Sequence record: ON529860.1
Direction: 5' to 3' (one strand)
Length of the DNA stretch: 64,000 bases
Part shown: positions 1-64,000 of the stretch, in pieces
Layout: every line of letters starts with the position of its first letter
Numbering within the stretch: position 1 is the first letter of the stretch
The notes under the pieces: model-generated
Seen by the model: the letters and a program-made list of their open reading frames with translations, nothing else
Database searches by the model: none
What the model was told of the DNA's origin: nothing
Program-made: the position numbers and the translations under genes

Positions 1-79
1 ACCAGAACTTTCGCTCCGTCGGGGAGGGCGCGGATTTCGGCCGGGGTCAGCCTGGGGGTGTCGGGGACGGCGTGGGTCA

Positions 80-343
80 TCAGGCGCGGTTCGGCGGCGT
101 ATACGGCATGGGGCGCAGCCGAGGCTCGGCGCGCGGATGACTGATTCCGGTCGGCATGATGTTCAATTGCAGCCCGGCGCCCCGACGCAGCAGCATCATG
201 AGATCATGGGCGCGCACCGCCTCGGCCGGCGCGGCGAATGTCAGTTCGATCAGCACGCGATTGCTGTCGGTGCTGCACGCGGTCGCGATCTGGTCAGGCT
301 CCAGGTCCAGAGCCTGCGTGGGACTGATGTTGAGCCGGCTCAT
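80..343 (-). CDS. hypothetical protein (87 aa)
   Basis: 3' end of track ORF 80..1030; ATG at 341-343 overlaps the def stop codon (ATGA coupling). Confidence 0.6.
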   Translation of the reverse strand: MSRLNISPTQALDLEPDQIATACSTDSNRVLIELTFAAPAEAVRAHDLMMLLRRGAGLQLNIMPTGISHPRAEPRLRPMPYTPPNRA

Positions 344-882
344 GCGCGTGTCATCCGACGCACGTTGTCCTGGTGCTTCTTCAGCAGCATCGCCCGCTTC
401 AGCGACGAGACCCGGTCGATGTTGCGCACCCCGTCCAGGTGGTCCATCTCGTGCTGAAGGCAGATGGCCTTGTAACCCTTGCCCGACACGGTCTGCATAC
501 GGCCGTGAATGTCCTGGTATTCGACCGTCACTTCCCGATGCCGTCGCACGCGGAAAAAGACGCCCGGCATGGACAGGCATCCCTCCGGCATCTCGATCAT
601 GTCCTCGGACTTGTCGATGAACGTGGGGTTGATCAGGATCAGTTTGGGGCGATCGACCATGACGTCTTGCACCGGCAGTCCGGTGTCGGGCAGGTCGATC
701 ATGGTGAAGATGCGCAAGGGCACGCCGACCTGAACGGCGGCGAGCCCCGCGCCCTCGGCCATCAACATGGTGTCGACCATGTCGAAGCAAAGCGCCCGCA
801 CCTCGTCGGTGATCTCGAAGACCGTATCGGAGGGCTTCGTCATCAAGGCGTCGGTGCAGGGAATGATCTGACGCAGGGACAT
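340..882 (-). CDS. def: peptide deformylase
   Basis: Motifs GAGLAAVQ, EGCLS and HEMDH. Confidence 0.95.
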   Translation of the reverse strand: MSLRQIIPCTDALMTKPSDTVFEITDEVRALCFDMVDTMLMAEGAGLAAVQVGVPLRIFTMIDLPDTGLPVQDVMVDRPKLILINPTFIDKSEDMIEMPEGCLSMPGVFFRVRRHREVTVEYQDIHGRMQTVSGKGYKAICLQHEMDHLDGVRNIDRVSSLKRAMLLKKHQDNVRRMTRA

Positions 883-1115
883 CAGGGCAGGCTCCCCAGG
901 CCGCCGGCTGCGGACGCCCGCCCATCACGCCAACGGCCGACGGCGCTGACCATTCGATCGGCCTGGTCCTCGACGTTTTCCAAGACGTCGATCGCCTGCA
1001 TGAGCGCCATGCGCGCGTCTTCCAAGTCAAGGTCCTGGAGTTTGACGATGCGGCCCCGCACCACGACCTGATAGTCGTGGTACGGCGCCCGTTCGGCCGC
1101 GACGGAGTCGGACAT
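882..1115 (-). CDS. hypothetical protein
   Basis: Tightly packed ORF whose stop overlaps the def start. Confidence 0.65.
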   Translation of the reverse strand: MSDSVAAERAPYHDYQVVVRGRIVKLQDLDLEDARMALMQAIDVLENVEDQADRMVSAVGRWRDGRASAAGGLGSLP

Positions 1116-1118
1116 GGG

Positions 1119-1415
1119 TCAGATTTCGCCGAGCGCGCTCAGGTACAGGTCCAGGATGGCGTCTTCTTCCTGGCGCTTGGCCTTGTCCTGCTTGCGCAGG
1201 CGCAGCACCTTACGCAGAATCTTCACGTCGTAGCCTTCGCCCTTGGCTTCGGCGAAGACTTCCTTCATGTCGACCATGACGGCCTGCTTGTCCTCTTCGA
1301 GGCGCTCCAGCCGCTCGATGATCGAGCGCAGGCGGCCCTGGGCGGAGGCGGTCAGGGCGTCGTCGGCCGACATGGCGTTGGCGGGCTCGACGCCGGTGAT
1401 GGTGGTCTCGGTCAT
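1119..1415 (-). CDS. gapR: GapR/DUF2312 (UPF0335) nucleoid-associated protein
   Basis: SAQGRLRSIIERLERLEEDK...KGEGYDVKILRK...KRQEEDAILDLYLSALGEI closely matches Caulobacter GapR. Confidence 0.92.
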   Translation of the reverse strand: MTETTITGVEPANAMSADDALTASAQGRLRSIIERLERLEEDKQAVMVDMKEVFAEAKGEGYDVKILRKVLRLRKQDKAKRQEEDAILDLYLSALGEI

Positions 1416-1442
1416 AGGTCTCTCGGGGGGGTTGGTCGCCGG

Positions 1443-1688
1443 TTATCCGGTGACGAGGTAGCGAAGGATCGCGAGAAGTTCGCGGTCCGCATCAGGCTGT
1501 TGGGCCTTCTGGTCGATGAGGCGCAGGGCGGCGTTCTTGCGCGCCCGCTGTTTGGCGGCGTGGACGCCGAGAGTCTGCGCCAAGTCGCGCATCTCTGTCT
1601 CGTCCACATAGGCGCCGAGCGCATCCCCATACCGCCGGTTGGCGGGGTAGGTGGCGTAGTCCGGGGCCAGCGGCGGGAGGCCGTCCAT
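1443..1688 (-). CDS. hypothetical protein
   Basis: MDGLPPLAPDY start with a GGAGA SD and TGATG overlap. Confidence 0.6.
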   Translation of the reverse strand: MDGLPPLAPDYATYPANRRYGDALGAYVDETEMRDLAQTLGVHAAKQRARKNAALRLIDQKAQQPDADRELLAILRYLVTG

Positions 1689-1864
1689 CACATGTCTCCA
1701 CAAGGATCGTGCAGGGTGTCGCCCTGGTCGAGGTCCTCGACGAAGCGGCCGTTCAGGAAGCGCCCCGTGGTGGTCTGGCCGTTGAGCCGACGCACGACCC
1801 GCAACTGATGGTCCAGCCAGTAGTAGGGCACGCCCCACGCCTCGCGATAGACCGGCTCGGTCAC
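1688..1864 (-). CDS. hypothetical protein (58 aa)
   Basis: GTG start overlaps the upstream TGA; VTEPVYREAWGVPYYWLDH... Confidence 0.5.
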   Translation of the reverse strand: MTEPVYREAWGVPYYWLDHQLRVVRRLNGQTTTGRFLNGRFVEDLDQGDTLHDPCGDM

Positions 1865-2121
1865 GAGTAGGTCGCGCCCGAAGCCCGGACCACCAGGTCG
1901 GCGACGGGTTTGCCATGAGCGACGATCATCTCGTCGTAGGTGTTGATGTGGAAGCGCATCAGGGCGTTGTCGACCGTCTGCCAGGCATAGGCCTTCCAAG
2001 CGTCTCGGGCGTCTTCGCGGTGGGAGAAGGACCCCACGAAGATGATCTTGCGAGGATCGCGGAAGGCTTCCTCGCGGGGGTGGGGATGCTCGCCCCCATA
2101 GACGTAATAGGAGTCAGGCAT
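1861..2121 (-). CDS. DUF4170 family protein
   Basis: YVYGGE...FRD...VGSF...A..AWKA.A..TVDNA.MRF pattern typical of alphaproteobacterial DUF4170. Confidence 0.75.
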   Translation of the reverse strand: MPDSYYVYGGEHPHPREEAFRDPRKIIFVGSFSHREDARDAWKAYAWQTVDNALMRFHINTYDEMIVAHGKPVADLVVRASGATYS

Positions 2122-2123
2122 GC

Positions 2124-3011
2124 TTACAAAGTCACGATCAGGCGGGGATTGAAGTTCGGGTTCAGTTCATGCCCGACATAGCCGCGAGGATTGCAGATCA
2201 CGCGGGTCTCGCCGATCTGGTAGTCGCTGCTGTCATGCATGTGACCATGCGCCCACAAGGCGGGCTCCCACTCCAAAATCAGCGGCTCCAGCCGCGACGC
2301 ATAGGCGGGGTTCAGCGGCGATCCCCGATAACGAGGATGGCTCGACTGCTCCGACGGCGCATGGTGGGAGATCACCACGGTCGGGCCGTCATGAGGAACC
2401 CGTAGCGTTTCCGTCAGGAAGAAGCGGCTTTCCAGATGAAGGCGCCGCGTGTCGTCCGCCGTCAGGCGCTGCTGCTGCTTCAGTTCGATCTGCCGATAGT
2501 CGTTCATGTCCGACTGGGCGTGCCGGATCGACAAGGGCCAGGTCCCATAGAGGTCGAAATCGGTCCACAGGGTGGCGCCGAGGAAACGCACGTCGCCAAC
2601 ATGGACCTGCTCGTTATCCATGACGAAGACGCGGGCGGGCGCCAGTTCGTCAGCCTTGGCCTTCATCTTCTCGATGTGGCGGTGGTAGCGCCGCTTGCCG
2701 TAGAACTCGTGATTGCCCGGAACATAGAGGCAGGGGACGTCAGGGAAATGTCGCGCCAGCCAGATCACGCCGACGACGCCCGTCGCCAGGTCGCCGGCGG
2801 CGATGACCACGTCGATCTCGTCAGCCGAGGGCGCCGTCCAGGTGCGACGGTCCATGCCGCCGAACTCCAGATGGAGGTCCGACAGGATCAGGGCGCGCAA
2901 CGGCCGCCGTCCGGGCGTCCGCCGCGCCAGGCCGGCTTCGATGTCAGCCTGCATGTCGGCCGCAGCCGCCACAGTGAACTCCATCTCAGCCTTGCTCCAC
3001 TTGGTCTCCAT
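2124..3011 (-). CDS. calcineurin-like metallophosphoesterase
   Basis: SDLHLE, AGD, GNHE, SHH and HGHMH motifs. Confidence 0.92.
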   Translation of the reverse strand: METKWSKAEMEFTVAAAADMQADIEAGLARRTPGRRPLRALILSDLHLEFGGMDRRTWTAPSADEIDVVIAAGDLATGVVGVIWLARHFPDVPCLYVPGNHEFYGKRRYHRHIEKMKAKADELAPARVFVMDNEQVHVGDVRFLGATLWTDFDLYGTWPLSIRHAQSDMNDYRQIELKQQQRLTADDTRRLHLESRFFLTETLRVPHDGPTVVISHHAPSEQSSHPRYRGSPLNPAYASRLEPLILEWEPALWAHGHMHDSSDYQIGETRVICNPRGYVGHELNPNFNPRLIVTL

Positions 3012-3031
3012 CGTGGAGCATCCTTGAAATC

Positions 3032-3150
3032 TGGAGCGGGTGGACAGACTCGAACTGCCGCCTCCGGGTTAGCCACCCGGCGCTCCTGGGTCCACGCGAA
3101 CCCCCGACGATGATTCGCGTGATCATCGTCGGCCCTAGAGCCTCACCCGC
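3032..3150 (-). ncRNA. 119-nt tRNA-like RNA with a two-hairpin insertion in the D-loop
   Basis: GCGGGTG/CACCCGC acceptor stem, T73-CCA, GCTC/GAGC D-stem, CCGGG/CCCGG stem with TGGCTAA loop, GGCAG-TTCGAGT-CTGTC T-arm. Confidence 0.75.
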
Positions 3151-3353
3151 ATAAGTTGGCAGGAGTTTTCAGATATGGCGAACCATACCCAGGGCGACCC
3201 TCCTGCCAGGAACCCCCGTCTCGGTTTCTTTCACTGGCCCCGACACGAGCACCTGTCAAAGCCTATCTAGCCGCCAGGCTTGCGGAACGTCACGGGCGAT
3301 TAGGCGCCTCGGGATGAACAGCGTCGCGGACGGCGTAGCATCGGCTTGCCGTG

Positions 3354-3383
3354 ATTACTGGCAGACGGCGCCGGTGGTGTCAA
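3354..3383 (-). promoter_or_regulatory. sigma70-like promoter
   Basis: TTGACA-N17/18-(C)AGTAAT directly downstream of a terminator. Confidence 0.55.
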
Positions 3384-3388
3384 CAATG

Positions 3389-3420
3389 AAAAACGCCCCG
3401 ACCTTTCGATCGGGGCGTTC
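3389..3420 (-). terminator. intrinsic terminator
   Basis: AACGCCCCGA/TCGGGGCGTT stem followed by a U-tract on the minus strand. Confidence 0.85.
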
Positions 3421-3421
3421 T

Positions 3422-3733
3422 TCAGAGGTTCGCCATCCACTGCTTGCGGCAGCGCGTGTGATCCTTCCAGGACTTGCCGCCGGGGCGCGACGCCATGAGG
3501 TCGTCGTAGGACGACGGAAGGACCATGCGTCGGCCACGGGCGCGGTAGAGGCGATCGTGGGCTTCGCCGATGTTGCGCCGCCGCTCCTGCATGGTGCGGG
3601 GGCAGCGGTGCATGTAGCGCCAGCGGTGGCGGAAGCGACGGCAGCGGTAGGGCTCGCCGGGCTCCAGGTAGAGGACGCGCCAGCCCACGAAGTAGAAGCC
3701 GGAGTGGGTGACGCGTTCGAATTGGGGCTTCAT
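3422..3733 (-). CDS. small Arg-rich basic protein
   Basis: GGAGG SD; RCPRTMQERR...LPSSYDD...SWKDH..KQW pattern; followed by a terminator. Confidence 0.75.
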   Translation of the reverse strand: MKPQFERVTHSGFYFVGWRVLYLEPGEPYRCRRFRHRWRYMHRCPRTMQERRRNIGEAHDRLYRARGRRMVLPSSYDDLMASRPGGKSWKDHTRCRKQWMANL

Positions 3734-3833
3734 GTCAGCCTCCTGCTAGGTTGAGTACCTAGCGGGTGCTGTATTCCAGGTAGAATTTGATCATGAGGTC
3801 ATCCTAGCCCAAGCGGGGCTGTTCGTCTAGGAA

Positions 3834-3922
3834 TGGCGGATGGGGCAGGGATCGAACCCGCGTAACCCTCTCGGGTGTCGACCGCTTAGCAAGCGGCTGC
3901 CTTACCTCTCGGCCACCCATCC
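3834..3922 (-). tRNA. tRNA-Ser(GCT)
   Basis: Cloverleaf, long variable arm, G73, encoded CCA. Confidence 0.95.
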
Positions 3923-3929
3923 GGGGTGT

Positions 3930-4014
3930 TGGCGGTGCGCCAGGGAATCGAACCCTCAACCTTGCGGTCGGCGACGGTTTTCAAGGCCGCTTGTCCCCAT
4001 GGACGCTGCGCACC
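3930..4014 (-). tRNA. tRNA-Ser(TGA)
   Basis: CT-TGA-AA loop, long variable arm, encoded CCA. Confidence 0.88.
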
Positions 4015-4019
4015 GAAGG

Positions 4020-4111
4020 TGGCGGACGGCACGCGATTCGAACGCGTGGGACCCCAGGGGGTCCGCCTGCCTTCCAAGCAGGTGCCTTAAGCCGGGCTCA
4101 GCCAGCCGTCC
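4020..4111 (-). tRNA. tRNA-Ser(GGA)
   Basis: CCTGC-TTGGAAG-GCAGG arm, long variable arm, CCA. Confidence 0.93.
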
Positions 4112-4116
4112 GGTGT

Positions 4117-4334
4117 TGGTGGAGGCGAGGGGATTCGAACCCCCGTAGACGCCGAACCCTCGCATTACCGAGGGCCGATCTCAGGTTTAGAACGCGTGTG
4201 CCGCCCTGACCATCTTCCGCAGGCCAGGGGGTCTATCGTAACGACCCCGTCGATCGGTTGCCTCTGCGTCCCGGATTTACCCGGACCGTTGTTCTGTTCC
4301 ACGGTGCTCATGCCGAAACCCGAGCGACGCCCCC
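4117..4334 (-). ncRNA. compact one-piece tmRNA-like RNA (218 nt)
   Basis: 5' GGGGGCG pairs with 3' CGCCTCC-A-CCA giving G3.U70 and A73; GGTTTCG D-loop analogue; GGGGG-TTCGAAT-CCCCT T-arm; ~140-nt multi-hairpin interior in place of an anticodon arm. Confidence 0.7.
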
Positions 4335-4343
4335 GTGAAGAAA

Positions 4344-4431
4344 TGGAGGATGGTGTGGGATTCGAACCCACGGAACCTTGCGGTCCACCGGTTTTCGAAA
4401 CCGGCGCGATCGGCCTCTCCGCCAACCATCC
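4344..4431 (-). tRNA. tRNA-Ser(CGA)
   Basis: CCGGT-TTCGAAA-ACCGG arm, long variable arm; U73. Confidence 0.9.
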
Positions 4432-4438
4432 AGAACAG

Positions 4439-4627
4439 TCAGGCCGAGGCCGGACTGTAGTTGTCGATGTCGTCGACCCGGATCGCCGTGCCCGCCGCAA
4501 TCTGGCGGTCCGCGCTCAACAGTTCGGCGACCAGGTCGTCGGCCGTGACGGCGGCGCCGGAGGTGGCGAACTTCACGTTCACCAGGCGGCCGTCAGCGAA
4601 CATCTCGTCGATCGCGGCGCGATCCAT
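4439..4627 (-). CDS. hypothetical protein (62 aa)
   Basis: MDRAAIDEMF start with an AAGG SD, lying between tRNA genes. Confidence 0.6.
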   Translation of the reverse strand: MDRAAIDEMFADGRLVNVKFATSGAAVTADDLVAELLSADRQIAAGTAIRVDDIDNYSPASA

Positions 4628-4660
4628 GATAGACCTTTCTGCCGGCCTCGCCGGCGGTGA

Positions 4661-4731
4661 TGGTGGAGACAGTGGGGCTCGAACCCACCAAGGCGTCCTT
4701 GCAAAGGATGCCTGCGCCCTGCGCTGTCCCC
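4661..4731 (-). tRNA. tRNA-Ala(TGC), short D-arm
   Basis: G3.U70, A73, TT-TGC-AA loop, 71 nt. Confidence 0.85.
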
Positions 4732-4768
4732 GTAGGGGTTGAGTGTCAGCCATGCCGACAATCAGTGT

Positions 4769-4844
4769 TGGTCCTGGCACTCAGATTCGAACTGAGCCAT
4801 CGTGCTCCACAAACACGCGCCTCCACCGCAGAGGCTTTACCAGG
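4769..4844 (-). tRNA. tRNA-His(GTG), alphaproteobacterial type
   Basis: TT-GTG-GA loop; A73 and no genomic G-1. Confidence 0.9.
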
Positions 4845-4846
4845 GT

Positions 4847-4934
4847 TGGTCGCGACGACAGGGATCGAACCTGCCCGGCCTTTCGGCCACTACCACCTCA
4901 AGGTAGCGCGTCTACCAGACTCCGCCACGTCGCG
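4847..4934 (-). tRNA. tRNA-Leu(GAG)
   Basis: CTACC-TTGAGGT-GGTAG arm, long variable arm. Confidence 0.93.
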
Positions 4935-4943
4935 ATCGAAAGT

Positions 4944-5029
4944 TGGTGCCCGTCCCCGGACTCGAACCGGGACGCCGCGAGGGCCACGTCTTTTGAGGAC
5001 GCTGCGTCTACCTTTCCGTCCAGACGGGC
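4944..5029 (-). tRNA. tRNA-Leu(CAA)
   Basis: CT-CAA-AA loop, long variable arm. Confidence 0.93.
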
Positions 5030-5039
5030 AGTTGAAAAA

Positions 5040-5126
5040 TGGTGCGGGCGAGAGGATTCGAACCTCCCCGGCACAAAGGCCACGAGTACCTGAGACTCGC
5101 GCGGCTACCAACTTCGCCACGCCCGC
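5040..5126 (-). tRNA. tRNA-Leu(CAG)
   Basis: CGAGT-CTCAGGT-ACTCG arm. Confidence 0.93.
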
Positions 5127-5130
5127 ATTT

Positions 5131-5212
5131 TGGAGAACCCTGGTGGAGTCGAACCACTTGCGCCTGGATTAAAAGCCCAATCCCGGCCACCCGGATTTAA
5201 CGCTCAAGGTCC
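5131..5212 (-). tRNA. atypical tRNA-Lys(TTT)
   Basis: CT-TTT-AA loop and T-arm present; ~10-nt linker before the D-hairpin; U73. Confidence 0.65.
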
Positions 5213-5225
5213 CCTAAAGTTATGT

Positions 5226-5316
5226 TGGTGAACGTGGTCGGACTCGCACCGACGATGAAGGTTGTAACCTAACGGGATTAAGAGCCCCGGCCTCTCGCTA
5301 CTGAGGTGACACGTCC
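5226..5316 (-). tRNA. atypical tRNA-Lys(CTT) with long variable arm
   Basis: CGGGG-CTCTTAA-TCCCG arm; AGGTT/AACCT variable hairpin; TGCGAGT T-loop. Confidence 0.75.
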
Positions 5317-5352
5317 AAAACTGTTGTTCTTCTCCTGAAGACTTGATATGGA

Positions 5353-5423
5353 TGGAGCCGGCGGACGGTGTCGAACCGTCCCATGTCCACTACGAAAGGT
5401 CAGCCCTGCCACCAGGCGCCGGC
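5353..5423 (-). tRNA. degenerate tRNA, isotype uncertain (Arg-TCG or Glu-TTC)
   Basis: Perfect acceptor stem and T-arm with CCA, but the anticodon stem barely pairs. Confidence 0.5.
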
Positions 5424-5429
5424 GTTGTT

Positions 5430-5500
5430 TGGTGCCAAGGGAGGGAGTCAAACCCTCGCTGAACCCATACCAAGGGCTCGACCGATCACCCGGCCTTGGC
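5430..5500 (-). tRNA. tRNA-Thr(GGT), short D-arm
   Basis: AGCCC-TTGGTAT-GGGTT arm, 71 nt. Confidence 0.85.
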
Positions 5501-5508
5501 GTTGATGT

Positions 5509-5583
5509 TGGTCGGAACACCAGGACTCGAACCTGGGACCCCTAGCTTCCCGAGCCAGTGCGCTACCGCTGCGCTACATTCCG
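5509..5583 (-). tRNA. tRNA-Pro(GGG)
   Basis: C1-G72, loop TC-GGG-AA (non-canonical C33). Confidence 0.85.
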
Positions 5584-5592
5584 AGTTGATGA

Positions 5593-5669
5593 TGGTCGGC
5601 GAGGGAGGATTCGAACCTCCGATCCCTCCGACCCGAACGGAGTGACTTACCAGACTTGCCCACACGCCG
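5593..5669 (-). tRNA. tRNA-Pro(CGG)
   Basis: CTCCG-TTCGGGT-CGGAG arm. Confidence 0.93.
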
Positions 5670-5678
5670 ATGGAAACG

Positions 5679-5713
5679 AAAAAAAGGCCCCGGAGGCTTT
5701 GCGCCTGGGGCCT
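5679..5713 (-). terminator. intrinsic terminator (probably conditional, part of an attenuator) upstream of the main tRNA block
   Basis: AGGCCCCAGGCGCAAAGCCTCCGGGGCC-TTTTTTT. Confidence 0.85.
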
Positions 5714-5785
5714 GAAACATCTGCTGTTTTGGGGTTCAGCAGGTGATCGGCCCCTTAGGGCGCCTCACCTGCTTGGTGCCTGTTG

Positions 5786-5917
5786 TTACAGGAAACCTTC
5801 CAGGGAGACGCCACCGGTGGTGGGGGACTTCGTCGACAGTTTCGGCGCATGCGCGAGCGTCGACAGCGCCGTGGCGGCGGTCGAAAGCGGGCTCAGCTTG
5901 TGCGACAAGGTGGTCAC
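5786..5917 (-). CDS. putative 43-aa leader peptide of the tRNA array
   Basis: GTG ACC ACC...TTC CTG TAA between a promoter and a terminator; residues 2-34 use only T/L/S/H/K/P/A. Confidence 0.6.
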   Translation of the reverse strand: MTTLSHKLSPLSTAATALSTLAHAPKLSTKSPTTGGVSLEGFL

Positions 5918-5969
5918 GATGAAGGTCCAGTCCGAAGAAGGAGCGCAAGTGCGCTGTGATGAAGTCTGA

Positions 5970-5998
5970 TCTCTACAGGAAGCTTGAGCGTATGTCAA
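5970..5998 (-). promoter_or_regulatory. sigma70-like promoter
   Basis: TTGACA-N17-TAGAGA. Confidence 0.65.
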
Positions 5999-6020
5999 GA
6001 ACTTCCGAAGAAAAAGTTGG

Positions 6021-6166
6021 GAGAGGGGCCAGATTGGTTACTGACATACCCGGCTTCGACCGATGCCCTAGCCATTCCATCCTACCGGTCCAGTTGTATA
6101 CTCCCAGCGCGTCGCCGCGCCGGCCGTCGGACTTTCAGTTGGATGCGCTTGTTGAGCGACCCTCTC
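6021..6166 (-). ncRNA. candidate 146-nt structured small RNA
   Basis: Ends pair (GAGAGG-GTC with GGC-C-CCTCTC); internal GCGA-loop hairpin; 5' end matches the predicted TSS of TTGACG-N17-CACAAG at 6174-6202; U-tract follows. Confidence 0.5.
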
Positions 6167-6303
6167 GAAACGTCTTGTGCCAGGATCAACGGCAGACGTC
6201 AACAGGAAAATGCACGCGCGCGGCCGAGGGGGAGCGGAAGACCGCGCGCGTGCCGGCAGACCGTCGGGGGACGGGGCCTGGGGTCGTCGGGGGACGGGGA
6301 GGG

Positions 6304-6540
6304 TCAGCCGGCGCGGCGCTTGAGCGTCTCGTGCAGCGGCGGATAGGGGACCGGGGCGTAGATCACCTCGACCAGGCGAGGGCGGCGGCCGGTGCGGATT
6401 TTGGCAGGCAGGGGCACGTTGCGGCGCCGCAGTTCGGCGGCGGCGGCGGCGCTCGCCAGGGAGCCCGACAGGTAGACGCCGATCAGTTCGGCGACCGTCA
6501 GGGTCATCATGCGCTGGGCGCGGGTGGTGTTGTGAGCCAC
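6304..6540 (-). CDS. hypothetical protein
   Basis: GGAGA SD and GTG start. Confidence 0.6.
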   Translation of the reverse strand: MAHNTTRAQRMMTLTVAELIGVYLSGSLASAAAAAELRRRNVPLPAKIRTGRRPRLVEVIYAPVPYPPLHETLKRRAG

Positions 6541-6639
6541 GAGGGTCTCTCCATCTGGATGTGATCCAGGCGAGAGACACGGGCGCGCGCTAGGCGGCCG
6601 CGAAGGGTCTCCGTCCTGGAAGTTACCAGATGCGAGAGA

Positions 6640-6831
6640 TTAGTCGGAGGGCTTGGCCCCGAAGACCGAGGCGATCGCCGTCAAAGCCTTCTTGACCCGG
6701 TTGGGTCGTTGGGTCAGCGCCGAGGCGCAGACCTTCTTGATTTCGTCAAGGGTGAGCGAGGCCGGGTCACGCAGGCCGCGCGCGGCGATCGAGCCGACGC
6801 TGGCGGAGGTGACTTCGGTGGTGGTGCTCAT
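6640..6831 (-). CDS. hypothetical protein (63 aa)
   Basis: ORF immediately after tRNA-Asp; LTLDEIKKVCASALTQRP. Confidence 0.7.
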   Translation of the reverse strand: MSTTTEVTSASVGSIAARGLRDPASLTLDEIKKVCASALTQRPNRVKKALTAIASVFGAKPSD

Positions 6832-6841
6832 GGAAAACCTC

Positions 6842-6916
6842 TGGCGAGTCCAAGGGGAGTTGAACCCCTCTCTCCACCGTGACAGGGTGGTGTCCTAACC
6901 GATAGACGATGGACCC
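6842..6916 (-). tRNA. tRNA-Asp(GTC)
   Basis: CCACC-CTGTCAC-GGTGG arm, G73. Confidence 0.95.
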
Positions 6917-6947
6917 GTATCAGAGGGTCGATCCGCAGGAAGATGCT

Positions 6948-7025
6948 TGGAAGGGCGCCGGAGACTCGAACTCCGCTCACTTGGTTGAAAGCCAAGTATC
7001 CTGCAAACCGCTAGACGAGCGCCCC
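6948..7025 (-). tRNA. tRNA-Glu(TTC)
   Basis: CTTGG-CTTTCAA-CCAAG arm; U73. Confidence 0.9.
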
Positions 7026-7059
7026 ATAAAGCACAGGGCGTCGAACACGAGAGCCGCGA

Positions 7060-7125
7060 TTAGGCGGCGGTCGTATCTCGGCCCTGGAAGGCCTCTCGTT
7101 CGTAGCTGGTCAGACGGTAGGTCAT
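7060..7125 (-). CDS. putative leaderless 21-aa peptide MTYRLTSYEREAFQGRDTTAA
   Basis: ATG lies at the predicted +1 of the promoter at 7132-7160. Confidence 0.4.
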   Translation of the reverse strand: MTYRLTSYEREAFQGRDTTAA

Positions 7126-7131
7126 TTGTCG

Positions 7132-7160
7132 CTTGTATCAGAACTGTCGGTGGGTGTCAA
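7132..7160 (-). promoter_or_regulatory. sigma70-like promoter
   Basis: TTGACA-N17-TACAAG. Confidence 0.7.
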
Positions 7161-7336
7161 GAAGGACGGCGAATCTTTTTGGACCTTGCATGGGGTCGGT
7201 CTTCCTCGGCCTCAGGCTCGGCCGCGTCCCAGGCCATCCACAGGGCCGCGAGAAAAGCAGGCGGACCCATCAAGTCTTCCAACCGCTTCAAGGCCCGGTC
7301 GTTGGCCGCCAGGAAGGCGTCGCCGTATTCAAGCAT
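7157..7336 (-). CDS. hypothetical protein (59 aa, below the track cutoff)
   Basis: GAGG SD; MLEYGDAFLAANDRALKRLEDL...IRRPS. Confidence 0.6.
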   Translation of the reverse strand: MLEYGDAFLAANDRALKRLEDLMGPPAFLAALWMAWDAAEPEAEEDRPHARSKKIRRPS

Positions 7337-7616
7337 CGTGACCTCGGGAGATTTCAGGGGGCCGGCTTTGGCGCGCGGCGTTTAACCGCCGGCGCCTAGA
7401 CGGAGGCAGCGTGCCAGCCCTGCTCGACTGGCCCAGCCCCCTCAAGGCGATGAGTGCCAGGAAAGGCGGCAATGGTCAAGGGGAAATGCGGTGGGTACAG
7501 CTTCAACCGGCCTTGCGGCCTGCGGGTCTTTCGGGCGTCCTGCCCACCGCGCCTACTACGACGCCTTTTTCGGCCCCGGCGCGCCGGAGAGTAAAAATCG
7601 ACGGGTGACCGCTACC

Positions 7617-7772
7617 GGCCTCGCCTGCTGGCCCGTCCCAGCGCCTGACCTTCTCTTCGCGACGCCCTTGTGGGCGTTATGGCCTTCCCGTCCGAAGACA
7701 GACGCCGTGAAGGGTCAGCGGGACCGCATGATCGTCAGCCGCACGGCCAGCGCGGCGAGCGGATCAGAGGCC
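7617..7772 (-). ncRNA. candidate ~156-nt nested-stem RNA
   Basis: Nested pairs CTCGCC/GGCGAG, GCTGGCC/GGCCAGC, GTCCC/GGGAC, CTGACC/GGTCAG; apical cUUCGg hairpin. Confidence 0.45.
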
Positions 7773-7786
7773 TGTCCCGGAAAGAA

Positions 7787-7860
7787 TGGAGCGACTGGTC
7801 GGAATCGAACCGACGTCCCCAGGGTGGAAACCTAGTGCTAAGCCTCTCAGCTACAGCCGC
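7787..7860 (-). tRNA. tRNA-Gly(TCC)
   Basis: TT-TCC-AC loop, U73. Confidence 0.93.
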
Positions 7861-7874
7861 AGTATAAAAGAGGG

Positions 7875-7950
7875 TGGAGCGACTCTCGGGACTCGAACCC
7901 GACCCTGCGCGTTGGCAACGCGTTGTACCCACCCATAATACGTGAGTCGC
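7875..7950 (-). tRNA. tRNA-Gly(GCC)
   Basis: TT-GCC-AA loop, U73. Confidence 0.92.
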
Positions 7951-7963
7951 AGTGGTTAATAAA

Positions 7964-8045
7964 TGGCACGGGTGGAGGGATTCGAACCCCCGACGTATGC
8001 TGGTTTTGGAGACCAGTGCCTTGAGCCAGACTTGGCGACACCCGT
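7964..8045 (-). tRNA. tRNA-Trp(CCA)
   Basis: CTGGT-CTCCAAA-ACCAG arm, G73. Confidence 0.92.
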
Positions 8046-8058
8046 GTAAACTTGAAAG

Positions 8059-8583
8059 CTACTTATAACGCTCTTGAATGAACTTGACAACCCGCTGCGG
8101 CGTACTTTCGTCGGCGGTGGTGCGAAAATCGATCCGATCCCCCAGCAGGGCCAGCAGCTTCTGATCCACCTCCAGGGCTTCCGCCTCGTTGTGGTGGCGG
8201 CCGTAGGTCTGATAGGCGGACGCCGGGCGATCGAGCCAGACGTTGACGTTCTCGTAGGAATCGAAAAGGTCGAAGACCTCCTGATGGAACTCCGGCTGGG
8301 CGTAGTCGCCCTGGCCGTAGACGCAGCCCAACAGCAGGGGACTGTCGGTCAAAATCCAATCGACGTGACCGAGGAACCGTTTCAGCCGGGACGCCTGTTT
8401 CCAGGTGACGCGGCGCTGATCGGCCAAGGTCGCCCAGTCCTGACTGACGGAGCGCTCGGTGGCGTACTCCTCGACCTGGGCGGCGCGGTATCCGCCGATC
8501 TTCAGGTGAAAGAAGGTCCCGGCCTTGACCGTCGACTTACCGCCGCACGGGCCAGACCAGAAGTTCAGGACACGCGTCGTCAT
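8059..8583 (-). CDS. NadR/Ttd14-like P-loop (AAA_28) ATPase/kinase
   Basis: SGPCGGKST Walker A variant, EEYATE, ILTDSPLLL, GR...E.EA...D. Confidence 0.8.
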   Translation of the reverse strand: MTTRVLNFWSGPCGGKSTVKAGTFFHLKIGGYRAAQVEEYATERSVSQDWATLADQRRVTWKQASRLKRFLGHVDWILTDSPLLLGCVYGQGDYAQPEFHQEVFDLFDSYENVNVWLDRPASAYQTYGRHHNEAEALEVDQKLLALLGDRIDFRTTADESTPQRVVKFIQERYK

Positions 8584-8651
8584 GCAGCAAACGGACTTTC
8601 AACCGGCTGAAGGGATTCAGATTGTGGGGGTGGCGCATTGCGCCGGCAGGT

Positions 8652-8951
8652 TTAGCTGCGCCAGCTTCCGTCGGCGTCGTCAACGACGTCCGGGGCATCC
8701 AGATCGGCTTCGACCGTCCGGCGCTGTCGACCTCGACCTCGTCCGCGCGGCGCCTCTTGGGCGTCTTCGGGCTCAGCCTGCACGATCAGGGCCTCGACGG
8801 CATCGACGACGATCTCAACCGGAGGGGCGACTTCGACACGGGTCCAGGGCGTGCGCGACCATCCGTGCTGAAGCACGAGGGAGCCGGCCTTCGCCGAGGG
8901 AACGTCGAAGGGCTCGCAAGTTTCCGGATGATAAACGCGCTCGGTAGCCAT
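8652..8951 (-). CDS. hypothetical protein, N-terminus similar to 25398..25946
   Basis: VYHPETCEPFDV...A..LV...GWS resembles IYDSNGNPERHT..NARDLV...GYS; promoter TTGACA-N17-TAAGGT at 8960-8988. Confidence 0.7.
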   Translation of the reverse strand: MATERVYHPETCEPFDVPSAKAGSLVLQHGWSRTPWTRVEVAPPVEIVVDAVEALIVQAEPEDAQEAPRGRGRGRQRRTVEADLDAPDVVDDADGSWRS

Positions 8952-9000
8952 AAGGAGGGACCTTATACGAACTCTGCGCGATTGTCAATTATTACGGCAG

Positions 9001-9786
9001 TCAGTCGAGCGCCCAGTTGAACCACACCGCCTTTTTCTCGCCCGGCGCCTCAGCGTATTCGGGCTCCAGCGGCGTGACGAAGTCGTTGAGGAAGACGCCG
9101 TTCAAGAAGTCGCCGGTTGCGCGGTGGCCGTGAATGAAGCGCGGCTCCCCGCCGGCGCCATAGGCGTCAAACCCCTGGCCGAGTCGCCAGCCGTTGATAC
9201 GGCGAACCGTCCGCGCCTCCTGGGTCCACAGGTAAGCGCGATAGGCCCCGCGCCGCAGGCGCGTGTTGAGCGCGAGCCGCAGCATGACGCCGTTAAGCGG
9301 GGCCTCCTCGATATGCGAGAAGACGAGATGGTCGGCGGAATCGTAGAGACCGATCCGCACGGCGCCTGCGCCCGCGCTCAGCCATACCCCCGCCTCGGTC
9401 AGCCGAATCGTGTCCGAGGCGACGTGGAAGGTCTCGAACAGGATCGTCTCGGCCGGCAAGTCGGCTTCTTCCGGTGCGCCATCGAACGCCAGTCCCGGCA
9501 CCGCAAATCCCCCAGGAGGAGCGTCCACCGCCACGACCCCATCGACGACAGCCAGGGGCGCCAGGTCGGGGTCCCAGGTCAGGACGCCGGCTTTGCGCGA
9601 CAGCGGCGCGCCTTGCGGCCCCGTCGCGGGGGCCACGCCGGAGGCGGCTGACGGCAGATGGATGGATTCAGGACGGCCGTCGACGCGCAGGTGCAGCCTG
9701 CGGTCCGCCGTATTGTGCCCGACCTGCCCCGGCAGCAGGTGAGGTCGGGCGTTCGGCGTGGCCGAGTGTTTGTTCTGGATCGCCAT
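9001..9786 (-). CDS. putative virion fibre-associated protein
   Basis: C-terminal beta domain (AGAGAVRIGLYD...LRRGAY) similar to the end of the 3019-aa protein. Confidence 0.7.
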   Translation of the reverse strand: MAIQNKHSATPNARPHLLPGQVGHNTADRRLHLRVDGRPESIHLPSAASGVAPATGPQGAPLSRKAGVLTWDPDLAPLAVVDGVVAVDAPPGGFAVPGLAFDGAPEEADLPAETILFETFHVASDTIRLTEAGVWLSAGAGAVRIGLYDSADHLVFSHIEEAPLNGVMLRLALNTRLRRGAYRAYLWTQEARTVRRINGWRLGQGFDAYGAGGEPRFIHGHRATGDFLNGVFLNDFVTPLEPEYAEAPGEKKAVWFNWALD

Positions 9787-10397
9787 CAGAGGAACCGCAG
9801 GGAAACAACGTGGTGTTGAGGAATGGACGACCAGGGCGACATGGTCTGGACATGCTCCACAATCAGGTTCGACGTCGTGGGCGTCGTCTCGATCGTATAA
9901 TGCCCCGGCTCCAGCCAGCGGTCGAAACCTGGCTCCAGGGTCATGGCGCCGTTGATCGCGAAGTCGTGCGTTTCGAGCAGGAGCCCTTTCACATCGAACA
10001 GACGCGCAGTGAGCGTGCCCGTGCCGCCGTTGCTGCGCAGCCGCATCGCGATCAGTCGAGCCGGCTCGGCCAGAGCGATCGTCGTCGTGCGGACAATGCC
10101 GCCGAAGGGCAGGAAGCCGACCGCCACCGGCGCGCAGCCCGGCAGCACCCAGACCTTGCGGTCCATGGGACGCCCGCCGCCGCCTGCCTGAAGCGGGCCA
10201 TGCTCGACGCCTTCGGGCGTCATCAGGCGGACGTCGTCGCCCCCCAGGGCGCGTTCCGGCAGAAGCGGCACGCTCATGTCAAAGGAGTCCTGACCGACGC
10301 CCAGGATGCGCGCTTCTCGGTCAATCGTCAGTTCGCCCGGCGCGCGAGGCTCGACCGGGCTCACCTCGAACGGCGTGAGGTAGATGGTATCAGGCAT
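9786..10397 (-). CDS. putative virion fibre-associated protein
   Basis: TGATG coupling to the giant gene; related beta domain (GGTGTLTARLFD...LEPGHY). Confidence 0.7.
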   Translation of the reverse strand: MPDTIYLTPFEVSPVEPRAPGELTIDREARILGVGQDSFDMSVPLLPERALGGDDVRLMTPEGVEHGPLQAGGGGRPMDRKVWVLPGCAPVAVGFLPFGGIVRTTTIALAEPARLIAMRLRSNGGTGTLTARLFDVKGLLLETHDFAINGAMTLEPGFDRWLEPGHYTIETTPTTSNLIVEHVQTMSPWSSIPQHHVVSLRFL

Positions 10398-13300
10398 CAG
10401 GCGGTCGCCCACACATAGGCCAGAGCCGACGCCTCGCGGGAGGTCGGCGTCGGCGCGTCCAACAAGGAGCCCGTATCGGGCGCGGCGGGATCACCCACCA
10501 TCGTCATATCAGCGGCGAAGGCCGTCGGGCCGCGTCGGGCCGACAGCGTGGGAGCGGCGCCGGTGACGGCGATCATGGCGGCGTGCCACCCTGCTTCCAG
10601 CACCACGTCCTGGTCCACGGACTTCGGTCCGGTAGGTCCGGAGGCCGACACCTGCACGCTCACGGCGACATCGCCGGGCATTTGAAGCGCCTGGTCCCAA
10701 CGACAGACGCCGAACCGGATCGTGCCGGCCGACGCCGCAGTGATCGTGACGCCGAAACGGGTGAACCGGGTCGTGCGCGGCAGGAAGAACGGACGATAGA
10801 CCACCTTGCCGACGGGCGGCTGGTTGGCCGAAGCGTCCATGCCGAAGTCGGTCAGATAGCGATCGCCCACGCGCGCTGGCAACAGCACCGGCGCATCGTA
10901 GACGGGGTCCGGCGCGCGCCAGGTTCCGTCCGCATAGAGGATGTCCCCAGGCTCGCCGCCCTCGGGAGCCACGCCGCCCAACGCGATACGGCCCAGGGGC
11001 CGCGCCTGCATGACGCCGTAACCGTCGGTCGCGAAGAGGAGACCATCCGTCTCGTTCAGCGCAATTTCCAGCGGCTCAAGCGCGATGGGGACATTGCCGC
11101 GCACCAGGGTGCGTTTGTAGCGGATGACCACGCCGCCCGACCCCGAGACGTGCACCCCGTCGCCATCTTCGACATAGCCTTCGACCGGTTGGAGATAGAC
11201 CGTCGGCAAGGGCGCCGACGCCGAGGTTCCGCCCGCGCCTTCCGATTCCGGCGGAGAGACGAGGATGACGGAATCACTCAGGTCGCCGTCGACGACCGCC
11301 GCCGTCAGTTCGGCGGCGAAACCGCGCGGCGGCGTCACGTAGATGCGGTCGAAGTAGTTGATGCGGACGGTGGCGCTGCGGCTGAACGAGGCCAGCGGCG
11401 TGCCGACCAGGATCAGGCCGAGGTCGCGAGACACGCTCGCGGTCACTTCGACCAGGGGGTCTCCGTTCATGCCGACCGCGATCGTGACGAGAGGACCGCC
11501 CTGAGGCCCCGCACTGACGATGGCGTTGGCCGCGCCCGTCGCTCCGCCCGTGGCGAAGGCGATCGTGATGTCGTTCTCGAACGGCTCGGTGGTGTAAGGA
11601 ATGGGCAGTTCGCCCAACCCTGCCAGCGGCACGATCTGAACCGGCGCGCCGAAATCGCCGTCGGCCGTTTCATCGGGACCGCTCAGGTCGCCCTGGGGCG
11701 CCTGGAGCGTGACCACGCCCAGGAACTGACCCGGCTGCGGAGCCCAACCGGCATTGCCCTCGGCGGAGCCTTCAGGCGCCGTCAGCGGGATGACGCTGTC
11801 GATCTCACCGATCCACATGTCGGCGACGCCCATCTCGCCCTCGATCTCGGAGAGAGCGATCACCAGAGGGTCGAACATCTCGAAGCCGTTGCCGAGAATG
11901 TAGTTCATCGGCTGGAGCGTGACCGTCAGGGTCTGGTCCAGTTTGAGATCGACGCCGGCCTCCAGGCCCACGGACGGCGGGAAGGGATAGGCGAGGTCCT
12001 CGCCGATCCCCGTCACCACCAGGGCGTCGTTCTGAGGCTGACCGCCCAGATCACCCGAGACGTAGATGGTCGGCAAATAGGCGCCGATGCCGCCTGCGGC
12101 CTTGGCCTGCGGGTCCATCATCAGGATGGATTCGCCCAGGTCACCCGAACCTTGAGCGCCCATGGCGATGGCGCCGACCGGCGGAACGACGGTGACAACC
12201 GGCAAGGAACCGACCGCGTCTCCGGCTTTCGATCCCTCGCCCGATCCCGACGCCGAGGTCACCAGAACCGTGCCGATCTGCGTGACGTTGAACGTCACCG
12301 GGATGGACAGTTCACCCTCGAACACCGACAGAGCGGCCAGGCCAGGCCCGCCCGCCATGCCGGGCACGATGGCGAAGTTGGGCACCCCGCCCAGGCCGAC
12401 GCCGGACTGATACACCGGATTGGTGGTCCCAGCAGGCGTGCCCGTCGCGGACGTCTCCGTGACCCCCTCCAGGAGGAGGTCGCCCAGGAAGCCGGAGCCG
12501 CCGCCGGCTGATCCCGACGTCGATCCGCTGTTGAGCGCGCCGCCGCCGCCGCCGTAGTAGCCGCCGCCGCCGCCTGCGCCGGTCGCACCCACGCCGCTCG
12601 CGCCCACGACGCTTTCGCTGCCGTCGATCTGGAACCCGTCGCCGCCGCGAAGATAGGCTCCGTTGCCGTTGCCGCTGGTGTTCGACGCGCCTACGCCGCC
12701 CGCTGACTGCGTGCCGCCCGTGCCCATGCCTTGCGCCGTTCCGACGCCGTTGCCGCCGGACAGACCGCCACCGAACCCGCCGCGACGGGCCGCCGTCGCC
12801 GCCCCCGCGCCGCCTCCGCCGACGACCGCCACCAAGACGCCATTACGCCAGACGCGGGTCGAGCCGCCGCCCGCACCGCCGCCGTAGGTTCCCGGTCCGC
12901 CGCCGCCGCCGTCGGGCCAACCGCCCAGGCTGCCCGTGAAGTTGCCCGGCGAAGAGCCGCCTTGGCCCACTTCAATGCGAATGAGGTCGCCCGGCTGGAA
13001 CATGACGACGCCGGTCAAGTGACCGCCCGCGCCGCCGATCGAGTCCTGGGCGATCGTGTTGGTGTAAAGCTGCGAGCCTGCGCCGCCGCCGCCCCACAGG
13101 TTCAGATTGACGCCGCCGCTGAAGGTGGTGATGAAATCTCGGGGACCATAAACGTCGCCCAGCAGCGAGAGCGCGCCTTCCGGCAACGGCGCGATCGACG
13201 CGCCGGGCGTAAAGTCGAGAACCGCCCGGCCGTCGCCGCCGGGAAGGATCGCCGCCTTCGTCGCCTGGACGCCGCCCACGCCCACGCCCGCCGCATAATC

Positions 13301-16300
13301 CGCGTCGCCCGTCGCCGGGGGATTGGCCCCGACACCGCCCGCGAGGCGGTAGTTGAGCGCCAAGGGGCCGCCGTAGCTGGAACCGCCGCCGGCGCCCCCG
13401 GCTGAGGTCGCCGCCAGATTGGTGCCAGCGGCTCCGCCGTAATAGCCGCCGCCGCCGCCCGGACCCGCGTTAAGGCCTGCGGCCGTATCAGGGGTCGACC
13501 CATCCGGATAGCCCTGCCCGCCCGACAGATATGCGCCGGACGAAATCGAGCCCACCGCCCGCCCGCGCAGAAGCCCGCCACGATAATCTCGGCCGCCGTT
13601 GCCGACGGTGGTCGCCGGACCCGCGCCGGGAAGGCCGATACGACCGCCGGCCGCACCGCCGTCGCCCGGCACAGCAGCCGAATACCAGCTATTGGCTCCG
13701 CCGCCGCCGCCTGCGACGAGTTGCAGCACGCCGTTGATCCAGACCCGCGAGGAGCCGCCGCCCGAGCCCGCCAGGCTGGTGCCGGCGGCTTCATACTTGC
13801 CGCCCCGTCCGCCGTCGGGCCAGCCGCCAAGGCCAGAGACCGTATCCGTGGGCGCCGGGACGCCGCCGCCCGAGGCGACATCCACACGGACCACGTCGCC
13901 CGGCTTGACCAGGAACTCCGCGAGGCTGAAGGCGCCCGCACCGGCGACCGAGGGCGTGGTCACCGAGGGGCGAACGGCGGCGGAGCCGCCAGCGCCCCAC
14001 AGCTTGACCTTGAGGAGACCGGCGGTGGTGACGTTGAACAGGCGTTCAGAACGGTTCGAACCATACGCGGTCTTGCCGGTCGGCAGATCGACCGGAACCA
14101 GGTAGTTGAGGATCGCGAGACCGTCGCCGCCAGGCGCGGGGTTCTGCGCCAGCGTGGACGTTCCGGCGGAGCCCTGGGCCGTGCCCAGCACGAAGCCCGG
14201 CACGGCGGTTCCGCCCAGGCCGACGACGCTTTCGCCGTTGGCGGGCGTCAGGTGAGAGCCGCCCCCAGCCGAGCCGGCGGCCGTCGCCGCATTCAAGGAG
14301 GAGCCGCCGCCGCCGCCGTAGTAGCCGCCGCCGCCGCCCGGACCCATGCCCAGGCCGATGCCGTTAGAGCCGAGGCTGTATCGGGCGTTGCCGACGCCGA
14401 AGCCGTTGCCGCCCCGGAGGCTGGAGCCTGCGTAGGTGGTGTCGGTCGGATAACCCGTGTTGACGCCGCCGGAGACCTGAGTGCCGCCGGTTCCGGGCTT
14501 CAGATTGGCGTTGCTCGCCGGTCCGCCGTCCGCGCCGCCGCCGGCGCCGCCAGCCACTGCGACACTGGAGCCGCCGCCACCGCCGCCACCGCCGCCGGCC
14601 ACCATGACCAGGACGTCGTTCTTGTAAAGCCGCGTGGAGCCGCCGCCGCCGCCGTAACCCGTCAGGGCGGAGATGCGCGCGCCGTCGCCGCCGTCGGGCC
14701 AACCGCCTTGACCGCCGCCCGCCGTCGCGAAGGGACGACCGCCTTGTCCGACTTCAACCCGCAGCGTGTCGCCGGGCACGACTTCAATGGCGGCGCGCGT
14801 GTAGCCTCCGTCGCCGCCAGGGCGGAAGGTGCCGACCGTCGCGCCGGAGCCGGCGCCGCCCCACAGGTTGACGTTGACCGTCCCCTTCTGGGAGATGGTG
14901 ATGGTCCGGGCCGTCGCCGTGTGGCCGAAGACGTTGTTGCCCAGAACCAGGGTCGTCGGCTGGAGCGGGATCGCCGCCGGGGTCTCATCAAAGCGGATGA
15001 AGACCTGACCATCGCCGCCCTCAGTCACCCAGGGCTGGGTCAGCGTCGCCGATGCGCTGGCCGGACGCGCAACGCCCGAGACGTATTCCGGCAGGTCCGC
15101 GCTGGGAGGGGTGAACCCGCTGCCGGCCGCATTGGTGCCGTTGAGCGGGGTCAGCGACGAGCCGCCGCCCGCACCGCCCGCACCCGTGACGGCGCCTGCG
15201 ACCGTGTCGCAGCCGCCGGCTCCGCCGTAATAGCCGCCGCCGCCGCCGGGGCCGGTGCCCTCGCCGACCGAAGCGTTGGAGCCCCCGACCGGATAGCCGT
15301 GACCGCCCTTCAGGTAGTCGCCGGCGTAGGAGGCGTCCGTCGTGTAAAGCTTGTTGACGCCGCCCGCCGTCTGCGTGCCGCCGCCACCGACGGCGAAGTT
15401 GGCGTTGGAGGCCGGAGCACCATCCTGACCCGTCTCGCCGCCGCCTGCGCCGCCCTGGGCCGTATTGATGCCCGCGCCGCCCGCACCGCCGCCGGCGGCG
15501 ACCGCCAGCAGACTGCTGTTGAGATAGACGCGGGTCGAGCCGCCGCCGCCGCCCCAACCGATCGCCGCCGAGCCCATGCCGCCGTTGCCGCCGTCGGGCC
15601 AGCCGCCCAGGCCGCCGGTCGTTGCCGTGGGGCCTCGACCGCCCTGCGCCACCTGGAAGCTGAGCGTGTCGCCGGGCACGACGTCGCGCGTGAACGAGAC
15701 CATGCCGGCCGCGCCGCCGTTGGCGAGCGTTCCCGTGCCCGCGACGCCGCCGGCGCCGCCGCCCCAGGCGCGGACCGTCACCTTGCCAGGCTTGGTGGCG
15801 ACCCAGGTCTGATTGACGGCACCGGCGTAAAGCAGGGTCCGTTCGGGCGCGACCGTTTGTTGGGCGACCAGAGCCAGGACCGCAAGACCATTGCCGCCGT
15901 GCGTCGTCGACGAGAGGTTGGACGTGCCGTTGCCGCTGGCCGCGACGCCGGCGACGTAGTCGGGGTCCGAAGCGTTCGGAACGCCGTTGGAGCCGGTGTT
16001 GTTCGCGCCGCCGGCCTCGGTTCCACCGGTCTTGCCGTTGTTCCAGCGTCGCGTGTAGCCGTCGTAGCCCGCATGGATGTAACTGGAGCCGCCGCCGGAG
16101 CCCGCGCCCGATCCACCCGAACCGCCGCCATAGTAACCGCCGCCGCCGCCGCCGCCGTTGCGCGTGTCCGCCGTGGTCCGGTTTTGCCCGACGCCGTATC
16201 CGTGACCGCCGCGCAGCAGGCCGCCCGTCGCGGCCGCATCACCGTAGCGACCGACCGCATAGCCGCCCGCCGCCTGGGTGCCGCCCGCGCCGTAGTTGCT

Positions 16301-19300
16301 GCTGCCGCCGTGTTCGCCGTAGTAGTAGCCGCCGGAGCCGCTGAAGAAGGCGCCGCCGACGCCGCCGCCCGCACCGGCGACCGCGACCAGAACGTCGTTG
16401 ACGTAGATGCGCGTCGAGCCGCCGCCGCCGCCACCGCAATAGGTCGAGGAGGCGTAGCCGCCGTCGCCGCCGTCGGGCCAGCCGCCGAGGCCGCCTTCGG
16501 TGGTCACAGCCGGCTTGCGCCCGCCTTGCCCGACTTCAACCCGAACCGTGTCGTTGGCCTTGACGGGGATGGCGACATGCGTGAAGCCGCCCGCGCCCGC
16601 ATAGCGCGTGCCGGAGTTGGCGTAGCCGCCGGCTCCGCCGCCGCCCCACAACTTGGCCTCCAGAATGCTGTCGGCCGCGACCTTGTATTCAACCGGCGCG
16701 CCCCGGAAGGCGAGCGAAATCTTGGAGGGGAGTTCCGGCGTAGCGGCCGGAGGGCCGAGGTCGAGAACCGCGCGGCCGTTGCCGCCGGGCAGAGCCTGGT
16801 CAGTGGGTCCGCCCTGGACGGAGCCGGCCGCGACGCCCGTGACGTAGTCCGGGTCCAGCGCCCGAGGGGGGTTCTGGGCCAGGCCCATCTCGGTGACGCC
16901 GTTATCGACAGCCGGGTGCAGGAAGGACGAGCCGCCGCCCGCGCCGCTGGAGGTCGAGGACGCCAGGCCAGACGAACCGCCGCCGCCGTAGTAGCCGCCG
17001 CCGCCGCCCGCGCCGACGGTGCCCGAGGCGTTGGAGACTTCGACCGGCACTGAGGTGCTGCCGCCCGAGCCGCCCCGGAGGTATCCGCCCGAAGAGACCG
17101 CATCAGCCCCCCGCGCCATGCAGACGCCGCCGGCCGTCTGTGATCCGCCCGTTCCACGCACGCCGCCGGCCTCATCGCCGTCGGCCCCCGTCAGGCCGCC
17201 GCCCGCGCCGCCGTAACCGCGCGAGGCGGTCGTATTCTCGTGGACGTTGCCGCCGCCGCCGCCGGCCGCGACCGCCACCAGGGCGCCGTTCTTGTAGATG
17301 CGCGTGGAGCCGCCGCCCGCGCCCGCAGACCGCGAGGTGGCGAAGAACCCGCCAGGGCCGCCATCAGGCCAGCCGCCGACCGACGGCCCGGAACCGATGG
17401 CCCCCGTGTTGGCGCCGCCCGCGCCGACTTCCACCGTCAGGATGTCGCCGGCCTTAAACCGAATCACGCCCGACACGAAGCCGCCAGGGCCGCCGTAACT
17501 CAGCGGTCGGGTAGCGACAATCGACGCCCCGGAGCCCCCGCCGCCCCACAGTTTGAACGCGAGGTCCGAGGTCTCGGTGACCTCGTAGGATTTGGCGAAG
17601 CCTTCAAAGGGCAGCACGAACTTGCCGCGCCCCACGGGGGTCGGCGGATCGATCGCCATGACGACCACGCGGCCGTCGCCGCCGGGGACGCCGACGCCGC
17701 GATTGCTGCCGAATGCGGCGCGACCGGCCGCCTTGCCGCCGCGATCCGAATCCGAAGCCGCGCCAGGCGCGCCCGTCGTGATGACGCCCGTTTCCGTCAG
17801 GCCGTCGACCACGGAGGGATGAATATAGGAAGAGCCGCCGCCCGCGCCGCCGCCGGGGATGAAGGTGCCGGTGCTGGCGCTGCCCGAGCCGCCGTAGTAG
17901 CCGCCGCCGCCGCCCGCGCCGGAGTTGACGGAGTTCGAGGAAATCGTCTCCCCTACGGTCGAGTCGTAGCCGTCGCCGCCGCGCGCGCCAACGCCGTTGA
18001 ACGCCGGTTTGAACGGACTGACCCCAGGTCCGGTTTGCGAGCCGCCGATGCCGCGATAGGAATCGTTGGTGTAGTCAAGCGTGGCGTTGTTGGCTGCGTA
18101 GCCGTTCTGCCCGATCAGCCCGCCTCCGGGGCCGCCGTAGCCGCCGCTGGCGTAGCCCATGCCGGAGCCGCCGCCGCCGCCCGCGACCAGCATGATGACG
18201 CCGTTGACCTTGACGATCGTCGCGCCGCCGCCGCCGCCGAGTTGCCCGACGGTGAAATACTTGGCGCCGTTGCCGCCGTTCGGCCAGCCGCCAAAGCCGC
18301 CGCGCTCGGAACCGGTGCGGCCGTCGCCACCCTGCCCGCCCTGGGCGACGGAAATCTCGACCAGGTCGCCCGTGACAAGCGCGATCTTACCACGCACGAA
18401 GCCGCCGCCGCCCGACGCGCCGCCGAGCGCTGCGCTGCCGTCCGAACGGTGAGCCGGCGCACCGGCGCCGCCCCAGGCCTTGATGTCGAGCGTGGTGTTG
18501 CGGTCCGCCACGAAGGACTTGACCGCGCCCGTGAAGTCCAGGGTGGTCTTGCCCGGCGGAATCGGCGGGATGACCACGGCCGCGATGGTGAGCACCGCCA
18601 GGCCGTTGCCGCCAGGCAGCGCCATGACGCCAGTCGAACCGTTGTCGGCGCCCACGGCGACGCCCGCGACGTAATCCGCATCATCAGTCTTGGGCGCAGT
18701 CTTGCCCGCTCCGGCGACGTTGAGCGGGGTCGCGACCGACGCGTGGAGGAAGGACGAGCCGCCGCCGGCGCCCGAGGACAGGTTGGTGGTCCACTGACCG
18801 GCGCCGGCGCCGCCGCCATAGTAGCCGCCGCCGCCGCCGCCGCCGTTGCGGTTGTCGGCGTTGGCGACGAATCCGGAGCCGCCGCGCAGAGAGCCTCCCT
18901 GCTTGGCGGGCATATTGCTGGGATTGGAGAAGCCGCCGGCCGACTGCGTGCCGCCAAGGCCGGCCCAGCCCGCCTGGCCGAAGCCGTCTTGACCCACGAG
19001 GCCGCCGCCAGCGCCGGAGTAACCCAGGGCCACCGTCGTGCCGGTTTCGTTGTGGTTGGCCCCGCCGCCGCCGCCCGCAACCGCGACCAGGACGTTGTTC
19101 ACATAGAGGCGCGTGGAGCCGCCGCCGCCGCCTGCGGCGCGAATGGTGAAAGCGTATCCGCCCACGCCGCCGTCGGGCCAACCGCCGGGGGAGACCGCAG
19201 CGCCCGTGAGAGGATCAGTCCGCCCGCCCCCGCCGACTTCGATCTTGATCGTGTCGCCCGCCGCCACCACGACCTCGCCCGACACAAAGCCGCCGGCGCC

Positions 19301-19456
19301 GCCGTAGCCGACACGAGGCGCGATGTTGGAGGCGTTGGAGCCGCCGCCGGCGCCGCCCCACAGCTTGAACGACAGGGCTCCGCCCGTGGCGATCGTGTAG
19401 GTCTGCGCCACGCCCGAGTAGGGATGCGAAGACTTACCGGAGGGGAGATCAGCCAT
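10397..19456 (-). CDS. 3019-aa Gly-rich fibre/filament protein with 8 ALK/LTK-type glycine-rich domains
   Basis: Eight ~290-aa units, each with (L/A)WG, GGWP(D/N)GG, GGGGG(S/A)(T/S), GGGGGYYGG and GGGSS/GGGSG/GGGSH motifs; acidic Pro-rich stalk; C-terminal beta domain. Confidence 0.85.
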   Translation of the reverse strand: MADLPSGKSSHPYSGVAQTYTIATGGALSFKLWGGAGGGSNASNIAPRVGYGGAGGFVSGEVVVAAGDTIKIEVGGGGRTDPLTGAAVSPGGWPDGGVGGYAFTIRAAGGGGGSTRLYVNNVLVAVAGGGGGANHNETGTTVALGYSGAGGGLVGQDGFGQAGWAGLGGTQSAGGFSNPSNMPAKQGGSLRGGSGFVANADNRNGGGGGGGYYGGGAGAGQWTTNLSSGAGGGSSFLHASVATPLNVAGAGKTAPKTDDADYVAGVAVGADNGSTGVMALPGGNGLAVLTIAAVVIPPIPPGKTTLDFTGAVKSFVADRNTTLDIKAWGGAGAPAHRSDGSAALGGASGGGGFVRGKIALVTGDLVEISVAQGGQGGDGRTGSERGGFGGWPNGGNGAKYFTVGQLGGGGGATIVKVNGVIMLVAGGGGGSGMGYASGGYGGPGGGLIGQNGYAANNATLDYTNDSYRGIGGSQTGPGVSPFKPAFNGVGARGGDGYDSTVGETISSNSVNSGAGGGGGYYGGSGSASTGTFIPGGGAGGGSSYIHPSVVDGLTETGVITTGAPGAASDSDRGGKAAGRAAFGSNRGVGVPGGDGRVVVMAIDPPTPVGRGKFVLPFEGFAKSYEVTETSDLAFKLWGGGGSGASIVATRPLSYGGPGGFVSGVIRFKAGDILTVEVGAGGANTGAIGSGPSVGGWPDGGPGGFFATSRSAGAGGGSTRIYKNGALVAVAAGGGGGNVHENTTASRGYGGAGGGLTGADGDEAGGVRGTGGSQTAGGVCMARGADAVSSGGYLRGGSGGSTSVPVEVSNASGTVGAGGGGGYYGGGGSSGLASSTSSGAGGGSSFLHPAVDNGVTEMGLAQNPPRALDPDYVTGVAAGSVQGGPTDQALPGGNGRAVLDLGPPAATPELPSKISLAFRGAPVEYKVAADSILEAKLWGGGGAGGYANSGTRYAGAGGFTHVAIPVKANDTVRVEVGQGGRKPAVTTEGGLGGWPDGGDGGYASSTYCGGGGGGSTRIYVNDVLVAVAGAGGGVGGAFFSGSGGYYYGEHGGSSNYGAGGTQAAGGYAVGRYGDAAATGGLLRGGHGYGVGQNRTTADTRNGGGGGGGYYGGGSGGSGAGSGGGSSYIHAGYDGYTRRWNNGKTGGTEAGGANNTGSNGVPNASDPDYVAGVAASGNGTSNLSSTTHGGNGLAVLALVAQQTVAPERTLLYAGAVNQTWVATKPGKVTVRAWGGGAGGVAGTGTLANGGAAGMVSFTRDVVPGDTLSFQVAQGGRGPTATTGGLGGWPDGGNGGMGSAAIGWGGGGGSTRVYLNSSLLAVAAGGGAGGAGINTAQGGAGGGETGQDGAPASNANFAVGGGGTQTAGGVNKLYTTDASYAGDYLKGGHGYPVGGSNASVGEGTGPGGGGGYYGGAGGCDTVAGAVTGAGGAGGGSSLTPLNGTNAAGSGFTPPSADLPEYVSGVARPASASATLTQPWVTEGGDGQVFIRFDETPAAIPLQPTTLVLGNNVFGHTATARTITISQKGTVNVNLWGGAGSGATVGTFRPGGDGGYTRAAIEVVPGDTLRVEVGQGGRPFATAGGGQGGWPDGGDGARISALTGYGGGGGSTRLYKNDVLVMVAGGGGGGGGGSSVAVAGGAGGGADGGPASNANLKPGTGGTQVSGGVNTGYPTDTTYAGSSLRGGNGFGVGNARYSLGSNGIGLGMGPGGGGGYYGGGGGSSLNAATAAGSAGGGSHLTPANGESVVGLGGTAVPGFVLGTAQGSAGTSTLAQNPAPGGDGLAILNYLVPVDLPTGKTAYGSNRSERLFNVTTAGLLKVKLWGAGGSAAVRPSVTTPSVAGAGAFSLAEFLVKPGDVVRVDVASGGGVPAPTDTVSGLGGWPDGGRGGKYEAAGTSLAGSGGGSSRVWINGVLQLVAGGGGGANSWYSAAVPGDGGAAGGRIGLPGAGPATTVGNGGRDYRGGLLRGRAVGSISSGAYLSGGQGYPDGSTPDTAAGLNAGPGGGGGYYGGAAGTNLAATSAGGAGGGSSYGGPLALNYRLAGGVGANPPATGDADYAAGVGVGGVQATKAAILPGGDGRAVLDFTPGASIAPLPEGALSLLGDVYGPRDFITTFSGGVNLNLWGGGGAGSQLYTNTIAQDSIGGAGGHLTGVVMFQPGDLIRIEVGQGGSSPGNFTGSLGGWPDGGGGGPGTYGGGAGGGSTRVWRNGVLVAVVGGGGAGAATAARRGGFGGGLSGGNGVGTAQGMGTGGTQSAGGVGASNTSGNGNGAYLRGGDGFQIDGSESVVGASGVGATGAGGGGGYYGGGGGALNSGSTSGSAGGGSGFLGDLLLEGVTETSATGTPAGTTNPVYQSGVGLGGVPNFAIVPGMAGGPGLAALSVFEGELSIPVTFNVTQIGTVLVTSASGSGEGSKAGDAVGSLPVVTVVPPVGAIAMGAQGSGDLGESILMMDPQAKAAGGIGAYLPTIYVSGDLGGQPQNDALVVTGIGEDLAYPFPPSVGLEAGVDLKLDQTLTVTLQPMNYILGNGFEMFDPLVIALSEIEGEMGVADMWIGEIDSVIPLTAPEGSAEGNAGWAPQPGQFLGVVTLQAPQGDLSGPDETADGDFGAPVQIVPLAGLGELPIPYTTEPFENDITIAFATGGATGAANAIVSAGPQGGPLVTIAVGMNGDPLVEVTASVSRDLGLILVGTPLASFSRSATVRINYFDRIYVTPPRGFAAELTAAVVDGDLSDSVILVSPPESEGAGGTSASAPLPTVYLQPVEGYVEDGDGVHVSGSGGVVIRYKRTLVRGNVPIALEPLEIALNETDGLLFATDGYGVMQARPLGRIALGGVAPEGGEPGDILYADGTWRAPDPVYDAPVLLPARVGDRYLTDFGMDASANQPPVGKVVYRPFFLPRTTRFTRFGVTITAASAGTIRFGVCRWDQALQMPGDVAVSVQVSASGPTGPKSVDQDVVLEAGWHAAMIAVTGAAPTLSARRGPTAFAADMTMVGDPAAPDTGSLLDAPTPTSREASALAYVWATA

Positions 19457-19621
19457 CAGCAGGACTCAGACGCAGAAAAGCGCCCGGCGCGAAAACGCCG
19501 GACGCAAGAAGGTATGGGATGAGCGGAGAAGTCGCGCCGTCACAGCAAACCAAAGGGAACCGAAGCCCGCCTTGTACCACAAGACGGGCTCGATTGCCAG
19601 GAATTACGGCGTCGACTGCTG

Positions 19622-20035
19622 TTAGTTCTGGAAGCGCAGGGGCGCCGAGAAGGTCACGGCGAACGAGGCGTTCGTCGACGAGATTTCCTGGTTGAAATCG
19701 ACGTAGGCGACCAGAGGGTTGGCGGTGGCGACGCCGGCGGCGAAATAGATCACCGCGCCGCGCGCCGTGACGGTGGCGTTGGACCAGGCCACGTTCGAGA
19801 AAGACAGGTCGACACGGTTGCCGACGTTGTCCTTGGAGACCGTGACGGTGGTGCCCTGGCCGCCGGCGGTGTAGCCGGTGCCGGTCACTTCGTTGGTGAC
19901 GTCCGACATGCGCGTGTGCGACTTCACGGCGTTGTAGCCGGCGCCGACAAGCGCGACCTTGAAGCCGGTGACATCGAACTCAAGGTCCCCTTTGCAGAGG
20001 TCCTCGATCATGGAGTTGTAAACGAGAGAGGCCAT
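19622..20035 (-). CDS. conserved phage virion/fibre-base protein
   Basis: MASLVYNS...D.TGFKVALV...DVTNEVTGTGYTAGG...TARGAVIY pattern common in siphophage structural modules. Confidence 0.75.
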   Translation of the reverse strand: MASLVYNSMIEDLCKGDLEFDVTGFKVALVGAGYNAVKSHTRMSDVTNEVTGTGYTAGGQGTTVTVSKDNVGNRVDLSFSNVAWSNATVTARGAVIYFAAGVATANPLVAYVDFNQEISSTNASFAVTFSAPLRFQN

Positions 20036-20087
20036 GGGGTTTCTGTCTCCTAGAGGCCGTTAAAGTTGGGTTCCGACCGGCCCCCGG

Positions 20088-20777
20088 TCAGAAAGTTCCG
20101 CCGTCAATCTTGACGTTGGTGAGGGTCACGCCATCCAGGATTCCACCCGTGACGTTGATGTTGTCGGCGTCTTGGAGCGCCATGGTGCCGAGATCGTCGG
20201 GGTTGCCCGACCCTGAGCCCACGCCGGTCTCGCCGATGTAGCGGTAGGCCTCGAAGTAGACGCCGTGACTGGCGACGGAGACCGCGCCGGACCCGATCGT
20301 GGCGGTCTTGCCCGCCGGGATCGTGCCGGTGAAAATGAGGACGCCGGCGGCGTAGTCGAACACCCACTCTTCGTCGGTGGTGTCCGGGAAGATGCGCGCC
20401 GCCGGGCCGACGTTGGGATCGCCGACGAAGACCTTGACCGCGTAGCCGGAGCCGAAGGTGGGGGCGATGAAGTTGATCGCCCGCGTCTCGACGTCGCCGT
20501 GCGTGGTCGTCGCCAGCCAGGCCACGTTCGCCGGCGAAGTCGGATCAACCGTCGCCCGAATGCGCTGCGCGCCGGCGTAGGCCTGGATGAAGGCGTTCTC
20601 CACCGGCGTGACCGGAATGTCGTCGCCCTGCTGCCAGACCGTCGACGGCAGGACCGGAGACGGCGACGCGATCGTTTCGTTCGAGCCGAACTTGAGCGCC
20701 GCGCTGGCCGTCTTGGAGACGCCGAAGATGATCTTCTTCCAGAGGAAGTCGATCTTTTCACTGTCAATGATCGCCAT
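20088..20777 (-). CDS. putative structural protein, paralog of the N-terminal domain of 20788..22959
   Basis: MAIIDSEKIDFLWKK...EEWVFDYAAGVL. Confidence 0.8.
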   Translation of the reverse strand: MAIIDSEKIDFLWKKIIFGVSKTASAALKFGSNETIASPSPVLPSTVWQQGDDIPVTPVENAFIQAYAGAQRIRATVDPTSPANVAWLATTTHGDVETRAINFIAPTFGSGYAVKVFVGDPNVGPAARIFPDTTDEEWVFDYAAGVLIFTGTIPAGKTATIGSGAVSVASHGVYFEAYRYIGETGVGSGSGNPDDLGTMALQDADNINVTGGILDGVTLTNVKIDGGTF

Positions 20778-20787
20778 CGTCCGCGCC

Positions 20788-22959
20788 CTAGTTCGTGAAC
20801 GACAGGGCCGTGATCGCCTGCCCGGCGTTCAGCCGGAACCGGACCAGGATTTCGTTGCCGGTGGCGTTGGTCGACGACTGCGTGCCGAAGGTGATCTGGA
20901 AGGCGCCGGTCGCTCCGGTCATCACCGAGCCCAGGGCGCAACCCGCATCCGCATCTCCCGCTTCACCAGGGACGCCTGCGCCGTCATAGGGCTTGAAGGC
21001 GTTCCACCAGCCGTTGGGGGCATTCGGCGCACTATCCGACGCGCCCGGCAGCTTGATGCGGCAGTCGGCGTAGGTGCCGGTGACGTTGATCTTGAAGGCT
21101 GACAGAGCCGAGCGGTTGAAGCTGAAGGTGACGTATTGCTCGCCCGAACGGCCGACTGACATGTTGGGGCCGGCGGGCAGGTAGGCGCTGTAGTCGGTCT
21201 GGTCGTGCTTCAGCACGCCGCCGACCACCAGGGCTTCGTGGGTCGCCGGCGTCGGCGTGGAGTCCCAGGTGGCGGCCGCTCCAGCAGGGGTCGGCCCCGC
21301 CGCGAGCGACTTGCGCACGGCGGCGTTGCCGTTGGGCGCCGAGCCCAGGCCGGTGACCGGGACCGACATTTCATTGATGCGGCTACCGGACGTGCCGCGC
21401 TTGACCAGGATGTTCTTGGCCTGGATGGTGGTCGCGGCGGTCGCGCCGTTGACGTTGCGGGCCGTCGCCTGGAGGACGCCGACATTGTGGACGTTGGTCC
21501 CATCGATCGCCACGGTGGCGGACGTGATGGCGACAGGCGCGACGTCGCCGCGCGCCATGGGCGTGGTGATGCCGAGGGCGGCGTAGGCCAGAGTGTCGGC
21601 CGAGATGATCCCATTGGTGCCCGAAATCACCAGAGGGTCCGTCCCGCCGTAATAGGTCTCGCCGGGGACGAGATTGGCGAGGGTCAGACCGACCGTCAGG
21701 GTCGCGCCGTCGCCGTAGTGGGGGATGCCCGAGGAATAGGCCAGGGTCCCGGCGGCGGCCTGCACGACCGTCCCTGCCGAAATCGTCGGATTGCCGGCGC
21801 CAGCGTCGCGGACGAAGAAGACCTCGTTCGTCTGGCCTGCGCCGGTGTGCGCGATGCGCGCCTTATTGACCCCGATCTGCGCCGCGAATCCCGTCAGGCT
21901 GACGTCGATCGATTTCCAGAAGCCCGGCGTGGCGGCAGGGAAGTCTTTCTGATCCGCGATCGTCAGACCGTCGACCGTACCGTTGTCGGCCGTGCCGGTC
22001 AGGACCTTGGTCGCGACCACGGCGCCGTTGAGCGAGGCCGTGATGGTGCCCACATCGCCCGGCCCCACGTCCCCAAACACGTTGGAGTTCACGCCGGCGG
22101 CGGTGATCCGCGTGACGGCGTCGCCCGCCACCAGGGTCGAGGCCGCGTGGTCCGTCACGCCGGTCGCCAGACGCGGCGAATTCCCGGCGGCGTTCGCCAC
22201 CGACAGGGTCCCGTTCGGGAACATCGGGGGTTGGCTCGGGACCAGCTTGCCCAGGACCTCATTGAGGCGATCGACGGCTTCCGAGACCGGGGTTTCGTCG
22301 TCGAGCGGCACCGCACCAGGCGTCCAGGACCCGTCGCCGTGCGCGACGATGTCGCCCAGGGGCAGTTCGAATCCGTCCGAGGCTCCCGACTTCGGAATGC
22401 CCCGCAGGCCTTGATACTGGCAGGCCTCGATGTAGATGCCCGAGGTGGCGATGTCGACGTTGCCGGTGCCGATGGTGGCGGGCTTGGCCGCCGGGATGGT
22501 CGAGGCGAACAACAGGACGCCGGCGGCGTAGTCGAACACCCACTCCTCATTGGTGGTGTCCGGGAACAGGCGCGCGGCCGGTCCGACCTCAGGGTCGCCG
22601 ATGAAGACGCGCGCCGCATAGCTGGACCCGAAGGTCGGGGGGATGAAGTCGGTCAGGCGCGTGGTGATGTCGCCCTGGGTCTCGGTCGCCAGCCAGGTCA
22701 GGTTGGGCGTCGAAGTCGGATCGGTGGTGGCGGCGATGCGCGCCGCGCCCGTGCGCACCTTGACCTCAGGCGTGTCTGCGGCCGGCGCGAAGTCCGGGAT
22801 CAGGTCCGTCGCGCCCCAGATCGATTCCGGGTAAACCGGCGAGGGGGACGGGATGGTCTCGTTCGAGCCGGCCTTGTCCGCCGCCTTGGCCGACTTGGTC
22901 GTGCCAAAGCCGATCTTCTTCCACAGAAGGTCCAGCTTCTCAGAGTCTACAATCGCCAT
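20788..22959 (-). CDS. 723-aa putative virion structural protein
   Basis: Thr/Gly/Ala-rich beta protein; shares its N-domain with 20088 and its C-terminal ~500 aa with 22972. Confidence 0.8.
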   Translation of the reverse strand: MAIVDSEKLDLLWKKIGFGTTKSAKAADKAGSNETIPSPSPVYPESIWGATDLIPDFAPAADTPEVKVRTGAARIAATTDPTSTPNLTWLATETQGDITTRLTDFIPPTFGSSYAARVFIGDPEVGPAARLFPDTTNEEWVFDYAAGVLLFASTIPAAKPATIGTGNVDIATSGIYIEACQYQGLRGIPKSGASDGFELPLGDIVAHGDGSWTPGAVPLDDETPVSEAVDRLNEVLGKLVPSQPPMFPNGTLSVANAAGNSPRLATGVTDHAASTLVAGDAVTRITAAGVNSNVFGDVGPGDVGTITASLNGAVVATKVLTGTADNGTVDGLTIADQKDFPAATPGFWKSIDVSLTGFAAQIGVNKARIAHTGAGQTNEVFFVRDAGAGNPTISAGTVVQAAAGTLAYSSGIPHYGDGATLTVGLTLANLVPGETYYGGTDPLVISGTNGIISADTLAYAALGITTPMARGDVAPVAITSATVAIDGTNVHNVGVLQATARNVNGATAATTIQAKNILVKRGTSGSRINEMSVPVTGLGSAPNGNAAVRKSLAAGPTPAGAAATWDSTPTPATHEALVVGGVLKHDQTDYSAYLPAGPNMSVGRSGEQYVTFSFNRSALSAFKINVTGTYADCRIKLPGASDSAPNAPNGWWNAFKPYDGAGVPGEAGDADAGCALGSVMTGATGAFQITFGTQSSTNATGNEILVRFRLNAGQAITALSFTN

Positions 22960-22971
22960 TCCAGGGCCGCC

Positions 22972-25014
22972 TTAGTTCGTGAAGGAGAGCGCGGAGATCG
23001 CCTGGCCCTGGACCAGCTTGAACCGCACGAGGATGAGGTTGTCGGTCGCGTTCGTTGACGACTGCGTGCCGAAGGTGATGTTGAAGCTGCCCGAGGCTCC
23101 ATTCATGACGGAGCCGAGTGCGCAGCCCGCGAGCGGGTCGCCGGCTTCGCCGGGCACGCCCGCGCCGTCGTAGGGCTTGAAGCCGTCCCACCAGCCGCCA
23201 GGGGCGTTCGGCTGCTGATCGGACACGCCTGGCAGCTTGACCCAGCAACCGGCGTAGGCGCCGGCGACGTTGATTTTGAAGGCCGAGCGCGCGGCGCGGC
23301 GGAAGGCGAAGGTGACGTACTGGGCGCCGTCTCGGCCGACAGACAGGTCCGGACCCGCTGGCAGGTGGCCCTGCGCGTAGTTGGTGCGGTTGTGCGCCAG
23401 GACGCCGGCGACAACCGCTGCTTCGTGGGCCGGCAGGGCCGCTGCGGCGTCCCAGGTCGAGTGCGCCGCAGCCGGCGTGTCGCCAGCGGCCGTCGACACC
23501 CGCGCGGCGTTGAGCGTGTTGGGCAGGGCGCCGAGGCCGGTGACCGGCACGCTCATTTCGTCCAGGCGCGCGCCAGCCGCGCCGCGCTTGATCAGAATGG
23601 TCGGGCCGCCGAGATCAGTGGTGACGGAGCCGTTGACGTTGCGGGCGACACCGGAGACCTTGCCAGACACATGGCCCGAGCCGTCGACGGCGATCGTCTG
23701 CGGCGTCACGGCCTGCGCCGTCAAGGTGTTGCGCGCCAGCGGCGCGTCGATGCCGGTCGCGGGCACGTAACCGAAGGTCTTGGTCGCGATGACGGGACCC
23801 GAGAACTGAACGGGATCGCCGCCGCCGTAATAGGTTTCGCCCGCCAGATTGGCGATCGACATGGAGACCGTCAGGGTCGCGCCGTCGCCGTAGTGAGGAA
23901 CGCCCGAGGAATAGGCCAACGTCCCCGCCGAGGCCTGGGCCACCGATCCAGCCGAAATGATGGGCGAAGCCGTCATGTCGTCGCGCATGAAGACGACGGG
24001 ATTCGTGACTCCGGCCTGGCTGTGCGCCATCTGGACCGAGTTCAGTCCGAAGGGCGCCGACAGGAGGTTCAGGCTGACGTCGATCGACTTCCAGAAGCCC
24101 GGCGTCTCGACCGGGAAGTCCTTCTGGTCCGCAATCACGAGCCCGGCGTAGGACCCGTTGTCGTCCTCACCCGTCAGGGTGCGGCTGGTGACCACGGCGC
24201 CGTTCAGGCTGACGGCGATCAGGCCAGCGTCGCCAGGGCCGACGTCACCGAACACAAATGACGAGAAACCGGCGGCCGTGATGCGGCTGACGGCGGTGCC
24301 CGGCGTGAGGGTTGCGCTGAAGTTGTTGGTGTAGCCCTGGGTCAGGCGCGGCGATGCGCCGGCGCCGTTGGCGATCGCCAAGGTCCCGTTCGGGAACATC
24401 GGCGGCTGCGAAGGGATCAGCTTGCCCAGCACTTCATTGAGGCGGTCCACCGCTTCGGACACCGGCGTGGCGTTCTCCAGCGGCACAGCGCCCGGCGTCC
24501 AGGACCCGTCGCCGTGCTCGACGATGTCGCCTAGAATGACGTGGAAGCCGTCCAGGTTGTCGATCTTGTCGGCAGCGTCCTGGAGACGGATGTTGACCTT
24601 CGAGATCGCCGTGGCGACGTCGGTGGTCTCGTCCAGGTCGACCGCGCCGGCCTCCCACAAGCCTTCTCCCGAGATCGGATCAATGCGGTCGCCCAGGGGA
24701 ATGTTGATCCCGATGGGAGAGAAGTTCGCGAGGGCCAGGTTCAGGCGCTGAAGCGCCTCGGCCATGTTGTCGGTGGGCTCCAGCACCACCAGGCCGCCGG
24801 TCCAGTCGGTGTTGTCCCCCAGCAGGATTTCGTCGGCGTCTCGCGCCTCGGCGACGACGACGCTGACCGAACCGTCAGCCCCGTACTCGCCCGCAAACAG
24901 CAGCCCGCAGGTGTACCCCTCGTCTTCCGGAGGGGTCTTGGCGAAGAGGGGGAACGCCCGGTGGGTTTCGACGTCGACTGCGACATCGCCCGTGACGTCG
25001 ACGAGCAGAGCCAT
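22972..25014 (-). CDS. 680-aa putative virion structural protein
   Basis: Three LGD...W..GAV.L...T.V..A..RLN repeats, then a region paralogous to 20788..22959. Confidence 0.8.
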   Translation of the reverse strand: MALLVDVTGDVAVDVETHRAFPLFAKTPPEDEGYTCGLLFAGEYGADGSVSVVVAEARDADEILLGDNTDWTGGLVVLEPTDNMAEALQRLNLALANFSPIGINIPLGDRIDPISGEGLWEAGAVDLDETTDVATAISKVNIRLQDAADKIDNLDGFHVILGDIVEHGDGSWTPGAVPLENATPVSEAVDRLNEVLGKLIPSQPPMFPNGTLAIANGAGASPRLTQGYTNNFSATLTPGTAVSRITAAGFSSFVFGDVGPGDAGLIAVSLNGAVVTSRTLTGEDDNGSYAGLVIADQKDFPVETPGFWKSIDVSLNLLSAPFGLNSVQMAHSQAGVTNPVVFMRDDMTASPIISAGSVAQASAGTLAYSSGVPHYGDGATLTVSMSIANLAGETYYGGGDPVQFSGPVIATKTFGYVPATGIDAPLARNTLTAQAVTPQTIAVDGSGHVSGKVSGVARNVNGSVTTDLGGPTILIKRGAAGARLDEMSVPVTGLGALPNTLNAARVSTAAGDTPAAAHSTWDAAAALPAHEAAVVAGVLAHNRTNYAQGHLPAGPDLSVGRDGAQYVTFAFRRAARSAFKINVAGAYAGCWVKLPGVSDQQPNAPGGWWDGFKPYDGAGVPGEAGDPLAGCALGSVMNGASGSFNITFGTQSSTNATDNLILVRFKLVQGQAISALSFTN

Positions 25015-25015
25015 A

Positions 25016-25387
25016 CTAGCGGAGACGGACCTGGATGTGGTCCTGCGGGATGATGATCCCCTGACCGGCTTCGGTGGCGCGCGACGTGCGCAGACGGCCG
25101 TAGAGCACCATATCCCCGGCGGAGTCGAAGATCGCGAAGTAGTTGACCTGGACCCAGTCGTTAAGCGCCGGGCCGAAGGCCAGCGGGCCGACCGAGGTCA
25201 GATTGGTGATGCCGGCGGCGACGGTCTTGGCGAGCGTGATCGGGCGACGCTCGTAACCGAGGTCGGCCGCCGGCTCGACGATCAGCGTGCCGTCAGGCTC
25301 GGGTGCGGACGCGAGCAGGCCCAGGGTGAGATCATCACCCCAGGCCGCGAGGATCGCGTCGTGAGTCTTGTACGACAGGTTGGGCAC
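25016..25387 (-). CDS. small fibre-related structural protein (Gp80-like fold; start uncertain)
   Basis: GYERRPITL...LAFGPALNDWVQVNYFAIFDSAGDMVLYG pattern. Confidence 0.7.
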   Translation of the reverse strand: MPNLSYKTHDAILAAWGDDLTLGLLASAPEPDGTLIVEPAADLGYERRPITLAKTVAAGITNLTSVGPLAFGPALNDWVQVNYFAIFDSAGDMVLYGRLRTSRATEAGQGIIIPQDHIQVRLR

Positions 25388-25397
25388 GGTGGCGGCC

Positions 25398-25946
25398 TTA
25401 CTTGGCCTTGCGACCGCGACGGGGAGTCTTGGAGACGGCGGTCGTGTCGGCGGCTTCGGCGACAGCCGAAACGTCAATGGCGTCCTCGTTGTCCAGGTCC
25501 GACGAGTCGTCGGCCGGGGCGGCGGAGAAGTCCTTCACCTCGGGCTCCGGCAGGTGGGCGGCGGCGGCCGCAGCAGCGGCGGCCTTGGCCTGCACTTCAG
25601 CCTGGGCTGCCGCAGCAGCTTGGGCGGCGGCGGCTTCCAGAGCCTGCTGCTGAGCGATCGCGGCGGCCATGGCGGCTTGCTGTTGTTGCAGGGCCTGGGC
25701 GGCCTGCGACGCGGCCGGCGACTGCCCGTTCTCGTCCTTGCCGGTGGCGCGGTCGAGCACGCGCTGCGAGGGCGCGGGGCCTTCCGGCGGGGTCACAGTG
25801 GCGAAGGGCGCGTAGGCGGCCGGGTTCGCCGGGACGAAGCGAGTCCACGAATAGCCGGCGCCGACGACGAGGTCACGCGCGTTGGGGCGGGTGTGACGTT
25901 CGGGGTTGCCGTTGGAGTCGTAGATGATGACGGTGTTGTCGGCCAT
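25398..25946 (-). CDS. Ala/Gln-rich hypothetical protein
   Basis: MADNTVII start; low-complexity coiled region; basic tail TPRRGRKAK. Confidence 0.7.
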   Translation of the reverse strand: MADNTVIIYDSNGNPERHTRPNARDLVVGAGYSWTRFVPANPAAYAPFATVTPPEGPAPSQRVLDRATGKDENGQSPAASQAAQALQQQQAAMAAAIAQQQALEAAAAQAAAAAQAEVQAKAAAAAAAAAHLPEPEVKDFSAAPADDSSDLDNEDAIDVSAVAEAADTTAVSKTPRRGRKAK

Positions 25947-26017
25947 GTGCGGCGTAAATCCTGCGTATCGGGTAGATGCGAAAAAGGGCGCAGTCGAGCC
26001 GCGCGAGACTAGGCTTT

Positions 26018-26047
26018 CTGGCATGAATCCTGCTCAAAGTCAAGATT
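26018..26047 (-). promoter_or_regulatory. candidate late promoter AATCTTGAC-N11-TTCATGCCAG
   Basis: Same bipartite motif and spacing upstream of the portal gene (50007-50036). Confidence 0.5.
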
Positions 26048-26088
26048 TCCAGCACTGAGCGCCAGGAATCACGGCAATCAGAGTCCCC

Positions 26089-26137
26089 TTGACGAGCGAT
26101 CTAATCTCGATCTAAATCCGATCGTCTTTAGATCGAG
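26089..26137 (+). promoter_or_regulatory. plus-strand promoter overlapped by an 11-bp inverted repeat
   Basis: TTGACG(26089)-N17-CTAAAT; CTCGATCTAAA/TTTAGATCGAG at 26106-26137. Confidence 0.55.
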
Positions 26138-26146
26138 AGGAAACCC

Positions 26147-26317
26147 ATGGACAAACTGTATAGCTGGTCGAGCAAGCGCGCCGGCGGCCGCATCACCATC
26201 AAGCATGCGACCGGAAAGATCGTGAACGTGGACGTGATCGAACCCATCAACGGCAAGGTCGTCGCGATCGACAAGGACGGCCGGTCCTATGAACTGGTCG
26301 TCGCTCCGCCGATTTGA
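26147..26317 (+). CDS. 56-aa beta-rich protein, the only supported plus-strand CDS
   Basis: GAGAGG SD; MDKLYSWSSKRAGGRITIKHATGKIVNVDVIEPINGKVVAIDKDGRSYELVVAPPI. Confidence 0.75.
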   Translation: MDKLYSWSSKRAGGRITIKHATGKIVNVDVIEPINGKVVAIDKDGRSYELVVAPPI

Positions 26318-26353
26318 TCCACATATCCACAACAGCCCCGCTTCTGTGGATAA
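26315..26353. promoter_or_regulatory. three DnaA-box-like sites
   Basis: TGATCCACA 26315-23, ATATCCACA 26323-31, TGTGGATAA (reverse complement TTATCCACA) 26345-53. Confidence 0.6.
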
Positions 26354-26367
26354 GTCAGGATTCCTGA

Positions 26368-26396
26368 TTGACGCTCCAGGGCGACCCCGCTACATC
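26368..26396 (+). promoter_or_regulatory. sigma70 promoter of the large RNA
   Basis: TTGACG-N15-GCTACATC matches the Caulobacter TTGACG...GCTANAWC consensus. Confidence 0.8.
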
Positions 26397-26401
26397 CCTA
26401 A

Positions 26402-26913
26402 TCGTCGCTTCGGAAACGGAGCGGCCGGCAACCGGGCCTCGGCCCTACTAGCCGGGCTTCCAAGGGTATGCGGCCTCCGGGCTGATCCCACGGGAGTTGA
26501 GACCGGACGCCGGGGTGACCCGGTCCATCCGCCGAGACATGGTATCTCAAGGCTGCCGCAGCCCAAGAGACCACCCCTCGGACCGCCCGAGGCCGTAAGG
26601 CTGGAGGTCAGGAGTCTCAGGAGATCGGTCAGCAATGATCCGGTCGACCCTAAGGCGTCGCGGACTTCGCATCCTCGGGTGCGGGAGCCAAGATGTAGAG
26701 ATGCGGGTCTAGGCGTCACAGCTTCGACCTCCAGGTATGAGCCCCTCCACGGCGACGTGAAGGAAGCGTCAGCCTCACCTTCTTCGGGGAAACCTGATGC
26801 CCTGGTGAACTCTCCTGCCCAGACTGTAATGGTCGAAAGCAGGCGCGAAGTCGGACCAGAACCAGATTGTCGGGAAGGCCCGCCTCGTATCTTCGGATGC
26901 AGGCGGGCCTTTT
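26402..26913 (+). ncRNA. ~510-nt large structured non-coding RNA of unknown family
   Basis: Bounded by a promoter and terminator, no plus-strand ORF of 60 aa or more, multiple GNRA/UNCG hairpins and long-range helices. Confidence 0.7.
26876..26913 (+). terminator. intrinsic terminator (plus strand)
   Basis: AGGCCCGCC...cTTCGg...GGCGGGCCT-TTT. Confidence 0.8.
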
Positions 26914-26925
26914 GCGTTCTGCGCC

Positions 26926-26958
26926 AAGAAAAAAGGGCCGCCCCTAGAGGCGGCCCTT
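26926..26958 (-). terminator. intrinsic terminator (minus strand, convergent)
   Basis: AAGGGCCGCC-TCTAGG-GGCGGCCCTT-TTTT. Confidence 0.85.
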
Positions 26959-26963
26959 GTGGT

Positions 26964-27899
26964 TCAGGTCGACACCGTGAACGTCACCTCGACGGGAGGC
27001 GAGGTCCGCGTGATGGTGGTCGCGGTCAGGGTGACCGTGAAGTCGCCGCCGACGTAGCCGTGGCGGTAGAAAGACAGGCGCTGGATGTTCTGATAGACGA
27101 ACCCATCCGTCGTTCCGTCGACAATGTCGATGCCCTCGGACGGATTCTCCAGGTGGACCTTGCCGGCGGCGTCGGTGCGCAGCGTCAGCACCAGGTCGTT
27201 TTCCGGAGCCTTGGCGGTCACGGTCAGCGTAATCGCATAGAGTTCCGTCAACTTCTTGCCCGAGACCTTGTTGGTCAAGCCGAAGCTGAACGGGATGATC
27301 CAGTCGCGCCCGGCGGCGTTCGGCAGGGCGTACACACCCTCGACCGGCGTGACGACCGTCAGATCGTTCGGGTAGCGGGCGGCTCCGGCCAGTTCGATTT
27401 CGCCGTTCGAGGCGACCGTCATCCCGCCGATCGGATTGCCGGAGCCGTGGGTCAGGTAGCCTTCGGGCGACTGGAAGGCCGGCTCGGCGTCCGGCGTCAC
27501 CTCAGGCTCGACAAGTTCAGCCGCCGCGACGACGGTGATCTCGTAGGTTTCCTCGACCGTTTCCAAGCCGTTATGGGCTCGGACCGTGACGGACAGCGGG
27601 TCCAGGGCGGAGGTTTCGACCGCGCCTGCCACAAAGCGGGTCCCATCTAGGGCGATGCGCCCGCCGGCGTCGTCGATCAGGGTCAGGGTGGCGTCGGGGT
27701 CGGACAGGTAGACTTCGCCTACCGGCGCCCCCGCCTCGGATTCCGCCGCCAGCGTGCCGCCGCTGTAGAACAGGCGCAAGGGCAGCCGGCCCTGGCTTCC
27801 GGCGCCGCTCATGCGGCCCGAGATACGGCGCGGCGTGGGGTCGCCCGGAGAGGCTTTCGCCAGGGCGGAGAGATTGATACGGCGAGTACGCACAGCCAT
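26964..27899 (-). CDS. cadherin/Ig-like domain putative virion protein
   Basis: ESEAGAPVGEV.LSDPD...LIDDAGGRIAL.G.......SVTVRA......EETYEITV cadherin-like repeat. Confidence 0.7.
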   Translation of the reverse strand: MAVRTRRINLSALAKASPGDPTPRRISGRMSGAGSQGRLPLRLFYSGGTLAAESEAGAPVGEVYLSDPDATLTLIDDAGGRIALDGTRFVAGAVETSALDPLSVTVRAHNGLETVEETYEITVVAAAELVEPEVTPDAEPAFQSPEGYLTHGSGNPIGGMTVASNGEIELAGAARYPNDLTVVTPVEGVYALPNAAGRDWIIPFSFGLTNKVSGKKLTELYAITLTVTAKAPENDLVLTLRTDAAGKVHLENPSEGIDIVDGTTDGFVYQNIQRLSFYRHGYVGGDFTVTLTATTITRTSPPVEVTFTVST

Positions 27900-28055
27900 G
27901 GTGAGTTTCCTTGTCGCGTAGAAAGAGGTGATCGGCCGCTACCCGATCCGACGTCGTTCGACCTTATGTCCTGGCCGACGTCCGCGCCGCGCGGTCCCAC
28001 AGACCTCGCGATCTGCTCCATATTTACCCAGCGCGGGGCGTAAACGCGCTGCATG

Positions 28056-28083
28056 AAAAAGGCCGCCCCTTTCGAGGCGGCCT
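28056..28083 (-). terminator. terminator after the capsid genes
   Basis: AGGCCGCC-TCGAAAGG-GGCGGCCT-TTTT. Confidence 0.8.
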
Positions 28084-28112
28084 CAATCGTTACCCGAAGG
28101 TGAAGGCCTGGA

Positions 28113-28541
28113 TTAGGCCTTCGAGTTCGGGGCGGCGAACGCGTAGTACGACACCGTGCCCGTGGTCGGCTCGACGTCGGCGAAGACGCGGATGCCGGCG
28201 GCGTCGGCGTCAGCCGCAGCCAGGGTGGCGGGATCGAACTTCAGCACGAAGGTCTTGCCGGCGACGGCAGTGACCGAACCACCGGGGGCGTCGACCGGGT
28301 TGGCGCCAGCGGCGTCAACGGTCTGGACCTTGAGGGTGGCGTCCGTGGCGGCGTCGACGACGATGACGACGTCGAACGGCGTTTGGCCGTACAGGTTCTT
28401 CAGGTCGCCGCGACCAGCGGTCAGGCGGTGAAGGTCGACGACCAGGCCGCCGGGGCCATCAGCCGTGACGGCGGTGGCGCGATCATCGATCGAACGGAGC
28501 GCCAGAAGGGCGTCATAACCGTGCTTGATCTTGGAGTTCAT
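28113..28541 (-). CDS. minor capsid protein (phiCbK gp69-like)
   Basis: MNSKIKHGYDALLAL...AVTADG...GRGD...FDVVI...F.PATL...DADAA...YAFAAPNS; directly after the major capsid gene. Confidence 0.85.
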   Translation of the reverse strand: MNSKIKHGYDALLALRSIDDRATAVTADGPGGLVVDLHRLTAGRGDLKNLYGQTPFDVVIVVDAATDATLKVQTVDAAGANPVDAPGGSVTAVAGKTFVLKFDPATLAAADADAAGIRVFADVEPTTGTVSYYAFAAPNSKA

Positions 28542-28617
28542 CTTGAGATGTCCGTTTCGAAGGTTTTGTAGAGAGAAAGCCGGGGTGGCCGAAGCCACCC
28601 CTTAGCCATCATCGCCC

Positions 28618-29553
28618 TTAGGCGACGACGGCAGCCTTCTTGATGCCCCAGACGCGAGCGGCGGCGCGGCCCGACAGCACCGCGAGGCTGATCAGCCACT
28701 CGATGCGGGTACGGTAGACCGGCTTGTCGTTGACTTGGCCGAGGTCGTCGACTTCCATCACGCCGTTTTGCAGGCCCATGACGCCCGAGTCGCCGATGTT
28801 CACGACGTAGATCGAGGTGCCGACAGCGGCGCCGCCACCGGGGTTCGCTTCGTTGAAGTCGATGACCTGGGTGTTGGTGTCGTCGTAGTCGGTGGTCAGG
28901 ATGGGCAGGTCGTTGTAGAACGCGATGCGCTCACCGAACTCGTTCTTGTCCCAGGTGATGAAGCCGGCAACCGACGTCTGGCGCGAAGCGGCCGACAGCA
29001 GGTTACGCATGCGCTTCGACATGATCAGGTGCGTGGCACCGTCAACGGCGTCGATGGCTTCGTCCAGGACTTGCAGCGACAGAGCGTCGCCGCCGGCCGA
29101 GGCGCCAGCCGGGATCAGTTGGTCGCCGACGATGCGCTTGCGCAGGCCGTCGAATTCACGCGGATCAGCTTCCGAGTCGCCGGTGATGATCTTGCCAGCC
29201 AGGAACAGCGAGAGGGCCTTGACCTTCATCTTTTCCTGCATGGTGCGGATGTTCGCGCCATGGGTCTTGATCAGCGCCTTGTCGACGTCCAGGTCGCCGC
29301 CGACGATCTTCAGAACTTCGACCTGCGAGTTGATGACGCCGACGCCGTTGCCGTAAGCTTCGTTGAAGCCACGGAACGCAACGCCCGGCAGTTGGCCTTC
29401 CTGGGTGTAGGTGTACGAGCCACCCGGAACATCCATGAACGGCAGGACCTTCAGGAGGTCCGGATAGGCGAAGAGTTCGATGATCGCCGAACGCTTGACC
29501 TCGTCGTTGCCCATCGCCAGATCGGCGGCTTCGAGCAGAGTGAGAGCAGCCAT
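28618..29553 (-). CDS. major capsid protein (phiCbK gp68-like)
   Basis: MAALTLL.AA..A.GNDEVKR...VAFRG.NE.Y...GGDLDVDK...EFDGLRKRI...RTRIEWL..LAVLSGR.AARVWGIKKAAV. Confidence 0.95.
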   Translation of the reverse strand: MAALTLLEAADLAMGNDEVKRSAIIELFAYPDLLKVLPFMDVPGGSYTYTQEGQLPGVAFRGFNEAYGNGVGVINSQVEVLKIVGGDLDVDKALIKTHGANIRTMQEKMKVKALSLFLAGKIITGDSEADPREFDGLRKRIVGDQLIPAGASAGGDALSLQVLDEAIDAVDGATHLIMSKRMRNLLSAASRQTSVAGFITWDKNEFGERIAFYNDLPILTTDYDDTNTQVIDFNEANPGGGAAVGTSIYVVNIGDSGVMGLQNGVMEVDDLGQVNDKPVYRTRIEWLISLAVLSGRAAARVWGIKKAAVVA

Positions 29554-29871
29554 GCTACTGTATCCTCAGAGTTTTTAATGGTGGTCGCGATTGAGGAGGC
29601 GGCCCCCGCCTCGGGCTCCCCCTCGGACCGACCACCGGCACCCGAGGGAATGAGTGAGGAGTCATGTTTCCCAAGGAAACGTGACTCCGTTCTTGTTTCG
29701 CGGATCGCCATGCGGGCGCTCGACGCGGAAAGTGGGTTGCCCATTCGGGCGAAATCTGTGCCGGCAGTTTACGAGGGCCGGCGGCTCGGCGGGCTGTTTA
29801 AGGAGAGCCCGCAGTCTCCGATCGACGGTGCCGCCGATCACCTCTTGGCGGAGAGGAACCCGTGGGCGGCC

Positions 29872-30666
29872 TTAGTTCAGGCGCGCACCCTTGTCGCCGT
29901 TCGCCAGGGCCAGCTTGTCGTTGGCCGACATGCCGCGCATCTCGGCGGTCGTCTTGCCGAGCGGGCCGCGCTGGTCGCTACCGCCACCACCGCCGGCGCC
30001 GCCGCCGTGCGTGCCCTTGAACATGTGCGGGGCTTCGTCCTTCAGCTTCATGATCCACTCCTTGGGCGTCAGCGGCGAGCCGCCGTCAGCACCGTACAGT
30101 TGCAGATCGCCTTGGAACGCCAGCACACGGCCGTCGTCTTGGGCGCGCCACACATCGGCTGCGCGGGACAGGATGTCGCGAACCGCCGAGGGCTGGACAC
30201 CGAGTTCCGGGTCGATGATGGCGTCCTTGATCGCGGTCGACACCAGCGTGCGCTTGTGAACACCTTCGATCTCGCCGGCCTTGGTCTTCCAGAGCGCGCC
30301 TTCCTTCTGGGCGGCGCGAATCTGGTCCTCCAGGACCTTCTTCATGTCTTCAGTACGACGGATGACTTCTTCTTCGATCCGGCGGCTGTCGGTCAGTTGA
30401 CCGTCTTTGACGCGCTGCGAGGTAGCCCGCAGTTCAGTCAATTCGTTGGTGAAAGCGGTGGGGTCGTCGCCGACGATCGGCGCCAGGACCTCAACGGCCT
30501 TCTTGAGTTCGTCGCGCTCTTTGACGAGCCCGATGTTGGTTTCGCGGAACTCGTCCATCTTGTCCTGGGGGACCAGATTGATTTGGACCTTATCGCCGTC
30601 GGCCTTGGCGTAGCTGCGCAGGGCGTCCGGGATAGCGTCGAGCGAGTCGAACGTGAAAATCGGCAT
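29872..30666 (-). CDS. capsid scaffolding protein
   Basis: Coiled-coil ORF upstream of the MCP gene; KMDEFRETNI..., W...LK.EAPH.FK, Gly tract, C-terminal MSANDKLALANG. Confidence 0.8.
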   Translation of the reverse strand: MPIFTFDSLDAIPDALRSYAKADGDKVQINLVPQDKMDEFRETNIGLVKERDELKKAVEVLAPIVGDDPTAFTNELTELRATSQRVKDGQLTDSRRIEEEVIRRTEDMKKVLEDQIRAAQKEGALWKTKAGEIEGVHKRTLVSTAIKDAIIDPELGVQPSAVRDILSRAADVWRAQDDGRVLAFQGDLQLYGADGGSPLTPKEWIMKLKDEAPHMFKGTHGGGAGGGGGSDQRGPLGKTTAEMRGMSANDKLALANGDKGARLN

Positions 30667-30790
30667 AAGTGGATGTGTCTCTTGGACCCTGGACCCCAGG
30701 GCATGGCGCTACGACCCGTGCGTCGCGAGATGATGTGTGCGGACGACGCCTCGGGAGCGCAGTCCTATTCGGGATGAGCGGGACCCTAAC

Positions 30791-30854
30791 AAAAAAGATC
30801 GCCATTGTCAAGATTCTCAGCAAATAACGCTTGCAATCCTGACAATGGCGATCT
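30791..30854 (-). terminator. 20-bp-stem hairpin with U-tract, overlapping the scaffold-operon promoter
   Basis: AGATCGCCATTGTCAGGATT/AATCTTGACAATGGCGATCT; TTGACA-N17-TAGGGT at 30783-30811. Confidence 0.7.
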
Positions 30855-30885
30855 ACAGATGGGGGTTTGCCGGAAGTTCGGCGGT

Positions 30886-31455
30886 TTATTCGGCGAGACG
30901 CTGCTTCAATGTCTTGACAGGTTTGCGGTTCTTCCGGTCAATAACGAAGCCATAGCGGGCCATGTCGTTTTTAGACTTCGCCTTGTGGCACGGGTCCTTA
31001 CATAGTATCTGGACGTTCTCCGGCTCCCAGAACGACCAATCCCCAAAAGCCATGAAGAGGGGGATTACGTGATCCGCCTCCCATGCGTCGGACATATACT
31101 TCCAGACAGTACCGCACTCGGCGCATTCACCTTGGTCGCGGAAGAAGACATGCTGGCGCATGACCGCAGGATCAGATCGGAGCAAGTAGTTGCCGACGCA
31201 ACGCTTCGAACACCACGACCGCCGCAGGTTGAGCGTGCCATCCTTCTTCAGAATCCGGACGCCGCACCAGCGGCAATGGCCGGGCGGCTGGCGGTTGATC
31301 TTACTGGGATGGGTTCGGTGGTTATAGGACACAGGCAGTTTCGAGCCGCGCGGCTTCTTGGCGCGGCGAGGCCGGCGCGAGGTTGAGCGGCGGCGGCTAA
31401 CAGTACGGGACGTCGTCTTCGGAGGAGAGGCGCGCCGCGCGGGGCGGCGGGCCAT
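30886..31455 (-). CDS. HNH endonuclease with Arg/Lys-rich N-terminus
   Basis: CRWC...CSKRC zinc knuckle; RDQGECAEC...WEADHVIPL...NVQILC..CHKAKS. Confidence 0.9.
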   Translation of the reverse strand: MARRPARRASPPKTTSRTVSRRRSTSRRPRRAKKPRGSKLPVSYNHRTHPSKINRQPPGHCRWCGVRILKKDGTLNLRRSWCSKRCVGNYLLRSDPAVMRQHVFFRDQGECAECGTVWKYMSDAWEADHVIPLFMAFGDWSFWEPENVQILCKDPCHKAKSKNDMARYGFVIDRKNRKPVKTLKQRLAE

Positions 31456-31578
31456 CAGACGGTCTTCGGCTTTCGCCGGCTCCAGAAGAGGGCCGCCGCC
31501 GCGCGATGCGGCGAGCGGTCAAGCACCTTCTGCATCTCAGTCGCCAGGCGCGCGGCGCCCGGAAGGGTAGGATCGTAG

Positions 31579-32031
31579 TCAGTCATCAGTGAAGAGGTGA
31601 CGCAGCGCCATCGCGTCCCAGTAGGCGTTGTGCTGGACGGCGCCCTCCAGCGTGGTCGGATAGGCCTGGGCGCGGATCATCTCGAAGGTGAGGTGGCGCT
31701 TGGAGATCATCTCGCCCGGTCCGGTCATCAGGGCGCGGCAGAAGTAGGCGATGTCGTCGGGCCAGTCCGAGATGATGTGGGGGCGCTCATCGCCCAGCAG
31801 GAAGGCGGCGATGGTGCGGGCGGCGTTGGCCGGCGTCAGGTGATCCCAGATGGTCTGGGTCGCGGGGATAGAGCCCATCAGCGGCTTGACGTTCTCTTCC
31901 ACCCAGGGCGTGCAGGGTTGATAGGCCCGCTCCAGGATGATGTAGAGGGCGCGCCCGTCCTGGCGCACCAGGGCCAGGCTCAAGAGGTCTCCGCCGAAGC
32001 CGTCAAACTCGCAGTCGAGGAAGTAGTTCAC
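31579..32031 (-). CDS. DEDD-type 3'-5' exonuclease (Rv2179c-like)
   Basis: YFLDCEFDG, DWPDDI, HNAYWDA motifs. Confidence 0.8.
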   Translation of the reverse strand: MNYFLDCEFDGFGGDLLSLALVRQDGRALYIILERAYQPCTPWVEENVKPLMGSIPATQTIWDHLTPANAARTIAAFLLGDERPHIISDWPDDIAYFCRALMTGPGEMISKRHLTFEMIRAQAYPTTLEGAVQHNAYWDAMALRHLFTDD

Positions 32032-32276
32032 AGGAAGTAAATCCGTTGCTCTCGACCAGGAGAGAGCAGGGTGGGAAGCATCTCCACCAGCCAGCGCGAA
32101 TAGCCGTCGCGGGCGTCCTGGGTCTTCAGGCGGTGCTCCGGCGGCGAGACCACCAGGATGGTGTCAAATCGGGCGGCGGTGCAGGCCCCGACGACAAACA
32201 CCTTGATGTCGTCGCCCAGGGCCGGCGCCAGCCGATCGGCCTGTTTCGCGTCCCAGTGAAAAAGCGCGGTCTTCAC
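32028..32276 (-). CDS. hypothetical protein
   Basis: Overlapping operon packing. Confidence 0.6.
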   Translation of the reverse strand: MKTALFHWDAKQADRLAPALGDDIKVFVVGACTAARFDTILVVSPPEHRLKTQDARDGYSRWLVEMLPTLLSPGREQRIYFL

Positions 32277-32545
32277 GTCAACTTCCCCTTCAAGGCCGCC
32301 AGGTGGGCCAGGTTGTCGTGGTGGATGCGCATGGCGTCGAGCAGCGCTTCGTAGGCCGTGACGGCGTGCAGCCGCAGGTTCTCCAGGTCCGTGCCGCTGC
32401 GCCGGCCCTTGGCGGGCGCTTCGGTCATGGCGCTGTTGTAAGCGTTGTGGGCCAGGGCCTGCTCACGATGGACGATCGTGATCTGGGCCAGCGAGACCTT
32501 GGCCTGCTGGATCGCCTCGCGCAGCTTGTCCTTGCGGGTGCTCAC
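32273..32545 (-). CDS. hypothetical helical protein
   Basis: GTGA coupling. Confidence 0.6.
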   Translation of the reverse strand: MSTRKDKLREAIQQAKVSLAQITIVHREQALAHNAYNSAMTEAPAKGRRSGTDLENLRLHAVTAYEALLDAMRIHHDNLAHLAALKGKLT

Positions 32546-32979
32546 AGGCGGGTGTCCTCGTCGCCGTCGTCGGCGCCGACCCACTCGACGAACCGTACCT
32601 CATGTGGGTGCGCATCGGCAGGGGCGCGCGGCCCGAACATCGTCTCCAGGTCCCCCAGCGACCAGGGTCCGGTCGGGTTGGCGCGCAGGATGGCGTCGAT
32701 CTCTTCGGTCACGGCGTAATCCAGGCGTTCGATCACCGTGCGCAAGGTCAGCGCTTCGGCGTCGGCCTCGAACACTTCGGCCAGCAGCGCGTCGCTGAAG
32801 CGGGCGGACACGGCGGCAGGGGTGCTGTGGAGCACGGGCGACGCCGCCATCTCGGCCGTCAGGTGAACCGTTTCCGGCTCAGTGCGCACCAGGGCGTCGT
32901 AGAGGTCCGGGTCCGACAGATAGAGGGCGCGTTCGTCCCGCTCGGCGGCGATCTCGCCCAAGGTCTTGTCAGCCGACAT
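32542..32979 (-). CDS. hypothetical protein
   Basis: MSADKTLGE start; operon packing. Confidence 0.6.
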   Translation of the reverse strand: MSADKTLGEIAAERDERALYLSDPDLYDALVRTEPETVHLTAEMAASPVLHSTPAAVSARFSDALLAEVFEADAEALTLRTVIERLDYAVTEEIDAILRANPTGPWSLGDLETMFGPRAPADAHPHEVRFVEWVGADDGDEDTRL

Positions 32980-33391
32980 GGCGGTGCTCTTCTTCTTCAA
33001 CAGCTTGCTCGGCCTTGGGGCCGAGAGTGGCGCGGACCTGTTCGATCCAGGCGCGGTTGTCTTCCGCCGTCGCGGCGCGCGGCGGCAGGTGAGGACGAAA
33101 GCCGACGACTTCATGGGAGCCGGGGGCGTAGACGATCTCGACCGCCTCCGCGTGAGCGATGTCGCTCTCCAGTTCCTCGGCCGGGCCGGCGATCTCCAGA
33201 ATCGCCAGCGCCAGCCGACGCGCCAGGCGACGGTCGAACAGCATCGTGTTCTGCCCGGTCACGATCTCCACACAGCGACCGTCGGGGTTGCCGATCGTGC
33301 GGAAGACGTAGTGGAACCGGGGGTCCATCGCCTCGGTGCAGCGCCAGACCATGAGACCGGCCTGGATGGTCACGCTGAAGTCGTCGACCAA
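32969..33391 (-). CDS. hypothetical protein
   Basis: Operon packing. Confidence 0.6.
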   Translation of the reverse strand: MVDDFSVTIQAGLMVWRCTEAMDPRFHYVFRTIGNPDGRCVEIVTGQNTMLFDRRLARRLALAILEIAGPAEELESDIAHAEAVEIVYAPGSHEVVGFRPHLPPRAATAEDNRAWIEQVRATLGPKAEQAVEEEEHRHVG

Positions 33392-33548
33392 CGTCGTCAG
33401 CGCCGCGAGATCGGCTGCAAGGCGGAGGTGTTCATCAAGGCGCTACGCAGCGTCTTGTAGACCGGGACTTCGTAGACCTTCGGCGGCGCGCCGGTGCTGA
33501 AGTCATCGACGTAGGTGTATTGGATGGGGTCGGCCATGGAGGGTCTCG

Positions 33549-33770
33549 TTAACGGGGTTGGATGTTGTGGCGGCGTTGGGCGCGCCGGCGACTTTCCTGG
33601 TCGCCCAGGTCGAGCCAACGCAGGAAGGCGAGAAGGGAAAGGCACAGACTGAGCGACGCGCCCAGTTCGACGCCCATCGACGAAGGCGGGGTCATGGACC
33701 CGAAGATCACGAACAGGCTGGACGCCAGCGCGATCAACGAGGTCACCAACCACAGGGCACGGTTGCTCAT
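33549..33770 (-). CDS. two-TM membrane protein
   Basis: Two hydrophobic segments. Confidence 0.55.
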   Translation of the reverse strand: MSNRALWLVTSLIALASSLFVIFGSMTPPSSMGVELGASLSLCLSLLAFLRWLDLGDQESRRRAQRRHNIQPR

Positions 33771-34015
33771 CGGAACCACCGCGAGAACACGAACTCCGCC
33801 AACAGGTAGAGCCCGGCCGCGACAGGCGGGATCGCCGCGAAGATCGCGACGGGCAGGATCATCACGGCGAAGTCGTGCTTCCACAGGGCGAACGGCAGCG
33901 AGAAGATCGCGCCGACCAAGGCGCCCAGGAAGGCCAGGGCCACGGCGGCGCCGAGGAAGGCCAGGCCGACGAGGAAGGTGAGCGCGCCTTTATCGATGAC
34001 GGGAGCAGCGGCCAT
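33767..34015 (-). CDS. two-TM membrane protein
   Basis: Two hydrophobic segments, ATGA coupling. Confidence 0.6.
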   Translation of the reverse strand: MAAAPVIDKGALTFLVGLAFLGAAVALAFLGALVGAIFSLPFALWKHDFAVMILPVAIFAAIPPVAAGLYLLAEFVFSRWFR

Positions 34016-34016
34016 G

Positions 34017-34760
34017 TCATTCGCCTCCGTCGAGCAGGTGCTGGACGCGGTCCCAGCCCGCCGTGTCGATCTTGGAGATCGCCGCCAGCAGCAGGCCGAC
34101 CAGGGTGTCCTTGTGGACCTGGGGTCCCGCCATGCCATGCACTGGCGGCTGACCGCGCGGGGCGATGATGCCGGCCCAGGTCTCTTCCTGGTTGAACTTC
34201 TTCATCACCGTCAGGGTGACGCCGTGGCCCCGGCTCTCATGGTAGCGGCGCTTCGGGAAGCTGTAGGTCTCGCCGGCGCGGATGACTTCGATGCCGTCGA
34301 TCGTCACGTCGACGCCGGGGCGGCGGATGGTCGGCTCGGCCGATCCGAGGTGGGCCGGCATGACTTCCCACTCGTCGAAGAAGCCGTAGCCGGGGACCTT
34401 CTCGTCGCCGGAACCGGCGATATGGCGCGCGCCCTCCGACGCGCTCAGGAAGATGTTGGTCACCGCGCCCAGCAGCACCGTCGAGGTGAAGTCGAAGCGG
34501 TGGTCATGGCGGCAGCCGAAGGACTCCGGCTCGGTCGGCAGTTCCGGATGCCACAGGTGCAGTCGGACGTCCTCGTTCAGATAGACCTGGGCGAAGCCGA
34601 CCCCGGCGTGATAGCGCGGCTTCAGCGCGCCGCTGATCAGCCCGGCGCGGACAGTTTGGTGCAAGGGGTGCGGATCGGGCACGGAGAGGATTTCCTTGAT
34701 ACGGGCGTTGGCGGACGCGCTGGCGCGCTTGAGGGTTTCGGGGGAGACGCGCCGCGTCAC
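34017..34760 (-). CDS. cupin-like protein
   Basis: RLHLWHP...RHDHRFDFTS.VL.G...N...YHES. Confidence 0.65.
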   Translation of the reverse strand: MTRRVSPETLKRASASANARIKEILSVPDPHPLHQTVRAGLISGALKPRYHAGVGFAQVYLNEDVRLHLWHPELPTEPESFGCRHDHRFDFTSTVLLGAVTNIFLSASEGARHIAGSGDEKVPGYGFFDEWEVMPAHLGSAEPTIRRPGVDVTIDGIEVIRAGETYSFPKRRYHESRGHGVTLTVMKKFNQEETWAGIIAPRGQPPVHGMAGPQVHKDTLVGLLLAAISKIDTAGWDRVQHLLDGGE

Positions 34761-35668
34761 CCCTCGCCCTCCCATCCGGCGGGGACGCGGAAGCCGGCGG
34801 CGTTCTTGTGGCCGCCGCCGCCGAACTGGCTGGCGACCTGGGAGACGTCCACCGCCTTGGGGTCGTCCTTGTCGGAACGCAGCGAGAACGAGCGCTGGCC
34901 GTCCGAGGTGTCGAAGTAGCTGGCCGAGAAGGCCTCGCCGCGACACATGATGTTGCCGCCTTCGGAAGCGAAGATGTAGGGCAGGTTCGCGACCGGCACA
35001 TCGTAGCCGCCGATCACCATGCGGCGCTTGGCGGCGCGGATGGCGCCCGAGATTTCGGCGTCCTGCTTCTTGACCAGGGCCTCGCCGATCTTCACGGCGT
35101 GGCGCATGCCTTCGTCGTCGTCGAGCGTCTGGGCCATGTCCATCCAGCTATCGAAGTCCAGCGGGGTCAGGCCCATCCAGGCGCAGACCGCCTTGGCGTT
35201 GGGCAGCGCCCAGGTCCATAGATCGCGATCCTGGACGTAGCGGATGAGCGCCGGCGCGCCTTCGTCGTCCTTCAGGTCCCAGACGGCCGCGACACCCTCT
35301 TCGCCGCCGAAGCAGAACTCCCACGACAGCATGGCGCCCGACTTGGTCATGTCGAAGACGCCCATGATCGTGCCGTCGGCGATCAGCGGCTCCAGCAGGC
35401 GCTGGGCCGAAACGTGGTGATCCAGGATGGTCACCGAAGCGGCCTCGGACACGATCTGCAACGTCGCGTCGGGCTTGTAGGAGAAGTCGACGATCAGGAC
35501 GTGCTTGCCGGCGACATCGGGCAGGCTGTCGGCCTGGTAGACGCCGGGGACCATCTTGCAGTTCGGCCAGCGAAGCTGCACGGCCCAGGCGGCGGAGAAG
35601 CCGTCGGCGCAGGGGTGATGATAGATGCAGACGTCGGGCTCGTAGCCATACGGGGCGAGGTAGGCCAT
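34757..35668 (-). CDS. DHH/DHHA1 phosphoesterase (nanoRNase-like)
   Basis: CIYHHPCADG, IVDFS, ILDHH, D...SGA.L.W, FSLRS, GGGGHKNAAGF. Confidence 0.9.
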   Translation of the reverse strand: MAYLAPYGYEPDVCIYHHPCADGFSAAWAVQLRWPNCKMVPGVYQADSLPDVAGKHVLIVDFSYKPDATLQIVSEAASVTILDHHVSAQRLLEPLIADGTIMGVFDMTKSGAMLSWEFCFGGEEGVAAVWDLKDDEGAPALIRYVQDRDLWTWALPNAKAVCAWMGLTPLDFDSWMDMAQTLDDDEGMRHAVKIGEALVKKQDAEISGAIRAAKRRMVIGGYDVPVANLPYIFASEGGNIMCRGEAFSASYFDTSDGQRSFSLRSDKDDPKAVDVSQVASQFGGGGHKNAAGFRVPAGWEGEG

Positions 35669-35934
35669 CAGTCTTCGTCCCCGAAACCGTCAGCGTCTTC
35701 GTCTTCATCCACGGCGAGATTCTCGATCTCTTCCACGGCGCGCTCGATCAGGTCGTGCGTGACGGGCGTGGTGGTCGAGGAGGCGACGTAGATTTCGTCG
35801 TCGTCGGTCAGGCCGATGACGACGACTTGCTCCAGGTCGGCGTCCAGGGCGCCTTCCAACACCTGGTGAACCGGGACGCGGAACTGCGGGCCTTCACGCA
35901 CGATGCGCTGGCGGGTGAACTTCTTGGTACTCAT
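35668..35934 (-). CDS. acidic hypothetical protein
   Basis: Operon packing. Confidence 0.6.
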   Translation of the reverse strand: MSTKKFTRQRIVREGPQFRVPVHQVLEGALDADLEQVVVIGLTDDDEIYVASSTTTPVTHDLIERAVEEIENLAVDEDEDADGFGDED

Positions 35935-36152
35935 GGGAGGGTCTCGGGGAACAGGTCGTATTGGCGGGGGACGAACCCGACGCCCTTGCACGTTGGGCAA
36001 TGGACGGTGCGGGCGCGCAGGGTGTAGGAATCGATGTCGTCGGGGTCGGGAGCGATCCACCCGGCCTGACAGCCGGCGAGGCAGACGGCGTGCTTGTCGT
36101 GGTAGGCCTCGGTCATGGCCTTGAGGTCGGCCCTAGTGATCTGGTGTCGCAT
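35931..36152 (-). CDS. small Zn-finger protein
   Basis: CLAGCQAGW...CPTCKGVG (DnaJ-like CxxCxGxG). Confidence 0.55.
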   Translation of the reverse strand: MRHQITRADLKAMTEAYHDKHAVCLAGCQAGWIAPDPDDIDSYTLRARTVHCPTCKGVGFVPRQYDLFPETLP

Positions 36153-36510
36153 CGAGCGGCAGGCCGGTCTTGAGGTCGAAGGTCAGGCCGGCGGCCTTGG
36201 CCTCTTCCATCTTGCGCTTGACGTGGGTGAACTCGCAGCAAGCGAACTGGAAGCCATGGACCGGATCGGCGTAGACGAAGATCGGCAGTTCGCCCGCCAG
36301 CTTGGCGGCCGCGAAACGTGACTCCCACGCCGCCTTCAGGCGCACGATGTCCAGCGGCGTCTCCTTGACCGTCAGATAGTCGGTCTTGTCGGTCGCGAAG
36401 GTCGTGTAGACCTGGGTGCGCGGGACGGAGGCGGCGTTGCCGCGTGTCGAAACGATCTGCTCGGGCACGACGTAGACGTGCTCGCCGGTGGTGAGGGTGA
36501 GGCGGATCAT
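36133..36510 (-). CDS. FlbD/SwrD-like domain protein
   Basis: MIRLT..TG..V.V.PEQI...T.V...LTVKETP..I..L. Confidence 0.55.
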   Translation of the reverse strand: MIRLTLTTGEHVYVVPEQIVSTRGNAASVPRTQVYTTFATDKTDYLTVKETPLDIVRLKAAWESRFAAAKLAGELPIFVYADPVHGFQFACCEFTHVKRKMEEAKAAGLTFDLKTGLPLDATPDH

Positions 36511-36872
36511 TCGGCGATCAGCCGGAACGACATATCGCCGTCCTCGTCACGGTGTGCGTAGAGGGCCGGCCTCGGCGGGGCGTACTCGGCCTGCGCGCGC
36601 CAGGCCGCGCTCAGCGTGGCGACCTCGTCTGGCGTCTCGACCACGTCGATCGGGTCATGACCGCCCGTCATCAGGACGAAGGTGCGCAGGGCGGCGCCGT
36701 CTGTCCCCACCGGCACGGCGAAACCGCGTTCATCGCAGGTGTAGGTCCCGATCTCCTGGATCATGGCGGGGTTCAACAGGCGCTTGAGGCCGTCAAGCAG
36801 GGTCACTTGAATCACAGGATCACCGTCGGCGCCCCAGGCGCCACGTAGCAGTGGATGGAATCGCGGAGCCAT
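36507..36872 (-). CDS. FlbD/SwrD-like domain protein (tandem paralog)
   Basis: IQVTLLDG...LLNP..I.EI...T.V.MTGG..I.VVETPDEV. Confidence 0.55.
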   Translation of the reverse strand: MAPRFHPLLRGAWGADGDPVIQVTLLDGLKRLLNPAMIQEIGTYTCDERGFAVPVGTDGAALRTFVLMTGGHDPIDVVETPDEVATLSAAWRAQAEYAPPRPALYAHRDEDGDMSFRLIAE

Positions 36873-37288
36873 TCGTCGAAGGCTTCGCGGGTGATGAGGT
36901 CGCCTTCACGGGGCGGGATCACGACCAGGGCGCGGAAGTTCTCCTGCCGGCGGCCGACATAGGTCAGGCCCTTCGCGCCGTAGGGGATGACGCGAACGCC
37001 GTCGTGGGCCTCGGTCGGGAAGGACGTCACCAGAGGAATCAGGGCCTCGGCCTGGGCGTGGCTCGCCACCGCAAAGGCCAGGGCGCCGACCCGCTCCGGG
37101 TGGGTGGAGATGGGCCGCGTGAAGCCGCCCAACTTGTAGGCGTCCATCTGGGCCTGGGTCGGCTCATGCAGGAAGCGCAGGTGCGTCGGGTAGACGTGCC
37201 CGTTGCCGCATCGATCGTTCCCACCGGGTCGGCGTTCCCGCGAGTGTCCGCCGTCGCCGCAGACGGGGCAGTAGCCGAGCAGGCTCAT
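36812..37288 (-). CDS. hypothetical protein with N-terminal Zn ribbon
   Basis: YCPVCG...SRERRPGGNDRCGNGHVYP. Confidence 0.65.
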   Translation of the reverse strand: MSLLGYCPVCGDGGHSRERRPGGNDRCGNGHVYPTHLRFLHEPTQAQMDAYKLGGFTRPISTHPERVGALAFAVASHAQAEALIPLVTSFPTEAHDGVRVIPYGAKGLTYVGRRQENFRALVVIPPREGDLITREAFDEWLRDSIHCYVAPGAPTVIL

Positions 37289-37602
37289 TTCTGAGCCCAC
37301 GAAACGTCGAAGGATGCGGAGCCGTGATGCCCGCCCTGATTGTAGGTGACCGCGTATCCGGCTTTCACCAGGGCGCGGTGCGTCGCCACGCGACATTCGT
37401 TGATGTAGGACGACGTCAACTGGCCGTCGTGTCGGGGCATGACGCTGATGACGTCCACCTGGTCACGCCCGACGCGGGCGGCCGCCACGATCAGGGCTTC
37501 GATACGCTCCAGGGCCTCGTCGAGGTCGAAGACGGGCATGAGGCCACGCACGGCGTCCGCCGAAGCGATGCCGTTGATGCGCTTGAGGTTCGGTCGTTCC
37601 AT
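37285..37602 (-). CDS. hypothetical protein, paralog of 37641..37964
   Basis: SA..(V/A)R...P..D...I...(I/V)..A...GRD.VD...P shared. Confidence 0.65.
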   Translation of the reverse strand: MERPNLKRINGIASADAVRGLMPVFDLDEALERIEALIVAAARVGRDQVDVISVMPRHDGQLTSSYINECRVATHRALVKAGYAVTYNQGGHHGSASFDVSWAQK

Positions 37603-37640
37603 AGTCGGCTCCGGATCAGGGCGCGGCGTCGAGGCCCACA

Positions 37641-37964
37641 TCAGGCTTCGGCCGTTTCCGCCCACGAGAGGTTGATGAAGCCGCGCTTGGCAGGCGAACC
37701 CTCGAACGTCTCGACCTGATAGCCGGCGTCGGCGAGGGTTTCGATCAGGCCCAGGACCGTGGCGTTGCCGGCGATCTTGCCGGTCATCCAGGCGCCCGAG
37801 TTGGGCTGCGGGACGATCGTCGAGATGTCGACATGGTCGCGACCGAGCGAGACGGCGTTGCGCACGGCGTGATCGATCTTGGCGTAGACGCCGGTCGGGT
37901 CCAGCGCCGGCACATAGGCGCGGGCTTCGGCGGCGGACAGGAGGGGGAGGGTCTTCTTGGTCAT
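37641..37964 (-). CDS. hypothetical protein
   Basis: Paralog of the preceding gene. Confidence 0.7.
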   Translation of the reverse strand: MTKKTLPLLSAAEARAYVPALDPTGVYAKIDHAVRNAVSLGRDHVDISTIVPQPNSGAWMTGKIAGNATVLGLIETLADAGYQVETFEGSPAKRGFINLSWAETAEA

Positions 37965-37965
37965 G

Positions 37966-38673
37966 TTACTCGGTGGTGGTTTGAGTCGCCAGGTAGGCCT
38001 GGATCGACTCGTGGTCGCCGCGCTGGGCGGCTTCGATCTGTTCGCGGGGAAGGCCCGTCATCCGCATGAGACTGCGGATGTTCCGCTCCGCCAGTTCAGC
38101 CGGCGTCATCTCGGGGATGACGAAGGTCTGGGGGTCCTTCATCTGACCGAACATCCAGGTCTTGATCTGGGCGCGGTGCGCGACTTCCCAGACGCGGAAC
38201 GCATTCTGGAGCAGACGCTGAAGGTCTTCTTCGGCCGTGACGTCGTCCGGGCTGCGGATGAAAATCCAATCGCCGGCCGCCTTCGTGAGGGCCGAGATCA
38301 GGGCGATCGCGGCGGCTTCAGCGTCGCCGGTCAGGCCGTCCCAGCCGTCCTCGCCCCAGCAGTCCTCATTGGCCTCCATGAAGAGGTCCAGGACTGCTTC
38401 ACTGTCGAAACGAAGCGCGCCGGTGGCTTTGTATTCCGCCAGCAGCGCCTGGGTGTCGAAGGCCGGCGGCACGGTGGTGCGCTTGTCGGCTTCACAGACG
38501 TAAATCGTGACTCCAGGCTCGGGGCCGAAGGTCGTTTCGACCGCCTGCTTGAGGGCGTGCGCCTTGGCGGCCGCGAAGCTGCCGAACGGCCCGTGGGCGT
38601 ATTCGAACTCTTCATGATCCGCCCAGTAAAAGCGGAAGACGCCGTCGGAGGGCGAATCATCCCACAGCGCCAT
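37966..38673 (-). CDS. hypothetical protein
   Basis: MALWDDS start with TGATG coupling. Confidence 0.7.
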   Translation of the reverse strand: MALWDDSPSDGVFRFYWADHEEFEYAHGPFGSFAAAKAHALKQAVETTFGPEPGVTIYVCEADKRTTVPPAFDTQALLAEYKATGALRFDSEAVLDLFMEANEDCWGEDGWDGLTGDAEAAAIALISALTKAAGDWIFIRSPDDVTAEEDLQRLLQNAFRVWEVAHRAQIKTWMFGQMKDPQTFVIPEMTPAELAERNIRSLMRMTGLPREQIEAAQRGDHESIQAYLATQTTTE

Positions 38674-38852
38674 CAGCGAGCGCCCTCCAGAACGGCGATC
38701 AGGGCGCCGATCTCGGCCCGGTGCAGGACGAAGCGCCGCTCGCCCATGTAGGTCTCGCCCGAGGTCTGCTCGACCAGGACGAAGGGCGAGTTGGGATCGC
38801 ACTCGACGATGTCGCCCTGCGGATTGCAAGGGGAGGCGGTGAAGGCGGTCAT
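38673..38852 (-). CDS. hypothetical protein (59 aa)
   Basis: Fills the gap with coupled start and stop codons. Confidence 0.55.
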   Translation of the reverse strand: MTAFTASPCNPQGDIVECDPNSPFVLVEQTSGETYMGERRFVLHRAEIGALIAVLEGAR

Positions 38853-39196
38853 GCCGCGACATCCTTGCGCAGGGCGTAGACGACCGGGTTGGCGACGACG
38901 TCTTCGGCCTTCGCGATGGTCTCGGTGATCTGCTGATGCGCCTTGGTGATCGCCTCGACGTCGATGTCCAGGCGCTCGGCCGGGCTGCCTTGCAGCAGGT
39001 TGTAGAGACGGTTCTGTTCGCGGCGCAGCGAGGCGATGCCGACGCCTTTGAAGGCCAGCAGCCCCAGGCTGATGTCGCCGGCCTGATAGCGCGCCAGCAC
39101 GTCGTTGTAGCGGCCGTCGGCGTTGTTGGCGGCGATGTAGTCCAGGGCGTCCTGCTCGGACTCCGTCGGGGACTGGAGATGCGGTTGCACGGTCAT
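38849..39196 (-). CDS. hypothetical protein, paralog of 39201..39440
   Basis: (E/Q).DAL.Y..ANN..G.Y...L..Y.AG.I..G shared. Confidence 0.7.
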   Translation of the reverse strand: MTVQPHLQSPTESEQDALDYIAANNADGRYNDVLARYQAGDISLGLLAFKGVGIASLRREQNRLYNLLQGSPAERLDIDVEAITKAHQQITETIAKAEDVVANPVVYALRKDVAA

Positions 39197-39200
39197 GGGC

Positions 39201-39440
39201 TCAGAGGGCTCGCGGCGTGAAGTAGATCACCGGCTGGGCGATCGAGATTTCAGCCTGTTTGATGATGTCGTCGTACTTGCCCAGGACGTTCGCCTGCTTG
39301 AGGATGTGCAGGCTCGGGCCGAGGTAGCGAATGATGCCGACATTGATCTTGCCGGCGGCGTAGTCTTCCAGGGTCTGGTCGTAGACCCCGGTCTGGTTGT
39401 TCGCCCGCATGTACGCGAGGGCGTCTTCCTGGTTGGTCAT
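39201..39440 (-). CDS. hypothetical protein
   Basis: Paralog of the preceding gene. Confidence 0.7.
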   Translation of the reverse strand: MTNQEDALAYMRANNQTGVYDQTLEDYAAGKINVGIIRYLGPSLHILKQANVLGKYDDIIKQAEISIAQPVIYFTPRAL

Positions 39441-39451
39441 GGAACTCGTTA

Positions 39452-39841
39452 CTAGGCAGGATAACTCGGCGCCGTCCGCTGGCTTTGATCCGACGCGTCG
39501 TAGCGGCAGACCGAGCCTTCGAACGGCGGGGTCGTATGGGAATAGGAAACAGGGGCGCTGACCTCGGCCTGGACCAGGATCGCCTCGATCAGGTCCTTGA
39601 CCGCGACGCCCGCGTCGACGGCCGCTGCAATCACCATGCGGGCCAGTTCCGGCGCCTTGGGCTTGATGGGCGGGGCGGCGGTGATTGTGGCGTCGGGCTC
39701 ATGCCGGAGGTTGTCGACGAGAACGGCCTGGTCGCCGCTCCCGATCACGAGGGCTTGGTCAGGCCGCAGACCGGGAACGCCGCCTCGGGCGTAACGATCG
39801 CTCGCGATCTCGCGCTCAACCTGGGCGAAGATGTCGGTCAT
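39452..39841 (-). CDS. hypothetical protein
   Basis: Operon packing. Confidence 0.65.
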   Translation of the reverse strand: MTDIFAQVEREIASDRYARGGVPGLRPDQALVIGSGDQAVLVDNLRHEPDATITAAPPIKPKAPELARMVIAAAVDAGVAVKDLIEAILVQAEVSAPVSYSHTTPPFEGSVCRYDASDQSQRTAPSYPA

Positions 39842-40824
39842 CAGTGACGCCCCACAACGGAGTGGATCGCCGTGCCGTGCCAGGGATAGGACGGAGGCGT
39901 GACGGGGTTGGCCCGGCGGAAACCTTCCACGTATGCGGCAGGTGCGTCATTGTGTGGCGTGGCGTAGGCTTCGCCGGGCTTGGGGAACACGCCCTGGGTC
40001 AGGTACGCGTATCGGTGCAGGAACCGCTGGCGCGCTTCGAGCGGCGACCAGGGTTCAATGGTGAAGGGGAGCGGCGCGACGTCGTGCAACATCGTCCAGA
40101 CGGCGGCGTCGTCATCGCGGCGCGGCATCAGATCGCGCTTCTCGGTCGCCAGCATCACCAGGTCGATCGCCTTGACCTCGGGGCTCAAGGTGGTCGGCAC
40201 GCCGAAGGTGGTGAAGATGCAGTTCTCGACGCGGGCCTCGACCGTCTTGTAGCAGGGCAGAAGCTGCTTCAGCGGGCTTGACATGTCGCCGATGACGCTC
40301 TCGGCGGCGTCGTGCAGCAGGGCCGCCAGTTCGTGGCCGGGTTCGCAGTTCTCGCTCGCCAGGACGGAGTGCTGGGCGATCGTGTAGATCGCGTCATACG
40401 CAACGTGGTCGCCGAGTTGCCCGGTGAAGCGACACAGGCGCGACAGGCCGGCGGCGATGTCCTCGATCGACAGCGGGGTGTCGCACGGATTGAGGAAGTC
40501 GAAGTAGACGCCCGAAGCCAACTGGATCGACGGATACATCTTCAGCGGGGCGGTGGTCTTGGCGCGGGCGTTGATCGCCGCGACGTGAAGAGCGTTCTGG
40601 TCGTCCCGGTTCGCCTTCACCAGGTCAAGATAGGCCTGGGCGACCAGGGCGGCGTCGGTGCCGGGATCGGAAGCGCCCGAGCGATAATCCGCGCCGCCGA
40701 TCCGCGTCTTCATGGTCAAGCGGAACGCGGCGCGCTCAAGTTGGACCTCGGTCATCGACAGGCGATTGTTGTCCACTTGGACGTCGCGCTCTCGATTGTT
40801 GCGGGCGGTGTCGGAGAGGGGCAC
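39841..40824 (-). CDS. HD-domain phosphohydrolase (YfbR/YfdR-like nucleotidase)
   Basis: IEDIA..LS..CRF.G...Y.IAQHSV...ALLHDAAE..IGD..SPLK. Confidence 0.9.
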   Translation of the reverse strand: MPLSDTARNNRERDVQVDNNRLSMTEVQLERAAFRLTMKTRIGGADYRSGASDPGTDAALVAQAYLDLVKANRDDQNALHVAAINARAKTTAPLKMYPSIQLASGVYFDFLNPCDTPLSIEDIAAGLSRLCRFTGQLGDHVAYDAIYTIAQHSVLASENCEPGHELAALLHDAAESVIGDMSSPLKQLLPCYKTVEARVENCIFTTFGVPTTLSPEVKAIDLVMLATEKRDLMPRRDDDAAVWTMLHDVAPLPFTIEPWSPLEARQRFLHRYAYLTQGVFPKPGEAYATPHNDAPAAYVEGFRRANPVTPPSYPWHGTAIHSVVGRH

Positions 40825-40916
40825 TGGTGCAGGGTCCAGATATGGTTAACGCCAGCCGTTGTGTCACGACTGGCGCTCCATGTCAACAATACTGGCAATC
40901 AATGTTGCCAGAGGAG

Positions 40917-41276
40917 TCAGTCACAACCCCCGCCGCCGCCACTGTCACCGCCGCTGCTGCCGCCGGACGAGCACGACCCGCCGGAATGGTAGCTGCTGCT
41001 GGACGAGCCCCCGTACTCGACATAGCCGAAGTCCACGATCTCCGAGCGCGCCGGCGGATAGGTCGCGGCGGTCGGTTTGCGGTAGGCGTCGGACTTGACG
41101 GCCTGGATCGACAGTGAAGGCTCGCGCATCTGGCGGGCGCGGGCCGCCGAGGCCGCCGTGTTGGCGCGGACTTGGGCTTCGTGTCGACGATTGGCGGCGG
41201 AGATCGCGCCGCGCGCCCACAGGATCAAGGCGATGGTGAGGGCGATGACGACCCCGATGGTGATGGCGAGCCCCAT
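40917..41276 (-). CDS. single-TM protein with Gly/Ser tail
   Basis: N-terminal TM; SSSGGSSGGDSGGGGGCD tail. Confidence 0.7.
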   Translation of the reverse strand: MGLAITIGVVIALTIALILWARGAISAANRRHEAQVRANTAASAARARQMREPSLSIQAVKSDAYRKPTAATYPPARSEIVDFGYVEYGGSSSSSYHSGGSCSSGGSSGGDSGGGGGCD

Positions 41277-41286
41277 GCTCGTCTCC

Positions 41287-41538
41287 TTATGTTGCGGTCA
41301 AAAAGGGCGCCGGCGGCGAACGGCCGTTCCACCCGAGGGCGCGGTCTTGTCGGCGCCGGCGCGCGGTTGGTGGCCGCGACCCCGACCGCACCCCAGGGCG
41401 ACGCTCAGGATCAGCAAGGCGAGGATGAAGGTCAGCAACCACATCGGCTAACTCCATTCCGACATGGTCAGCGTCAGGTAGGCCAGGCCGACCACCACGA
41501 ACAGGGCGATGGCGCCCAGGATCGCATTGAGCGCCCAC
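41287..41538 (-). CDS. probable small membrane-protein gene(s); frame uncertain
   Basis: Hydrophobic codons between neighbours; the track ORF translation itself looks atypical. Confidence 0.3.
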   Translation of the reverse strand: MGAQCDPGRHRPVRGGRPGLPDADHVGMELADVVADLHPRLADPERRPGVRSGSRPPTARRRRQDRALGWNGRSPPAPFLTAT

Positions 41539-41634
41539 ATCAGCGACGCCCTTCCGAAGGCAGCCACAGCACCGAGACGATTTCCACGATGGTGGCGGCG
41601 AGCAGCACGAACAGGATCAGGTGCGGCAGCGTAA

Positions 41635-41817
41635 TCAGAAGCGTCCCGACATGAAGGCGCGATGCAGCCCCATGACCTGGGCGTCGGTGGCCTTCTTGGT
41701 CTGGGCCGGCAAGAGGCGGCGGCACATGGCGATGATCTGGGCGTCGCGCGCTTCGCCGTCCGGCTCGGGGGCGGTGTCGTTCTGGGTGAACCGGGCGATG
41801 TAGGTGCGGCTGGTCAT
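41635..41817 (-). CDS. hypothetical protein (60 aa)
   Basis: MTSRTYIARF start. Confidence 0.5.
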   Translation of the reverse strand: MTSRTYIARFTQNDTAPEPDGEARDAQIIAMCRRLLPAQTKKATDAQVMGLHRAFMSGRF

Positions 41818-41924
41818 GGCCCCGGAGGCCTTGGCGCGCTTCTCTTCCGCGTCCGGATTGATGCGGGTCGGCCGCACCGGCGATTGCGCAGCGTCCGGGC
41901 GCGGCTTGCGTTCAGTCTGTCGGC

Positions 41925-42344
41925 TCAAAGGGTCAGGCTCCGGATAGGGCCGCCGGAATGGATGTCCAGCTTGATGGCGGCCTCGACCGCTTCCACCGCC
42001 GAGGCGCCGGCGAGCATCGCGCCCATCGCCAGGTCGCCGCCGGAACCGAACGCCACCACGCCGGTGGTGTTGATCCAGGGACCTTGCGAGCCCCAGACGA
42101 CCATGGTGCCGTCCGGCGCGATGACGAATCCGTTGGCGTTGTTGGTCCCCTCGACGGGGCACTTGCCCCGCATGCCGCCGCGCACCCATTCAGAGAAACG
42201 GTGGCAGATGGCGGTGCAGCCGGCCCCGCCGATCAGCAAACGACCATGTCGCCAAATCTTCTGTGAGAACCCGTCCCGTTGTCCGCCGGACGTCACGAGG
42301 GAATCGGCGGCGAGCACGCCGGCCTTGAATGCGATGGTCGTCAA
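41925..42344 (-). CDS. Ntn-hydrolase / proteasome-beta (HslV-like) fold protein
   Basis: MTTIA...LAADS..T...KI...G.AG...AFGSGG.LA.GA...GA.A.EAV.AA..LD..SGG. Confidence 0.8.
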   Translation of the reverse strand: MTTIAFKAGVLAADSLVTSGGQRDGFSQKIWRHGRLLIGGAGCTAICHRFSEWVRGGMRGKCPVEGTNNANGFVIAPDGTMVVWGSQGPWINTTGVVAFGSGGDLAMGAMLAGASAVEAVEAAIKLDIHSGGPIRSLTL

Positions 42345-42358
42345 GAGGGAAATCGATA

Positions 42359-42646
42359 CTAGGGGCGAGGCTTGATGTTGCGGAAGTCCGCAGGCAGGGG
42401 CCAGCAGGTGATCAGGATGTCGTCGACGAACACGTAGAGATGTCCGGCGTGGATGCGCATGTTGTTCGCGGTCCGCTCTCGCAGGTAGACCCCGTCCAGG
42501 TATCGCCGGAACTTCCCGGAAAACTGGCTGTGGGTCGCGCCCTTCTCCAGGGCGGCGGCGGCCTGCCGTTCAACGGCGCGGCGTGGTAGACCCAGGCGTT
42601 TCCGCACTCTCAGGTCCGCGTGGTCGGTCACTTGAACATCGGTCAT
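42359..42646 (-). CDS. hypothetical protein, possible RelE/DUF4258-like fold
   Basis: VTDHA..R.RKR N-terminus; YVF....LIT.WPL C-terminus. Confidence 0.6.
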   Translation of the reverse strand: MTDVQVTDHADLRVRKRLGLPRRAVERQAAAALEKGATHSQFSGKFRRYLDGVYLRERTANNMRIHAGHLYVFVDDILITCWPLPADFRNIKPRP

Positions 42647-42685
42647 GGCGCATTGTCAGCTATCCCGGCGTTCAGTGTCAAGGAA

Positions 42686-42880
42686 TCACTGGACCTGCGG
42701 CGGCGTTTTCGCAAGCGGCGCTTCGGTGAGAGCCTTGTAGTCTTCTTCGGACATCAGGACGTAGCGGTGGTAGCCGTCCACGATCACCAGGGGCTCGACA
42801 TAGGCCTTGCGCGAGAAGTTCGACCAGTGGTCGCGAATCTGGCCGGCGGAGATGCGCAGCAGGCCGTTGAAGCTGATCAT
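42686..42880 (-). CDS. Phd/YefM-like antitoxin-fold protein
   Basis: ISAGQIRDHWSNF...EPLVI......YVLMSEEDYKAL. Confidence 0.6.
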   Translation of the reverse strand: MISFNGLLRISAGQIRDHWSNFSRKAYVEPLVIVDGYHRYVLMSEEDYKALTEAPLAKTPPQVQ

Positions 42881-43116
42881 TGCGGACGATCCTTGAAACC
42901 GAACTGGGCGGGGGCGCCGTAGTTAGGGGCGTAGGCCGAGTAATCCTGGTCATTCAGGATCACCCCATGGAAGTTGCGCATGTAGCGCCGGTAGAAGATG
43001 TGGGCGCTCTTGGCGTCGTCTTCATCGAAAGCCAACTGCCGGCCGTTGACCTGGGCGCCGAACGCCTCCAGCTTGGCCGTGCCGGACGGGTTGAGCGTGA
43101 AGATGAACCGGGTCAC
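42877..43116 (-). CDS. hypothetical protein
   Basis: ATGA coupling. Confidence 0.6.
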   Translation of the reverse strand: MTRFIFTLNPSGTAKLEAFGAQVNGRQLAFDEDDAKSAHIFYRRYMRNFHGVILNDQDYSAYAPNYGAPAQFGFKDRPQ

Positions 43117-43275
43117 ATCGTCTCCGCGATGAACTGCTCATCCCATTCGCCGATCCCCATCGTCGACGGCCAGTGATCCGGGTCCAGCGCGTTGTGGGCG
43201 CGCCACTTCTCGGCGAAGGCGGTGATCTCGGCCTGAAGGCGCGCGACGTACTGATCCAGCGTGAGTTCGGTCGGC

Positions 43276-43476
43276 TCAGGCATCAGGCGTCTCCAGTTCG
43301 GCCTGCTTCTGACGGCGGGCGTGGTGTCCGGCGATGCGGGCCTGACGGTCCCGCTCTTCGCGCCAGTATTTGAGGCGGATCACCAGCCGCGCCATCTGCT
43401 CCTCCATGGAGGCGACCTGGTTCTCCAGGACGATGCAGCGCTGCGCGGCGGCGGCCGAGAGGATGGTGTCGGTCAC
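43276..43476 (-). CDS. coiled-coil hypothetical protein
   Basis: Operon packing. Confidence 0.6.
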   Translation of the reverse strand: MTDTILSAAAAQRCIVLENQVASMEEQMARLVIRLKYWREERDRQARIAGHHARRQKQAELETPDA

Positions 43477-44132
43477 ATCAAGGCTCCCTGAGGCGTGATC
43501 ACGACGGACTTGCCCGAGGCAATGGCGGCCTGCATCGTCTCGTCATCCACAACGACGAGGCCGGGATGATTCTGGAAAGAGGAGTCATACTCCGGGTGCC
43601 ACCGCACCATCGCCATGGCGCAGTCCACCGCCTCACGCAGGGTGCGGAACGGCGTGTTGGGCGAGCCGTTCTTGGTCCGATAGCCCGCGACCGAGAACAG
43701 CGGGACGCCGGCGATGCAGGCGGAATGGCAGATGACCGAGGCGATCTTGCCGTCGTCGTCGTCTCGCTTGTAGATGTCGAACGTCGGCAGGGATTTCGAC
43801 TGGGTAGCGTTCTCGACGCGGTGGTGCTTATCGAGGAGGGCTTTCACCACCTCCAGCAACGGCGTCTCCAGCACGGGGCCGCGTTCGGCTTCCCCGACCC
43901 GCTTCAACTCGGCCGAGAAGGTCGACGCCATCTGCTGCGCTTGCTTGATCTCGGCGCAGATGCCCTCCTCGACCGCCGCCAGGGCGTCGTGCTCCCCTTG
44001 AAGACGGGCGATTTCGCGGCGGAGTTCTTCGGCGCGAGGAGCAAGTTGGGCCTGGGCCTTGCGCCGCTCACGAATGAACGACAAGCGATCGGTGATGAGC
44101 CGATCAAGCATGGTGTAGGTCTCGTGACTCAC
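43473..44132 (-). CDS. coiled-coil hypothetical protein
   Basis: Operon packing. Confidence 0.7.
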   Translation of the reverse strand: MSHETYTMLDRLITDRLSFIRERRKAQAQLAPRAEELRREIARLQGEHDALAAVEEGICAEIKQAQQMASTFSAELKRVGEAERGPVLETPLLEVVKALLDKHHRVENATQSKSLPTFDIYKRDDDDGKIASVICHSACIAGVPLFSVAGYRTKNGSPNTPFRTLREAVDCAMAMVRWHPEYDSSFQNHPGLVVVDDETMQAAIASGKSVVITPQGALM

Positions 44133-44419
44133 TTCGGCTCTCCCTCCAGTGCAACCTTGGTCAGGCGCGCGAGGTCTTCAGGGCGGAGCCCCGCCGCGTT
44201 GACGGTGATGGTCGACTTGACCTCGACGGTCTCGCTGTCCTTGGTCGCGACCAGGATGACGCCGGCCAGGCCCGACCCGACGCCGCAGATCAGTTCGACG
44301 TGCTCGGGCTGCACGACGACGCCGAACGCCGCCAGCAGGGCGATGACGCCGAGCCAGGTCGAGCGTTCGGTGGCGCGGGCGAGGGCCGTGGCCCAGAGGA
44401 TGTTCCAGTCGATAGTCAC
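44129..44419 (-). CDS. holin-like two-TM protein
   Basis: A.ERSTWLGVIALLAAFGV...E.I...G..LAGVI....KD. Confidence 0.6.
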   Translation of the reverse strand: MTIDWNILWATALARATERSTWLGVIALLAAFGVVVQPEHVELICGVGSGLAGVILVATKDSETVEVKSTITVNAAGLRPEDLARLTKVALEGEPK

Positions 44420-45285
44420 GCGGTGGTTCCGTGCATGGTGTGGTTCGCGCCGCCAACAAGCAGGGCCGAGGCGTTGACCGCCTGGGGCTTGGCGTGGGGC
44501 ACGCCGAAGCGGATGTGGGAGAGGTCCAGCTTCGGTGCAGCGGGCTCATCCAGAATCGCCAGGACCTTGTCCGGCGTCATCGGCTCGGGGATCGGGGCCT
44601 GATCCATTTCCGGGTGATACGCCTGCGTCAGCCGCAGCGCCTGGGTCTCGCGATCCAGCAGACCCTTCGGTTCGTTGATCCCGTAGGGCAGGCCGGCGAG
44701 CAGGGGCGCATAGGCGTTGTCGACGTAGAAGCGGGCCAGTCCGGTCGGCAAGTCGACGTCGATCTGGGTGAAATACTCGCCCGAGCCGCAGGCCGCGACC
44801 TTGAGGCCGGCGTCGGCCGCCAGGCGGGCGTAGGCGATGATCAGATGGTCGTAGTCCTCGCGCAACTTCAGCGCGGCGTCGTTGGCGCCCTTCAGGTCAT
44901 CCTTCAGGGCGAGGTTTTCCTGGGTGGCGGCCGCCAGGGCGGCCTCGGCGCGCTTGGCCCGTTGCAGGTTCGCGTCGGCTTCCGCCCGAATTTCCTGAGC
45001 CGCCTTGGCTTGCGCCTCGTAACTCCTATCTCGCTGCGCGATCGCGGCGCGGTATTGCTCCGGGGTCAGTTCCGGCGGCGCGGCGGCCTTTTCGTCCAGC
45101 TTGGCGCGGGCCTCTTCCAGGAACTTCAACTTCTCAGGGTCGAAGCACTCCGGCTGCTTGGCGAGGCGGTCGAACTCGTTCGCCTTCTTGACCAGGTCGT
45201 CGAAGATCGGCAGGGCGCCGGGCAGCGTCCAGGTGTCCTGGGGCAGCTTGGCGCCGTAGTCATGAACCATGGAGACGATGCACAT
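44416..45285 (-). CDS. hypothetical protein with coiled coil
   Basis: MCIVSMV.D...KKA.EFD....QP.C.DPEK N-terminal block. Confidence 0.7.
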   Translation of the reverse strand: MCIVSMVHDYGAKLPQDTWTLPGALPIFDDLVKKANEFDRLAKQPECFDPEKLKFLEEARAKLDEKAAAPPELTPEQYRAAIAQRDRSYEAQAKAAQEIRAEADANLQRAKRAEAALAAATQENLALKDDLKGANDAALKLREDYDHLIIAYARLAADAGLKVAACGSGEYFTQIDVDLPTGLARFYVDNAYAPLLAGLPYGINEPKGLLDRETQALRLTQAYHPEMDQAPIPEPMTPDKVLAILDEPAAPKLDLSHIRFGVPHAKPQAVNASALLVGGANHTMHGTTA

Positions 45286-46229
45286 TAGCCGCGCCCTTCC
45301 ATCAGCTTGGCGATCACGGGATGGGCGAGGGTGTCTTTGTCCAGGCCTCGCTCGATTTCCGAAGCGAGGGTGACTTCATTCTGGTGAACGCTGGTGCGGG
45401 GGATGCTGGCGCGGGCGCCCCGGTTCGCCATCGAGTCGCCGACCGCTTTTGCGTGGTCGTCCAGACCGGCGGCGACGACCTGCTCGGCCGACGTCACCGG
45501 GCGCGCGCCGTTCGCCAGGGCCAGCTTGTCCGCAGCGCTCAGTTGACGGGCGGCGGCGCGGCGTTCCAGGGCGACGTCCGTCGCGGTCTTGGCGCGGGGG
45601 CGCTCTCCGGTCATGGCGCAGGTCAGGAGCGCATGCGCCTCACGCAGGCGGGCCTCGGCCTCGTCGCGCATCTTGGCGGATTCCGTCTTCAGGTCCTCGG
45701 TGCGACGCACCACCTCCTGCCGATCGCGCTCGATGATGGCGCTCTCGCGGGCATAGGTCAGAGCCTCGGTGATCATCGCCTCGGCCTTGGCGGGCGAGGG
45801 GATGCGGTCGCGCAGGTCGGACAGTTCTTTGGAGCGCTCGATGAGGGCTTGACGGAACTCGCCCAGTTTGGCCTCAGTCTGCGCGGCGCGGGCGGACGCT
45901 TCGGCCGCTTCCTGGCGCGCGGCGGTGAGCGCCTCGGCCAAGCCCTCGGTGCGCTCGACGTAACCTTCCAGTTCATCGGCGATGTCCTTGGCGTCCACCA
46001 CCACGGTCAGGGTTTCGACGCCGGGCTTCGCCTCGCGGAAGGTGACGTGATAGGGGCGCGACAGGTCCGAGATCGCCCGCGTGGTGCTCGGCGTGCCTTC
46101 AGGCACTTCGACGGAATGGCCGGCGCCGCTCAGGGCCTGGGCCAGCACCGCCATCAGGGTGGACTTGCCGGAGCCTGCGGCGCCGGACACCGTCACGGTC
46201 ACTTCGCAGGTTTGGTTCTTATCGGTCAT
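45285..46229 (-). CDS. P-loop fragment plus coiled-coil protein carrying a scaffold-like DKLALANG motif
   Basis: VSGAAGSGKST; LSAADKLALANG. Confidence 0.75.
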   Translation of the reverse strand: MTDKNQTCEVTVTVSGAAGSGKSTLMAVLAQALSGAGHSVEVPEGTPSTTRAISDLSRPYHVTFREAKPGVETLTVVVDAKDIADELEGYVERTEGLAEALTAARQEAAEASARAAQTEAKLGEFRQALIERSKELSDLRDRIPSPAKAEAMITEALTYARESAIIERDRQEVVRRTEDLKTESAKMRDEAEARLREAHALLTCAMTGERPRAKTATDVALERRAAARQLSAADKLALANGARPVTSAEQVVAAGLDDHAKAVGDSMANRGARASIPRTSVHQNEVTLASEIERGLDKDTLAHPVIAKLMEGRG

Positions 46230-46238
46230 GGAGTTCTT

Positions 46239-46523
46239 TCAGAGCCACACGGGGCGGCGGGTAGGGCGCAGGCGAGGCGCGACGATGGTGTTGACCCAGT
46301 CCACGAGGCGCTTGCGCAGGTCGGGATCGACGAGGCGCGCTTCGGCGTCCGGACAGGAATAGAGACTGGACCAGCAGATGATCGCGGTTTCGAACCGGAA
46401 ACCGTAGATCGCGTCGCTGTCGAACGCTTCGACCGCGTGGACCATGGAGCCCTCCAGGCCGACGTCGATCTTGTCCTCAACGACGTTGAACGCCACCAGA
46501 AGGATGGGCTTGGGGAACTGCAT
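46239..46523 (-). CDS. hypothetical protein
   Basis: TGATG coupling. Confidence 0.55.
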   Translation of the reverse strand: MQFPKPILLVAFNVVEDKIDVGLEGSMVHAVEAFDSDAIYGFRFETAIICWSSLYSCPDAEARLVDPDLRKRLVDWVNTIVAPRLRPTRRPVWL

Positions 46524-46684
46524 CAGAAGCACTTCCCGAGAATGAAGCCGATGGCGACGCCGGTCATGACGGGCGTTCCGCCGACGACCACAAGGGTGGC
46601 CCGCCAGTGGGAGACGCACCAGGCGAGAAGCCGGTCGCCGCCCTCATCGAGCCATCCGAAGTAGTCGTCGGAGGTGGAGTTCAT
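46523..46684 (-). CDS. small TM protein
   Basis: MNSTSDD start; C-terminal TM. Confidence 0.5.
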   Translation of the reverse strand: MNSTSDDYFGWLDEGGDRLLAWCVSHWRATLVVVGGTPVMTGVAIGFILGKCF

Positions 46685-46841
46685 CAGTTTGAGCCCAGGC
46701 CCTCGAAGATCGCTCCGAGGAGTTCGCCGCAACCTTCCAGAAGGTCGCCGAGGAAAGCGAAGAGGAAGAAACCGTCCCAGAAGCTGTCGTTGTGTCGACG
46801 CTGCGGCCGGGCCGGCTCCTTCTTCTTCAGATCGATGCGGG

Positions 46842-46988
46842 TCACGCGTAGAGGACGCAGCCGGACATCACGCCGAGGATGAAGATCATCGCGGCGGCGA
46901 TCTTGGTCTCCTTGACGATGGTGACAGCCTGCTTGGCGCCGGCTTCAAGGGCGGCCTTGACGGCCAGGAAGATGGAGTTGAAGTCCAT
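46842..46988 (-). CDS. small TM protein
   Basis: MDFNSIF start; C-terminal TM. Confidence 0.5.
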   Translation of the reverse strand: MDFNSIFLAVKAALEAGAKQAVTIVKETKIAAAMIFILGVMSGCVLYA

Positions 46989-47144
46989 AGGATCAGGTCT
47001 CGGTTCGTTTGGGGGCGGTAAGGAAGGCGTAGTAGAGGCGGGCGGCCTCGACCACGTCATGCTTGTCGGCGTGTTCGTGACGGGTGGCGATGGCGGCGCG
47101 CAGGGCCTCCAGCGCCAGGTCGGGGTTGTATTCGGTAGAAATCA

Positions 47145-47354
47145 TCAGGGATTCTTCCGGGGTCGACCGCGTTTCGGCTTGGCCGGCGCGGGCTTCTTGG
47201 CGGGGACGGGACGCGGACCGTCGGGCGAGAAGCCGCCCAGGATCGCAAGGTCTTCATCGTCGAACTCGGCGATCCCGAAGGGGTTGTCCGAGTGGGCCTC
47301 TTCTTCATCCAGGTCGTGGATGAGATCGTTGAGGTCGGAGTAGCGGCGAGACAT
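47145..47354 (-). CDS. acidic/basic small protein
   Basis: Acidic N-half, AT-hook-like PKRGRPRK end. Confidence 0.55.
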   Translation of the reverse strand: MSRRYSDLNDLIHDLDEEEAHSDNPFGIAEFDDEDLAILGGFSPDGPRPVPAKKPAPAKPKRGRPRKNP

Positions 47355-47374
47355 GATCTGGGCGGCTGACGCGG

Positions 47375-47785
47375 TTACGGGTTCGGGTTGATCCGGTAGA
47401 TCGGCAGCGGCGCCGCTTCCTGACCGTTACGGGCGGCGTGGAAGAGGGCCGAGGCTTCCTCGACCGCGCCCTTGGCGACCAGTTCAGGGATGCGGAACCC
47501 GCGCACGCGGTGCGCCGCCAGGTCACGATCCGCAAACGAACGCCACTGGGTCTCCGTCACCCAGCCGGCGCCCGAGGCTTCCATCACGCGCGCCAGGCCG
47601 ACGCAGGCCTTGATCTCGGTGTTGGTCATGCCGACGGTGGTCAGGTGGGCGGGCAAGGCCGTCGCGGTCAGCGTGTCTTCCGCCTCGGGCAGCTTGCCAA
47701 AGGAGACCGAGCCGGCGGGGCGGAGTTGCTGGGGCGCGCCGGCGGCGCCGGGGCCAGTGCGGAACTTATCGGTTTGGGAGGGCAT
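47375..47785 (-). CDS. hypothetical protein
   Basis: Coding-like composition. Confidence 0.65.
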   Translation of the reverse strand: MPSQTDKFRTGPGAAGAPQQLRPAGSVSFGKLPEAEDTLTATALPAHLTTVGMTNTEIKACVGLARVMEASGAGWVTETQWRSFADRDLAAHRVRGFRIPELVAKGAVEEASALFHAARNGQEAAPLPIYRINPNP

Positions 47786-47907
47786 GTACGGTTACGACTT
47801 CTTGCGCTTGTGAGGCACGGGGTTCTTCTTGGTGTTCGGTTTGGCCTTGCCGGGCTTTCCGGCGGGCTTGGCGAACGGGTTGGCGGTGAGGATGTCGAGC
47901 GGCGGCA

Positions 47908-49890
47908 TCAGGTGGCGCTACCGGGTCGACGCGGGGTGGTGGCGGCGGGAGCCGGCTTGTTCGCGGCGGCCTTGGCGGCGGCGTCAGCCTGCTTCTCCTG
48001 GATGTCCAGTTGGCGCTGGGCCTTCTGCGACGGCGGGGCCTGCTCGATGTCGCCCAGTTCGCGCGAAGCCGAGACGGACGTCGCGCCATACTGCTGCGCG
48101 AAGGCCAGCTTCTCTTCCTCCAGGGCGCGGGCGCGTTCCTGAAGGTCGATTTCCTGCTGCTGGAAGTCGGCTTCGCGCGCGATGCGGGCCTGCTCCAGTT
48201 CCTGGGCGCGGGAGACGTAGCCGCGACGCATGGCTTCGGCGTCCGGTTGACCGACAAAGGAGTTGACGTCCTTCATCTTGGTGGTGAACTCGTCCAGGGT
48301 TTCGCTCGACGGGATCAGGCCGTACTTGATCCACACCTCATAGACATGCTCGGTGGTCAGGAGCCCGGATTCGACCAGTTGCTGCACCGCGCGGATGGCG
48401 CGGGCGTCCAGGGCGGTCGACAGGAAGGTGGTGTCGATCTCGTAGCGCACCTTGGCGGTGTCGCTGAGCAGGACGTCGCGGAACATCAGCCAGAAGCGCA
48501 CGACCTGGGTCATGCCTTCTTCCAGGGCGGTGATGACGTTCAGCAGCAGCGACTGCTCATTGGCCTCGCGCATCGCCGACTGCTGGTTGGACTCCGAGGT
48601 CGACTTCGAGGCGCCCGGCATCATGCGGCCGCCGATCGCGGCGATCTGCTGCTCCTTCTCGTTCAAGGCGCGTTCCAGGGTCTTCAGACCCTCGCCCTTG
48701 AACTCCAGGATGCCCGGCTGTTCGCCCGACGGCACTTCCCAGACGGTGCCGGGGCCGATGTGGTATTCCGCCGCGTCGTTGTCGGCGTTGCCCGGCGCAT
48801 AGTAGGTCGGCAGGGCGGTGTAGAAGCGGCCGTATTCCAGTTCGGCATACGTGCGGTAGTGCTTCAGGTTCAGATCGACGATGTCGAGGATCGGCGGCTT
48901 TTCGCAGTCCGCCGCATTGGAGAAGGCGCCGAAGAAGACGAAGGGGATGAACCGCAACGGGTTGCCCCGGATCAACGGCGTCAGCACTTCCTCGGGGATG
49001 CCGGTCGGGTCTTCGCGATAGACGCGCTGGACATAGACGCGGCTGCCGTCTTCCTGGAACTCCAGAACCAGTTCGCGGTAGAGGGTGGCGTAGTGATAGC
49101 CGCCGGCGGTGGACGGCTCGGGCATGGGCTGGCGCGCCTTGCCCGCCGCCGGGGTCAGGCTGCCGTCAGCGGTGCGGACCATGGCGGTCTGGGGGCGTTG
49201 CCGGCGTCCACGGCGGTTCGGCTCATTGATCCACCGGTTATCGTGACTCCCCGGTTCCTGCTCGCGCACGAACTCGCGCAGGAGGACGCGGGTGGGGACA
49301 TAGAAGCCGTCGACCTCGTCGATCTGCCAGTCGATGATGTTCTCGGCCGAGTAGCCGACGGCGAACGCCTGGGGCTTGGCGCCGGGCGCCGACTTGGCGG
49401 CGTCGACCAGGACGCCGAAACGGCCCAGGGCCAGTTGCTCGGTGGCAATCGTCTTGGCGAAGGTGGAATGGCTGGAACCGTCTTTGGCGAAGCGATAGAG
49501 CGACGGCGCGATGTCCTGGCCGGCGTTGACCACGATCTCTTCACCGTTGACGCCGCGCGCGATCACAGCGCCGGGACGCGGCAGGCCGCGCACCTGGGGC
49601 GGACGGCGGAAGACCTGGCCCACCATGCCCGCCAGGGTCTGGTTGGTCATGTTGTAGAAGACCGCACGGTGCAGGTATTCTTCGTACTGGTCGCCGTCAG
49701 AACCCGTCATCGGGCGCAGGTATTCCGCACCCTTCTTCTTGATCTCACGCTCGCCGGCGATGGCGTCACGGATTTTCGACCACTCGGGGCGCCAGTATTC
49801 GTATTCGGGGTGGACGACGAGGTGGCTGAACGCCTGGATCGCGCGCTTGGTGCGGCTGATGTTCGTCGAGTTGGGCGCGGTGCCGGCCAT
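47908..49890 (-). CDS. portal protein (DUF4055 type, phiCbK gp42-like)
   Basis: HPEY...W..IRDA..GE..IK..G..YL...Y..YL.RAVFYN.T..T..GMVG.VFRR.P; IPFVF.G...PP.LD...LN..HYR. Confidence 0.92.
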   Translation of the reverse strand: MAGTAPNSTNISRTKRAIQAFSHLVVHPEYEYWRPEWSKIRDAIAGEREIKKKGAEYLRPMTGSDGDQYEEYLHRAVFYNMTNQTLAGMVGQVFRRPPQVRGLPRPGAVIARGVNGEEIVVNAGQDIAPSLYRFAKDGSSHSTFAKTIATEQLALGRFGVLVDAAKSAPGAKPQAFAVGYSAENIIDWQIDEVDGFYVPTRVLLREFVREQEPGSHDNRWINEPNRRGRRQRPQTAMVRTADGSLTPAAGKARQPMPEPSTAGGYHYATLYRELVLEFQEDGSRVYVQRVYREDPTGIPEEVLTPLIRGNPLRFIPFVFFGAFSNAADCEKPPILDIVDLNLKHYRTYAELEYGRFYTALPTYYAPGNADNDAAEYHIGPGTVWEVPSGEQPGILEFKGEGLKTLERALNEKEQQIAAIGGRMMPGASKSTSESNQQSAMREANEQSLLLNVITALEEGMTQVVRFWLMFRDVLLSDTAKVRYEIDTTFLSTALDARAIRAVQQLVESGLLTTEHVYEVWIKYGLIPSSETLDEFTTKMKDVNSFVGQPDAEAMRRGYVSRAQELEQARIAREADFQQQEIDLQERARALEEEKLAFAQQYGATSVSASRELGDIEQAPPSQKAQRQLDIQEKQADAAAKAAANKPAPAATTPRRPGSAT

Positions 49891-50006
49891 ATAGGGATGT
49901 GTCGGTCAAAAAGACCGGGAGGGACGCGGGCCGAACGACGGACCTCGACCCTCCCGTAGGGTCAGACGAAAATGTCGGGGCCAGGTGGCTCCGAACGCCG
50001 CCATAC

Positions 50007-50036
50007 CTGCCATGAAACGGCATCTGTGTCAAGATT
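50007..50036 (-). promoter_or_regulatory. candidate late promoter AATCTTGAC-N11-TTCATGGCAG
   Basis: Matches 26018-26047. Confidence 0.5.
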
Positions 50037-50330
50037 TACGGCAATCAGGGCCGCCGTTCGAGTCATCAATCGACGCGTTAACCCTCTTTTGCCGTTGACG
50101 CTGGCAGAATCATGGCTAAGGTCAAGGTTTCCCACCGAGGCCTGCGGGCTTCCTGATAACCCGAACGGAGGAGGTCGCCATGAAGTGAGAGACGCACCGC
50201 CCTGGGGGAGCCAGGGGTCGGCCGGCGCGAGACCTTACCCAGAGGCGCGTCCGGTCTTCAGCAGCGCACTCATGCCATATTGTGTGAAGGCCCCGCCGAG
50301 TGATCGGCGGGGCCTTTGTTCTGGCGGAGC

Positions 50331-51038
50331 CTACGGCTGGGGGGCCTTCCATTGCAGGGCCGCGCACAAAGGCGTCTCGACGAGGTTGCGGGCGCCGGCC
50401 GATCTCGGTCCGCCCGTGTTGAAGATGGCGACCACCTCGCCGGCCCCGTTGACGATCGGTCCGCCCGACATGCCGGGATGGGCCTCGCCGCCGAGGAGGG
50501 CCTGGTGATGGGCGGTCTCTCCCGTCTTGAGACGCTGGTCCGCATAGTCGCCGGCGAAGGTCAGGCGCTGAACGGCGAAGTCGACGCCATGGGCGTATCC
50601 GAACCCCAGATATTCGACGCCGGCGCGCAGGCCGTCGCAGTTCACCGGCGTGACCGGCGTGTCGCCCAGATCAGCGGTCAGGACCGCCGTGTCCAGACGG
50701 CGATCGATGTAGGAGACGGCGACCAGGCGATCCTTGAAGAGGCAGGCGGCGTTCTTGTCGACGACGTGGGCGGCGGTAAGGATGCGATTGCGGGCGATGA
50801 TCGTGCCGGTGCCCGTGTAGATGCGCGACGCAGCCTTCTGTTCCGGCGACAGGGTGTCCATGTCGGCGAGCCCCAGCCCGTCCGGCAGGCGCAGGCAGGT
50901 GATGAGGCCGACCGTGTTCAGGTTGAGGAAGTATCGATCCTGGGAGGACCCTGTGAGGCCCAGGGGAGACGCCGACGGCGTCAGAGAGGACGCAAAGAGG
51001 ACGACGGCCGTGAACAGCACGGCGAGCGATCGGCGCAT
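50331..51038 (-). CDS. exported trypsin-like (S1) serine protease
   Basis: Signal peptide MRRSLAVLFTAVVLFA; GTG..I....ILTAAHV, D.AVL, PGMSGGP. Confidence 0.88.
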   Translation of the reverse strand: MRRSLAVLFTAVVLFASSLTPSASPLGLTGSSQDRYFLNLNTVGLITCLRLPDGLGLADMDTLSPEQKAASRIYTGTGTIIARNRILTAAHVVDKNAACLFKDRLVAVSYIDRRLDTAVLTADLGDTPVTPVNCDGLRAGVEYLGFGYAHGVDFAVQRLTFAGDYADQRLKTGETAHHQALLGGEAHPGMSGGPIVNGAGEVVAIFNTGGPRSAGARNLVETPLCAALQWKAPQP

Positions 51039-51231
51039 GGCGATGACCAATGAGGGAGTGTCAGAAATACTGACACACCTGCCTGCGAAATGCAACGCTT
51101 GCGCAACGCCGGCGCGAAAATAGCGAGAACCTTGCGGGGGCGAAGCGATCCTGCGCCAGATGGTCCCCGGAGGGCCGCGCGGCGGATGAAATGTGTCGCC
51201 TCTTGGGCAGGTTTCGCGGGGATCGCACCTG

Positions 51232-51535
51232 GAGTCTCCCCGAAGCGGATTCGCTAAATTTTGATTCAATAAAATTTCAGAAATTCGATTCTCGGATTCG
51301 ATTCCGATTTCCGAAAAACACGCCGGCCGTTTTGATCAAGACCCCCTACCCGCCCCCTCCCTGGCGGCTGCGTCAGGTTCGGAAGGGAATGCTCAAATCT
51401 CAATCCATCCGCCTGGCGCCCCGGCGAAAATCGGTCGAGGGAGGGGGGCCTTGGGTCCCTGACCGTCCCGTTTTGAAACAGGGGGGGCCATGGGGGGTCC
51501 GGCCCCCATGGGAGGGGGCCGGGGGCGGCGGGGCG
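51232..51535. other. non-coding junction: AT-rich GANTC cluster, then G/C homopolymer tracts; probable inner boundary of the terminal repeat
   Basis: Six GANTC sites in 73 bp; abrupt change of gene architecture on either side. Confidence 0.45.
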
Positions 51536-51536
51536 G

Positions 51537-51764
51537 TTAGGCCGCCGCCGCCATTTCCTCCGCGACCGCCGCCGAGATGCGGGCGAAGTCGGCGGCGGTG
51601 GTGTTGGCTTCGAGGTCCGCCATGGAGCGGATTTGACGGCCCGCCATGTTGGCCTTGCGGAAAGCGGCGTTCAGGACGTAGTGGAAACGGGTGGCGAGTT
51701 CACCGGCTTGTTGCGAGGCCAGCATGGTGGCGAGAACTTCGTAGTGCGATTGAACCGTTTTCAT
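51537..51764 (-). CDS. early hypothetical protein
   Basis: Own CtrA-box promoter (51829). Confidence 0.7.
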   Translation of the reverse strand: MKTVQSHYEVLATMLASQQAGELATRFHYVLNAAFRKANMAGRQIRSMADLEANTTAADFARISAAVAEEMAAAA

Positions 51765-51966
51765 TTTCGTCAGTCCCTGTGCGGGGGGCCAATCCCTCCG
51801 TCCATGTGAAGACTATGCCCTGAAAGTCTTAACAAGAAGTTAACGGGCAGAAGAAAATGCGCGCCGCGCGAAGAAAAACGCACGTCGCCGGGAAGGCCGT
51901 TTTTAGCCCCATACAGGGCAGGGGAGGGCTCGCCGCTGTCAGGCGACGGGCGAGCCCCTGAAGCCC

Positions 51967-52212
51967 CTAGCTGGCCGCCCCCTCGGCCTCGCAGCGCAGG
52001 TCGTCGGAGGCTTGCGCCGCGTTCAGGCAATCTTGCGCGCTCATGCCGTAGTCGTCCACATAGGCGTGAACCTCGCCGCCCTCGATCACATATTGAACGA
52101 GGGAGTAGGATTCGGCGGGCGGCTTGGGCAGGGCGAAGCCGTGACCGTCGAAGGCGACAACGGCGAGGGTGGCGACGGCGAACAGGGCGGCGGGCAGGAT
52201 CAGGCGGGGCAT
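51967..52212 (-). CDS. small exported protein
   Basis: N-terminal signal peptide; two Cys. Confidence 0.65.
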   Translation of the reverse strand: MPRLILPAALFAVATLAVVAFDGHGFALPKPPAESYSLVQYVIEGGEVHAYVDDYGMSAQDCLNAAQASDDLRCEAEGAAS

Positions 52213-52236
52213 GGGCGGGATTCCTTTGGGCAGGGG

Positions 52237-52395
52237 TCAGGCGTGAAGGTCGAGGGCGGCGGCGTCCGCCTTCGCCAGCGCGTCCGCCTTGGCGTAGGCG
52301 ACGGCGGCGAGGGTCAGCGTGTCCAGCCGGGCGGCGATCTGGCGGCGGGCGGCGCGGCGCTGGCGGCGTTGCAGGGGGGTCAGGTCGCGGAGCAT
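52237..52395 (-). CDS. hypothetical protein (52 aa)
   Basis: MLRDLTPLQRRQRRAARRQ... Confidence 0.5.
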   Translation of the reverse strand: MLRDLTPLQRRQRRAARRQIAARLDTLTLAAVAYAKADALAKADAAALDLHA

Positions 52396-52447
52396 GGGGG
52401 AAGCCTTGGCAGGAGGGCGGGAGGCGGGCTTGCGCCCGCCCCTTGGG

Positions 52448-52612
52448 TTAGGCCAGAAGGGCGGCGATGCGGGCGGCGGCGCCTTGCGGGCGGGCTTGCT
52501 CGCCGGTCCACTCGGCGCGGACGTGCGCGGGGGCGGGGGCGGCGGCTTCCATGGCGGGCTTGCGCTGGCCGAAGGTGGCGGTGCGGGTCAGGGGCGAGGC
52601 GTTCTTGAACAT
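52448..52612 (-). CDS. hypothetical protein (54 aa)
   Basis: GGAGA SD and CtrA box at 52655. Confidence 0.6.
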   Translation of the reverse strand: MFKNASPLTRTATFGQRKPAMEAAAPAPAHVRAEWTGEQARPQGAAARIAALLA

Positions 52613-52738
52613 GGGTCGTTCTCCGTTGTTGAACCCACTATAGGGGCGCAGAACTTAACAGCAAGTTAAAATCGTCAGGCCCTTGAATCTTTTTTGAGGG
52701 CAGGGCGGGGGAGGCGCTGGGCCTCCCCTTGGGGCGGG

Positions 52739-52903
52739 TCAGCCGCGCGCGCCGCGCAGCCATCCATCCGTCCAGTTCGCGGCGTCCGCCGTGTCGAGGG
52801 GATGCGGGCAGGCGTCGAAGGGCAGGCCCGAATTGTAAGCGTCACGGCCAGCCTTGTAAGCGGAGGTCAGGGGCATGAGAGGCGTTCCCGTCGGCGCTGT
52901 CAT
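52739..52903 (-). CDS. Rmf/CrpP-like small protein (54 aa)
   Basis: AYKAGRDAYNSGLPFDACPH......NWTDGW. Confidence 0.65.
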   Translation of the reverse strand: MTAPTGTPLMPLTSAYKAGRDAYNSGLPFDACPHPLDTADAANWTDGWLRGARG

Positions 52904-53103
52904 GGGGCCAATCCCCTAGCGGCGACATAGGCAGATTAGCCGCCCAACCGTTAACAAGAAGTTAACGCCGCGAAAGTTTTTCAGGGCAGGATGGTTAACG
53001 GATTCAACCCCGGCGTTAACCATAGGGCCAGGCGCGGCGCGCGGGCGCGTTAACCTTAACGCCGCATTAGGGTTAACGGCGGCGTGTGCGCCTAGCCCCG
53101 ACT

Positions 53104-53175
53104 GGCGCGCCGGGCAGGGCGGGCGCGCCGGGCAGGGCGGGCGCGCCGGGCAGGGCGGGCGCGCCGGGCAGGGCG
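53104..53175. repeat. 4 x 18-bp tandem repeat GGCGCGCCGGGCAGGGCG
   Basis: Exact tandem copies. Confidence 0.95.
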
Positions 53176-53179
53176 GGCG

Positions 53180-53380
53180 TCAATGCACCTCGCGGCCTAG
53201 CAGCTTGCCGCGCGGGCCGATTGTGACCTTCTGGGCCGCGCCATACATGGTGACGTTAACAACCGTTTTGTGGCCCGACTGGCGCACGGTCAGGGCCTCG
53301 ACGGCGCCGCCGCCGACGATGCGGCGCAGGGCGTCGCGTTGCGCGGGGTTCAGCTTGGCGATCTCTTGGGCGGTGGTCAT
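53180..53380 (-). CDS. early hypothetical protein
   Basis: GGAGA SD, CtrA box at 53422. Confidence 0.7.
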   Translation of the reverse strand: MTTAQEIAKLNPAQRDALRRIVGGGAVEALTVRQSGHKTVVNVTMYGAAQKVTIGPRGKLLGREVH

Positions 53381-53496
53381 GGCGGCTCTCTCCGTTGATG
53401 CTTCTGTATCGCATCGTTTCCTTAACAACAAGTTAACGGCGGAAAGTTTTTCGCTGGCGCGGGCCGCCCGGCGCGCCGGGCGGCGGGTTCAGCGTA

Positions 53497-53739
53497 TCAG
53501 AACAAATCCAACCCCTTGTGTGAGGGGTCAGCGCCGATCTCGGCGCAATAGCCGCGCCATGCCGGGCTATGGCCGCGATCCCCGTTCAGGGCGTCTTTCA
53601 GGTCATCGTAACGGTCGCAAAGGGTTTGACTACGCAGCGAGTTCAGGCCTTGGGCGCCGCGCGCGACATGGGCGGAAATGCTTTGGCGGGTGCGGTGAAG
53701 GGCCTTGATGATCTTGGCTTCGGACTGGGCGGCGGTCAT
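53497..53739 (-). CDS. early hypothetical protein
   Basis: CtrA box at 53792. Confidence 0.75.
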   Translation of the reverse strand: MTAAQSEAKIIKALHRTRQSISAHVARGAQGLNSLRSQTLCDRYDDLKDALNGDRGHSPAWRGYCAEIGADPSHKGLDLF

Positions 53740-53864
53740 GGCGTTTCTCTTGGGGTTGCCGTTGCTGTCCCTCCCTAATAGCCGCGATTCGTTAACAAGA
53801 GGTTAACAGGTCGAGAATTCTTAGGCGCGCCGGGCGTTAACCTTAACAGGCGCGCCGGGGCCTG

Positions 53865-53894
53865 AAAAACCCCGCCCGGCGCGCCGGGCGGGGT
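53865..53894 (-). terminator. intrinsic terminator
   Basis: ACCCCGCCCGGC-GC-GCCGGGCGGGGT-TTTT. Confidence 0.8.
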
Positions 53895-53900
53895 CTGGCG

Positions 53901-54179
53901 TCAGGCGACCTGACGAATCAGCCGCCGTTCCCGGAACAACCGGTAGGTGAAGAACGCCCGGCCCATGTCCGATTCGGTTTCGCCCGCGAAGTGGTCGGCG
54001 AACGCCAGCGGCATCGACGTATAGTCGGCGCCGTCGTCGCCCGTCCGGGCGATCAGCGAGCCTTCCGCGTCGCAAAGGTAAAGGTCGAAGTCGCGACCGT
54101 CGTTCGGCGCGACCGCCGCGACCAGACGGCAGGCGGCGCAGTCATGAGCGAAGCGGGCGGTTTTGAAGAAAGAGGCCAT
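53901..54179 (-). CDS. early hypothetical protein
   Basis: RFAHDC..C...DLYLC....LIARTGDDG.DY.S; CtrA box at 54232. Confidence 0.75.
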   Translation of the reverse strand: MASFFKTARFAHDCAACRLVAAVAPNDGRDFDLYLCDAEGSLIARTGDDGADYTSMPLAFADHFAGETESDMGRAFFTYRLFRERRLIRQVA

Positions 54180-54296
54180 GGCGTGTCCCTTGGGGTTGCC
54201 GTTGATGTCATCCCCTTATCCCACCCAACCCTTAACAAGAGGTTAACAGCGGAAAGAAAAATCGCCCGCCCGGCGAACCGGGCGGGCGGGGTCGTC

Positions 54297-55208
54297 TTAG
54301 GCGGCGAGGGCGACGTCTAGGGCCTCGCCAGCGGGCTCCGCCTCGCCCGCGTCGGCGCTGGCGTTCAGAATGAACTCGGCGGCGGCTTGGGCCTTCGTGC
54401 AAGCCTGAATGAAGGCCTTGGGGTTGGAGCGGATGCGCTTGGCCCATGCGCCGATATAGGCGGCGTGGTCGTCGCGCTCGACGCTGGCGAAGCCTTGCGA
54501 GGCGCAGACAAACGCCGCTGTCAGTTCCGCGACCAGTTCCTCAAAGGCGTAGGCGTCATCGCCGAACTCGCGGCCAAAGACGCGATTCAGGCGATGCGCC
54601 GCGCCGGTCCAGTGGCCGATCTCATGGAAGGCCGTGGAATAAAAGCCATCGACCGAAACGAAGTCGGCGAAGGCCGGAAGCTGGATGCGATCGACGCTCG
54701 GCGCGTAAAAGGCTTTCGTGCCGCCGTAGCGGATTTCGGCCCCGGTGGCGAGCATGAGGGCGTCAGCGGCGGCGATGCGCTCCAGTTCCGGGCGCGCCGC
54801 GACGGGCTCGCCTTGGGGCAGTTCGATTCCGTCGCACTGGGCGATGTTGAACACGGTGTAAGCCTTGGCGAAGAACGACGCCGTTTCCTCGCCCGTGGCC
54901 TTGTCTTTGCGGGTCGTGCGCGACCAGAAAAAGACCTGCGTTCCCTTCTCGCCCGCCCGGACGGAACCGCCCTTGGCCTTGGCTTGCTTGAACGTCAGCC
55001 AGACGGGTTCGGCATAGCCGCGCGCTTCCTGTTCCATCCACAACCAAAACACGTTGGCCCCGCGATAGGCGCGGCCTTCGATGTTGTGCGGCATGGCGAT
55101 AGCGCCGGGGCGCGAGGTCCAAGGCTTGGCCCAAGGGCGCACGCCCGATTCCAGCTTGCCCGCGATGGTCGCGGCGATCTTGTCGAAAACGTCGTTTGCT
55201 TGGGCCAT
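54297..55208 (-). CDS. ardC: ArdC-like ssDNA-binding antirestriction protein (DUF1738 plus zincin-like domain)
   Basis: PWAKPW, YRGAN, WLTFKQA...GG.VR.GEKG, VFNIAQ, AFY.P..D.I.LP, FHEIGHWTG, YAFEELVAE. Confidence 0.92.
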   Translation of the reverse strand: MAQANDVFDKIAATIAGKLESGVRPWAKPWTSRPGAIAMPHNIEGRAYRGANVFWLWMEQEARGYAEPVWLTFKQAKAKGGSVRAGEKGTQVFFWSRTTRKDKATGEETASFFAKAYTVFNIAQCDGIELPQGEPVAARPELERIAAADALMLATGAEIRYGGTKAFYAPSVDRIQLPAFADFVSVDGFYSTAFHEIGHWTGAAHRLNRVFGREFGDDAYAFEELVAELTAAFVCASQGFASVERDDHAAYIGAWAKRIRSNPKAFIQACTKAQAAAEFILNASADAGEAEPAGEALDVALAA

Positions 55209-55495
55209 GTCAGGCGCTCCCGTTGAGGTGATAGGGCCAAACTACCGTCCAACCCTTAACAAGAAGTTAACGGCAGAAATCTTTTCCGGCAAGCCCTATT
55301 TTAATCTTTTGTTAAGACTTGCGCCCTATGGTGTATCTTGGGGAGGGATCGGCTGGGCCGTTAACCATGTTCGTTAGGGCGGCGTTAACCTTAACGGAAT
55401 CGAAAGCCGCGTTAAGGTTAACGAATCGGGCGGCGGCGTTAACCATGGGCCAGGGCCTCCGAAGGGCGGGCGGGGCCGGAGCCCCGCCGCGCCGG

Positions 55496-55858
55496 TCAGA
55501 ACGGCTTGACGATTCGATAGGCGTCGTTCGCCCGCGCTTGGGCTCCGGCGTAGTCGCAAGCGAGGAAGTTTTCAGCCGCGCGGGCTTGCAGCATGAGCGA
55601 CTCTTGCAGGGGCGTCGCCGGGGCGTTGTCCGGGCGCCCTTCGATCAGCTTGGCGATCACAACCCGAACCATGCCGGTCGCGTCGTTGCGGGTCAGTTGG
55701 CGCGTGTCGCGCATCCACTGAATCGCCTTTTCGTGAACGTCGTGAACCATGGTCAGGCACTCACGGTCAAAGGCCGATGCGCCGCGCGCGGCGGCGGTGA
55801 TGTCGCCCAGCGTTTGCAGCATGAAGCCTAGAGCCCGATTTTTACGTTCGTTCCGCAT
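55496..55858 (-). CDS. early hypothetical protein
   Basis: AAGGA SD, coding-like composition. Confidence 0.7.
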   Translation of the reverse strand: MRNERKNRALGFMLQTLGDITAAARGASAFDRECLTMVHDVHEKAIQWMRDTRQLTRNDATGMVRVVIAKLIEGRPDNAPATPLQESLMLQARAAENFLACDYAGAQARANDAYRIVKPF

Positions 55859-55954
55859 CGCGGTGATTCCTTGGCAGGGGCGGCAACAGCGCCGCCCGTC
55901 TGTTAGAGCACGCGGAACATTCCTTTACAAGAGCGTTCCGCGCTTTTTTTGAGG

Positions 55955-56140
55955 TCAGCGGCGGGCCGGGCGCGACCAGCGGGGTTCAGTCCCGCGCGGC
56001 GGCATCGGAGCCGAATCGTCGTCGTCGTGGTCGCGCCACTTGCGCGAACGGGAGGCTTCGCGGCTGGCGAATCGGTCCTGCTTGTCGAGCGTGTTGCGGG
56101 TGTCGTCGAGGGCGGCGTTACGGCGGAAGGTGCGGGCCAT
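55955..56140 (-). CDS. small charged protein
   Basis: MARTFRR start with GGAG SD. Confidence 0.6.
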   Translation of the reverse strand: MARTFRRNAALDDTRNTLDKQDRFASREASRSRKWRDHDDDDSAPMPPRGTEPRWSRPARR

Positions 56141-56454
56141 GTCTGGACTCCAAGGGTTCGGGCGGCGGCCAATCCGTCGCCCTGTTGACACCCTAGAGGC
56201 CGAGGTCTTAACAAAACGTTAAGAACGGGGCCAGTCGAAAATCTTTCTGCTGTTAATCTTTTGTTAAGACTTCCGCCCTATGCTGTATCTTAGGGAGGGA
56301 TCGGCTGGGCCGTTAACCATGTTCGTTAGGGCGGCGTTAACCTTAACAAAACCTTAAGCCCGTTAACCTGAATCGTTAAGGTTAACGGATTCGCCCGCCG
56401 CGTTAACCATGTTTCCCACGGCACAAAGAGAGGGGGCTGTCAAGCCCCCTCGCC

Positions 56455-56697
56455 TTAATCGTGGCGGAAGATCGTGCGGGGCTTGGCGGCCAGCCGCATG
56501 GCGTGGCGGCGCTCGATTCGCTTGCCCTGATAGAAATAGGTGCAGCGACCGAAACGGCCCTTCGGGCCGCGATGGATGCGCGTGACCAGTTCGCCGCCGT
56601 TCACTTGCGCGACCAGAACGGTCAGGCGAGCGGTGCGGGCCTCGACCAGCGAGGCGGTCAGGGCGTTGCGGGCGTGCAGGGTGCGGGCGGTTTGCAT
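56455..56697 (-). CDS. early hypothetical protein
   Basis: GGAGA SD, CtrA box at 56754. Confidence 0.7.
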   Translation of the reverse strand: MQTARTLHARNALTASLVEARTARLTVLVAQVNGGELVTRIHRGPKGRFGRCTYFYQGKRIERRHAMRLAAKPRTIFRHD

Positions 56698-56822
56698 CGG
56701 GCGTCTCCGTGAGGGCCAATCCCTCTTGACCTGACCAATATGGGGCCAAGAAGTTAACAAGAGGTTAACAGCGCGAGAAAAGTTCGCTGAAAACGACTCG
56801 CAAGTTTTCGGCCCTCGGCGCC

Positions 56823-57150
56823 GGGCGCGGAGGGGGGTGCGGGCCTCGACCGGGCCGGGGCGGCGCTGGAGCCCGGCGGCGACCGGGCGGGCGCGGAGGG
56901 GGGCGCGGGCCTCGACCGGGCCGGGGCGGCGCTGGAGCCGGGCGGGAGGCTTCGCCCCCGTGGGCGGAAACGGCCCGACGTCAAGTTCGCCCGCGTGGGT
57001 GAAAACGGCCCGACGTCAAGTTCGCCCGTGGGCGGAAATGAAGCCGCGTCAAGTCAAGTCCGCAAGCGAAAGCGAAGCGGCGTCAGGTCAAGCCCGAAGG
57101 CGAAAGCGAAGCGGCGTCAGGTCAAGCCCGAAGGCGAAAGCGACGCCGCG
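56823..57150. repeat. non-coding repeat block (iteron-like)
   Basis: ~55-bp GC-rich direct repeat twice, then AAACGGCCCGACGTCAAGTTCGCCCG twice and GCGAAAGCGAAGCGGCGTCAGGTCAAGCCCGAAG twice plus a partial copy. Confidence 0.85.
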
Positions 57151-57155
57151 TCAGG

Positions 57156-57635
57156 TCAGGCGGTCAGCGTCCGCCGATTGACCGAATCGGCGTAGGCCCA
57201 GGCGCGGTTGCGCTCTTCGGCGCGGGCGTAAGCCTCGGCGGCTTCGGCGGCGCATTGCGCCTCGAACGCCTCGCGCGGGAAGTCCCGCTCGATGCGCTCG
57301 CGTTGGGTCTCATGCCACGGGCGCGGGTCATGTTTCGGGGCGGGCGCCGGCGGCGCTTTGCCGTCCAAGGTGACGCGCGCGCCTTTCAGACCGTGCGACC
57401 AGCAGCCGCCGGGGGACAGGTTGTCCAGCAGGGTCTCCGCGCTCATGCCCTCGGGCGCGGTCAGGGCGAGGCCGGTGCGGCGGTGCAGGACGTGGGCCGG
57501 GAACAGGCCCGTCGCCGGGTCCGGCAGGATCAGGGCGTAGGCGGGGGCGTAGCCGTCGGAGTCGGTCGCGCCGTTTTCCAGCAGATAGGCGTTGATGGCG
57601 GGGTTGGCCTTGAGGGCTTTGGCGAGGGTCAACAT
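57156..57635 (-). CDS. early hypothetical protein
   Basis: GGAGA SD, CtrA box at 57681. Confidence 0.7.
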   Translation of the reverse strand: MLTLAKALKANPAINAYLLENGATDSDGYAPAYALILPDPATGLFPAHVLHRRTGLALTAPEGMSAETLLDNLSPGGCWSHGLKGARVTLDGKAPPAPAPKHDPRPWHETQRERIERDFPREAFEAQCAAEAAEAYARAEERNRAWAYADSVNRRTLTA

Positions 57636-57771
57636 GACGGGCGTCTCCGGTTTCGATCCTGCTACTCTAGCGGACAAAAGTTAACAAGAGGTTAACGCCG
57701 TGGCGATTTTTCAGGCGCGCTCGCGGCGAACGGGCGTTAACCTTAACGGCCGTTTACAAAGCCAGGCCCGC

Positions 57772-58101
57772 CTAGTGCGCGTGGAAGTCCACGCGCCCGG
57801 CGGGCGAGACGTCGAAGTCCCAGACGTTGAAGCGGGCGGCCTCGGCGGCCTCGGCCTCTTCAGCCGCGCGGGCGGCGGCATAGGCCTCGCCTTCGGCCTT
57901 GTGGGCCGCTTCGGCCTCGGCCAGTTCCGCGCACTCGCGGGCGTAGGCCTCGGGGCAGCCGTAGCCCGTGGGGCGGTTGGGGCGCGCGTCGAGCCACGCC
58001 TGCGCGGCGGCGACCGTGACGCCCGCCATGACCGGGCGGACGCCGTAGTCGTTGCGGTGCAGGGCGTAGTAGAGGTCGAGGGTTTCCTGATCGGCGGTCA
58101 T
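57772..58101 (-). CDS. early hypothetical protein
   Basis: GGAGA SD, CtrA box at 58155. Confidence 0.7.
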   Translation of the reverse strand: MTADQETLDLYYALHRNDYGVRPVMAGVTVAAAQAWLDARPNRPTGYGCPEAYARECAELAEAEAAHKAEGEAYAAARAAEEAEAAEAARFNVWDFDVSPAGRVDFHAH

Positions 58102-58179
58102 CACGTCTCTCCGGCGGGCCAGTCCCGCCACGTCCTCACCCTAGCGGACAGGTGTTAACAAGAGGTTAACACCCGCGAG

Positions 58180-58248
58180 AAAATCGGGCAGGGTCCCCGG
58201 TCGAAAAATCAGGCAGGGTCCCCGGTCGAAAAATCAGGCAGGGTCCCC
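58180..58248. repeat. ~2.8 x 25-bp tandem repeat AAAATCAGGCAGGGTCCCCGGTCGA
   Basis: 25-bp period. Confidence 0.9.
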
Positions 58249-58276
58249 ATTAACCTTAACGGGCGGGGCGCTCTCG

Positions 58277-58510
58277 TCACTGGCGCGTGTGCCAGTGACG
58301 CGCCAGTCGGGAGGTTCGCGGGTTTGTCCCGTCACTATCCCATTGCCCCGCCGCGACCCAGCCGATGGCGTCGCGCGCGTTGCGGGGATTGTGCTCGGCA
58401 CCAGAGTCCAAGTCTAGCAGAACCGCGCCATGTGCTCGAACGTCGTCTGGATAACGGGCCTCTATGGCGTTGGCGAGGCGAACCGCTAAGACGTTGCTGC
58501 GTCGGATCAT
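58277..58510 (-). CDS. early hypothetical protein
   Basis: Follows the ArfA-like gene. Confidence 0.65.
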   Translation of the reverse strand: MIRRSNVLAVRLANAIEARYPDDVRAHGAVLLDLDSGAEHNPRNARDAIGWVAAGQWDSDGTNPRTSRLARHWHTRQ

Positions 58511-58511
58511 G

Positions 58512-58625
58512 TCAGCGCCCTTTCCGGGAGTAGGAGCCTTTGCCCTTGCGGGCCTTGACCACGCGGACCCGGTAAGCGGGGGTGGCGAGGGCGGCGGCGG
58601 CGGGGTTGCGTTTCGGGGCGGCCAT
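58512..58625 (-). CDS. ArfA-like ribosome-rescue peptide (37 aa)
   Basis: MAAPKRNPAAAALATPAYRVRVVKARKGKGSYSRKGR (ArfA core P.FR.RV...KGKGSY.RK); GGAGA SD; CtrA box at 58668. Confidence 0.75.
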   Translation of the reverse strand: MAAPKRNPAAAALATPAYRVRVVKARKGKGSYSRKGR

Positions 58626-58678
58626 GGGTGTCTCCGTGGTTGATAGAGACACCCTAGCCGACAGAAGTTAACAAGAGG

Positions 58679-59125
58679 TTAAGCGTCTGGATATTGCGCC
58701 TGAAGCTTCGCCAGCGTGGCCCGGTCCTCGGCTTCGGCGGCGCGGCGGGCCTCGTCGCGGCGCTTTGCGGCGGCGGTGCGCTTGGCGTCGCGGGCGGCGG
58801 TTTCAGGGGCCAACCACGCCGGGTCCGCGCCCTCGGCGACCGGGGCCAGGTAGGACAGGGGGAAGGACACCTCGGCCCAGTCCTGATAGCCGTAGCTTCC
58901 CGAAACGTAGAATTTGACGTCCACGGTTTCAGGCTTGTCGCCGCGCGCCTCGTCCAGTTCCCAGCTTTCGAGATAGCCATAGACGACAGTGTCCAGACGT
59001 TGGTCCTTGGGCTTCACAGGCTCATCCAGCCGGAAGATGTAAAGCGCGCGGGCCAAGTGCTCCAGCGCCTCGTTCAGGGCGTCGCGCTCGGTCACAAAAG
59101 CCTTGAGACGGTCAGGGGTCAGCAT
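58679..59125 (-). CDS. early hypothetical protein
   Basis: GGAGA SD. Confidence 0.75.
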   Translation of the reverse strand: MLTPDRLKAFVTERDALNEALEHLARALYIFRLDEPVKPKDQRLDTVVYGYLESWELDEARGDKPETVDVKFYVSGSYGYQDWAEVSFPLSYLAPVAEGADPAWLAPETAARDAKRTAAAKRRDEARRAAEAEDRATLAKLQAQYPDA

Positions 59126-59140
59126 GGGCGGTTCTCCGGT

Positions 59141-59614
59141 TCAGGTCGCGGCGGTTTCGGTCAGGGCGGCGCGCAGGGCTTGGGTGACGGGGCGGATCGT
59201 CAGGGGATAGGCTTTCGAGACGTCCCAGTGGCGTTGCATCAGGGCTTCGGCCTCGTCCAGAGTCTCGGCGGTCCCCTCCTTCAGCTTGACCCAGCCGGGG
59301 GCGATTGACGACACGTCCTCGATCACGACATAGGGCGCGGGCAGACGCACAACCTCAAACCGCAAGGCCGGGTTTTCCGCCACGCCGCACGACTTGACGA
59401 CTTTGAAGTGCGACTCATCCACGACGCGCAAGGCAAAGCGCGCCTGATAGGTGTCGGCGTCTTTCTTTTCGACGAAAAGGCCCAGTCCGTTGTTGCGCTC
59501 CCACTCGGCCAGCTTCTTGGTGAAGCGGGCGGGCGGCTTCGGCGCGCCGTCCGTGAAACGGATCGTGGCGCCGTAGGGGGCCAGCGCGTGCAGTTCGGTG
59601 GCGGTCAGAAACAT
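59141..59614 (-). CDS. early hypothetical protein
   Basis: GGAGAG SD, CtrA box at 59659. Confidence 0.75.
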   Translation of the reverse strand: MFLTATELHALAPYGATIRFTDGAPKPPARFTKKLAEWERNNGLGLFVEKKDADTYQARFALRVVDESHFKVVKSCGVAENPALRFEVVRLPAPYVVIEDVSSIAPGWVKLKEGTAETLDEAEALMQRHWDVSKAYPLTIRPVTQALRAALTETAAT

Positions 59615-59753
59615 GGGGGCTCTCCCGTAGATGATGCGTCGGTTCTAGCACCGATTCGTTAACAGGAGGTTAACGGGCCGGGCGGGACTGGCGGGCGTTA
59701 ACCTTAACGGCGGGCAGGCAGGATCAGGCCCGCCGAGGAGGCGGGCCGTCGCC

Positions 59754-60266
59754 TTAAACCGTGATGGCGTCGCGGGCCTTGGTCAGTTCCTCGATCAGCA
59801 CATCAAGGCGGCGCACCGCCTCTTCGCCGCTGTCACAGTCTTCCTTGGCGTCCAGTTCCACCATGACGGCGGTGAAGATGGTGTCGCCCCCGTCCGTCGC
59901 ATCGGCCAGGGTTTCCATCCACGCGTAATCCGCCTCGCCGTAGGCGTTGGCGAACTCGCGTTGCCACGGCGACAGGGGCGTGTCGGGCAGGGTGACGCCC
60001 AGCGTATGCGGCATCAGGTTGGTGGCGACTTTCAGGATTTGGAATGACCCCGCCATGCCGTCGTCATAGGCGCATTGCAGTTCCTTGGCGATCTGGCGGG
60101 CGAGGGCGTCGCCGGTCGCCGCGCCTTGATCGTCGCCCAGCACGGCCTCGTCGTCGCCAAGGTCTCGGGTCAGCAGCACGATGGCCTGATATTGATGGTC
60201 ATGGTGGGCGCGGCAGTGCTCCACCACGTCGGCGCGCGGCAGGATGAAAGGGGTAAGGTCGGTCAT
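59754..60266 (-). CDS. early acidic hypothetical protein
   Basis: GGAGAG SD, CtrA box at 60309. Confidence 0.75.
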   Translation of the reverse strand: MTDLTPFILPRADVVEHCRAHHDHQYQAIVLLTRDLGDDEAVLGDDQGAATGDALARQIAKELQCAYDDGMAGSFQILKVATNLMPHTLGVTLPDTPLSPWQREFANAYGEADYAWMETLADATDGGDTIFTAVMVELDAKEDCDSGEEAVRRLDVLIEELTKARDAITV

Positions 60267-60378
60267 GGGCTCTCCCGTCGATGATGCGTCGGTTCTAGCA
60301 CCGATTCGTTAACAAGAGGTTAACGCGCCGGGCGGGGCGGCGGGCGTTAACCTTAACGGAAGGTGAAGGGTCGGCGCG

Positions 60379-60708
60379 TCAGGGGAGGCGCGCCGGGTTC
60401 AGTGACAGACTGACGCGGCGGGCCTTGGACGGCTTGCCGGTCAGGATTCGCTTGTCGGTCTTGGCCCCGCAGCAGGTGCAGACGGCCCGACCGAGATCGA
60501 ACCGGACCGAGGCCAGGGGGTCGGCGGTGCCGTTCACGGTCAGTTTGAGCGCCACGTCTGACAGCTTGGGGTGATGGCCCTGTCTGCCCCGGCGGCGCTC
60601 GACGTGGGCGCTCATGCCCGCCGCGTTGCGGTTGCCCCGGCGGACCACAGTCCCGGCGACCTTGTAGAGGCCGCCGGAAAAGGTGTTGTCGATGGCGTAG
60701 CGCCGCAT
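60379..60708 (-). CDS. early hypothetical protein
   Basis: TGATG coupling; CTCC near the C-terminus. Confidence 0.65.
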   Translation of the reverse strand: MRRYAIDNTFSGGLYKVAGTVVRRGNRNAAGMSAHVERRRGRQGHHPKLSDVALKLTVNGTADPLASVRFDLGRAVCTCCGAKTDKRILTGKPSKARRVSLSLNPARLP

Positions 60709-60881
60709 CAGGCGTTCACGTCAAAGCGGCCAACGCGGTTCCCATTGACGTCGCGCACGGCGCCCATGTCGGCCCCGTTCTCGATCTTGTCGGCGAGGTC
60801 GCGCAGGATGCGGGCGAGTTCGCCGGGCTTGGCGTCGTCGTCAAAAGCGGCGTTGCCGGTGTCGATTTCCAGTTTGAACAT
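60708..60881 (-). CDS. conserved small phage protein (57 aa)
   Basis: MFKLEIDTGNAAFDD...ELARILRDLADKIE....G.VRDVNGNRVG; CtrA box at 60924. Confidence 0.75.
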   Translation of the reverse strand: MFKLEIDTGNAAFDDDAKPGELARILRDLADKIENGADMGAVRDVNGNRVGRFDVNA

Positions 60882-61067
60882 GGTCTGTCTCCGTTTCGAT
60901 CCTTAGACCATAGCCGACAAAAGTTAACAATAGGTTAAGGGCTTCGCGGCCTGTTGCGAGGGGTTGGCGTTAACCTTAACGGGGCGGGGCAAAAGAGGGA
61001 CGGCGGCCATCCCGGCGCCGTCCAGTTTACCGCGATCAGCGTTCGCGGCGACGCGTTCGGTTGCCGC

Positions 61068-61367
61068 CTAGAGGGCCGTCAGGGCGTGCCACAGGGCGTT
61101 AGGGACCACGCCGCCCGCCGCGACCGGATCGAAGGCGGTTTCCCCGCCCTCGGGGCCGTAGTGGGGCATGACGCAGCCGGGCAGGGCGTCGATCATGCGG
61201 ATGCGGTAGAGCGGAACGTCTGCGAAAGGGGGGTTCTCAACCCGGCCCAGGACCTCGGCGCGACCTTCGCCGCCATTGAGGTAGCCCGGCGCATAGGTCA
61301 CGATCTGGCCCGGCGCAAAGGCGGTGTTTTCCGGGGTGCGGATAGGGGCGACGGCGATGCGGGTCAT
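61068..61367 (-). CDS. early hypothetical protein (SH3-like)
   Basis: FAPGQIV.Y......G.AEV. Confidence 0.65.
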   Translation of the reverse strand: MTRIAVAPIRTPENTAFAPGQIVTYAPGYLNGGEGRAEVLGRVENPPFADVPLYRIRMIDALPGCVMPHYGPEGGETAFDPVAAGGVVPNALWHALTAL

Positions 61368-61368
61368 G

Positions 61369-61548
61369 TCAGGCTCCAGCGGACAGAAGAACGGCGGTCG
61401 AAAGGTGTTGCGTCGCCTGCTTGCGCAGGGCGGCGGTGAGGAGGCGGGCGGCTTCCTTGGCGTTCCCGGCCAGCGCCGCCGCTTCGGCGCGCTTGGCGAA
61501 AAAGGCCTTGGACTTGCGGGCGCGCCGGGCGCGTTGGTAGTCGGTCAT
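61369..61548 (-). CDS. basic helical protein (59 aa)
   Basis: GGAG SD, CtrA box at 61593. Confidence 0.6.
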   Translation of the reverse strand: MTDYQRARRARKSKAFFAKRAEAAALAGNAKEAARLLTAALRKQATQHLSTAVLLSAGA

Positions 61549-61678
61549 CGGGCTTGCTCCCTTGTGATGCCTCTAGTCCTACAGGACAGAAGTTAACAAG
61601 AGGTTAACGCCGCGACCTTTTCGACCGCCGGGCGGCGCGGGCGGCGTTAACCTTAACGCCGGGCGGCGGCGGGGCGGC

Positions 61679-61894
61679 CTAGCGGCGGCCAGCCCCTTGG
61701 GTCTTTTGGGCCAGGCGCCGCTCGCGCCCGGCGGTCCAGCCCCGGCGGTAGGCGTCGCCGATCTGGCGACGGTCCACGCCCGCCGCCCACGACATCCGGT
61801 TGTCGCGGCGCCCGTATTCCAGCCCGGACTCGGCGTCGATGACGCCGCCGTGATATTGCGCCATCAGGGCGCGTTCCGTGACCGGGAGCCCCAT
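61679..61894 (-). CDS. early hypothetical protein
   Basis: QY..G..DA...; AYRRGW pattern. Confidence 0.65.
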   Translation of the reverse strand: MGLPVTERALMAQYHGGVIDAESGLEYGRRDNRMSWAAGVDRRQIGDAYRRGWTAGRERRLAQKTQGAGRR

Positions 61895-62118
61895 CAGTGA
61901 ACCCCGCCCAGCCGGGCGGCGCGCTGGTCGTCGTTTTCCATATAGAAGTGACCGTCGATGCGGTAGATGCGTTTTCCGGCGTCATAGGGGCGCAGGCCCC
62001 CGAACGCGACTTGGAAGGTGGCGGGGGCGTCGCCCACGTAGAGGGTCGCGCCGTCCGGCTTGACGCAGACGGCGGCCCCCTCGCGGACCTGAACGGTTCC
62101 GATCAGGCGGCGGGCCAT
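61894..62118 (-). CDS. early hypothetical protein
   Basis: Coupled to both neighbours. Confidence 0.65.
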   Translation of the reverse strand: MARRLIGTVQVREGAAVCVKPDGATLYVGDAPATFQVAFGGLRPYDAGKRIYRIDGHFYMENDDQRAARLGGVH

Positions 62119-62417
62119 CAGGCGGCGGCCTTCTTGGCGGCGGGCTTATAGCCCTCGACGCGGCCTTCCAGCAGGGCGGACCCGTCCAGCGGACCCTCGA
62201 ACGAGTCCACGTCGTCCATGGCCGCCATCGTCACGGCGCGGAAGGCCTTTTTGCGGACGACGGAATTCACCGCCCCGTCGTTGGCGCGGCTGACGGCGCG
62301 GTAGCAGGCTTCGGGGTGAGATTGAGCGCGGACGGTCTGCTTATAGACGCCCATGTCGTCGCCCATCCAGAACAGGACGACGAACTCTTGGCGTTCGGGG
62401 CGGATCGGGTGTTGCAT
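62118..62417 (-). CDS. early hypothetical protein
   Basis: MQHPIRP start; CtrA box at 62469. Confidence 0.65.
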   Translation of the reverse strand: MQHPIRPERQEFVVLFWMGDDMGVYKQTVRAQSHPEACYRAVSRANDGAVNSVVRKKAFRAVTMAAMDDVDSFEGPLDGSALLEGRVEGYKPAAKKAAA

Positions 62418-62568
62418 CGCGGGTGGTCCCTTGCGGTGGTTTGTTCCCTTATACATAGGGGACAGAAGTTAACAAGAGGTTAAGACGCGAAAGTTTTTTG
62501 GGCGGGGCAGGCGGGCGTTAACCTTAACGACGGGTTAATGGATCAGCGGCCCCGAAGGGCCGCCCCTG

Positions 62569-62988
62569 TCAGGCCGCGACCGGCTGGCGCAACAGGGTCC
62601 ACAGGCGGTCCATCGCCTTGTTGACGACGTGGGGCGACCCGACGCCGAACGGCGTGACGTTGACCACGTCGGCGGACTTCCAGACATAGGCCCGGATCGT
62701 CGCGACGCGGGGTCCGTGCGGCGGCTGTTCGGTGGTGACGAACAGGGTCACGCCCAAGCCGTGGAAGTCGTAGAAGCCGCCGGGGAACTTCGTGCCGAAG
62801 CCCTTCATGGCGCCTTTGTCGAACCAATGGCCGCGACGGCGGCGGTCGTAATCGCGCTCGATGTTGGCGAGGCAATTGCTCGATCCCTCGAAGGCCGGGC
62901 CTTCGTGCGGCGCGGGGGCGGCGGCGGCCAGCAAGCCCGGCAGGGCGGCGGCGGCGGCGAGGGCGATGCGTTCGGCTTGGGTGGTCAT
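62569..62988 (-). CDS. early hypothetical protein
   Basis: GHWFDKGAMKGFGTK motif; GGAGA SD; CtrA box at 63030. Confidence 0.75.
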   Translation of the reverse strand: MTTQAERIALAAAAALPGLLAAAAPAPHEGPAFEGSSNCLANIERDYDRRRRGHWFDKGAMKGFGTKFPGGFYDFHGLGVTLFVTTEQPPHGPRVATIRAYVWKSADVVNVTPFGVGSPHVVNKAMDRLWTLLRQPVAA

Positions 62989-63135
62989 GGTCGTCTCCGG
63001 TTTGATAGGTCCAACCTACAGGGGAGAAGTTAACAAAGCGTTAACGGCCGTCAAGGCCTTTCTGGCCGCGCGTTAAGGTTAACGGCGGGCGGGCGACAGG
63101 GATGCGCCCCGGCGCGAGGCCGGGGCGATCCTGGG

Positions 63136-63456
63136 TCAGCCGATCAGGCGCGTCTTGAGCGTCGCCCGGCCTTCCGGCGTCAGCTTGGCGCGTTGGGCGC
63201 GGAGGAAGTCAAGCCCCTTTTGATAGGAGTCGATCCTGCCGCCGTATTGGCGCTCCAACCACTTCAACGGCTCCGGGTAATGCGAGGCGTAGAAGGCCAC
63301 GCGACCCGGCCTGATGCGGGGGAACAGCTTGGCGCGGGCCTCTTTGATCGAGGTCGCGCCGGGGACGGGCAGTTCCGCGACCACGCGCCCCTTGCGGAGG
63401 ATATGGGCCGTGTTCAGTTCCGGCGCGTAGGCGTGGCGTTCGAGGATCAGTTTCAT
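63136..63456 (-). CDS. early hypothetical protein
   Basis: GGAGA SD; CtrA box at 63499. Confidence 0.75.
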   Translation of the reverse strand: MKLILERHAYAPELNTAHILRKGRVVAELPVPGATSIKEARAKLFPRIRPGRVAFYASHYPEPLKWLERQYGGRIDSYQKGLDFLRAQRAKLTPEGRATLKTRLIG

Positions 63457-63509
63457 CGGTCGTCTCCGTTTCGATCCTTAGACCATAGGCGACAGAAGTT
63501 AACAAGAGG

Positions 63510-64000
63510 TTAAGAGGTGAAGTTTTCCAGATAGCGGCGGCGCATCCCCGCAACCGTCGTCGGCGTGACCCGGACAATGTCGGCGTTTTTGCGCATCATG
63601 TCCGCCCGCATGAACGACGTCGTCGCCAATTGCAGGGTGTGATTCACGCAGGAATGATAGCCGTCTTTCAGGCGTTCAATCGGCCACGTCGCCGGATGCA
63701 GCTTGGCGCGTTCCAAGGTCTCCAACGGGATAGGCACGGCGAGGTCGTCGCGATGCTGATCGGACTCCGTCCGCTCATAGGTCGCGCCGCGCGGATAGAC
63801 GCCCAAGATCAAATCCCCGTTGTTCAGCCGGAACCACGTCAGGCCGGAACGCCCGTCGTCGTCAACCGCTTGCGCCAGCACGTAGCGGGCCACGGCGGCG
63901 TCCGCCGGGACGGCCCACGCCACAACCGAATCGAGCATATTGCCGTCTTCGTCATGGGCGAAGATCGCGGACGGGGGGCCAGGTTCCTCCACGACGCCGG
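63510..64000 (-). CDS. hypothetical protein, truncated by the window edge
   Basis: Open to the end of the window. Confidence 0.65.
   Translation of the reverse strand, partial: GVVEEPGPPSAIFAHDEDGNMLDSVVAWAVPADAAVARYVLAQAVDDDGRSGLTWFRLNNGDLILGVYPRGATYERTESDQHRDDLAVPIPLETLERAKLHPATWPIERLKDGYHSCVNHTLQLATTSFMRADMMRKNADIVRVTPTTVAGMRRRYLENFTS

Follow-up and report, generated by a model that had tools for sequence, protein, structure and literature searches.

The promoters of phiCbK gp005 and gp018 bind purified CtrA~P in EMSA, mutation of the box abolishes binding, and their activity falls 29-fold and 5-fold, respectively, in a ctrA-ts strain (Mascolo et al. 2022, PMC9437464). This dependence was observed in uninfected C. 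crescentus (PMC9437464), so no phage protein is required. Most CtrA-activated promoters of the host carry a single near-consensus box at -35 (PMC11264516). The CtrA of B. subvibrioides is essential and 87% identical to that of C. crescentus (PMC9437464). Phage promoters also read a host master regulator for timing in the phi29 family (Spo0A) and in LexA-controlled phages; however, these regulators repress a few key promoters (PMC9437464), whereas the phage described here carries a putative activator site in about 48. Wiring of phage promoters to host CtrA is already published with experiments for phiCbK (PMC9437464), and the locus described here is an extreme new example of it, not a new principle.

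The sequence analyzed (hereafter the window) comprises the first 64 kb, 64,000 nucleotides of record ON529860.1, of Brevundimonas phage vB_BpoS-Papperlapapp, a phiCbK relative with a genome of 356,874 bp deposited as circular. Its host is B. pondensis (Caulobacteraceae), its virion is that of an elongated-head, phiCbK-like siphovirus, and it belongs to the same subfamily as phiCbK, the Dolichocephalovirinae. Its host genus is Brevundimonas. Papperlapapp lies outside the phage set of Mascolo et al. 2022 (PMC9437464), and its own paper makes no mention of CtrA.

The window contains exactly 23 matches to TTAA-N7-TTAA, all between 51829 and 63513, whereas dinucleotide shuffles contain 0.04 on average and never more than 1. 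The TTAA tetramer itself occurs 99 times, 83 of them beyond 51.5 kb. An initial annotation of this DNA had noticed such sites nowhere else in the window, which our scan bears out. However, the array of small genes that carries them does not end where that annotation closed it but continues past the window to 88780. Genome-wide, 67 of 68 perfect sites fall inside this array, which spans 37 kb of 357 kb (51.5–88.8 kb), or 10% of the genome, and site positions are therefore strongly skewed. A position-weight matrix derived from the promoters, the full-genome scan that the annotation had proposed, found no further copies outside 51–87 kb on either strand. Outside the array TTAA is approximately 3-fold rarer than base composition predicts (0.27 per kb). 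The gene order is RNaseH, TerS, TerL, array, portal; between TerL and portal the array takes the place that the long terminal repeat occupies in phiCbK.

Nineteen of the 23 window sites, and 48 sites genome-wide, are minus-strand promoters of a single stereotyped design, here called class A (Table 1). The remaining four are two plus-strand promoters (55301 and 56253) and two sites containing a second element, GTTAAGGTTAAC (56343 and 62524). The class A box, TTAAC(C/T)T(C/G)TTGTTAA, occupies the -35 location and provides a near-perfect CtrA box, cgTTAACCTCTTGTTAAC, at roughly -38 to -23 as counted from the inferred -10. It is followed approximately 10–12 nt later by a CTA-type -10 of the host type (gCTAg/CTAT), and then by a ribosome-binding site (GGAGA) in a leader of an estimated 25 nt or so. 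Counted from the box, the TA of the -10 is 11 nt away in 31 of the 48 promoters and 11–13 nt away in 46; the -10 had been recognized previously, at a slightly shorter distance of 8–10 nt. Box end and annotated start codon are separated by 41–74 nt (median 45). All 48 boxes lie outside annotated coding sequences and on the coding strand, eight of them overlapping only the stop codon of the preceding gene. The statement that most sites read TTAACCTCTTGTTAAC was too generous, as the exact 15-mer is found in 10 of 23 and the exact 16-mer in 9 of 23; the looser form TTAAC-N4-TGTTAA does hold for 19 of 23, on the minus strand.

Table 1. TTAA-N7-TTAA sites and associated features in the window
Position	Strand	Feature	Associated genes or remarks
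51537–64000	-	Array, window part	29 annotated small genes (37–303 aa), all minus strand
51829–51843	-	Class A CtrA-box promoter	Gene 51537–51764
52655–52669	-	Class A CtrA-box promoter	Operon 52448–52612, 52237–52395, 51967–52212
52951–52965	-	Class A promoter	RMF-like 45-aa gene 52739–52876
53422–53436	-	Class A promoter	Gene 53180–53380
53792–53806	-	Class A promoter, GANTC directly 3' of box	Gene 53497–53739
54232–54246	-	Class A promoter	Gene 53901–54179
55256–55270	-	Class A promoter	ArdC-like anti-restriction gene 54297–55208
55301–55315	+	Class A-type box, divergent promoter	Faces gene-free TTAAC-rich tract (about 55340–55490)
56208–56222	-	Class A promoter	Gene 55955–56140
56253–56267	+	Divergent class A-type module, second copy	93% identical over 108 nt to 55301 copy
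56343–56357		TTAA-N7-TTAA made of class B elements	Not a gene-proximal promoter
56754–56768	-	Class A promoter	Gene 56455–56697
57681–57695	-	Class A promoter	Gene 57156–57635
58155–58169	-	Class A promoter	Gene 57772–58101
58668–58682	-	Class A promoter	ArfA-like 37-aa gene 58512–58625; box overlaps stop codon of upstream gene
59659–59673	-	Class A promoter with GANTC	Genes 59141–59614 and 58679–59125
60309–60323	-	Class A promoter with GANTC	Gene 59754–60266
60924–60938	-	Class A promoter	Genes 60708–60881 and 60379–60708
61593–61607	-	Class A promoter	Genes 61369–61548 and 61068–61367
62469–62483	-	Class A promoter	Operon 62118–62417, 61894–62118, 61679–61894
62524–62538		TTAA-N7-TTAA from TTAAC half-site and class B element	Upstream of 62469 promoter
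63030–63044	-	Class A promoter	DUF7447 gene 62569–62988
63499–63513	-	Class A promoter	Gene 63136–63456; box overlaps stop codon of gene 63510–64151
53050–63082		Class B cores (n=14), TTAAGGTTAA or TTAACCTTAA; extended consensus cGTTAAGGTTAACGcc	Starts 53050, 53837, 55385, 55412, 56337, 56376, 57737, 58250, 59698, 60347, 60970, 61647, 62518, 63073

No TTGACA-like hexamer is present 16–18 nt from the -10 of the class A promoters, the spacing proper to a -35. The initial proposal that the sites follow the CtrA consensus in the geometry of CtrA-activated promoters agrees with these observations. One could instead read TTGTTAAC as a variant -35 of plain host-sigma promoters, with the TTAA dyad incidental and CtrA irrelevant; a TTG does precede the second half-site in 48 of 48 boxes (by selection), as it does in phiCbK and Colossus. 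However, just 11 nt separate the TTGTTA of the box from the -10, whereas a related phage of the same host strain, Kikimora, has a real TTGACA at 16–17 nt. The invariant upstream half-site would also go unexplained, and mutation of the box at the phiCbK equivalents abolishes CtrA binding (PMC9437464). We regard this reading as extremely improbable. The T at unit position 8 is kept in both 11-bp half-units of the box (88% and 92%), the pattern that a tandem dimer of an OmpR-family regulator should leave. Conservation of the spacer goes far past the published TTAA-N7-TTAA requirement, and that of the flanks likewise goes past the CtrA consensus; the spacer may be kept for another reader (sigma or a second factor) or as the U-rich end of a hairpin that would overlap it.

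Along the array it is the promoter alone that recurs, and gene duplication does not explain its sameness, since the 71 array proteins show no blastp matches to one another at E below 1e-4. For example, promoter and leader at 60309 match the 59659 copy at 96% identity over 70 nt, and the genes are unrelated. A box of their own is found for 48 of 68 array genes, the others being downstream members of small operons, so that the description of each gene as wired to CtrA was too strong. The genes were also said to be often closed by a terminator. By eye and by a crude scan, approximately 5–7 of the 23 gaps in the window do contain a clear GC hairpin with a T run; however, a consensus scan found 12 terminator-like sites, compared with 14.8 in shuffles. 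Among the array genes are those for an anti-restriction protein of the ArdC type and for two peptides, one ArfA-like and one RMF-like.

The class A promoters are identical in design to the tested phiCbK promoters. Those of gp005, gp018 and gp020 read TTAACGGTTTGTTAAC or TTAACCTCTTGTTAAC, followed 10–12 nt on by CCAGGGT, CTAGGGT or CTATGGT. Because gp005 and gp018, which share this architecture, bind CtrA~P and need CtrA, we infer by analogy that CtrA binds and activates the Papperlapapp promoters and sets their timing. Housekeeping-sigma host RNA polymerase would be unable to use class A promoters alone, and a CtrA~P dimer on the two 11-bp repeats would recruit it, as at gp005, gp018 and the host's own CtrA-activated promoters. 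Expression of approximately 68 mostly orphan genes would thereby follow the state of CtrA~P in the infected cell. We consider it probable that the array consists of about 48 short units served in this way by CtrA~P-recruited host polymerase. The gating on CtrA put forward in the initial annotation receives partial support from the consensus boxes at -35, the tested phiCbK equivalents and the lack of an OmpR-type phage protein.

A phage factor that mimics CtrA specificity, either a virion-borne or early DNA-binding protein or a sigma-like protein, might read the boxes instead. Conservation of spacer and flanks past the CtrA consensus would suit such a factor, as would a sigma-70 region-4-like stretch in a Papperlapapp ORF at 116.1–116.5 kb and the lack of the class B 12-mer, described below, in a Brevundimonas chromosome. 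However, a domain search identified no OmpR/CtrA-type winged helix (Trans_reg_C) among the Papperlapapp proteins, and the identically designed phiCbK promoters work CtrA-dependently in uninfected cells (PMC9437464). Additionally, many alphaproteobacterial chromosomes carry a single copy of the exact 16-mer, with a GC content of at least 55% in 72 of the first 120 matching loci listed. A phage-encoded reader of the boxes is therefore very unlikely, though the region-4-like protein or a GcrA-like protein of the phage could act at class A promoters.

The sign of regulation might also be the reverse, with CtrA repressing class A promoters and the genes firing once it is cleared at the swarmer-to-stalked transition. 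CtrA sites do repress at DELTA_120 of the Brevundimonas phage vB_BsubS-Delta (PMC9437464), and the class A box overlaps the RNA-polymerase contact zone. However, there is no alternative -35 hexamer for CtrA-free initiation, and the architecture resembles the activated phiCbK promoters and not the multi-site gap region of Delta, which makes repression highly improbable.

Activation by CtrA is also consistent with the comparison to other phages and to the host. The phiCbK-like LPEG phages (PMC9437464) share with Papperlapapp the box, the -10 spacing, the small orphan genes, the position after TerL and before portal, and a skewed, intergenic distribution of sites. They differ in scale: Papperlapapp has 48 promoter boxes and 67 perfect sites in 37 kb, phiCbK has 3 per terminal repeat, and CcrColossus has 12, which share the same extended consensus and all lie within its ~16.7-kb terminal repeat (repeat described in PMC3556154). 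Host CtrA-activated promoters (in C. crescentus, e.g. pilA site 1, PMC11264516) likewise place TTAA-N7-TTAA over the -35, some with upstream accessory sites. However, host sites mostly deviate from the consensus (PMC11264516), whereas the Papperlapapp boxes are perfect and differ little among themselves, and the upstream accessory element is a TTAA-N2-TTAA doublet in Papperlapapp but an N6/N7 site in the host.

The sister phages vB_BpoS-Kikimora and Gurke, which infect the same host strain, share with Papperlapapp the orthologous genes, leaders, ribosome-binding sites, class B elements and terminase-portal position. However, their cassette promoters are of the TTGACA type and do not contain the CtrA dyad, and only 10 TTAA-N7-TTAA sites, of another type, occur in 313 kb. 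At 24 of 28 orthologous genes Kikimora instead has a consensus TTGACA 16–17 nt from the -10. These TTGACA cassettes have the look that would be expected of a CtrA-independent version of the same cassette.

The second, class B element, GTTAAGGTTAACG, is a TTAA-N2-TTAA doublet with 51 copies in the array. Where present, its cores are mostly 19–52 nt upstream of the class A box. The 12-mer has no copies in one Brevundimonas chromosome, so at least class B looks phage-specific. A third feature is GANTC at +16 to +20, directly past the box, in 14 of 48 promoters genome-wide. The chance of GANTC is approximately 0.003 per position, a value to be read with the possible shared descent of the 14 promoters. 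The three window sites at 53792, 59659 and 60309 had correctly been described as abutting CGATTCG. A methylation site inside the promoter, a feature of GcrA/CcrM-sensitive promoters, is present in this subclass. Papperlapapp encodes a GcrA-like ORF, and a domain search identified no N6_N4_Mtase domain. Mascolo et al. 2022 (PMC9437464) describe neither the class B element nor the GANTC subclass; together with the Kikimora TTGACA contrast, these two are what is new here.

The number of sites raises the question of whether the array is mainly a CtrA sink, in which the boxes sequester CtrA~P, shifting the host cycle (the origin being freed or division blocked), with gene driving secondary. The array carries 67 perfect boxes, more than 10 times the 5 in a whole 3.2-Mb Brevundimonas chromosome, along with the 51 class B cores. 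The scarcity of TTAA outside the array points in the same direction, and the GcrA-like gene hints that the phage has a stake in the host cell cycle. However, the 48 boxes are strictly fixed in position, strand and -10 spacing, which a promoter needs and a sponge does not. In addition, one genome offers approximately 134 half-sites against approximately 9,000 CtrA molecules per swarmer cell, a figure of Spencer 2009 as relayed in PMC8640480. On that figure titration, which the initial annotation had suggested from the site density, is quantitatively unlikely for one incoming genome; it needs on the order of 100 genome copies, and a sink could thus act only late in infection. A mainly titrating array is unlikely overall. 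The promoter and sink roles are not exclusive, and an unlikely variant combines them. CtrA gating would be a switchable, array-wide trait whose ~48 boxes were kept or homogenised in the Papperlapapp lineage, in contrast to the TTGACA promoters at the orthologous genes of the sister phages, and which, with the class B element, acquires a second function as a CtrA sink after replication. Such a sink would keep the host low in CtrA and permissive for replication.

The putative early or first-injected status of the array derives solely from its synteny with the phiCbK terminal repeat. For promoters of the phiCbK type the published hypothesis is one of lytic deferment, with expression put off to the predivisional stage (Mascolo et al. 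2022, PMC9437464). This timing is opposite to immediate expression in swarmer cells. The first-step-transfer (pre-early) region of phage T5 is comparable in that small host-takeover genes are grouped within or beside a long terminal repeat, a likeness that for Papperlapapp is one of synteny only. The comparison does not extend to the two-step injection of T5, with its injection stop and A1/A2-type genes. The pre-early promoters of T5 are not known to be gated by an activator. In phiCbK-like phages the A1 homologue sits in the replication module (PMC3556154).

The window corresponds exactly to bases 1-64000 of ON529860.1, the genome of Brevundimonas phage vB_BpoS-Papperlapapp (356,874 bp, deposited as circular, subfamily Dolichocephalovirinae, host B. 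pondensis LVF1). The initial annotation had reported at least 23 TTAA-N7-TTAA boxes confined to about 12 kb. The number is exactly 23, all inside 51829-63513 with none elsewhere in the window, and dinucleotide shuffles lead one to expect 0.04. The array of small minus-strand genes and boxes extends beyond the window edge, and 67 of the 68 boxes in the genome fall at 51829-88780, the single other one being at 247640. The feature is real and striking; by analogy with related phages, its best reading is an array of promoters dependent on CtrA. The paper describing Papperlapapp mentions neither CtrA nor terminal repeats.

The TTAA tetramer itself is unevenly distributed. In the window 83 of 99 copies lie beyond 51.5 kb, and over the Papperlapapp genome the density is 6.3 per kb inside the array versus 0.27 per kb outside, the latter about one third of the base-composition expectation. 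From 1 to 51500 the tetramer is strongly avoided (16 copies in 51.5 kb). Stray CtrA half-sites may be selected against outside the array, or the avoidance may be directed at a restriction site that contains TTAA, such as GTTAAC.

Read on the coding strand, 48 minus-strand sites (19 in the window) form a single stereotyped unit, here called class A. The unit consists of an A-rich tract (-16 to -8, counted from the box), the box sequence cgTTAAC(C/T)T(C/G)TTGTTAA(C/G), a T four bases past the second TTAA (92% conserved), a gCTAg/CTAT element (the promoter -10) whose TA lies 11 nt past the box in 31 of the 48, and a conserved ATCAAC..GGAGA leader followed by the start codon. The annotated start lies 41-74 nt from the box end (median 45). 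No box falls within a CDS, although in eight cases it overlaps the upstream gene's stop codon. Of the 68 array genes, 48 are preceded by a box of their own, and the remaining 20 sit further down in small operons. A scan of the full 357-kb genome with a class A weight matrix, a check that the initial annotation had proposed, finds three additional plus-strand copies (55299, 56251 and 86609) and no match elsewhere.

At 16-17 nt upstream of the -10 element, where a sigma-70-type polymerase would need its hexamer, the sequence is ACCTCT or CCTCTT, and TTGTTA is just 11 nt from the -10; class A therefore lacks a usable -35, and the CtrA dyad stands in its place. In the 11-bp unit, T at position 8 is kept in both half-units (88% and 92%), which would fit a tandem dimer of an OmpR-family protein. 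The conserved spacer and this T sharpen the picture of an optimal CtrA-dependent promoter.

No two of the 71 array proteins match each other in blastp at E below 1e-4. What is repeated is therefore the promoter and not the gene, and cassette duplication is ruled out as the cause. Two unrelated genes have promoter-plus-leader segments with 96% identity over 70 nt, which suggests that promoters are homogenised by recombination or gene conversion rather than by gene duplication.

That phages can use promoters responding to CtrA, the cell-cycle regulator of the host, has already been published and tested in phiCbK. Its terminal repeat has three perfect boxes, upstream of gp005, gp018 and gp020, in the same design as in Papperlapapp, and the gp020 box is the exact 16-mer TTAACCTCTTGTTAAC. 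Purified CtrA~P shifts gp005 and gp018 probes, and the shift is lost on box mutation; the corresponding lacZ fusions show activity in uninfected C. crescentus, which drops 29-fold and 5-fold in ctrA-ts (PMC9437464, Mascolo et al. 2022). Across phiCbK-like phages as a group, predicted CtrA sites are concentrated in the terminal repeats (PMC9437464). Among host promoters that CtrA activates, most likewise have just one near-consensus box, placed at -35 (PMC11264516). We found no OmpR-type DNA-binding domain or phage-encoded CtrA-like protein in Papperlapapp. The shared design with the tested phiCbK promoters, the host usage and the lack of a phage OmpR-type domain thus argue strongly, by analogy, that the class A promoters would be activated by CtrA. 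The array is an extreme new case of a kind already described and tested in phiCbK-like phages; new here are its scale, an array-wide promoter exchange with the sister phages vB_BpoS-Kikimora and Gurke, a second element (class B), a GANTC subclass and divergent modules.

As to scale, Papperlapapp has 68 perfect boxes, phiCbK three per terminal-repeat copy, CcrColossus 12, and Kikimora and Gurke 10 and 14, respectively, of another type. The 3.2-Mb chromosome of B. albigilva, of the same genus as the host, has five, one of which is the exact 15-mer form of the class A box. Compared with a Brevundimonas chromosome, the array has over ten times as many perfect boxes, and 48 near-identical activator-type promoters stand before unrelated genes, the largest and cleanest case of CtrA-reading phage promoters among those examined. 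The exact 15-mer is present in Brevundimonas chromosomes, where flanking ORFs have no informative Pfam match, and many alphaproteobacterial chromosomes have one copy of the exact 16-mer. A 16-mer scan of IMG/VR gave nine stretches, each with a single match, and no array, and matches in public reads came only from low-depth contigs of virome and wastewater runs.

Kikimora infects the same strain as Papperlapapp and has a homologous array of 35 kb with about 44 promoters. However, its promoter consists of TTTTCTGnAAAAAGnGG-TTGACAC, 16 nt and CCTAGAAG, and then the leader and ribosome-binding site seen in Papperlapapp. Thirty-three Papperlapapp array proteins have Kikimora counterparts. Among 28 orthologous genes that are boxed in Papperlapapp, 24 have TTGAC(A/G) in Kikimora and three have any TTAA-N7-TTAA there; the promoter type has therefore been exchanged array-wide between the sister lineages. 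On the same laboratory host, the sister phages have ordinary TTGACA promoters before these cassettes, and the pair of Papperlapapp and Kikimora is a ready-made natural experiment for the 'lytic deferment' proposed by Mascolo et al. 2022 (PMC9437464). For activated promoters the published hypothesis is a delay until the predivisional stage (PMC9437464). The initial annotation, in which a first-injected set is gated on CtrA~P (swarmer/predivisional cells), is taken here to mean immediate expression in swarmer cells. That annotation had also suggested that the sites could titrate CtrA. With about 9,000 CtrA molecules per swarmer cell (Spencer 2009, cited in PMC8640480) against about 134 perfect half-sites per Papperlapapp genome, titration is beyond a single incoming genome but could be reached by about 100 copies during replication.

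The class B element, cGTTAAGGTTAACGcc, is a TTAA-N2-TTAA doublet. The genome has 53 copies, with 51 inside the array and 14 inside the window (53050-63082). It accounts for the TTAA-N7-TTAA matches that are not promoters, including those at 56343 and 62524. Class B lies near 31 of the 48 promoters, mostly 19-52 nt upstream of the box and in either orientation, where space allows. Kikimora has class B just as often, and the phiCbK terminal repeat contains two copies; the 3.2-Mb Brevundimonas chromosome has no copy of the 12-mer. Because its distance is variable and it is missing at tight gene junctions, we argue that class B does not belong to the core promoter. CtrA may use it as an accessory site, or another protein may bind there; a possible parallel is pilA, whose upstream sites delay expression (PMC11264516). 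We also examined a folding model in which a terminator would form by pairing of the class B flank (..GTTAACGCC) and the class A flank (GGCGTTAACC..), with the box spacer as U-tail. Upstream segments fold at -14.7 kcal/mol versus -7.7 kcal/mol for mononucleotide shuffles; the structures are heterogeneous and about half end at the box.

The transcription order in Papperlapapp is RNaseH, TerS, TerL, array, peptidase and portal, and in phiCbK RNaseH-like, TerS, TerL, terminal repeat (with the genome end), small genes and portal. The phiCbK repeat starts inside TerL, and that of Colossus, about 16.7 kb long, just past TerL (PMC3556154); all 12 Colossus boxes are within it. By synteny, the Papperlapapp array appears to occupy the terminal-repeat region. 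Between the last array promoter and TerL is a dense cluster of class B and TTAAC, part of it at 32-bp spacing (87174, 87206, 87238). This region has two plus-strand genes; the one at 86672-86917 is preceded by a plus-strand class A box at 86611. Synteny would put the cluster near the genome terminus, and it may be a packaging or replication site.

The three GANTC sites that the initial annotation had picked out beside boxes in the window are real. Over the genome, GANTC stands at +16 to +20 in 14 of the 48 promoters, in most of them as TTAACGAATC and, a few bases on, GCTAGAAC. A GcrA-like ORF is present, as in phiCbK; no CcrM-like methylase or N6_N4 methylase domain was found in Papperlapapp. 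Another ORF, with stretches resembling sigma-70 region 4, is possibly a phage sigma factor for later genes.

Features of the Papperlapapp window and genome
Feature	Coordinates	Strand	Detail
ArdC-type protein	54297-55208	-	ArdcN domain E 1e-36; zincin MPTase-PolyVal domain E 2e-42; record annotation 'DNA primase TraC'
ArfA-like alternative ribosome-rescue peptide, 37 aa	58512-58625	-	Pfam 38.1 bits, cut-off 25.5
RMF-like peptide, 45 aa	52739-52876	-	Pfam 25.1 bits, below cut-off 27.9
DUF7447 protein (window gene)	62569-62988		Pfam
CDS annotated 'integrase', 54 aa	52448-52612	-	no Pfam match at E 0.01
Near-identical promoters with leaders	59617-59686; 60267-60336
Divergent modules	55285-55500; 56237-56460	+	93% identical over 108 nt
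Annotated CDS opposite module promoter	55312-55446
GC-rich tandem repeat	53104-53175		18 nt, ~4 units, perfect
Intergenic tandem repeats, 387 nt	56822-57167		66 nt x2, 35 nt x3, 34 nt x4
Array tract without annotated gene, 796 nt	69431-70226 (genome)		weak class A-like match at 69535, plus strand
Class B and TTAAC cluster	86.9-88.8 kb (genome)
Sigma-70 region 4-like ORF, 324 aa	116135-116536 (genome)	+	E 7.5e-7
GcrA-like ORF	202913-203128 (genome)	-	PF07750, E 2e-11

Pfam names only four of 28 scanned window genes, one of them (RMF-like) below threshold, and PHROGs gave no match for ten larger orphan proteins. The two domains of the ArdC-type protein mark an anti-restriction or anti-defence function. 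The ArfA-like and RMF-like genes are tiny, resemble host translation factors and both lie behind CtrA-box promoters. Together with ArdC and about 60 orphans they are candidates for host takeover. The name 'integrase' is probably an annotation artefact.

The divergent module occurs twice in the window. It consists of a class A-type box, TTAATCTTTTGTTAAG, followed after 10 nt by CCTATGGTG, is directed away from the adjacent gene promoter, and faces a gene-free tract with TTAACCAT and class B elements. Although the gene promoters of Kikimora and Gurke are of the TTGACA type, the module is kept upstream of ardC in both, including invariant GGGGAGGGAT and GGCCGTTAACCAT. We found no conserved ORF in it, and it may give rise to a small RNA, or to a regulatory or insulator transcript. 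The CDS annotated on the strand opposite to its promoter is probably spurious.

A search of 51-64 kb against Rfam (evalue mode) gave no match near any gathering score. Terminators were not enriched in a consensus scan, and a separate hairpin-plus-T scan was noisy. The GC-rich tandem repeat GGCGCGCCGGGCAGGGCG directly follows the stop codon of the gene at 53180-53380. The intergenic tandem repeats have CTTGAC-containing units on the coding strand, and a similar tract is found at the orthologous place in Kikimora.
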